A stretch of DNA of 32,000 nt from Dickeya dadantii NCPPB 898 (GTDB lineage Bacteria; Pseudomonadota; Gammaproteobacteria; Enterobacterales; Enterobacteriaceae), in NCBI RefSeq assembly GCF_000406145.1, contig NZ_CM001976.1:1396630-1428629 (forward strand), read 5' to 3'. The notes below the pieces were generated by a model that worked only from the letters and a program-made list of their open reading frames with translations, did not search any database and had not been told where the DNA came from. The position numbers and the translations under genes were made by a program. This document shows, piece after piece, positions 1 to 32,000 of this stretch (position 1 is its first letter; every line of letters begins with the position of its first letter).

Positions 1-242
1 TGGCCGTACCTGTGGGCGCACTGGCGGCTGGACCGTCAGCTGTCAACGGTCCGCCCACTTTCAAAACTGGCGGTACCGTGGCTGGTGCATCCGCGTTTAG
101 TGCGGCGAATGGCCGGGGGGCGGGTCATGGCTATGGCGGCGGGGTTGGTCGTTCTGTCATGGCAGGCGTCCTTTCCACTGCCACCAGCACGAACAGCTCT
201 ACCGCAACCAGCACCTCAACCGTGACGACAACTCGCGGTTAA
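1..242 (+). CDS. yjbE: YjbE-like small Gly/Ser/Thr-rich secreted protein; 5' end cut by window edge
   Basis: The frame is open from the window edge to TAA at 240-242. The product is low-complexity G/A/S/T-rich with a Ser/Thr tail. It sits directly upstream of yjbF/G/H homologues, as in the E. coli yjbEFGH operon. The GTG at 12 in the ORF track is not the real start. Confidence 0.6.
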   Translation, partial: AVPVGALAAGPSAVNGPPTFKTGGTVAGASAFSAANGRGAGHGYGGGVGRSVMAGVLSTATSTNSSTATSTSTVTTTRG

Positions 243-258
243 TGATGGGCTAATAACC

Positions 259-282
259 AAGGCCACTCCGGTGGCCTTTTTT
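259..282 (+). terminator. Intrinsic terminator-like hairpin between yjbE and yjbF
   Basis: aaggccac-tccg-gtggcctt: 8-bp stem followed by a T-run (277-282), 17 nt after the yjbE stop. Confidence 0.6.
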
Positions 283-315
283 CTGCTTCAGGATGTTCAG
301 GCGAGAACCCGAACA

Positions 316-990
316 ATGAAAAAAATCCTTGATTTAGCCTTGTTACGGATGTTGGCGGTCGTTTTCTTCATGCTGGGACTGACAGGGTGTTCTCAGCAAA
401 TCAGTCAACTGGGCCGGGATTTTCGGCTGGCGTTGTGGGGACGGCAAGATGTCAGCATGACGCCGCAGCAGGTGGAGCAGCTTCCCTATGCTTCAGCGTA
501 TCTGAAAGTGGGTAAAGCGCCGCGCGTCTTTGTGGTGCTGGCGTTTGCCGATAACCAGCAACTGAAATGGGTGACGGCGGATAAAAATAGGGTGGTGACC
601 CGCTTTGGCCGGTTGGTGAAAACGCAGGGGTTGGGTGAAGACATTGAGCAGGTCACTGAACTGGATACCGACCCGCTCAGTCTCGGTTTGCTGAAACCCG
701 GCACCCCGAAACGCTGGCACACCATCGTTAGTTGGTCGCAGGTGTTGCGCGGCGGCTACGACCTGCAGTCGGAATTCGAAAATAAAGGTCCGGAAACCCT
801 GACGATATTGAATACGCCCCGGCGGACGGTGCGTTTCGACGAACAGGTGACCGTACCGGCGCTGGGCAAACGCTATACCAACCAATACTGGCTGGACCCG
901 ACCTCCGGTCAGGTTATCCAAAGTTATCAGTATATGGGGCCAAACATGGCTCTGGTGCAGTTCACCGTTCTTAAGCCATACAATCAATAA
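316..990 (+). CDS. yjbF: YjbF-family outer-membrane lipoprotein
   Basis: ATG at 316 gives MKKILDLALLRMLAVVFFMLGLTGC, with a lipobox L-T-G-C. The position between yjbE and yjbG fits. The upstream GTG at 271 lies inside the terminator hairpin and was rejected. Confidence 0.8.
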   Translation: MKKILDLALLRMLAVVFFMLGLTGCSQQISQLGRDFRLALWGRQDVSMTPQQVEQLPYASAYLKVGKAPRVFVVLAFADNQQLKWVTADKNRVVTRFGRLVKTQGLGEDIEQVTELDTDPLSLGLLKPGTPKRWHTIVSWSQVLRGGYDLQSEFENKGPETLTILNTPRRTVRFDEQVTVPALGKRYTNQYWLDPTSGQVIQSYQYMGPNMALVQFTVLKPYNQ

Positions 991-999
991 GGTAATTTT

Positions 1000-1779
1000 A
1001 TGTTGTCATTCAATCGATTGGCTGCCTTGTTATTGCTGGTGGCCGGAGCATCAGGGGCGGCGCAGTTAACGGTAAAGTATGCGGGCGAAACCTTGCCCGC
1101 CGTGGTGCTGAAAGACGGCACCCGTCTGGATCAGTTCTACGGCCAGACGGCTTTTCCGGACAAGGCCAACTGGCAAACTGCGTTACTCACCAACGAACGT
1201 GTAACGGAAAAGGTCAGAGAAAAGGGAGAAAAGCTGCAGGCCAGACTCTATCAGTTGCAACTGGTCTGGCAGGCCGAGGGCGATGGCGACTGGGCGATCG
1301 CCGCCTGGTATATGGCGCAGGCGCTGAAGCAGGTCAATACCGTCGGCCGAATCCGCGCCAGCATCGACCCGGATATCGTGCGTCTTTCTCCGCGGGATAA
1401 TCGCCCGCTGGTGGGCAACTATACCCTCTACCTGTCACCCTATCGGGATCAGTTCTTCTTGTTCGGGCTGATCAGCACCGGCGTTGATATCGGCACCCCG
1501 AACGTGTTCAAGGATATTGACCTCCAGTCAGGCTGGTCTGTCGAACAGTACATCGGTAGACGGCGTTTTCTGCCTGGCGGCGATAACCGCGACGGTTATC
1601 TGATTGCGGGCAACGGCCACTGGCGCAAAGTCCCGCTCGCTGTCTGGAACCGCCAGCACAATGAACCGGCGGCGGGAGAAACGCTGTTCATCGGTTTTGA
1701 CCCTTCCATTCTGCCAGAGGGCTTTACGTCTCTGAATGAGCAGATCGCCGACTATCTTGCCAACCGGATCCCACACTAA
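1000..1779 (+). CDS. yjbG: YjbG / GfcC-family capsule-polysaccharide export protein, periplasmic
   Basis: 259-aa ORF with a signal peptide (MLSFNRLAALLLLVAGASGAAQ). Synteny inside yjbEFGH. Start is 10 nt after the yjbF stop. Confidence 0.8.
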   Translation: MLSFNRLAALLLLVAGASGAAQLTVKYAGETLPAVVLKDGTRLDQFYGQTAFPDKANWQTALLTNERVTEKVREKGEKLQARLYQLQLVWQAEGDGDWAIAAWYMAQALKQVNTVGRIRASIDPDIVRLSPRDNRPLVGNYTLYLSPYRDQFFLFGLISTGVDIGTPNVFKDIDLQSGWSVEQYIGRRRFLPGGDNRDGYLIAGNGHWRKVPLAVWNRQHNEPAAGETLFIGFDPSILPEGFTSLNEQIADYLANRIPH

Positions 1780-3920
1780 TGGCTAACAACAGAACTTTTA
1801 AACTGAGCTGTCTGTCGCTGGCGATTGGCAGCACATTAGGGACGCCGGTCTGGGCGGCTGAGGTGGATAACCAGGATGCGGCGAACCGCAGCGGTTATTA
1901 CCAGCCCGCCGGCGTGTCGCAGATGGATTTTGGCGGCGTCGGGCTATGGCAGATGCCGACGGCGCGGATGGCGGATACCGGCGAGTTTAGCGCCAGCTAC
2001 CGCGATAACGAGGAATATCGCCGCTACGCCATTTCACTGCAGCCGCTCGACTGGCTGGAGGCGACGCTGCGGTATACCGATATTCGCACCCGGCCTTACA
2101 GCAACTCGCCCAGCTTCAGCGGCAACCAGACCTATAAGGATAAGAGCTTCGACGTCAAAGCGCGTCTGTGGCAGGAAAGCCTCTGGTTGCCGCAGGTGTC
2201 GCTGGGGCTGCGCGATATCGCCGGTACTGGCCTGTTCGACAGCGAATATCTGGTGGCCAGCAAGCGCTGGGGGCCGTTCGATTTCACGCTGGGTATGGGC
2301 TGGGGCAATATGGCGCAGAGCGGCAACATTACTAATCCGGCCTGCCGGCTGGCGTCGGGATTCTGTACCCGTTCCGCCTCAACGCAGACCGGTCAGTTCG
2401 CGGCGAAGAACTTTTTCCACGGACCGGCGGCGCTGTTTGCCGGGCTGGAATACCAGACGCCGTGGGATCCGTTGCGTATCAAGCTGGAGTACGACAGTAA
2501 TGACTACAGCCTGGAGGCGGCGGATCAAACTCGTCCTGCATCGCAGCATATCAAGCAGGACTCGCCGGTTAACGTCGGTCTGGTGTACCGCGCTACCGAT
2601 TGGCTTGACACCTCGCTGTCGTGGGAGCGCGGCAACACCCTGATGTGGGGCTTCACGTTGCGCACCAACTTCAACCGGCTACGACCGCAGCACCCGGACG
2701 ACGAGCCGCCGGTTTATATGCCGGTGAAAAATGCGCAGGGCGGCACCGACTGGCAACGCGTTTCACAGGAGCTGGACGAGAAGGCTGGCTTTGCCCAACC
2801 GGATATTTATAGCGACGGCCAGCAGGTGACGGTGGTAGCGGAGCAGTATAAATATAACAGCGATGCCGAGGCCAGCCGGCGGGCGGCGACGGTTTTGGCG
2901 AACCATTTGCCGGACAGCGTCGGGCAGTATCACATCGTCACCCGCAGCGGCCCGCTGACCTCCACCAGCACCCGTGTGGATGCGTCGGCGTTCCGTCAGC
3001 TGGAGTCCGGCAGTACGCCACTGGGGCTGGACGAGCCGGACCCCTATCATGTCGAGCCGCTGCCGGAGCCGAGTGGTCGTCAGGTTCTGCATACCGAGCC
3101 GCCGCGTTTTTCCTACGGCATCGACCCCTCGCTGCAACAGTCGTTCGGCGGCCCGGAATCGTTCTATATGTATCAGCTGTCGGCCAACGCCAGCGCCGAT
3201 TACCGTATTACGAATAACTGGCGGCTGGGGGGCACGGTGAACGTCAACCTGCTCAACAACTATGATCAGTTCAACTTCAAATCACCCCCGCAGGACGGTG
3301 CGGCGTTGCCGCGGGTCCGTACCCATATTCGTGAGTATGTGACCTCTTCAGACGTGCTGCTGACCAACCTGCAACTGTCGCGTTACGATCATCTGTCGCG
3401 CGACTGGTATACCCAGGTCTACGGCGGTTATCTGGAAATGATGTACGCCGGCGTCGGTGGCGAAGTGCTGTATCGGCCGTTTGGCAGCAGTTGGGCGGTG
3501 GGGATGGATGTTAACTACGTCAAGCAGCGAGACTGGGACGACCCGCAGCGCCTGAGAGATTACAGCGTGACCACCGGTCACCTGACCACCTACTGGTCGC
3601 TGCCGTTCGTCAAAGGCGGGCTGGCGAAAATCAGCGTCGGGCGCTATCTGGCCGGCGATAAAGGCGTCACACTGGATCTGTCGCGCCGTTTCGACAGCGG
3701 CATCGTGGCCGGCGCGTTTGCCACCGTCACCAATGTCAGCGCCAGCGAATATGGCGAAGGCAGTTTCACCAAAGGGATCTACTTCACTATCCCGTTCGAC
3801 CTGCTCTTCAGTTCACCGACTACCCGTCACGGCTCCATCGGCTGGGTGCCGTTGACCCGCGACGGCGGTCAGATGCTGGATCGGCGCGACGTGCTGTATA
3901 ACATGGTAGACCGGGAATAG
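1779..3920 (+). CDS. yjbH: YjbH-family outer-membrane exopolysaccharide production protein
   Basis: 713-aa ORF. The ATG overlaps the yjbG stop (TAATG). Signal peptide ends ...GTPVWAAE. Aromatic-rich beta-strand composition, with size and order matching YjbH. Confidence 0.85.
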   Translation: MANNRTFKLSCLSLAIGSTLGTPVWAAEVDNQDAANRSGYYQPAGVSQMDFGGVGLWQMPTARMADTGEFSASYRDNEEYRRYAISLQPLDWLEATLRYTDIRTRPYSNSPSFSGNQTYKDKSFDVKARLWQESLWLPQVSLGLRDIAGTGLFDSEYLVASKRWGPFDFTLGMGWGNMAQSGNITNPACRLASGFCTRSASTQTGQFAAKNFFHGPAALFAGLEYQTPWDPLRIKLEYDSNDYSLEAADQTRPASQHIKQDSPVNVGLVYRATDWLDTSLSWERGNTLMWGFTLRTNFNRLRPQHPDDEPPVYMPVKNAQGGTDWQRVSQELDEKAGFAQPDIYSDGQQVTVVAEQYKYNSDAEASRRAATVLANHLPDSVGQYHIVTRSGPLTSTSTRVDASAFRQLESGSTPLGLDEPDPYHVEPLPEPSGRQVLHTEPPRFSYGIDPSLQQSFGGPESFYMYQLSANASADYRITNNWRLGGTVNVNLLNNYDQFNFKSPPQDGAALPRVRTHIREYVTSSDVLLTNLQLSRYDHLSRDWYTQVYGGYLEMMYAGVGGEVLYRPFGSSWAVGMDVNYVKQRDWDDPQRLRDYSVTTGHLTTYWSLPFVKGGLAKISVGRYLAGDKGVTLDLSRRFDSGIVAGAFATVTNVSASEYGEGSFTKGIYFTIPFDLLFSSPTTRHGSIGWVPLTRDGGQMLDRRDVLYNMVDRE

Positions 3921-3952
3921 CCCGTTGTGGCGCTGGGTTACCCGGCCAAGAC

Positions 3953-3983
3953 GCAGCGCCTCCCGAAAAACGGGAGGCGCTGC
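3953..3983. terminator. 13-bp GC-rich hairpin after yjbH, no clear T-run
   Basis: gcagcgcctcccg-aaaaa-cgggaggcgctgc, 33 nt downstream of the yjbH stop. Confidence 0.45.
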
Positions 3984-4315
3984 CGGCATCAGGATTGAGG
4001 CTGTAAGGGCGAGGGGGAGCAGCGATCGATTGCAGAAAGGCAGTTCGGACACCATCTGGAAAATTCCTCGCAGCGCCTGGCTGTTTGCGCTGTCGTTCAA
4101 TCTTTCTACCGCCAGCGTCGGCGACTATCTGGATACGCGCGAACTGAAGCTGGTCAGTTGCTGATCCCGGGTGGCGTGTAAAGAAGGCGATCGTTTTGCG
4201 AAAGTGGTTCGTAATCAATATAACCGTCTGTAAATAAGCGGTTTTTTAGGAATGAGCGACTTGTCGCTTCCTGGCCGGTTTCTTATGATGCACCCAGTCG
4301 AAACTGAGGTGAATC

Positions 4316-4480
4316 ATGAGAAACGTAGTCAAAATGGTCGGTTTACTGGCATTGATCGCCACCCTAAGCGGTTGCATTTTCCCTCCGCCGTGGGGAGGCC
4401 CGGGCGGCGGTCATGGCGGCCCCGGCGGCGGGCCGGGCGGCTTCCATTACCAGCCCGCGAACGGGTCGGGTCATCCCTGA
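4316..4480 (+). CDS. Small (54 aa) Gly/Pro-rich lipoprotein, absent from the ORF track
   Basis: GAGGTG Shine-Dalgarno 7 nt upstream of ATG 4316. Product is MRNVVKMVGLLALIATLSGC|IFPPPWGGPGGGHGGPGGGPGGFHYQPANGSGHP, with lipobox LSGC. An 11-bp hairpin follows at 4489-4519. Confidence 0.55.
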   Translation: MRNVVKMVGLLALIATLSGCIFPPPWGGPGGGHGGPGGGPGGFHYQPANGSGHP

Positions 4481-4825
4481 TGCATAACGCGGCCGGCCCT
4501 CCCCCTGTGGGCTGGCCGCAGTGCTCTTATCCACGCAGGTTTTTCATCTCGCCATTTTCCCCTTCTCGTGTTCTCTTCCTCTCCCCCCGGCAGAGCCCGA
4601 ACGCCGCACTTATTCCGTACGCTCCGGTTTATCCGCTGCGCCAGTTACGTCTGTGGGATAGGTTGTTAATAAAATCTGTATGTTACTGAAGTGATTTGAG
4701 CTGGAATTTGGAATAATGACAGCGTGCTCTCCGTCATAAAGATGAGGGCGAGGACTATGAAATGGACCGAATAACGCAGCCAGACTGGTGGCTTGACGCG
4801 TGACGGATATAAGAAGGAGAGTGGC

Positions 4826-5890
4826 ATGTATTCAACACTCGTTGCTGCGCCAGCTGACGGCGATCGTCGTCGCTCCGGCCTGGCGTTTGCCAGACGCGTT
4901 TATACCCCCCGTATTATTGGTCTGGGGTTGGGATTTTTTTGTGTTTCCGCCGTGCTGTATGGCCAGACACAACCTGTGTGGGTGTGGGGAGCATTGTTTT
5001 TCAACGGTTTTCTTTGGCCGCACCTGGCGCTGTGGCTGACGCGGCGCGCCGGCGATCCGATGCGGTTCGAGTATGGTAATCTGCGGTTTGATGCCTGGCT
5101 GGGCGGCGTCTGGATTGGCATGATGGGGCTGAATTCACTGCCGTCGGTGCTGATCGTGTCGATGATGGGCATGAACAATATCGCCGGCGGCGGCCTGCGG
5201 TTGTTTGTGCAAGGGCTGGTGGCGCAATTGGTCGGGGCGCTGGCCGTTATCTGGCTGACTCACCGATCGATTGCGTTTGCCACTACGCCCGAGCAGATCT
5301 ATTTCTGTCTGCCGATGCTATTTATCTATCCCATCTCGGTGGGGTTGGTCACCTATCGCACCGCGATCAAGCTGGCGGATCACAAGCGTCAACTGCGGGA
5401 AATCAGTATCCACGACGGTATGACCCGGTTGTACAACCGGCATTATTGGGAGCAGTTGCTGAAACATGAGTTTGAGCTGTGCCTGCGCCACCAGCAGGTA
5501 GCGACGCTGGCGTTGCTGGATATCGATCATTTCAAGCGCATCAACGACAGCTTCGGGCATCACGTGGGGGATGATGTGATTCTCTTGCTAAGCGGCGGCA
5601 TCAAATCAACGTTGCGGCAGTCCGACATCACCGGTCGTTTTGGCGGCGACGAATTCGGCATGGTGTTGCCACAAACGCCGGCCGTTGAAGCAGAACGTAT
5701 CGTCCAGCGGCTACGCGAGTATCTGGAAAGCATACAACTGCATCAGGCGCCGGCGCTGCGGGTGGGGATCAGCGTCGGGCTGGTGCAGTTTCATGCCGGC
5801 ATGGAGGATTATCAGGTCTGGCTGAAAGCCGCGGATACCGCGCTGTATCAGGCCAAAGACAATGGTCGCGGTTGCACGGTCTGCGCCTGA
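4826..5890 (+). CDS. dgcC: Membrane diguanylate cyclase, MASE2 + GGDEF (AdrA/DgcC-like)
   Basis: AAGGAG RBS precedes ATG 4826. The N-terminus (RRSGLAFARRVYTPRIIGLGLGFF..., multiple TM segments) is collinear with E. coli/Salmonella AdrA. The active site is RFGGDEFG, with an RxxD I-site (RQSD) 5 residues upstream. Confidence 0.85.
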   Translation: MYSTLVAAPADGDRRRSGLAFARRVYTPRIIGLGLGFFCVSAVLYGQTQPVWVWGALFFNGFLWPHLALWLTRRAGDPMRFEYGNLRFDAWLGGVWIGMMGLNSLPSVLIVSMMGMNNIAGGGLRLFVQGLVAQLVGALAVIWLTHRSIAFATTPEQIYFCLPMLFIYPISVGLVTYRTAIKLADHKRQLREISIHDGMTRLYNRHYWEQLLKHEFELCLRHQQVATLALLDIDHFKRINDSFGHHVGDDVILLLSGGIKSTLRQSDITGRFGGDEFGMVLPQTPAVEAERIVQRLREYLESIQLHQAPALRVGISVGLVQFHAGMEDYQVWLKAADTALYQAKDNGRGCTVCA

Positions 5891-5943
5891 ACGGTTTCGT
5901 CGCTAACGCGCCATAACCATAACCATAAGCTAAAGCGCCATAG

Positions 5944-6840
5944 CTAAAGCGCCATAAATAGCGCCGGGTTGACCGCCTGGCGGCGCGCTTTTTCCAGATG
6001 CGTGCGCATGAAATCAGCGGCGCTCAGCCGATCGCCCAACTCCAGGTAGCGAATGATTTGCAGATGCTCTTCCGCCTGATGTTTCCGCTGCGGGCGAAAT
6101 CTCTCCTTGCGGTACTCCACCAGCCGCCGCAGCCGGGCCAGATGGCGGACGGTTTGCAGCAGAAAGCGATTGCCGGAGCAGACGGCCAGCGTGTCGTGGA
6201 ACCCGGAACTGGTATCAAACATCTCCATTGCCGTCATGGTCAGGTAACCGTCTTCGGCCAGGTGTTCCTGCTGTTTCCGGCAGCGTGCCAGCACCTGCGG
6301 GTCAATATGAAACGTTGCCGACAGCAGCCCGGCCGGTTCGATAATGGCGCGCAGCGCGTAGCTTTCTTCATAGGCTTCTACCGAATCGATCAGCGGCAGC
6401 GTGCGCCAGCCCTGACCGGCCATGTGTTCCAGCCAGCCTTCCTGCTGACAGCGCAGCAAGACTTTGCGCAGCACCGGGCGGGTAACGCCGAATTCGAGCA
6501 TCAGCTCCATTTCTGAAAATTGTTCCGGCAACTGGCGGGTGATGCGGCGTTCCGCCAACTGGCGATAGAGCGGGTCTTCCGCCTGCTCCAGCACTTCGGC
6601 GACCAGATTGCCCAGTTGCGAAGCGTGCTGCGCCAGAAAAAAACCGCGATTGCGGTCATAGGTCACCATGCCTTTGTCCATCAGGTATTGCATCGCCTGT
6701 TTTACCGGCGTGCGCGACGTGCTGAGCGCCTGCGCCAGCGCCGACTCGACCAGATGATGGCCCACCGCGAGTTGCTCGCGCCTGACGTAACTGATGACAT
6801 CGCGCACGATGCGCGCCTGCAACGGGGTGAGGGTCGTCAT
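5944..6840 (-). CDS. GntR-family transcriptional regulator with FCD-type C-terminal domain (two GntR-like wHTH segments)
   Basis: 298-aa ORF. Residues ~10-70 and ~95-148 both fit the GntR wHTH pattern (...STSRTPVKQAMQYLMDKGMV... and ...EFGVTRPVLRKVLLRCQQEGWL...). The helical C-terminal half is FadR/FCD-like. Confidence 0.8.
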   Translation of the reverse strand: MTTLTPLQARIVRDVISYVRREQLAVGHHLVESALAQALSTSRTPVKQAMQYLMDKGMVTYDRNRGFFLAQHASQLGNLVAEVLEQAEDPLYRQLAERRITRQLPEQFSEMELMLEFGVTRPVLRKVLLRCQQEGWLEHMAGQGWRTLPLIDSVEAYEESYALRAIIEPAGLLSATFHIDPQVLARCRKQQEHLAEDGYLTMTAMEMFDTSSGFHDTLAVCSGNRFLLQTVRHLARLRRLVEYRKERFRPQRKHQAEEHLQIIRYLELGDRLSAADFMRTHLEKARRQAVNPALFMAL

Positions 6841-7018
6841 GATTCCTTGCCAGCCAGAATAAATAGCCGCTGATTATACCTGTTACCGACCGGGCTGGCA
6901 GTGATGCCGGGCAATTGTTCTTTATTTTATTAAAAGACACTCTGTGGGGGGATTAGGTTGATCTGTTCACAACAGAAACAGGACACCTATTTCATAAATT
7001 GTATTTTTTGATAATAAA

Positions 7019-7531
7019 ATGCAATATGATGATATCTCAAACCTCCAGCAGAGCACAAAGAGACTGTCTGTGACGCCATCAGCACACCCCTTACTGATTA
7101 CCGGTCATCCTTTTGAATGGCTGACGATTCCCGGCCTGGATCGAATAGCCTGTACTTTTATTCGTCATCAGCCCCCGCTGATACTGGTGTCGGCGGGAGC
7201 CTTGTCGCAATCCGGGCGGCTGGAGGAGGCAGTAAGCCTGCCGGCGTGGGAAACGATCCGCATTTTTGGCGCGGCGGCGCTGTCGCGGTATATCGGGGAC
7301 AATGCGCGGCATAGCCAACTGGTGGTGATTGACCGCCTGTCATGTGGATCGCCCTGTGCGCTGGGGTTTGCCATACTTGATTGCCAAGGTTGGCAGCGTC
7401 ACGTCGCCGCATCGACCGAACAGGTTATCAGGCAGGCGGCGCTGCAACCTGACACGATCGCCTGCGATCATCTTCCCGCCGGCGTGAACGCGGCGTTTTC
7501 ATTGATGCACCGCCATCAGCCGCACGGTTGA
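7019..7531 (+). CDS. Hypothetical protein (170 aa), divergent from the GntR regulator
   Basis: Only long ORF in this interval. Codon usage is like neighbouring genes after an AT-rich promoter region. There is no recognisable motif and no clear RBS. Confidence 0.45.
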   Translation: MQYDDISNLQQSTKRLSVTPSAHPLLITGHPFEWLTIPGLDRIACTFIRHQPPLILVSAGALSQSGRLEEAVSLPAWETIRIFGAAALSRYIGDNARHSQLVVIDRLSCGSPCALGFAILDCQGWQRHVAASTEQVIRQAALQPDTIACDHLPAGVNAAFSLMHRHQPHG

Positions 7532-7701
7532 GCAATCAGGCAGCCTGCGCCATAACGCATCGGTGCCAGAAAAACTGTTGGTAAAAATGGAATAATCATA
7601 TCCATTTGTCCGCCTTTATCTCATACCGGTATCCGGGCAGGATCTTGCACGACAGGCTGTGGCCGCTGCGCCGTGTTAACGTCACGGCAGGCCCGGTCGT
7701 T

Positions 7702-7752
7702 TTCATCCCGGAACAAATTTCATCCCAGAACAAATTTCATCCCGGAAAACAG
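7702..7752. repeat. 17-bp direct repeat x3 abutting the SDR ribosome-binding site
   Basis: tcatcccggaacaaatt / tcatcccagaacaaatt / tcatcccggaaaacagg. The third unit runs into the AGGAG RBS of the ATG at 7761. Confidence 0.9.
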
Positions 7753-7760
7753 GAGAGCGT

Positions 7761-8522
7761 ATGCAGCAGCACAACCAACAAGACGCCGCACAGGATGCCC
7801 GCGTGGCGATAATCACCGGTGCCTCGCGGGGCATCGGCAAGGCGATTGCGCTGAAACTGGCGCGGCAGGGGTGGCGAGTGGTAGTGAATTATGCCCGGCA
7901 GCAGCAACAGGCGGGCGACGTGGTGAGCCGAATCCGCGAAGAGGGTGGGACCGCGCTAGCGATTCAGGCGCAGGTGGACGCGCCTGAACAGGTAGCGGCG
8001 CTGTTTCAGCAGACGAAAGCGCAATTCGGGCGTATCGACGCGGTGATCAATAGCGCCGGGGTGATGGCGAATACGCCGATTGCCGATGGCGATCTGGCGC
8101 AGTTCGACGCGATGATCGCGACCAATCTGCGCGGTGCGTTTATTGTGCTGGGCGAAGCGGCCCGGCAGGTGGAAAACGGCGGGCGAATCATCGCGCTGTC
8201 CACCAGCGTCATCGCCCGGTCGCTGCCCGGTTATGGTCCCTATATCGCTTCCAAGGCCGGGGTGGAGGGGTTGGTGCGAGTGCTGTCGAATGAACTGCGT
8301 GGCCGCGAGGTTACGGTGAACGCCGTGGCGCCGGGGCCGGTGGCGACCGAACTGTTTTTTAACGGTAAGACCGACGCGCAGGTAGCCGCCATTACGGCCA
8401 TGACGCCGCTGGAAAGGCTGGGCGAACCGGACGATATCGCCAACGTGGTAGCGTTTCTGGTCGGGCCGGAAGGGGGCTGGATTAATGGTCAGGTGGTTCG
8501 CAGCAATGGCGGGTTTGCGTAA
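7761..8522 (+). CDS. Short-chain dehydrogenase/reductase (SDR) family oxidoreductase
   Basis: TGASRGIG cofactor-binding motif near the N-terminus and a YxxxK catalytic motif (YIASK). 253 aa. AGGAG RBS. Confidence 0.85.
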   Translation: MQQHNQQDAAQDARVAIITGASRGIGKAIALKLARQGWRVVVNYARQQQQAGDVVSRIREEGGTALAIQAQVDAPEQVAALFQQTKAQFGRIDAVINSAGVMANTPIADGDLAQFDAMIATNLRGAFIVLGEAARQVENGGRIIALSTSVIARSLPGYGPYIASKAGVEGLVRVLSNELRGREVTVNAVAPGPVATELFFNGKTDAQVAAITAMTPLERLGEPDDIANVVAFLVGPEGGWINGQVVRSNGGFA

Positions 8523-8582
8523 TGGGTTTGCGTAATGGGTATACGTGCCGGGGAAGGTGGTTTTCCCCGGTGCCGGCGTGTG

Positions 8583-9533
8583 CTAGCTGGCGATACGATG
8601 CAACGTATCGGATGAGGCGCTGTGACCCAGATTGTGCCTGATTTGGGTGTTGATGTCGTCGAGCAACTGGTAACGGCGCTGGTACTGGGCCCGTTTTTTG
8701 CTCGGCAATTCATCCAGCGTTTTGCGCGTAATCGTCAGCGGAAGTTGGTACAACCCCGCCGCGTTTCTGTCTGCGTTGACTGACAGCCAGAATTCGCTGT
8801 AACTGGAAAAACGCACCTTATTTTTACGGTAGCAGTAGCGCAGGCTCTGATAAACATGGTTTTCATCGCCCACCGCCAGAATGCGATTGATTCCGGTAAG
8901 ACCGGCGAGGGTCAGCAGGCATTCCAGCAACAGGCGTTTGGGAAACAGCCCGAAGCAGGCTTTCGACGCATCTTTGGTTAGCTCACGGGTCTGGTCGCGG
9001 CCTTTGCCCTGCAAACCACCAATCATGATGGTGGGTTGATTGTGGTCGCGTATCACCGAGAATGTCAGCGACGCCAGCACCACATTGTTAAAGCGGATAC
9101 GCAGCGTGGCCTCGCCCTCTTTGTCGTAACGCGAGGTGCTGCAAATCAGCGAAAAACTTTCGCCGTTCTTGCCGGAAAAACGCGCCAGACAATAGTCATC
9201 CAGGCTGAGAAACGCCTGTTTCAGAAACGGGTTGGCCAACTGATCCACGAAGGTGTAATGGGTACAAATAGCGTCAGCGCGCTCGGCGGCGTGCAGCGTG
9301 GCGGACAGATAAGGGCGGTGAATCTTGGTCGGCAGCATCGGCCGAATTTTCACCGCTTTCTGCATCGCGGGAATCTCAATAATATTATTCAGATAGCGTA
9401 AGGTAATTGACGGCATCAATAATGAACGCAATAAAAACTTGGCTTTTATATCGGCCTTGCGCCAGATCTTTTCAGAGAAAAAATCGCCTTTTAGCAGTTG
9501 ATAAAAAAGCGACAGTGCAGATGTTTTTTCCAT
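8583..9533 (-). CDS. VirK/YbjX (DUF535) family protein
   Basis: Starting at MEKTSALSLFYQLL... gives 316 aa, the typical VirK length. Conserved stretches include KFLLRSLL...HRPYLSA...HY.F. The upstream extension to 9644 has no support. Confidence 0.8.
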   Translation of the reverse strand: MEKTSALSLFYQLLKGDFFSEKIWRKADIKAKFLLRSLLMPSITLRYLNNIIEIPAMQKAVKIRPMLPTKIHRPYLSATLHAAERADAICTHYTFVDQLANPFLKQAFLSLDDYCLARFSGKNGESFSLICSTSRYDKEGEATLRIRFNNVVLASLTFSVIRDHNQPTIMIGGLQGKGRDQTRELTKDASKACFGLFPKRLLLECLLTLAGLTGINRILAVGDENHVYQSLRYCYRKNKVRFSSYSEFWLSVNADRNAAGLYQLPLTITRKTLDELPSKKRAQYQRRYQLLDDINTQIRHNLGHSASSDTLHRIAS

Positions 9534-9860
9534 TTTAATGCCCTGTGAGATAGTGCTGTAAAAATAATCACAGGGGAGCGGATGCCGGTAATGATCTATT
9601 CCCGTAAAACGCCTGCTCGGAAACCCTGCCGCACAGAAAGGCAAGGCGGTTTTTATCTCTGACCTCGCGTTTGCTGTTGCCGGGGATTATAAATATGGCT
9701 AGAAAAAGAAAAATCATAACCCCCATGCTGTTGAGCATTGATTTAGCGAAAATAATAAATACCGGATTATCGCAGGTCTGTTTGGGGTTGATTTAAACTT
9801 AATGGCTGGGAGAGGCGTATAATAAGAGATCGCATGGCTGAAATGCCTCAGTCTCTCAGG

Positions 9861-9894
9861 ACGGTTACCCTATACATACGGTTACCCTATACAT
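9861..9894. repeat. Perfect 17-bp tandem duplication in the virK / bhsA-like intergenic region
   Basis: acggttaccctatacat x2, exact. Confidence 0.95.
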
Positions 9895-10009
9895 ATAGAG
9901 AATTTGCGCCGGCGGTAACCGGTGGACTCCGGCGTCAGTAAACAGGCCGGCAGATGTACCCACCGGCCTGGCCGTTACTTAATCTGATGGTTTTCTTTCC
10001 AGAGAACGC

Positions 10010-10270
10010 TTATTTATAAACAATCGCGCTGGAGCGCACCAGATCGTCGTTATCCATAGAGATAATGACAAAATATTTTCCGCCCAGTTCATCTGCGGCT
10101 TGTGATAATTCGCGGGCCGCGTCCATCGGCGAATCGGTATTACTTGACGTAATCATCCCAATTTTTTGATAGTTATCCGCTTGCTCACGATTTATTTCCT
10201 GCGCCGCCAGCGTGCTGAAAGACGCCAGTGTAATAGCACACGCCGCGATGCTTTTGATTATCATGTTCAT
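10010..10270 (-). CDS. BhsA/McbA/YdgH (DUF1471) family stress-resistance periplasmic protein
   Basis: Starting at MNMIIKSIAACAITLASFSTLAAQ (signal peptide) gives 86 aa ending ...SSAIVYK, as in E. coli BhsA (...TAVIYK). GGAG RBS. Confidence 0.8.
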   Translation of the reverse strand: MNMIIKSIAACAITLASFSTLAAQEINREQADNYQKIGMITSSNTDSPMDAARELSQAADELGGKYFVIISMDNDDLVRSSAIVYK

Positions 10271-10287
10271 TATGCTAACTCCATCTT

Positions 10288-10598
10288 TATACCCGTCATA
10301 CTTCAAGTTGCCGGTGTGTTGGCTTTATTACTCGGCCCATCGATGGGCCTCGCCCCTTCGGGGCCGCTGCCAGCAGCGTTCAAATCGGCTTGCGCCGATT
10401 TGCCGCTCACCCCAGTCACTTACTTATGTAAGCTCCTGGGGATTAAATGAGAGACATCCTGTCTCTCACCGGAGGCCAGCCGTTGGCTGGTCAAATTAAT
10501 TCGTTCCCAACGAATTTGTCACTCGGTTGCCGCGTTACAAGGCTCATTATGAGCCTTGTTCTAAAGGGTCAACGCAACTCGAATTATTTGGGGTAGAG
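10288..10598. repeat. ERIC (enterobacterial repetitive intergenic consensus) element enlarged by internal insertions
   Basis: 10404-10425 is the exact reverse complement of the ERIC2 primer sequence. 10426-10444 matches ERIC1R. The outer arms tatacccgtcatacttcaagttg ... caactcgaattatttggggta match the second copy at 20840-20968. Two extra internal segments carry several hairpins. Confidence 0.8.
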
Positions 10599-10997
10599 TT
10601 AAGGTGTTTATATTTATCTCAACAGAATTACGTGCCGTGGAAAAAGAATGATGACTGTTTCTCTGTTGAGTGTACTCATCATAGGTGGTCGTGAAGGGTA
10701 ATTTTGTCAATTGATGCCATTTTAATTTCAATGCTGTTAATGATGACGAGAAATAATATTTTTTCGTTATGAATTGAAATTTCAATCGATTGATTTTCAT
10801 TAACAAGTTAAATAGCAAGAGTAATCGCTGACGGCATTGTTCCATAATAATGAAAACTGAATTTGAAAACCGTAGCCGATCTTTTTACGTACCCGCCTGA
10901 TTTTTCCGCCAGACGCGTCAGTATCACAGCGTTGTCCCTGTTAAGTGTAATGGTTTAGTAATGCTGTTGTTGCGAATGTGTCTTGTTTTCACTTTTT

Positions 10998-11016
10998 CGT
11001 AATGATAATAATTATT
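10998..11016. promoter_or_regulatory. Fur box upstream of hmuS
   Basis: cgtAATGATAATaATTATt matches 15/19 of GATAATGATAATCATTATC. It lies 72 nt upstream of the hmuS ATG in an AT-rich promoter region. Confidence 0.7.
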
Positions 11017-11087
11017 ATTAACTTTTGTGGTATTTCACACATCAATACCGTAGCCAGCGGACGGCGCTGTCGAGGGAGCTTTGGCAT

Positions 11088-12119
11088 ATGCATCACCACT
11101 ACACACACTATCTGCAACTAAAAGTTGAGCACCCGCGCAAATACGCTCGGGATGTGGCCCGCATGATGGGGCTGAGCGAAGCGGCGCTGACATCGCTGCG
11201 CGTCGGGCATGACGCCCGCCGCCTGTCAGGCGACATGCGTGCGCTGCTGGCCGGGCTGGAATTCGTCGGCGAAACCAAGTCCATCACCCGCAATGAATTT
11301 GCGGTGCATGAGCAGGTTGGGGTTTACCGTAACCAGCGTATCGGCGAACACGTCGGCCTGGTGCTCAACCCGCGCGGGCTGGACCTGCGCCTGTTTCCCG
11401 AGCAGTGGGACAGCGCGTTTGCGCTGACGGAACAGACCGCGCGCGGCGAGCGCCACAGCGTTCAGTTTTTTGATCGTCACGGCGACGCGGTACTCAAGGT
11501 CTATGCCACCGACAACACCGAACTGACGGTCTGGCAGGTGTTGATCGCGCGCTTCACGCTGACGGATAACCCGCCGCTGGCGCTACAGCCGGCGCCGAGC
11601 GATACGCCGGCAGTGACGCCGGATGCCGCTCTGCTTGAACAGGAGTGGCGGGCGATGACCGATGTGCATCAATTCTTCCCGCTGCTTAAACGGCACCAGA
11701 TCACGCGCCCGCAGGCGTTTCGCGCGGTGAGCGACGATCTGGCCTGTCAGGTGGACAACCAGGCGCTGGGGACGTTGCTGCGTGCCGCCCAGCAGGCGGG
11801 TAACGAGATCATGATTTTTGTCGGCAACCGCGGTTGCGTACAGATTTTCACCGGCGTGATCGAAAAGGTGGCGCCGATGGAGAGCTGGCTGAATGTGTTC
11901 AACCGTGACTTCACGCTGCACCTGGTGGAAGACGCCATTACTGAAAGCTGGGTTACCCGTAAACCGACTAAAGACGGCATGGTCACCAGTCTGGAACTGT
12001 TCGCCGCCGACGGCACGCCGATCGCCCAGCTGTTTGGTCAGCGCTCGGAGGGGGAACCGGAGCAGGCGTGCTGGCGCGAGCAGGTGATGTCGCTGGTGAC
12101 GCCGGAGGCCGCGGCATGA
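11088..12119 (+). CDS. hmuS: Hemin-degrading/transport factor HmuS/HemS/ChuS
   Basis: 343 aa from ATG 11088, the same size as HemS/ChuS. First gene of an S-T-U-V heme operon behind a Fur box. The TTG at 11025 in the ORF track was rejected. Confidence 0.9.
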
Positions 12120-12985
12120 GAGCGCTATGTCTGATGTTGCTGTGGCTGCCGCTGTCGCTGCTGGCCGCCGAGCGGGTGGTGGCTATTGATCGGATAGTGG
12201 CCAATGATCGGATAGTGACCAATGATCGGATAGTGACCATTGGCGGCGATGTCACACAGATTGTCTTTGCATTGCAGGCGGGCGATCGGGTGGTGGCGCG
12301 CGACAGCACCAGTTTGCATCCCGAGGCGGTGACCGCGTTGCCGAATGTCGGTTACATGCGGCAGCTAAATGCAGAAGGCATTTTGTCGATGCGGCCGACG
12401 CTGGTGCTGGCGAGCGCGCTGGCGCAGCCGTCCACGGTGCTGGATCAGGTGGCCAGCCGGGGCGTGCGCGTGGTGACGGTGCCGGAGCCGCAAACGGTCG
12501 ACGGCATTAGCGCCAAGATTCAGGCGATCGCCGGCGCGCTGGACGTCGCGCCGCGCGGCGAGGCGCTGGTGCAACAGGTGAAACAGCAACTGGCGGCGGT
12601 GCCGCCGCAACCGGCATCGGGCCGCATGTTGTTCATCCTCAGTCATAGCGGCATGGGCGCGATGGCGGCCGGGCAGAGTACCGCGGCGGACGCGGCGTTT
12701 CGCGCCGCCGGATTACAGAACGCGATGCAGGGATTCAACCGTTATCAACCTTTGTCGCAGGAAGGCGTGGTGGCAAGCCAGCCGGACTGGGTGGTGATCA
12801 CTAGCGATGGCGCTAAATCTCTGGGCGGCGACGCGGCAATCTGGCAACTGCCGGGGCTGGCGTTGACGCCGGCAGGAAAGCACAAACGGTTGCTGGTGGT
12901 GGACGACATGGCGCTGCTGGGCTTCGGTCTGGATACGCCTGCGGCGCTGTTGCGCCTGCGTCAGGCGGTGGATGCGGCGAAGTGA
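12116..12985 (+). CDS. hmuT: Hemin ABC transporter periplasmic binding protein HmuT/HemT/ChuT
   Basis: The ATG overlaps the hmuS stop (ATGA). Signal peptide [18 protein letters not shown]. The ...[26 protein letters not shown] motif is typical of HmuT. Confidence 0.9.
12179..12241 (+). repeat. In-frame 18-bp tandem repeat (3.5 units) inside hmuT
   Basis: gtggctattgatcggata / gtggccaatgatcggata / gtgaccaatgatcggata / gtgaccatt..., encoding [24 protein letters not shown] immediately after the signal peptide. Confidence 0.95.
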
Positions 12986-13962
12986 GCCTGCATCCCCGGC
13001 TGATGCTGCTGTCGATGGCGGGCGCGCTGGCGCTGCTGGCGGTGATCGCCGCCGGTAGCGGCGCGATGCCGGTGTCATTGACGCAGTTGATCAGCCTCCC
13101 GCTCGACAGTATGGCGTGGCAGGTGTGGCTGTACATTCGGCTGCCGCGGGTGGTGCTGGCGTTGCTGGTGGGGATGGCGCTGGCGCTGTCCGGCGCCGGG
13201 ATGCAGGGGCTGTTCCGCAATCCGCTGGCGGACCCGGTATTGCTGGGGGTCAGCAGCGGGGCGGCCGTCGGCGTAGCGCTGGCGATACTGTTTCCGCTGG
13301 CGCTGCCGACACTGCTGGCGCTGTACCTGCCGCTGCTGGCCGCTTTTGTCGGCAGCCTGCTGATCATGCTGCTGCTGTTCTCCCTCAGCCTGTCGGGAGA
13401 ACGTTCCCTGTCGCGCCTGCTGCTGGTGGGGATTGCCATCAACGCCATCGGCAGCGCCGTCACCGGCCTGCTGGCGTGGATCAGCAACGATCAGCAACTG
13501 CGCCAGCTGTCGCTGTGGGGTATGGGCAGTATGGCGCAGGCGCAATGGGTGACGGTGGCGTCGCTGGTGGTGCCGTGCGTGTGGTGGTTGCAGCGGCTGG
13601 CTTCGCCGCTCAATTTGCTGCAACTGGGCGACGAGGAAGCGCACTACCTTGGGGTGGATGTGCACCGCACCCGGCGTCGGATCGTCATTCTGTGCGCGGT
13701 GCTGGTGGCGGCGGCGGTGTCGGTCAGCGGGATCATCGTTTTTGTCGGCCTGATCACGCCGCACCTGATGCGGCTGCTGCTGGGCGCGGATCACCGCTGG
13801 TTGTTGCCGGGTACGACGCTGGGCGGGGCGCTGTTGCTGCTGTTGGCGGATACGCTGGCCCGCACGCTGGTGGTGCCGGCGGAGATGCCGGTCGGGTTAC
13901 TCACCGGCCTGGTGGGTGGCCCGTGGTTTTTGTGGTTGATTCTGAGGCGGCAACATGGCTGA
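12982..13962 (+). CDS. hmuU: Hemin ABC transporter permease HmuU/HemU/ChuU (FecCD family)
   Basis: 326-aa polytopic membrane protein. The GTG overlaps the hmuT stop. Position in the operon fits. Confidence 0.9.
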
Positions 13963-14749
13963 ACCGCGTTTTGCGCCACTGGAGGCGCACCAGTTGAATT
14001 ACCAGGTGGCCGCCGGCCGGACCCTGATTGACGATGTGTCGCTGACGCTGGCTCAGGGCGAACTGGTGGCGTTGATCGGGCCTAACGGCGCGGGTAAATC
14101 TACCCTGCTGCGGTTGTTGACCGGTTACCTGACCCCACAGCGCGGGGAATGCCGGCTTGATGGCCGGGCGTTGACAAGCTGGTCGCCGGGCGCGCTGTCG
14201 CGTCTGCGGGCGGTGATGCGTCAGGATAATACGCTGACCGCGTCGTTCCGCGTAGAACAGGTAGTGGCGATGGGACGAACCCCCTGGTGCGATACGCCGG
14301 AGCCGGAACTGGTGTCCGCGGTGCTGGCGTTGACCGGTTGCGAGCACCTGCGCCAGCGGTTGTATCCGCAATTGTCCGGCGGCGAGCAGCAGCGTGTCCG
14401 GCTGGCGCAGGCGCTGGCCCAGCTCTGGCGGGACGACGGCCCGCAAGGCTGGCTGTTTCTGGACGAGCCCACTTCGGCGCTGGATTTGTTCCATCAGCAA
14501 CGGCTGTTGCGATTGCTGAAGTCGCTGACCGAAGCAGGGAAACTGGCGGTGTGCTGCGTATTGCACGATCTCAATCTGGCGTCGTTATGGGCCGACCGGG
14601 TGGTGGTGATGCAAGGCGGCCGCAAGGTGGCGGAAGGGGTGCCGACGCAGGTGCTGACCGAAGCGGCGATTCAGCACTGGTATCAGGCGGAGGTGCTGGT
14701 CAGCCCGCACGGCGACACCGGTATGCCGCAGGTGGCGTTGCGCCGTTAA
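13955..14749 (+). CDS. hmuV: Hemin import ATP-binding protein HmuV/HemV/ChuV
   Basis: Walker A GPNGAGKST, signature LSGGEQQR, Walker B LFLDEPTS. Overlaps the hmuU end by 8 nt. Confidence 0.9.
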   Translation: MAEPRFAPLEAHQLNYQVAAGRTLIDDVSLTLAQGELVALIGPNGAGKSTLLRLLTGYLTPQRGECRLDGRALTSWSPGALSRLRAVMRQDNTLTASFRVEQVVAMGRTPWCDTPEPELVSAVLALTGCEHLRQRLYPQLSGGEQQRVRLAQALAQLWRDDGPQGWLFLDEPTSALDLFHQQRLLRLLKSLTEAGKLAVCCVLHDLNLASLWADRVVVMQGGRKVAEGVPTQVLTEAAIQHWYQAEVLVSPHGDTGMPQVALRR

Positions 14750-14804
14750 AGACGTGCGTGGTGCGCCGGTGAAGCGCGTCGATGAAGAAAGACGTAAAAA
14801 GTTC

Positions 14805-14823
14805 GGCAATCATAATAACAACG
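14805..14823. promoter_or_regulatory. Weak Fur-box-like sequence upstream of the TonB-dependent receptor
   Basis: ggcAATcATAATaAcaAcg matches about 11/19 of the Fur consensus, 150 nt upstream of ATG 14974. Confidence 0.3.
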
Positions 14824-14973
14824 ATCGTACCCGATGGATTTCGAATTGCAGGAAAGCGGTTGACGCGCCGGCAACGCGAAGCTTGATGGGTATACAAGCG
14901 TAACCGATTGAAATAATACTGTTTGGCAATCCCTGAGCAAGAAGATAACGACATCCACTATTGAGGTTGCAGT

Positions 14974-17460
14974 ATGTTCTTGCACAACAAAGAAACGCAT
15001 CGCATCGGGTTAAACCGGATCATGTTGACCGGCATATTGACCGGTCTTGCCTGCCCGACGCTGGCGGCGGACGCTAACACAGCGACATCATCGACTACGA
15101 CGACATTACCGACTACGACGACATTACCGGCCGCGACGACATTACCGGCCGTGACGACATTATTGGCCACGACGGATAGAGGGACGAAAAAAGCCGCGCC
15201 GGCGGACAACGCCGCCGCCGGTTCATCCGGCGATCAGATGACGGTGATGTCGCCGCGCGTCACCAAACCGGGCACCACCATCAGGATGACCGACAGCGAC
15301 ATGCAAAAGAACGGCGGCAACGACTTCGGTTCTATCATGCGCTATCAGCCGCTGGTGAGCGCCACCGGCGTCAGCGGCGGTTCCGGCGCGGGTAAAAGCG
15401 GGTTCGATCGCGGCGGGTATACCGGCTACAACATCCGTGGTCTGGAGAGCAACCGGGTGGCGATCGACGTAGACGGCATCCCGCTGCCCAACGCCACCGG
15501 CCGCAGTTACGCCGGGCGTCCGGGGTTGAATACCTTCGGCATCGGCCGTGATTACATTGACCCATACATGTACGGTCTGGTCAGTATCGACGCCGGCGCG
15601 ACGCCGATCGAGCGCGCCAATAACGCCATCGGCGGCGCGGTGTCGTTCCGTCCTAAATCGCCCGATCAGTATTTATCGGCGCAGAAAGACCACTATGTCG
15701 GGTATCAGAGCGACTACGACTCCGCCAGCCGCAGCTGGCATAACGGCGTAACGGTCGCCGGCGGCGATCAGACCCTGCGCGGCATTGCGGTGGTCAGCCG
15801 CCGTGATGGACAGGAGACTCGCACCAACAGCGACCGTCTGTCCGCCTATCCGCTCAACTGGCACTCGACGGCGGTGATGACCTCGGCTATCTGGCAGCCT
15901 AACGATCAGCACCGTTTCACCGGGACGTTCGACTACTACAACAAGACGTCGCACACCCATTACGATGGCTGGAATAACGTCGGCTCCAGCATCGTCGGCA
16001 CCTCGCAGCAGGACAGCGACAGCGAACGCTGGAGCGGCAGCCTGCGCCACAGCTGGACCTCCGCCACCAATACCGGCTGGGTGGATGCGGTGGATTCCCG
16101 CGTCTACGCCCAGCGTTCCACCGCGAAAGATGACACCGACATGCCGCTGGACGACGGCAGCATGCAGCAGGTCAACTCCGACTACAACGTCAGAACCTAC
16201 GGCGTCGAAACCAGCCTGTTGAAATCCGTCGGCATGCACCAGTTCACCTGGGGCTTCAACGCCCAACAGTCCGATACCGAGCGTCCGTTCCATCAGTCGC
16301 CGGCGCAGACGGGGGCCAACGTCGTCATGCAGCCGGAAGCAGACAGCCGCAGCTACAGTCTGGGCGGCTTTGTGCAGGATAAGATGGAAGTCGAGCTGGC
16401 CGGCAAGACGCTGGCGATCACCCCTGGGGTACGGGTAGCGCATCAGAGCACCACGTCGCGCAACCTGTCCAGCCTGAGCGCGGGCAGCAGCGTGATCACC
16501 GCAGGCGATGTGCAGTCGCTATACGGCAAGACCACCCGCGACACCGAAGTGCTGCCGTCGCTCAGTTTGCAGTATGAACTGACGCCGCGCCTGAGCACCT
16601 ACCTGCAGTATCGCCGTGGCGCCCAGTTCCCGGACGCCAGCCAGCTGTACGGCTCCTGGAGTCTGGGTTCCAACTATGCCGGCCGTGCGCAGTACGCGTT
16701 GATCGGCAACAGCAATCTGGAAACCGAAACCAGCAACAACTATGAGTGGGGGCTGAAAGGCGACGTGACCGACGGCGTTAGCTTCCGCACCGCGGTGTTC
16801 TACAACGACTACAAGAACTTTATCGCCAGCACCCGCTACACCCGGGCGGCCAATCCGGAAAAGTTCACCAACGTACCGTCGAATATCTACACCGCTTATC
16901 AGATGGAAAACCGCGACAAGGCGTATATCTACGGCGCGGAATTCAGCAGCCGCGTGCAGTGGGGCACCTGGTTTGACGCGCTCGGCGGGTTCAGCACCAC
17001 GCTGGCGGTCGGTTATAACGAAGGGAAATCGAAATCCCGCTATCTGGGCGACAAATACGTTGACCTCGACAGCGTAGCGCCGGTGAAAGCGGTGGTCGGC
17101 CTGGCCTGGGACGAAGCGAATAACCGCTACGGCGCCGCCATCACGTCTACGTTCCAGAAAGGCAAGCGCGCCACCGCCACCAACCGTCAAGGGTATAACA
17201 ATACCGGCGCGGCGCTGACCGACTCGACGACCGAGTACATGCGCGTGCCGGGGTACGGGCTGGTGGACTTGACCGCCTACTGGCGAGTGCTGCCGAATGT
17301 GCGGCTGAGCGGCGGCGTGTATAACCTGACTGACCGTAAATACTGGGACTACCTGAGCAGCCGCCAGCTGACGCTGAGCACCGCTCAGGATGGCTACAAC
17401 CGCGAACTGGCGGTGATGCCGGGACGTACCTTCCAACTGGGCGTCAATGTCGATTTCTGA
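14974..17460 (+). CDS. TonB-dependent outer-membrane receptor (heme/hemoglobin-receptor-like by context)
   Basis: 828 aa. GAGGT RBS, signal peptide ...LACPTLAADA, TonB-box-like DQMTVMSP, and a C-terminal ...GVNVDF with terminal Phe. It has FRAP/NPNL-like boxes (AQFP...NSNL) and sits next to hmuSTUV. Confidence 0.8.
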   Translation: MFLHNKETHRIGLNRIMLTGILTGLACPTLAADANTATSSTTTTLPTTTTLPAATTLPAVTTLLATTDRGTKKAAPADNAAAGSSGDQMTVMSPRVTKPGTTIRMTDSDMQKNGGNDFGSIMRYQPLVSATGVSGGSGAGKSGFDRGGYTGYNIRGLESNRVAIDVDGIPLPNATGRSYAGRPGLNTFGIGRDYIDPYMYGLVSIDAGATPIERANNAIGGAVSFRPKSPDQYLSAQKDHYVGYQSDYDSASRSWHNGVTVAGGDQTLRGIAVVSRRDGQETRTNSDRLSAYPLNWHSTAVMTSAIWQPNDQHRFTGTFDYYNKTSHTHYDGWNNVGSSIVGTSQQDSDSERWSGSLRHSWTSATNTGWVDAVDSRVYAQRSTAKDDTDMPLDDGSMQQVNSDYNVRTYGVETSLLKSVGMHQFTWGFNAQQSDTERPFHQSPAQTGANVVMQPEADSRSYSLGGFVQDKMEVELAGKTLAITPGVRVAHQSTTSRNLSSLSAGSSVITAGDVQSLYGKTTRDTEVLPSLSLQYELTPRLSTYLQYRRGAQFPDASQLYGSWSLGSNYAGRAQYALIGNSNLETETSNNYEWGLKGDVTDGVSFRTAVFYNDYKNFIASTRYTRAANPEKFTNVPSNIYTAYQMENRDKAYIYGAEFSSRVQWGTWFDALGGFSTTLAVGYNEGKSKSRYLGDKYVDLDSVAPVKAVVGLAWDEANNRYGAAITSTFQKGKRATATNRQGYNNTGAALTDSTTEYMRVPGYGLVDLTAYWRVLPNVRLSGGVYNLTDRKYWDYLSSRQLTLSTAQDGYNRELAVMPGRTFQLGVNVDF
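15094..15176 (+). repeat. In-frame 18-bp tandem repeat (~4.6 units) in the receptor N-terminus
   Basis: actacgacgacattaccg x2, gccgcgacgacattaccg, gccgtgacgacattattg, gccacgacgga, encoding TTTTLP-TTTTLP-AATTLP-AVTTLL-ATTD. It lies between the signal-peptide cleavage site and the TonB box. Confidence 0.95.
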
Positions 17461-17480
17461 TCGTCACTGAGCCTTTCCAA

Positions 17481-17514
17481 CGGTCTTCTGCCGGTGTGGC
17501 GGAAGACCGTTTTT
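17481..17514 (+). terminator. Intrinsic terminator of the receptor gene
   Basis: cggtcttctgcc-ggtgt-ggcggaagaccg: 12-bp stem followed by ttttt, 21 nt after the stop. Confidence 0.8.
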
Positions 17515-17640
17515 CCGCACGGCCTATCCTTCCTGTTTCTTCTGTGACGTTGGCTATTTCTTCAGGGTTAAAATGCTGTTTTAATTTACGTGACGAATTG
17601 ACTTATAAGCGGATAACCGCACGCTCATCAGGGGACAAAT

Positions 17641-18783
17641 ATGGCAAAACACACAAGACTCGCCGCATGGGGCGGCGTGGCGGCGCTGCTGGCAACCAGC
17701 CTGTGGCCGCTGGCGTCATCGGCCGTGACCGCGGTATACGTGTCGGCGGCGGGGGACGGGGAAATTCGCGCCTATACGCTGAATACCAAAAACGGTCAGT
17801 TGACCGCTACCGGCTCGGTGACCGCCGGTCCGCAGGTAATGCCGATGGCGCTCAGCCCGGACAAGCGGCATCTGTACGCCGCGGTGCGCGGCAAGCCATA
17901 CACGCTGGCTGGTTACGCCATCGACCGGAAGACCGGCGCGCTGAGCCCGGCCGGAACGGCGGCGCTGCCGGACAGCATGGCGTATATTTCCACCGATCGT
18001 ACCGGGCGCTGGCTGCTCAGCGCCTCCTACGGCGGCAACAAGGTGGCGGTCAGCCCGATTGCGGCTGACGGTCGCGTGAGCGCCGAGGCGGTGCAGGTGC
18101 TGCCTACCGGGAAGAATGCGCACAGCATTATTGCCGACCGCCAGAACCGGTTTGTGCTGGTCAGCAATCTGGGTAGCGACCAGCTACAGCAGTTCCGTTT
18201 TGATGCCAAACACGGCCAACTGATTCCCAACTCTCCGGCCGAACTGGTGCTGCCGCCGGGCAACGGGCCGCGCCATTTGGTGCTGTCGCCGGATAACCGG
18301 ACGCTGTACGTCAGTAATGAGCTGTCCGGCAAAGTGGCGCGTCTGTCGCTGAACAAGACCACCGGCCGGCTGACGCTGCGGGATTACACCGATGCCCTCC
18401 CGGCGGACGCGGGAATGCAACCCGGCACGGTCGACCCTAAAGCGCCGGGCATCGATAATCGCCCCAAAATCTGGAGTGCGGATTTGCGGCTGACGCCGAA
18501 CGGTCGTTTCCTGTATGTTTCCGAACGCACCAGCAGTACCCTTAGCCTGCTGCGGGTTACGCCCAAGAGCGGCCAACTGCGTTATGTGACGCGCTATCCC
18601 ACCGAAACCCAGCCGCGCGGTATTCAGGTCGATCCCTGCGGCCGTTACCTGATCGCCAGCGGTGAAAAATCCGATCAGCTGTCGGTGTATCGCATCAATC
18701 AAACCAGCGGCGAACTGACGCTGACCGGCCGATTCCCGACGGGTAAAGGCGCCAACTGGATTGAAATCGTCACGCTGCCGTAA
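17641..18783 (+). CDS. Secreted lactonase-family 7-bladed beta-propeller protein (6-phosphogluconolactonase/YbhE-like fold)
   Basis: 380 aa with a signal peptide (...LATSLWPLASSA). Repeated propeller motifs (...P..L.LSPD.R.LYV.N...) are typical of the Pgl/3-carboxymuconate-cyclase-like lactonase family. Confidence 0.75.
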   Translation: MAKHTRLAAWGGVAALLATSLWPLASSAVTAVYVSAAGDGEIRAYTLNTKNGQLTATGSVTAGPQVMPMALSPDKRHLYAAVRGKPYTLAGYAIDRKTGALSPAGTAALPDSMAYISTDRTGRWLLSASYGGNKVAVSPIAADGRVSAEAVQVLPTGKNAHSIIADRQNRFVLVSNLGSDQLQQFRFDAKHGQLIPNSPAELVLPPGNGPRHLVLSPDNRTLYVSNELSGKVARLSLNKTTGRLTLRDYTDALPADAGMQPGTVDPKAPGIDNRPKIWSADLRLTPNGRFLYVSERTSSTLSLLRVTPKSGQLRYVTRYPTETQPRGIQVDPCGRYLIASGEKSDQLSVYRINQTSGELTLTGRFPTGKGANWIEIVTLP

Positions 18784-18833
18784 GCAAGGCAAGAGTAGCG
18801 CCGATGCGCGGGAAAAATGCGTTGATGCATGAA

Positions 18834-18854
18834 CCCCGCCCTGAACGGGCGGGG
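18834..18854. terminator. GC hairpin between the convergent lactonase and dps genes
   Basis: ccccgccc-tgaac-gggcgggg. No strong T-run on either strand. Confidence 0.45.
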
Positions 18855-18878
18855 CCAGGATGAGGAGTCAGGCCGGGG

Positions 18879-19364
18879 TTATTTCAGGTAGGCGTTGAAC
18901 ATCCAGATCTGTTTTTCCTGTTCTTTGATGTAATCGGTCATCAACGACGCGGTGCCTTCATCGCTGGCGTCTGCCACCAGCGGCAGGATTTCACGCTGCT
19001 GTTGCAGCAGTACGGCGTAGCCGGCCAGCAACCCTTCCAGCGTTTTTTTGCCGTCGGTGGCGTTGACGTCTTCTTTAATGTCCGCCACTTTCAGGTAGTC
19101 GCTGTAGGCATGCAGCGGTTGTCCGCCCAGCGCCAGAATACGTTCCGCCAGTTCGTCGATTTTCAACAGCAGTTCGTTGTAGATTTCCTCAAACTTGGCG
19201 TGAAGTTCGAAAAAGGCCGCACCGGAAATGTTCCAGTGATAACCGCGCACATTCATGTACAGAATCTGGTAGTTGGCCAGCAAGGTGTTCAGTTTGGCGG
19301 CAATCTTTTCAGACTGCTGCACATCCAGGCCAATCGGGCTCTTTTTCTTTTTACTGCCTGACAT
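18879..19364 (-). CDS. dps: Dps-family DNA-protection / mini-ferritin protein
   Basis: 161 aa. A Lys-rich N-terminal tail (MSGSKKKKS) is followed by the ferroxidase-region pattern ...NVRGYHWNISGAAFFELHAKFEEIY...DELAERI. AAGGAG RBS. Confidence 0.85.
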   Translation of the reverse strand: MSGSKKKKSPIGLDVQQSEKIAAKLNTLLANYQILYMNVRGYHWNISGAAFFELHAKFEEIYNELLLKIDELAERILALGGQPLHAYSDYLKVADIKEDVNATDGKKTLEGLLAGYAVLLQQQREILPLVADASDEGTASLMTDYIKEQEKQIWMFNAYLK

Positions 19365-19460
19365 ATAACGCTCTCCTTTCTGTCAATCGCGTATGGGTTC
19401 GCCATGAACATCAGTCCCGGCATGTACTCGCGTGCCGGGCAATGTGACGGCCTTTTGATC

Positions 19461-19603
19461 ATAGACCAGAAACATGAACCAGAAACATGGACCAGAAACA
19501 TGAACCAGAAACATGGACCAGAAACATGAACCAGAAACATGAACCAGAAACATGAACCAGAAACATGAACCAGAAACATGAACCAGAAACATAGACCAGA
19601 AAC
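19461..19603. repeat. Perfect-register 13-bp tandem array, 11 units (atRRaccagaaac)
   Basis: Units: atagaccagaaac, atgaaccagaaac, atggaccagaaac, atgaaccagaaac, atggaccagaaac, atgaaccagaaac x5, atagaccagaaac. That is 143 bp with no spacers, 97 bp upstream of the dps ATG and 138 bp downstream of the pip stop. Confidence 0.97.
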
Positions 19604-19740
19604 CGCTGTCCCAGCTCCACCGGGTGGGCTGGCTCACCCTTTATAAAACGATTCTGTGAATAAACGTTTGCGACGTATCAACTTTTTGAAGCCGTGCCCC
19701 CGACCGCCGATGTGCGGCTATCGGGCGGTGCAAGGCGGCA

Positions 19741-20634
19741 TCAGGGCAGACGGCCCAGAAACTCACCGACCACCGCCATGCAGGTGGCGCGTTCTTCCAC
19801 ATGCGGCATGTGGCTGGAGTGCTTAAATATCACCCATTCACTGTTACGGATACGATCGACGAAAGGTTGCACCACCTCGGGAGCCGCTTCGTCGTGCTCG
19901 CCGGATATCAGCAAGGTCGGCACGTCGATGGCAGGCAGGCGATCGATAATACTCCAGTCTTTCATGGAGCCGATGACGTGGAACTCGGTCGGCCCGTTCA
20001 TGGCGTGGTAGACGCTCGGATCGTCGTCCATGGCCGCGAAGGTGCGCTTCACCTCGTCCGGCCAGGGATCAAGCCGGCAAACATGGCGCTGGTAGAACAC
20101 CTGACTGGCGGCGCGGTAGGCGTCGCTGTCCAGCATGCCGGCCTGTTCGTGAGCCAGCAGCGTGGCCTGTACCTCCGGCGGCAGCGCGGCGCGCAGCCGG
20201 GCGGCGGCGGATAGCCACAGCGCCATGGACGCGGGCGAGTTGGCAATCACCAGCCCCTGTAGCCCGGCCGGTTGCCGCACGGCGTGTTCCGCCGCCAGCA
20301 TGCCGCCCCACGATTGCCCCAGTAAGGCGTAGCGCTGCGCGATGCCAAGATGGCGCAGCAGGTTGTCGAGCTCATCCAGAAACAGCGCGACCTGCCAGAA
20401 TTCGGCCGGCTTGTCGCGCAAATGGGTAGAGCGGCCGTTGCCGATCTGGTCGTAATGGATCACCGCCCGGCCGGTTTGGGCGAGGTCGCGAAACGCGTCC
20501 ACGTAGTCGTGGGTGCAACCAGGGCCGCCGTGCGCCACCACCAGCGGCGTGAGCGGCGAGGCGAGATCGCCGCAGACCCGATACCAGGTCTGGTACTCGC
20601 GAAAAGGGGCATACCCCTCACTGACGTTATACAT
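19741..20634 (-). CDS. pip: Proline iminopeptidase-family alpha/beta hydrolase
   Basis: HGGPG oxyanion motif, nucleophile elbow GQSWGG, and a C-terminal His (...[11 protein letters not shown]). 297 aa from MYNVSEGY.... The upstream ATGs at 20652 and 20721 have poorer RBS context. Confidence 0.8.
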
Positions 20635-20839
20635 AACGCATACCTTTTTCATGATGGACAGGCACACGCTACCGCCGGCGCATGGCGGTGAATAGCTAGC
20701 AAAAATACGAGGTTGTGCCATGACGGAAAAAGGCGTCTGAATAACGAGGATTTATCGGGAGGAAATTATCCGTATTTCTCTGTTAATCGGAAAGACATTG
20801 TTTTCCATCAATGTCTTTTATTATTTACCCATTGAGAGT

Positions 20840-20968
20840 TATATACCCTTCATACTTCAAGTTGCAGGTGTGTTGGCTGCGCTCGTTCACCCGAATCACT
20901 TACCTGAGTAAGCTCATCGGGATTCACTCTCTTGCCGCCTTCCTGCAACTCGAATTATTTTGGGTATA
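20840..20968. repeat. ERIC element (canonical ~129 bp form)
   Basis: tatataccc...cttcaagttgcaggtgtgttggc...cacttacctgagtaagctcatcgggattcac...cctgcaactcgaattattttgggtata. An imperfect palindrome homologous to 10288-10598 and to the ERIC primer regions. Confidence 0.8.
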
Positions 20969-21086
20969 GGTTTATATCCATATATTTTTCCATTCTGATA
21001 GATTGTATTATCCATACTGGTTTATTTATCCTGACGTTATCGGTTTTATATTTATTGTAATGATATTAATGGGATTTTAGAAAATC

Positions 21087-21422
21087 ATGCCAAATCCTTT
21101 TACGGCGTCATGGAGCCGCAACGGTAATCTTTTGTGTCACGGTCACTGGATTATTCATTATCTGGACCACGCGTTTGAATTGCCGGAAAAATACCGTGAA
21201 CAGCATTTGGGAACGCTGGGTATTTATTCGGTGATTGATCCGGACGACGAGCTCTATCGGGAAGGGCTGGATGAAGATGACTGGATTCTGGAAAACGTCG
21301 ACTGGCTGGCGGACTGTTTCGAATTGCACCAGGTGCCGATTGAAGAGGGGTATTTCCGCTTTTTCTATCAGGCCGTCAATCCGCACGACTGGCGCTGTAC
21401 CAGCTGCGCCGGGTGTATGTGA
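21087..21422 (+). CDS. Hypothetical acidic 111-aa protein with C-terminal CxxCxxC
   Basis: ORF following an AT-rich region, convergent with the LuxR gene (20-nt gap). Ends ...HDWRCTSCAGCM. No family recognised. Confidence 0.5.
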   Translation: MPNPFTASWSRNGNLLCHGHWIIHYLDHAFELPEKYREQHLGTLGIYSVIDPDDELYREGLDEDDWILENVDWLADCFELHQVPIEEGYFRFFYQAVNPHDWRCTSCAGCM

Positions 21423-21441
21423 CGGTACTGAGAAGGCTGTG

Positions 21442-22206
21442 CTACAGCAGGCGGTAATGCATCGCCCGCACCACCGCCTGCACGCGATTGCTGGCGCCGA
21501 GCTTACGGGCGGCGTTGTTGAGATGCAGGTTGACGGTCGCCAGCGAGCGATGTAGTTTCCGGGCGATCTCCTTGGCGGTCAGCCCTTCCGCCGACCAGGC
21601 CAGACACTCCTGCTCGCGCGGGCTGAGATGCACATGGCGGCAGTGATACCAGGCTTCGTCGAACAACGGGAACACGTGCTCCTGGAAGGTGTGCGCCAGT
21701 AGCCCAATACGCGCCAGCACCGTCTCAATCTCGTTGTCGGTATCAAGCCCGGTGTGGATGGCGGTGACGGTGACGAAGCCGCCTTTGGGCAGGTGCAGCG
21801 GCACCGTGACGCCGCACCGCATATTATGATTCTGCATATAGTGAGATACCGGGCGGTGCTGTTCGTTCAGCACCCGGCGCAGCGAGGTGTTCTCCGGCCG
21901 ACAGTAGGACCAGGTGAACGGCGCGCAGCTGTCGAGGGCGTGGATCTGTACCGGGTCGACCTGGTAGTAACCGCTCTGACACCATAGCGATACCATGTCA
22001 TCCGGCACATTGCGGGTGCGCAGCAGCGAAGGGGTGATCAACTCGCCTTCCAGCGAGCGCGGGACCGGCGTGTAGTCGTAAATCAGCGCGTCAAATCCCA
22101 GTCGCCGCACCTCGTCGTACAACTGTTCGAACGCGGGTTCAAACGCCGCCGCGCCGCGATGGTCGCTGTCATGGGCGGCAAGCCGGGCGGCGGGTTCTCC
22201 GCGCAT
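21442..22206 (-). CDS. LuxR-family solo regulator of the plant-associated-bacteria (PAB) subclass: autoinducer-binding-like domain plus LuxR HTH
   Basis: C-terminal HTH: LSPREQECLAWSAEGLTAKEIARKLHRSLATVNLHLNNAARKLGASNRVQAV. In the ligand domain, ...DDMVSLWCQSGYYQVDPVQIHALDSCAPFTW gives M57, W61, D70, P71 and W85 in TraR numbering. ATG 22206 (AGGAA 9 nt upstream) gives a typical 254 aa. The frame stays open to GTG 22440 through the repeat array (332 aa), so the start is uncertain. Confidence 0.8.
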   Translation of the reverse strand: MRGEPAARLAAHDSDHRGAAAFEPAFEQLYDEVRRLGFDALIYDYTPVPRSLEGELITPSLLRTRNVPDDMVSLWCQSGYYQVDPVQIHALDSCAPFTWSYCRPENTSLRRVLNEQHRPVSHYMQNHNMRCGVTVPLHLPKGGFVTVTAIHTGLDTDNEIETVLARIGLLAHTFQEHVFPLFDEAWYHCRHVHLSPREQECLAWSAEGLTAKEIARKLHRSLATVNLHLNNAARKLGASNRVQAVVRAMHYRLL

Positions 22207-22419
22207 GGCCGCGTTCCTGCTTGCAGAGGTTTTTCCGCTCACGGCTATTCTCCCACCTACGGCTATTTTTTCGCGCATGGCTGTATTTTCGCGCATGGCT
22301 GCATTGCCATGGCTGCATTCCCGCTCATGGCTGCATTCCCGCTCATGGCTGCATTCCCGCTCATGGCTGTATTCCCGCTCACGGCTGTTTTCTCGCTCAC
22401 GGCTGTCCTCCCGGTCACG
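22204..22419 (-). repeat. About 12 degenerate 18-bp tandem units in frame with and upstream of the LuxR core
   Basis: On the - strand: RDREDS-RERENS-REREYS-HERECS x3-HGNAAM (15 bp)-RENTAM-REKIAV-GGRIAV-SGKTSA-SRNAAM. The core unit gagcgggaatgcagccat is repeated exactly 3 times (22322-22375). All six frames are open across it. Confidence 0.9.
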
Positions 22420-22707
22420 GTGCTGATAACGACAAACCACGACGTTTATTGCCTGAATTAATGCAATTTGGGTGCCAGTTGGCCGCGTGCAAAAACTAGC
22501 ATTTTTACTAACTACCCAGCGCGGTGAGTGACCGCTAGCGTAAATGTCAGCGCCGGATTAAGGCGGTGTTAATTGAGGTTTTTATGCGCCAGTGTCACGA
22601 CTATCGCGCTGTTGTTTCCCGTCGGCGTTATCGCGCTGCCCCGGTTTCGGTAACGCCGGCGCCGGGCAGACTGCACTGTTTATGTGCAGCGCCGTGGAGG
22701 AAATAAC

Positions 22708-23646
22708 ATGCACCGTTACCGTTTTTTATTGCTGCGTCCATTGCAGATGCTGCCGGTGCTGTTCGGCATCAGTCTGATCACTTTTCTACTGGTGCGGGCC
22801 ATTCCCGGCGATCCGGCGCGTCTTCTGCTGGGCATTCGCAGCACGCCGGACGCCATCGCCCGCATTCGCGCCCAGTACGGCCTGGATGAGCCTGTCTGGC
22901 TGCAATATTTCTACTTTCTGCGCAATCTGCTGCGCGGCGAAATGGGGCGCTCTATCGTCTACAAGATCGACACCCTGCCGCTGGTGGCGTCCCGGTTGGA
23001 GCCGACGCTGCTGCTGGTACTGGGCAGTGTGCTGATGGCCCTGCTGCTGGCCGTGGTACTGGCGACGCTGGCAGTCCGTCATCACGGCGGGCTGACGGAT
23101 CAAATTATTCGGCTGGTGTCCACCGTCGGGCTGGGGTTTCCCGCGTTCTGGCTGGGGATCATGCTGATTCTGCTGTTCAGCCTGCGGCTGGGCTGGTTTC
23201 CGGTGTCGGGGTATGGCAGCAACTGGGTCGAGCGGCTGCACCACCTGTTCCTGCCGTGCCTGACGGTAGCGCTGGCGCTATCGGCGGTGCTGACCCGCAA
23301 CTTGCGCGTCAGCCTGCTGGCGGAGCTAAAAAGCGATTACGTGGTGGCGGCTCGCGCGCGCGGTCAGCCGGAACGGCGGATTTTCTGGCGACACGTGGTG
23401 CCGAATTCGCTGGTGCCGACGCTCAACCTGCTGGCGGTGAATATCGGCTGGCTGATTGGCGGCACGGTGGTGATCGAAAGCGTGTTTGCATTGCCCGGTA
23501 TGGGGCAACTGTTGGTTCGGGCGATTTTCAGCCGTGATTACATGGTGGTGCAGGGGGTCGTGATGCTGTTTGCCATTGCCACCGTGGCGGTCAATCTGCT
23601 GGCCGACCTGCTGACGGTGGCGCTTGACCCGAGGATTCGCTTATGA
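22708..23646 (+). CDS. Peptide/nickel-type ABC transporter permease (DppB/OppB family)
   Basis: GGAGG RBS before ATG 22708. The N-terminus MHRYRFLLLRPLQMLPVLFGISLITFLLVRAIPGDP is typical of DppB-like permeases. 312 aa. Confidence 0.85.
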   Translation: MHRYRFLLLRPLQMLPVLFGISLITFLLVRAIPGDPARLLLGIRSTPDAIARIRAQYGLDEPVWLQYFYFLRNLLRGEMGRSIVYKIDTLPLVASRLEPTLLLVLGSVLMALLLAVVLATLAVRHHGGLTDQIIRLVSTVGLGFPAFWLGIMLILLFSLRLGWFPVSGYGSNWVERLHHLFLPCLTVALALSAVLTRNLRVSLLAELKSDYVVAARARGQPERRIFWRHVVPNSLVPTLNLLAVNIGWLIGGTVVIESVFALPGMGQLLVRAIFSRDYMVVQGVVMLFAIATVAVNLLADLLTVALDPRIRL

Positions 23647-24497
23647 GCCGGGCTGTGTTCGCCGTCTTCACGCGTCTCACCCCGGCGCGCTGGCGCCCTC
23701 GCCAGCCTGCGCTGTTGGCAGGCATCGCGATTCTGCTGTGCTGGGGGCTGACGGCGCTGCTGGCGCCGTGGGTCGCGCCGTTCGACCCGATAGCGCAAGA
23801 CCCGTCGGTCAGCCTGCAACCGCCGGGCGGCGCCCATCTGTTCGGCACGGATAACTACGGCCGCGACATCCTCTCCCGCGTGATATGGGCCAGCCGCATC
23901 GACCTGCAAATCAGCCTGTTGGGGGTGGTGTTCCCCTTTTGCATCGGCACGCTGTTGGGGGCGCTGTCGGGTTACCTCGGCGGCCTGACCGACACCCTGG
24001 TGATGCGGGTGATCGACGTGGTGCTGGCGTTCCCGTTTCTGGTGTTGATGCTGGCCATCATCGCGGTGCTGGGGCCGGGGCTGCTCAGTTTCTATATCGC
24101 GATGACGATGGTGGGTTGGGTGTCCTACGCCCGGCTGGTGCGCGCGCAGGTGCTGACGCTCAGGCAACGCGACTACATTCTGGCGGCCCGTAGCCTGGGC
24201 TACAGCCACTGGCGGGTGCTGTTCGTCCACCTGTTGCCGAATGCGCTGACCAGTTCGCTGGTGTTTGCGATGTCCGACTGCGTGCTGGTGCTGCTCAGCG
24301 GTGCAGCCATCAGTTATCTCGGGCTGGGGGTACAGCCGCCGCTGGCGGAGTGGGGCGTGATGGTGGCGGAAGGGCAGAGTTTTATTACCACGGCATGGTG
24401 GATGACCACCTTTCCCGGACTGGCGATCGTACTGCTGGCGATGGGCTTTAGCCTGCTGGCGGATGGGCTGGGCGAACGACTGGGAGCGCGACCATGA
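23643..24497 (+). CDS. Peptide/nickel-type ABC transporter permease (DppC/OppC family)
   Basis: ATGA overlap with the previous gene. 284-aa polytopic protein with a ...HLFGTDNYGRDILSRV... motif typical of DppC. Confidence 0.85.
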   Translation: MSRAVFAVFTRLTPARWRPRQPALLAGIAILLCWGLTALLAPWVAPFDPIAQDPSVSLQPPGGAHLFGTDNYGRDILSRVIWASRIDLQISLLGVVFPFCIGTLLGALSGYLGGLTDTLVMRVIDVVLAFPFLVLMLAIIAVLGPGLLSFYIAMTMVGWVSYARLVRAQVLTLRQRDYILAARSLGYSHWRVLFVHLLPNALTSSLVFAMSDCVLVLLSGAAISYLGLGVQPPLAEWGVMVAEGQSFITTAWWMTTFPGLAIVLLAMGFSLLADGLGERLGARP

Positions 24498-25495
24498 CAC
24501 GACTGAATGTAAACGGACTGCTGAAGGTAAACGACTTGACGCTGGAGAACCGCCAGGGTGTCCGGCTGGTGGATGGGGTTTCCTTTTCTTTGCAGAAAGG
24601 CGAAATGCTGGGGCTGGTGGGGGAATCCGGCTCCGGCAAGACCCTGACCTGTCGGGCGCTGATGCGGTTGTTGCCGGGGGCAGGGCTGCGCATCGTCGCT
24701 GGCGAGGTGTGGCTCAACGGCCAGGATGTGATGCAATTGAACGACGCGCAGATGACCAACGTACGTGGACGGCAATTGGGGATGATTTTTCAGAACCCCG
24801 CCAGTCACCTCAATCCGGTGATGACCATTGGCGAGCAGATCGCCGAAAGCCGCCGCCTGCATTTCGGCCGTAGCCATCGCGCGGCACGTGATGAAGCGGT
24901 TGCGCTGTTGCAGCAGGTCGGCATCCCCGACCCGGCACGACGGGCCGGCAATTACCCGCACGAGTTTTCCGGCGGTATGCGCCAGCGGGCGATGATCGCC
25001 GTGGCGCTGGCGTGCGAGCCGCAGATTCTGATCGCCGACGAACCGACCACCGCGCTGGACGTTACGGTGCAGATGCAAATCCTGCGGCTGCTGGCGCAGC
25101 TGCGTGAGCAACTGGGCATCGCCATCATCATGATCACCCACGACTTGGGGGTAGTGGCGCAGACCTGCGACCGCATGGCGGTCATGTACGGCGGCCGCCT
25201 GTGCGAACTGGGTGATAAACGGGCGCTGTTGTCTTCGCCGCGCCATCCTTATACCCGCGCGCTGATTGCGTGCCAGCCGATGCAGGCCGGCGGCAGCGGA
25301 CCGTTGCGCACGTTGCCCGGCCAGCCGCCGCTGCCGGAGCAGTTCGGCGACGGGTGCCGGTTTGAGCCGCGCTGTGCGCGGGCGGGAGACAGCTGCCAGC
25401 GTCAGGCGCCGCCGCTAACCGGGTCGCCTGACGATGCGGCGCGACAACTGGCGTGCCATTACCCGCTGACTGAGCACGAAGGAGACGCCGGATGA
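24494..25495 (+). CDS. ABC transporter ATP-binding protein (DppD/OppD-like)
   Basis: Walker A GESGSGKT, signature FSGGMRQR, Walker [12 protein letters not shown], and a C-terminal oligopeptide-type extension with Cys residues. Confidence 0.9.
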
Positions 25496-26583
25496 ACGGG
25501 ATAAGATACCCGCTGTTGGAAGCGGAAGAGGTTGATGTCACGTTCCCGGTATCGGGTCGCTTTCCCTGGCAGAAACGCGAAGTGCGGGCGGTCAACGGTG
25601 TCAGTTTGCAGATTGCGCCCGGCGAAACCCTCGGGCTGGTGGGCGAGTCCGGCAGCGGTAAAAGCACGCTGGGCCGCGCCTTGCTGCAACTGGAGACGTT
25701 AAAACACGGCCGGGTACGTTTCAACGGCATCCCGGTCAGCGACGGCTTGCATAGCGACGTAGCCCGGCTGCGGCAGGAAACGGCGATGATTTTTCAGGAC
25801 CCGTTCTCCTCCCTCAATCCGCGCCAGACGCTGTTCCAGAGTATCGCCGAGGTGCTAAAAGTCCATAAACGGCTATCGCCCGCGGCCACCGTCGAGCGCG
25901 TCAACCAATTGCTGGCGATGGTGGGGCTGCGGCCGGAGCACGGCCGGCGCTACCCGCATGACCTGAGCGGCGGGCAGTGCCAACGCGCCGGGATTGCCCG
26001 CGCGCTGGCGCTGGAACCGCAACTGGTGGTGGCGGACGAGTGCGTGTCGGCGCTGGATGTGTCGATTCAGGGGCAGATTATCAACCTGCTGATGTCGCTG
26101 CGCGCGCAGATGGGGCTGGCGATGATCTTCATCGCCCACGATCTGGCGGTGGTGCGGCGGCTGTGTGATCGGGTAGCGGTCATGTACCTCGGGCGCATCG
26201 TGGAGGAAGGCCCGACCGAGGCGGTATTCAACCAGCCGCAGCATCCCTACACCGCCGCGCTGATTAGCGCCATTCCCGATATCGACCCTGACCGCCCGCT
26301 GCCGGCGAACGGCCTGATGGGCGAACCGCCCAGCCCGCTGGCGCTGCCGTCCGGCTGCGCGTTTCATCCGCGCTGTGCGCACGCCGTTGCCGCGTGTCGG
26401 CAGCAGTCACCGTCATTACAACAGCAGGAGCACCAGCGAGTCGCCTGCCTGCGCGCCGGAGAGTGGCGGCAGGCAGGCGCGTCGGTGTCCGCGTCCGATG
26501 TTATTGCCGCACCAGGGACTGTTTCACCACCTATAACCATACCCACTTTATCAACAGGGGAGTCGTGCCATGAAAATCTATAA
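25492..26583 (+). CDS. ABC transporter ATP-binding protein (DppF/OppF-like)
   Basis: Walker A GESGSGKST, signature LSGGQCQR, Walker B VVADECVSALD. A tail of about 35 aa overlaps the next gene by 14 nt. Confidence 0.9.
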   Translation: MNGIRYPLLEAEEVDVTFPVSGRFPWQKREVRAVNGVSLQIAPGETLGLVGESGSGKSTLGRALLQLETLKHGRVRFNGIPVSDGLHSDVARLRQETAMIFQDPFSSLNPRQTLFQSIAEVLKVHKRLSPAATVERVNQLLAMVGLRPEHGRRYPHDLSGGQCQRAGIARALALEPQLVVADECVSALDVSIQGQIINLLMSLRAQMGLAMIFIAHDLAVVRRLCDRVAVMYLGRIVEEGPTEAVFNQPQHPYTAALISAIPDIDPDRPLPANGLMGEPPSPLALPSGCAFHPRCAHAVAACRQQSPSLQQQEHQRVACLRAGEWRQAGASVSASDVIAAPGTVSPPITIPTLSTGESCHENL

Positions 26584-28084
26584 ACGCAATGTGGCGGCCG
26601 CCGGCGTGCTGCTGGCGCTCAGCCTGGTCAGCGAGCTGGCGCAGGCGGCCGGGATTCTCACCATCGGACGGCGTGAGGACAGCACCACCTTCGACCCGAT
26701 TAAGTCGGCGCAGAATGCCGATAACTGGGTGTTTTCGAACGTGTTCGACGTGCTGATCCGGGTGGATAAAACCGGCACGAAACTGGAACCGGGGCTGGCG
26801 CAGAGCTGGACGGTGTCGCCGGACGGCAAGGTGTACACCTTCACGCTGCGCGAGGCGCGATTTTCCGACGGCTCGCCGGTGACGGCGCAGGACGCCGTGT
26901 TTAGCCTGACCCGTATCCGCGACAGCAAGGAGTCCTTATGGCGAGACTCTTACAGCATCATCGACAAGCTGGAGGCGCCGGATGCGCATACGCTGGTGGT
27001 GACGCTGAAATCGCCTTCCGCGCCGTTTCTGTCGCAGTTGGCGTTGCCGAACGCCTCGGTGCTGCCGGAGAAAATTGTCCACAGTCTGGGTGAGGAAACC
27101 TTTGCCGAGAAACCTGTCGGCTCCGGGGCGTTTGTCATTACGTCCTGGGCGCGCGGCGACAAGATCGTGCTGGCGAAAAACCCCTATTACTGGCAGGCGG
27201 ACCACGTCAGCCTGGACGGGGTGGAGTGGCAGACGATCCCGGACGACAATACCCGAATGTTGAAAGTGCAGGCCGGCGAGCTGGATGCGGCGCTGTCGGT
27301 GCCGTTCTCGCGTCTCGCATCGCTGCAGAAAGACCCCAACCTCAAGGTGGCGCTGGACCCGTCCACCCGAGAAGACAGCTTGCTGATTAACCATTCTCAT
27401 GGGTTGCTCGGCAAGGTAGCGGTGCGCCAGGCGCTGGATTATGCGATCGATAAAAGCGCCATCGTCAAGACCGTGACGTTTAACTACGGTACCGTCGCCA
27501 ATTCTTACATTCCCAAAGGGGCGCTCTATTACTACGCCGACAACCTGCAACGCCCGTATGACCCGGAAAAAGCCAAACAGATGCTGAAGGCGGCGGGCGC
27601 ATCCGATCTGAAACTGAATTATGTGGTCAACGCCGGGGATGAAGTGGACGAGCAAATCGCCGTGCTGCTGCAACAGCAACTGGCGAAAGCCGGGGTTACC
27701 GTTAATCTGCAAAAGGTCGACCCCAGCCAGAGCTGGAGCATGCTGGTGGCGGGCGATTTTGACGTGTCGGTGAATTACTGGACCAATGACATTCTGGACC
27801 CGGATCAGAAAACCACCTTTGTGCTCGGTCACGACAGCAATATGAACTACATGACCCGCTACCAGAACGACAAGGTCAAGGCGCTGGTTGCCGCCGCGCG
27901 GGTGGAAATGGATCCGAAAAAGCGTGAGCAGATGTACATCGACTTGCAGAAGATGGCCAAAGACGACGCCAACTGGATCGATCTCTACTACAGCCCGTAC
28001 CGTAATGTAACGCGCAAGAACATCAGCGGTTTCTACCAGAACCCGCTGGGGCGTTTCTTCCTCGAAGATACGGTGAAGGGGTAA
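26570..28084 (+). CDS. ABC transporter periplasmic substrate-binding protein, family 5 (peptide/nickel/opine type)
   Basis: 504 aa with signal peptide ...SLVSELAQAAG. Family-5 SBP size and motifs (...DPIKSAQNADNWV..., ...YYSPYRNV...). Last gene of the operon. Confidence 0.85.
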   Translation: MKIYKRNVAAAGVLLALSLVSELAQAAGILTIGRREDSTTFDPIKSAQNADNWVFSNVFDVLIRVDKTGTKLEPGLAQSWTVSPDGKVYTFTLREARFSDGSPVTAQDAVFSLTRIRDSKESLWRDSYSIIDKLEAPDAHTLVVTLKSPSAPFLSQLALPNASVLPEKIVHSLGEETFAEKPVGSGAFVITSWARGDKIVLAKNPYYWQADHVSLDGVEWQTIPDDNTRMLKVQAGELDAALSVPFSRLASLQKDPNLKVALDPSTREDSLLINHSHGLLGKVAVRQALDYAIDKSAIVKTVTFNYGTVANSYIPKGALYYYADNLQRPYDPEKAKQMLKAAGASDLKLNYVVNAGDEVDEQIAVLLQQQLAKAGVTVNLQKVDPSQSWSMLVAGDFDVSVNYWTNDILDPDQKTTFVLGHDSNMNYMTRYQNDKVKALVAAARVEMDPKKREQMYIDLQKMAKDDANWIDLYYSPYRNVTRKNISGFYQNPLGRFFLEDTVKG

Positions 28085-28090
28085 GGTTAA

Positions 28091-28120
28091 CCGCTCCCGT
28101 TAACCGGGAGCGGATCTTTA
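28091..28120 (+). terminator. Intrinsic terminator of the ABC operon
   Basis: ccgctcccg-ttaac-cgggagcgg followed by atctttactt. The 3' half overlaps the first bases of the amn ghost. Confidence 0.7.
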
Positions 28121-29175
28121 CTTACCGGAACAGCGGTTCGTTGAAGGTACGCAGCCTCCGCGAATGCAGGTAGTAAGGCTTCGCCGCGCAGCAGCTACAC
28201 CCTGAAGAAAGCCGATCCGCAAATGCTCGCAAATCACACCTGCATAGAAGCAGAGAGCCTGACCGAGCAGTTTGATCTCACCGTGCAACGGCTAATACGA
28301 CACGCACAACAAGGTGCCGTAAAGCACCCGCGAAGAAATACCCCTGCGCCCCCGATCAGGGAGCTACATCAAAGTCTACCGCCACCGCAAGGCGGAGGTT
28401 GAAGCGCAGCGCCGAAGACGGAATAGCGCAATTCCCAGTTGCGATCGTAGGTGGCAACAACAGTGCCGATGCGCAGGCAATGTCACAATTCCTCGCCCGG
28501 CATGACAAAAAACTGATCAGTAGCATCGATACAAGGCAAGATGTACTTAGAAAATGCTAGGGATCAGCAAAATAAGGCGGCAACAACCAATCCAGCACGT
28601 GATCGTAACGCAGGTAAGCGTGCGCCAGTTACGTAATCGCAAATGGTATGACTTTCCAGCAAGGACGCCGAACTCGCCGATCATCAACCAGGCATGCAGC
28701 AGCAGGACCACCAGATGGTCGAAGATGATGTTTTGGCGTTGGACGGTCACAACGCCGATGATCACCAGCGTAATGCCGCGCCCTTCGCGCGAGATGAGAT
28801 GCTAAGCCGGCATCTGATGATTTTTCCACTGCACAGAACCGATAAAGCCTGCTGCGGATTCGCCGTATCGGCGGTAATCAGCGCGCCGACAACACAGGCT
28901 AACAACCCTGATACGCCCTGGCAGGATCGGTAATTTGATCGCAAGCCCAGCGCACGAAGTAATCGACATACCGCATAAAGTTGGTGAACAGCACGAACGG
29001 CTGGAAGTGCCCGACTCAAATGACGAAGTACTAGCGCAGGCGCGCAACCGATAAAATCGGTACAAAGCGCACTCGAAGTGCGACAGGGGGAAATGCTCGA
29101 GAAACTGCAACAGACCATCAAAATGTTTAGTCGCCAATCAACACAAAAGATGGGGTCGGGAAATCCAGCGCCACC
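28107..29175 (-). pseudogene. Degenerate, 5'-truncated, frame-broken copy of the 3' ~1 kb of amn (the amn ghost)
   Basis: Collinear with amn 29561-30595 in the same orientation. Perfect blocks include 28763-28801 = 30201-30239 and 28918-28958 = 30351-30391. Interspersed blocks are rewritten and carry indels. Only short fragmentary ORFs remain, with patchy similarity to Amn (e.g. ...DHLVVLLLHAWLMIG...). Weaker similarity may continue to about 29300. Confidence 0.85.
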
Positions 29176-29319
29176 TTCTCTGGTGGAGTATCCGGTTCAA
29201 CTAATTCAGTTAATAGTTTTGCTAGTGCCTGTGAATTAAGTATCTGATCATCTTGCTGCGATATTTTGCCATTCCTGCGGTAGGAAACGTTACAGTGAGA
29301 CAAAATCTTTAGACAGACC

Positions 29320-29341
29320 CGCCACTCGGCGGGTTTTTTAT
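29320..29341 (+). terminator. Canonical intrinsic terminator on the + strand with no annotated + strand gene upstream
   Basis: cccgcc-actc-ggcggg followed by tttttt. Confidence 0.75.
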
Positions 29342-29356
29342 TGTCAGCTTTAAACC

Positions 29357-29375
29357 ACCTCCTCGGGAGGTGGTG
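29357..29375 (-). terminator. Hairpin, possible distal - strand terminator
   Basis: ccacctcc-tcg-ggaggtgg. On the - strand it is followed by tttaaag. Confidence 0.4.
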
Positions 29376-29384
29376 ATTGTTCCT

Positions 29385-29560
29385 GTGAGGCTATAGCCTG
29401 AAGAAACCCGATGCGTAAATGTTTCATCTTACACTTGGATGATTCAGAGAGGCTGTGAGGTTTTTTCCTCGGTAATGCATTCGAGAAGAAGGCTAAAGAG
29501 TGGCGAATAAATATTTTGTGCCCCCTTTCAGGGGGCTACATCAAAGCCGCCTTCTCTGAA
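29385..29560 (-). other. Second, shorter and more diverged amn-3'-derived fragment abutting the amn stop codon
   Basis: Aligns with the ghost at 28196-28400. It shares ghost-specific motifs that amn lacks: cctgaagaaaSccgat (29397-29412 vs 28201-28216) and cagggRgctacatcaaag (29529-29546 vs 28357-28374). Confidence 0.55.
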
Positions 29561-29572
29561 GGCGGATTTTTA
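29547..29572. terminator. Hairpin immediately 3' of amn; T-run is on the + strand side
   Basis: ccgccttc-tct-gaaggcgg, then attttta on the + strand. On the - strand it begins 8 nt after the amn stop and is followed by ctttg. Confidence 0.55.
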
Positions 29573-29573
29573 C

Positions 29574-31031
29574 TTACCGGAACGGCGGTTCGTTGAAGGT
29601 GCGCAGTTTGCGCGAATGCAGGTGTTCGGCTTCGGCGCGCAGCAGGTCCACCGTGCGGATGCCGATCTGCAAATGCTCGGAAATCGCGCCTTCATAGAAG
29701 CGGTTGGCCTGACCGGGCAGTTTGATCTCACCGTGCAACGGCTTATCCGACACGCACAACAGGGTGCCGTAAGGCACCCGGAAGCGATACCCCTGCGCCG
29801 CGATGGTGGCGCTTTCCATGTCTACCGCCACCGCCCGGCTGAGGTTGAAGCGCAGCGCCGAAGCGGAATAGCGCAATTCCCAGTTGCGGTCGTCGGTGGT
29901 GACCACGGTGCCGGTGCGCAGGCGCTGTTTCACTTCCTCGCCCGGCATGCCGCTCACCTGCTTGGTGGCGTCGTACAGGGCGCGCTGTACTTCGGCGATG
30001 CTGGGGATCGGGATATCCGGCGGCAACACCGAATCCAGCACGTGGTCGTCGCGCAGGTAAGCGTGCGCCAGTACGTAATCGCCGATGGTTTGACTTTCCC
30101 GCAGGCCGCCGCAGTGGCCGATCATCAACCAGGCGTGCGGCCGCAGTACCGCCAGATGGTCGCAGATGGTTTTGGCGTTGGACGGCCCGACGCCGATGTT
30201 CACCAGCGTAATGCCGCGCCCTTCGCGCGAGATGAGATGGTAGGCCGGCATCTGATGGTTTTTCCACGCCAGATCCGATACCGCCTGCTGCGGGTTCTCC
30301 GTATCGGCGGTAATCAGCGCGCCGCCGGCACAGGCTAACGCCTGGTACGGGCTGGCAGGATCGGTAATTTGATCGCAAGCCCAGCGCACGAATTCATCGA
30401 CATACCGGGTGTAGTTGGTGAACAGCACGAACGGCTGGAAGTGCTCGGCTCGGGTGCCGGTGTAGTGGCGCAGGCGCGCCAGCGAAAAATCGGTACGTAG
30501 CGCATCGAAGTGCGACAGGGGGGAATGGTCGAGGGTCTGCAACAGACCGTCGGCAGTTTCGTCGCCGATCAACGCCAGCGATGGGGTCGGGAAATGCTGC
30601 GCCAAAGCAACGCTCATTGAGCGATCCAGCTTCAAATTGGCACCGTCGATCACATAGGGATAAGGGATTTCCTTGTCCGACAGCGCGACTTCGATAGTGG
30701 CCGAATAATCGTTTTCCAGGATCGCCAACTGTTCCGCCAGATAGTGCCGGAACAGCTGCGGCCGGGTGACGGTGGTGCGGTAGTTGCCGCCGTGGGTCAG
30801 GCGGCCGTACGCGCGGGTTTTGCTGTGCTTTTGGGACTGCCCGTCCCAACTGATGCGCAGTTCCGGGTAGACAAATAGCCCGTTGGCGCGCTCGGCGGCA
30901 TCCGGCAGGGTGCCGTGGGTAATAAAATCGCCGATTGCGGTGCGTAACGCTTTGACTGCGCGATCATACAGCGCTTCCAACTGGTCCAGCGCCTCGCTGG
31001 CGGACAGGCCTGCGCCAGGTGCATAACTCAT
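29574..31031 (-). CDS. amn: AMP nucleosidase
   Basis: 485 aa from ATG 31031 (AAGGAG RBS). Collinear with E. coli Amn over its whole length (...FVYPELRISWDG..., ...IPYPYVIDG..., ...FVLFTNYTRYVDEFVRW..., ...LVNIGVGPSNAKTICDHLAVLRP..., ending ...RKLRTFNEPPFR). Confidence 0.95.
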   Translation of the reverse strand: MSYAPGAGLSASEALDQLEALYDRAVKALRTAIGDFITHGTLPDAAERANGLFVYPELRISWDGQSQKHSKTRAYGRLTHGGNYRTTVTRPQLFRHYLAEQLAILENDYSATIEVALSDKEIPYPYVIDGANLKLDRSMSVALAQHFPTPSLALIGDETADGLLQTLDHSPLSHFDALRTDFSLARLRHYTGTRAEHFQPFVLFTNYTRYVDEFVRWACDQITDPASPYQALACAGGALITADTENPQQAVSDLAWKNHQMPAYHLISREGRGITLVNIGVGPSNAKTICDHLAVLRPHAWLMIGHCGGLRESQTIGDYVLAHAYLRDDHVLDSVLPPDIPIPSIAEVQRALYDATKQVSGMPGEEVKQRLRTGTVVTTDDRNWELRYSASALRFNLSRAVAVDMESATIAAQGYRFRVPYGTLLCVSDKPLHGEIKLPGQANRFYEGAISEHLQIGIRTVDLLRAEAEHLHSRKLRTFNEPPFR

Positions 31032-31234
31032 CTTCACTCCTTTTTTCCGATGCGATGGCCGACGCCATACAGTGCGCCCATTGTGGCACAGCACACATCA
31101 CGGCACGATGGGATAAAAGTGAATTTGAAAAGTCAGGGGGCGGTACCTTCATAGAAAACTAATTTGTGATTTATATCTCAAATTTAAGGGGTCGTTTCGC
31201 TCGCTTTTTAAACCAATAAAGAACAAATGCAAAA

Positions 31235-31325
31235 TCTGCGCAATTTCTTGCTCACTTTCCAGCATAAATCCCTGTTTGCGCAATGGATGCCGTTTTTTCA
31301 GGAGGTCTGCGCAATTTTTTGCTCA
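31235..31325. promoter_or_regulatory. Pair of 20-bp direct repeats, each an imperfect palindrome, upstream of the hcp promoter
   Basis: tctgcgcaatttcttgctca (31235-31254) and tctgcgcaattttttgctca (31306-31325), 71 bp apart. Each reads TGCGCAA-N4/5-TTGCTCA. A third ttgcgcaa lies between them at about 31277. Confidence 0.4.
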
Positions 31326-31385
31326 AATTTGACTTAGGGAAAATGACGTCATTATTTTTCCCTTTAAAAACAATAAAATAAAGAT

Positions 31386-31401
31386 TGGCATGGTCATTGC
31401 T
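31386..31401 (+). promoter_or_regulatory. Sigma54 (-24/-12) type promoter for hcp
   Basis: TGGCATggtcaTTGCT, with GG (31387-88) and GC (31399-400) separated by exactly 10 nt. The -12 element lies 53 nt upstream of the hcp ATG. Confidence 0.6.
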
Positions 31402-31452
31402 TTATGAACGGGCGAAGTCACACCTAACCGTTCAACAACAAGGAGCAAGACC

Positions 31453-31971
31453 ATGCCAACTCCATGCTATATCAGCATCGAAGGTAAAACTCAGGGCAAT
31501 ATCACCGCCGGCGCCTTTACTTCCGACTCTGTCGGCAACATCTACGTGCAGGGCCACGAAGATGAGATGCTGGTGCAGGAATTCAAACACATCGTCACCG
31601 TGCCGACCGACCCGCAGTCCGGCCAGCCGTCCGGTCAGCGCGTGCACAAACCGTTCAAATTCACCGTCGCCCTGAACAAGGCCGTGCCGCTGCTGTATAA
31701 CGCGCTGGCGTCCGGCGAAATGCTGCCGACCGTGACCCTGAAGTGGTACCGCACGTCTGTCGAAGGCAAGCAGGAACATTTCTTCACCACCACCCTGACC
31801 GATGCCACCATCGTCGACATCAACAACCAGATGCCGCACTGCCAGGACCCGTCCAAGCAGGATTACACCCAGCTGATCGAAGTGTCGCTGGCCTACCGCA
31901 AGGTGGACTGGGAGCACACCGTTGCCGGCACCTCTGGCTCCGACGACTGGCGCGCGCCGATCGAAGCGTAA
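31453..31971 (+). CDS. hcp: Type VI secretion system tube protein Hcp (TssD)
   Basis: 172 aa. MPTPCYISIEGKTQGNITAGAFT...VHKPFKFTVALNKAVPLLYNALASGE... is typical of the Hcp1 family. AAGGAG RBS. Confidence 0.95.
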   Translation: MPTPCYISIEGKTQGNITAGAFTSDSVGNIYVQGHEDEMLVQEFKHIVTVPTDPQSGQPSGQRVHKPFKFTVALNKAVPLLYNALASGEMLPTVTLKWYRTSVEGKQEHFFTTTLTDATIVDINNQMPHCQDPSKQDYTQLIEVSLAYRKVDWEHTVAGTSGSDDWRAPIEA

Positions 31972-31982
31972 TCACGCCGCAA

Positions 31983-32000
31983 CCCGGACTTCGGTCCGGG
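31983..32000 (+). terminator. Hairpin after hcp, cut by the window end
   Basis: cccggac-ttcg-gtccggg, starting 12 nt after the stop. Downstream sequence is not visible. Confidence 0.4.

Follow-up and report, generated by a model that had tools for sequence, protein, structure and literature searches.

Dickeya dadantii NCPPB 898 carries a luxR-type gene between a proline iminopeptidase gene and an ABC importer operon. Do these genes form a circuit that senses an imported signal, and is such a circuit new? The window, meaning the whole stretch of DNA analyzed here, is 32,000 nucleotides long, and the features of the locus are listed in Table 1. The locus is a copy of the already described Pip system, as the preliminary description correctly recognized. 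It is not new, except for a few unreported local rearrangements. The 2022 review PMC8860905 tabulates the Pip system for D. dadantii DSM 18020, the sequence of which agrees with the window, and its Table 1 gives homologues in DSM 18020 and 3937 with ~72% nucleotide identity at 90% coverage. We put the probability that the D. dadantii Pip system is a sensing circuit for an imported signal at roughly 85%. The positions proposed earlier for pip, the LuxR solo and the ABC system are borne out by open reading frames, Pfam and TIGR01250. All seven Pip genes are intact, and both regulator boxes are kept at high score. The interpretation as a solo of the plant-associated-bacteria (PAB) type with pip and an ABC importer is supported by pocket signature, AapF orthology, synteny and box geometry. 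The enterobacterial context is not unexpected: there is earlier work on the system in D. zeae MS2 and Kosakonia, and the review lists it for D. dadantii (PMC8860905).

Table 1. Features of the Pip locus in the window (positions from the first nucleotide of the window)
Feature	Position	Strand	Description and basis
pipA	19741..20634	-	proline iminopeptidase-family hydrolase, 297 aa; TIGR01250 2.6e-78
PipR box 1 ACCTCGTATTTTTGCTAGCT	20694..20713	-	lux-type palindrome; PWM 23.2 bits
ERIC element	20844..20961 (stretch compared: 20835-20975)	.	multi-copy matches in E. coli genomes
orf111	21087..21422	+	protein assigned to the PF27390 (PM0253) family by precomputed match
pipR	21442..22206	-	LuxR solo, 254 aa from ATG at 22206; Autoind_bind + GerE
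18-nt repeat array	22207..22420	-	Tandem Repeats Finder and unit layout
interval with 14-nt partial repeat unit	22294..22319	-	comparison with CP023467.1 and nine Dickeya loci
PipR box 2 AACTAGCATTTTTACTAACT	22494..22513	+	pipR/aapB divergent region; PWM 24.5 bits
aapB, ABC permease	22708..23646	+	BPD_transp_1 6.3e-40; synteny
aapC, ABC permease	23643..24497	+	BPD_transp_1 + OppC_N; synteny
aapD, ATP-binding subunit	24494..25495	+	ABC_tran + oligo_HPY; synteny
aapE, ATP-binding subunit	25492..26583	+	ABC_tran + oligo_HPY; synteny
aapF, periplasmic family-5 substrate-binding protein, signal peptide	26570..28084	+	SBP_bac_5 5.8e-103; AapF orthology

The peptide quoted in the preliminary description, ...DDMVSLWCQSGYYQVDPVQIHALDSCAPFTW, is found in the minus-strand reading frame ending at 21442. 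This frame, pipR, matches Autoind_bind (PF03472, 8.9e-23) and GerE (PF00196, 3.5e-17) in Pfam, showing the two-domain architecture of PAB solos. The protein is identical to P0166, annotated by NCBI as 'LuxR family transcriptional regulator [Dickeya dadantii]'. The 254-aa form is the NCBI annotation in most D. dadantii and has the length typical of the family (250-254 aa). A ribosome-binding-like AGGAA lies 8 nt upstream of its ATG.

The assignment of Met 57, Trp 61 and Trp 85 in TraR numbering was reproduced by three independent alignments (HMMER, MAFFT and BLASTP), and the Met and Trp residues do align to TraR 57 and 61 when AHL receptors are compared. With HMMER, Met is opposite W60 and Trp opposite Y64 of LasR, and D73, P74 and W88 are conserved. 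With MAFFT and BLASTP, M71, W75 and W99 are opposite W57, Y61 and W85 of TraR, D84/P85 opposite D70/P71, and G132 opposite G113; the numbering of the TraR query reproduces the canonical positions. Further pocket changes described for PAB solos are V73 to Q, F101 to V, and A105 to L or M (PMC7301841). PipR carries the whole of that signature, W57M, Y61W, V73Q, F101V and A105M, which correspond to M71, W75, Q87, V120 and M124 of the 254-aa protein. The ten-residue pattern VMWDPQWVMG is identical in 49 related loci, almost all of Enterobacterales. PipR itself had been listed earlier among the W57M/Y61W solos. This is wrong for the PipR of Pseudomonas GM79, which has Trp at both 57 and 61 (PMC7301841) and so should not be listed as a W57M carrier.

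The presence of an Autoind_bind domain raises the question of whether PipR could be an AHL-responsive orphan like SdiA or QscR, hearing the AHLs of ExpI or of neighbours. The nearest solved structures are indeed AHL receptors (RhlR at 1.4e-13, LasR, SdiA), and AHLs are produced in Dickeya by ExpI, whose gene is at another place in the genome (PMC8860905). However, W57M and Y61W alter two of the six conserved residues of the AHL pocket, in addition to the three other changes, and identity to AHL receptors is ~20-25%, versus 48-72% to pip-linked solos. The strictly kept linkage to pip and to the aap transporter genes, and the lack of an AHL response in characterized relatives (PMC4981722), also argue against this explanation, which was already disfavoured and is hardly credible. 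The earlier remark that the window has no luxI holds, as domain search and syntenic annotation found no Autoind_synth domain in any major open reading frame of the 32 kb.

The locus was compared with 80 related loci from other genera, covering Enterobacterales, Pseudomonas, Rhizobiales and Rhodoferax. The five transporter genes are divergent from the regulator in 76 of them and pip is downstream in 79; the order aapF-E-D-C-B, pipR, box, pipA is kept in 76. The product of pipA exceeds the cut-off of the TIGR01250 proline iminopeptidase family, contains the nucleophile motif GQSWGG, has no signal peptide, and is 64-81% identical to the pip products downstream of pipR in 79/80 loci. Its start, MYN..., aligns with the ATGTAC or ATGTAT starts of homologues. 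An alternative longer frame, to 20721, would overlap box 1.

Two copies of a conserved 20-bp palindrome are present in the window, one upstream of pip and the other between pipR and the transporter genes. The center of box 1 is 69.5 nt upstream of the pipA ATG. This reproduces the published geometry of the GM79 box, which is at -71.5 and in which mutation of the CT abolished activation (PMC4981722). Box 1 scores above the maximum of 17.9 bits in 50 shuffles. In 79 of the 80 loci, the motif precedes pipA by 66-81 nt. Box 2 is 204 nt upstream of the aapB ATG and scores higher still with a matrix trained on pipA-side boxes only. A second box occurs in the equivalent region in 74/80 loci, with only three matches elsewhere in ~1.5 Mb, and a candidate box is reported at -91.5 of aapA in GM79 (PMC4981722). 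Boxes 1 and 2 are the only matches above 12 bits in the 32 kb, and both are at family-typical positions.

The ABC system (22708-28084) consists of two permeases, two ATPases with the oligo_HPY domain, and a family-5 binding protein. AapB is 67-82% identical to the syntenic gene product in 76 loci. The binding protein matches the structures of AapF, the HEHEAA-binding protein of GM79 (PDB 7KZ8/7KZ9), with an E value of 1e-227 (68.7% identity over 479 ungapped residues), while the next best PDB match is 3e-51. The transporter as a whole and AapBCDEF of the PipR system in GM79 are orthologous. The terminal position of the binding-protein gene had been taken as a deviation; it is instead the family norm, the same order being seen in GM79 and 76/80 loci. 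Neither aapA, which heads the operon in GM79, nor a remnant of it is present in the window. It is also missing in 49 of the 80 loci, so this gene is an optional feature and its loss is common.

Based on orthology, it can be proposed that a plant-derived small amine or peptide-like compound is captured by AapF in the periplasm and imported by AapBCDE. The requirement of the transporter for the signal response was shown in Pseudomonas GM79 only, where PipR, the box and AapB are all needed for induction by leaf macerate (PMC4981722). The imported compound would bind the non-AHL pocket of PipR, M57/W61/Q73/V101/M105, as its signature suggests. Liganded PipR would then bind the palindrome upstream of pipA, a site evident from its conservation, and activate the gene. 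Box 2 probably couples the expression of the transporter, pipR or both to the signal. PipA, as a cytoplasmic proline iminopeptidase, may degrade the signal and thereby provide negative feedback, by analogy with the proposal for GM79, the peptidase mutants of which over-respond (PMC4981722).

The same genes could instead be mainly a substrate-induced catabolic or uptake operon for a nutrient of peptide-like or amino-alcohol type. PipR would then be a common activator responding to the substrate, and PipA would catalyze the first catabolic step, with neither belonging to an inter-kingdom signalling circuit. An importer, a peptidase and an activator with boxes at both promoters have the architecture of a catabolic regulon; GM79 is induced by peptone and Ser-His-Ser, and its peptidases appear to consume the inducer (PMC4981722). 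The same locus is also found in Klebsiella from human faeces (PMC8860905; loci L007, L008, L013 and L049). On the other hand, very low concentrations of HEHEAA are sufficient to act on GM79 PipR (PMC7301841), which is more typical of a signal than of a nutrient. The catabolic interpretation is unlikely. The parts of the circuit are the same under either interpretation, so the difference is one of interpretation and not of mechanism.

As for the ligand of the signal-sensing circuit, it may not be HEHEAA. Under the conditions tried, neither rice macerate nor ethanolamine nor HEHEAA elicited a response from Kosakonia PsrR, which belongs to the M57/W61 subgroup and shares the signature and the locus type (PMC7301841). 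A lack of HEHEAA binding is also reported for a close homologue of AapF in another species (PMC10134790).

The locus is split in this strain. The distance from pipR to pipA is 807 bp with an intervening gene, compared with ~90-140 bp in the 79 of 80 loci having pip. An unknown convergent ORF was said to separate pip from the regulator. Its convergent orientation and position stand, yet it is not an unknown insert but a resident gene, assigned to the PF27390 family. The precomputed PF27390 match covers the exact orf111 gene in CP023467.1 and all 43 homologues. In Dickeya genomes without Pip genes at this site, the gene is found between dps and amn, whereas none of the 80 Pip loci from other genera contains it. 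No relative of it was found in the PDB. Thus, orf111 is resident in the dps-amn interval, is flanked by Pip genes here, and is not a Pip component. The split around it is limited to one Dickeya clade. Because of it, transcription of pipA must depend on a promoter of its own, the one that bears the box, and the presence of Pip genes on both sides of a resident gene would imply an unusual two-sided acquisition or rearrangement.

ERIC elements are imperfect palindromes of ~127 bp with many intergenic copies across enterobacterial genomes. The one reported between pip and the regulator was confirmed: each of the 5,426 complete E. coli genomes has matches of ~85% identity to it, the median being 11 unannotated copies per genome. 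It is missing from the pipR-pipA site in D. solani (L081) and from the Pip-less locus L088. It is a strain-variable insert and no functional part of the Pip system.

The leader of pipR contains an 18-nt tandem repeat (Tandem Repeats Finder: 22261-22420, period 18). Its unit resembles GGAAnnCAGCC-ATG-AGCG, that is, a ribosome-binding-like site with a start codon, and the first unit opens with a conserved GGAGG (22407-22411) and GTG (22398-22400). The copy number differs among strains. GGAGG and the ATG at 22206 are 211 nt apart in the window, compared with 89, 107, 143, 179 or 197 nt in nine other Dickeya loci, and annotated protein lengths are 254, 266, 278, 284, 290, 296 and 314 aa. A 14-nt partial unit, found in none of the nine comparison loci, is the sole difference from CP023467.1 across 11,558 nt, although where exactly in the repeat it should be placed is ambiguous. 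The partial unit shifts the upstream GTG start out of the PipR frame, and the GTG frame becomes a 45-codon upstream ORF (22263-22400) stopping at TAG. Of the repeat-encoded N-terminal extension proposed earlier, the repeat is real, and the extension is uncertain in this strain.

It can be speculated that the array arose by tandem multiplication of the translation-initiation module of pipR itself, which could tune PipR. Its copy number might give PipR an N-terminal hexapeptide-repeat tail of variable length, 254 to 314 aa in total, and the 14-nt partial unit might uncouple the strong GGAGG-GTG start from the PipR frame. Taken together with the two-sided origin of the split, this speculation is quite improbable. 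If translation does begin upstream, the array would serve a plant-signal receptor as a contingency-type tuner or as an on/low switch; we know of no comparable repeat device reported for a LuxR-family regulator. The 807-bp gap and the frame-breaking piece could lower or alter PipR expression here, a point against the circuit.

Another interpretation of these features is that the circuit is decaying in this strain: the regulator would have become uncoupled or silent through the separation of pipR from pipA, the loss of aapA and the out-of-frame repeat, with pipA now expressed independently of PipR. It would fit the ERIC and convergent gene between pipR and pipA, the 14-nt unit, unique among ten Dickeya loci, with its upstream frame stopped at TAG, and the situation in D. 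zeae MS2, where virulence needs pipA and not pipR (PMC8860905). Against this are the intact seven genes and the two high-scoring boxes. Moreover, the 254-aa PipR has its own AGGAA and is the usual D. dadantii form, aapA loss is common, and the 14-nt difference may be an assembly error. We give decay very little credence and prefer the working sensing circuit.

Host sensing through plant-responsive LuxR solos is widespread in bacteria and still poorly understood, and to our knowledge HEHEAA, for GM79 PipR, is the sole known ligand. Since the soft-rot pathogen D. dadantii is amenable to genetics, its Pip system could be of use in finding the ligand of the M57/W61 subgroup. What the present analysis adds is limited to three items: the definition of two boxes over 80 genomes, orf111 as a resident split point, and the variable repeat in the pipR leader.

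Among the known systems, OryR and XccR of Xanthomonas respond to plant extract rather than AHL. They share the M57/W61 pocket, the adjacent pip and a lux-type box upstream of pip with the window. The Xanthomonas loci have no linked ABC importer and instead have an APC-family transporter gene upstream (PMC4981722). The locus of Kosakonia sp. KO348 (Mosquito 2020, PMC7301841) also contains an enterobacterial M57/W61 solo, PsrR, alongside pip and the same ABC genes. The ten-residue pocket signature is identical in Kosakonia loci, the regulators of which are 64-67% identical to that of the window; the locus is compact, with 84 bp from psrR to pip, and a different pip box sequence was proposed (PMC7301841). 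In GM79 (Schaefer 2016, PMC4981722), as in the window, the aap operon is divergent and ends with the binding-protein gene, pipR is followed by pipA, one box precedes pipA by ~70 nt, and another is on the aap side. The AapF proteins are 68.7% identical. GM79 differs from the window in having the aapA peptidase. The Pseudomonas PipR homologues are W57/W61 and ~48-54% identical to the window PipR, so the ligand of the M57 pocket may differ.

The closest system is PipR/PipA of D. zeae MS2 (Feng et al. 2019, as relayed by PMC8860905), which belongs to the same genus and has the same pipR, pipA and five-gene ABC importer. According to the same account, pipA is controlled by PipR and needed for virulence on banana, and virulence is affected by pipA deletion and unaffected by pipR deletion. 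The virulence without pipR counts against the circuit interpretation. The D. zeae-type locus (L084) is compact, with 85 bp from pipR to pipA, lies at a different chromosomal site, and encodes a PipR 67% identical to that of the window. In contrast, the window type is split by the PF27390 gene and ERIC and has the 18-nt repeat. The two types appear to be separate lineages within Dickeya.

The LuxR peptide quoted in the preliminary description sits in a minus-strand ORF ending at 21442, and the genes outlined there are confirmed by domain and family matches. In Pfam, the regulator (PipR) matches PF03472 (autoinducer-binding domain, 8.9e-23) and PF00196 (GerE helix-turn-helix, 3.5e-17). Its 254-aa form is identical to P0166, which has the NCBI name "LuxR family transcriptional regulator [Dickeya dadantii]". 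The pip product belongs to the proline-iminopeptidase family (TIGR01250, 2.6e-78, above the cut-off). Of the five importer genes, two encode permeases and two encode ATPases with an oligopeptide C-terminal domain; the fifth product is a binding protein of family 5.

In the HMMER alignment, W60 and Y64 of LasR correspond to Met and Trp of the regulator, and D73, P74 and W88 are kept. MAFFT and BLASTP place W57, Y61, D70/P71, W85 and G113 of TraR at M71, W75, D84/P85, W99 and G132, respectively; the TraR sequence used reproduced the canonical numbering. E178, L182 and G188 of the helix-turn-helix are likewise retained in the TraR alignment. The three methods thus concur on the claimed Met 57, Trp 61 and Trp 85. 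The plant-associated subfamily is marked by W57M, Y61W, V73Q, F101V and A105(L/M) (PMC7301841), and the regulator has Q87, V120 and M124 at the last three positions. No autoinducer synthase domain is seen in the ORFs of the window, in line with the earlier claim that luxI is missing there, and the syntenic D. solani annotation agrees. The autoinducer-binding domain would also suit an AHL-responsive orphan, a reading that is hardly credible beside the plant-type pocket.

A scan of reference genomes with a PipR alignment yielded 80 loci, none of them from Dickeya; the Dickeya loci used for comparison were obtained separately by exact-protein look-ups. The identical ten-residue pocket pattern is seen in 49 of the 80, nearly all Enterobacterales, and position 57 is Trp in the Pseudomonas loci and Met in the Rhizobiales loci. 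PipR of Pseudomonas sp. GM79 is W/W at positions 57/61 (PMC7301841), so its earlier listing among the W57M solos was slightly wrong.

The proteins of the window were mapped onto these 80 loci, which encode relatives of the regulator. In 76 loci aapF, E, D, C and B are arranged in this order, divergent from pipR, and in 79 pip lies directly 3' of pipR with a gap of about 90–140 bp. An additional pip paralogue, aapA, heads the transporter operon in 31 loci; no aapA remnant is seen between box 2 and aapB in the window. The aapF product matches PDB 7KZ8/7KZ9, "substrate-binding protein AapF", with an E-value of 1e-227 and 68.7% identity over 479 ungapped residues, and the second-best solved structure scores 3e-51. 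This AapF is part of the transporter of the GM79 Pip system. There, leaf macerate makes PipR activate pipA, the aapB-F transporter is required, and the two peptidases damp the response to leaf macerate (PMC4981722). The terminal position of the binding-protein gene had been considered a deviation; since the 76 loci and GM79 share the order, it is the rule of the family.

A 20-bp palindrome (e.g., AACTAGCATTTTTGCTAGTG) is located just 3' of pipR in 79 of the 80 loci, with its centre 66–81 nt upstream of the pipA start. A weight matrix trained only on these pipA-side boxes was run over the 32-kb window. Exactly two strong sites were found, the candidate PipR boxes 1 and 2. The third-ranked match scores 11.2 bits, and the maximum of 50 shuffles was 17.9 bits. 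With the same matrix, a second box is seen in the region between pipR and aapA or aapB in 74 of the 80 loci, compared with 3 matches elsewhere in ~1.5 Mb. In GM79, PipR-dependent activation requires a site centred at -71.5, and another candidate lies at -91.5 of aapA (PMC4981722). The predicted layout in the window agrees with this. The pip start is placed at 20634 because a longer ORF would cross box 1; the ORF from 20721 overlaps the box, and homologue starts give it no backing. The sigma-70 consensus scan of 20600–22760 was uninformative for pipA, pipR and aapB, its sole match falling inside orf111 at chance level, and Rfam families are absent from the Pip locus.

Features of the Pip locus and its neighbours (positions in the window)
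Feature	Position	Strand	Sequence	Score	Remark
AaHKsRNA22 match	10319-10408	minus		42.2 bits	Rfam; gathering 39.8
13-bp tandem repeat	19465-19603		ACCAGAAACATGA		10.7 copies, 95% matches
pip (pipA)	19741-20634	minus
Box 1, candidate	20694-20713	minus	ACCTCGTATTTTTGCTAGCT	23.2 bits	69.5 nt upstream of pip ATG
Terminator-like hairpin	20790-20819	plus			11-bp stem, T-rich tail
ERIC element	20835-20975
orf111	21087-21422	plus			probable PF27390 family
pipR	21442-22206	minus
18-nt repeat array	22261-22420
14-nt partial unit	within 22294-22319
Box 2, candidate	22494-22513	plus	AACTAGCATTTTTACTAACT	24.5 bits	204 nt upstream of aapB
aapBCDEF	22708-28084	plus			ABC importer; aapF last
Partial amn copy	28088-29173
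Resident amn	29574-31094

For Kosakonia, the pip box was proposed as CCCTGAAAGCCAGTTCACTT, at -19 to -39 (PMC7301841). In six Kosakonia loci (L029, L035, L036, L040-L042) the palindrome AACTAGCATTTTTGCTAGTG lies about 70–74 nt upstream of pip, and CCCTGAAAGCCAGTTCACTT overlaps the apparent -10 region. The 80-locus comparison points to AACTAGCATTTTTGCTAGTG, which matches the validated GM79 site, as the probable Kosakonia box rather than CCCTGAAAGCCAGTTCACTT.

The ORF between pip and pipR, orf111, is seen in none of the 80 loci. It does intervene as the preliminary description had it; what was taken for an unknown ORF is a resident gene, probably of the PF27390 family. Each of its 43 homologues is annotated with Pfam PF27390 (PM0253), whose function is unknown; the assignment was read from these annotations, the model being absent from the local Pfam copy. 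The gene itself has no PDB relative and no match in the local Pfam or NCBIfam copies. A gene of this type lies between dps and amn in Dickeya genomes that have no Pip genes at the site. Comparison of the DNA puts pip and box 1 (about 19681–20783) on one side of orf111 and pipR to aapF (about 21421–28087) on the other, with the flanks of orf111 itself conserved. Hence orf111 is a resident gene with Pip genes on both sides. Co-transcription of pipR and pipA is excluded in the window. Box 1 has been kept with pipA, so the regulatory link would be expected to survive the split.

The split arrangement is common to D. solani and D. dianthicola. One genome of the D. zeae clade (GCA_017897305.1) has a compact canonical Pip locus elsewhere (L084), whose PipR is 67% identical to that of the window, and also PF27390 between dps and amn without Pip genes (L091). 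Their co-occurrence in one genome points to two independent Pip lineages in Dickeya. The ERIC element reported between pip and the regulator is genuine: its sequence recurs in every one of 5,426 complete E. coli genomes, the identity being ~85% and the median number of unannotated copies per genome 11. It is a strain-variable extra, missing at the same position in D. solani and in the Pip-less loci.

Several other elements were observed nearby. The hairpin is in the ancestral spacer, ~270 bp upstream of orf111, with no preceding plus-strand gene. The 13-bp repeat, between dps and pip, is about 100–240 bp upstream of the dps start, and the spacer length varies in other Dickeya. Directly 3' of aapF, the 3' ~1.06 kb of amn (AMP nucleosidase) recurs as a diverged partial copy; its identity is 84% with the resident amn, 79% with amn of D. 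solani and 75% with that of the D. zeae clade. The near-identical D. dadantii record CP023467.1 lacks this fragment; a different filler of 0.77 kb takes its place and includes 245 bp copied from the 3' end of amn. Acquisition of the Pip genes may have left the fragment behind as a recombination scar. Past the window end in CP023467.1 (L083, 15622–16974), the adjacent type VI secretion cluster contains, between hcp and vgrG, a reverse transcriptase gene of the group II intron type (RVT_1 and GIIM); in D. solani the gene is not at this place. The match to Aggregatibacter sRNA 22 falls in a low-GC patch (44–48% GC, about 9000–11000) between a DUF535 gene and hemS.

The unit of the 18-nt repeat array before pipR is, in register, GGAAnnCAGCC-ATG-AGCG, a ribosome-binding-like site with a start codon; in the first unit this is a strong GGAGG-N6-GTG. 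Measured from that GGAGG, the ATG equivalent to 22206 is 89, 107, 143, 179 or 197 nt away in nine other Dickeya loci. Any two of these values are a multiple of 18 apart, and the upstream start shares the PipR frame. The annotated PipR lengths vary accordingly: 254, 266, 278, 284, 290, 296 and 314 aa. In the window, alone among the ten loci, the distance is 211 nt, owing to a 14-nt partial unit missing from the other nine. The window and CP023467.1 differ over 11,558 aligned bases by this one indel and no substitution.

With the 14-nt piece, the conserved upstream start and PipR are no longer in one frame; reading from GTG at 22400 ends at TAG 22263–22265. The piece may be genuine variation or an error of assembly. 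The break would fit a circuit decaying in this strain, which is quite improbable. Outside this Dickeya clade the PipR family is 250–254 aa long; this fits a start at ATG 22206, which AGGAA precedes by 8 nt. The repeat array behind the proposed N-terminal extension is real and may be translated. At least four frames are open across the repeat, and the 332-aa ORF from GTG 22440 reads it as HERECS..., when every relative uses the MSGNAA... frame; this long ORF is therefore no evidence for the extension.

The binding protein of the window is encoded also on CP023467.1, which we take to be the accession of DSM 18020. The system of pipA, pipR and an ABC peptide transporter has been reported from D. 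solani, D. dadantii, D. dianthicola and D. fangzhongdai, with DSM 18020 and 3937 among the carriers in Table 1 (PMC8860905), and a 2023 survey includes Dickeya among the genera with plant-associated solos. The Pip system in D. dadantii was thus correctly recognised and is already known. As far as we could find, three points had not been described: the PF27390 split, the definition of two boxes per locus, and the pipR leader repeat. They are modest additions.

Pocket residues, AapF orthology, synteny and boxes support the original interpretation as a plant-type LuxR solo with pip and an ABC importer. AapF would capture a plant-derived small molecule in the periplasm, AapBCDE would import it, and PipR would bind it and activate pipA from box 1, acting also at box 2; PipA may degrade the signal. 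The basis of this model here is orthology, pocket residues, and box conservation and geometry, and the requirement for transporter and box was shown in GM79. What box 2 does, and which ligand is sensed, we infer. The same parts might also be read as a catabolic system; this is rather unlikely. Kosakonia PsrR, with the same pocket pattern and locus type as the regulator of the window, gave no response to rice macerate, HEHEAA or ethanolamine (PMC7301841), and a close homologue of AapF in another species reportedly does not bind HEHEAA (PMC10134790). On these indirect grounds HEHEAA, the ligand of GM79 PipR, has roughly one chance in three of being the effector. In D. zeae MS2, pipA is under PipR control and has a role in virulence, as summarised in PMC8860905.
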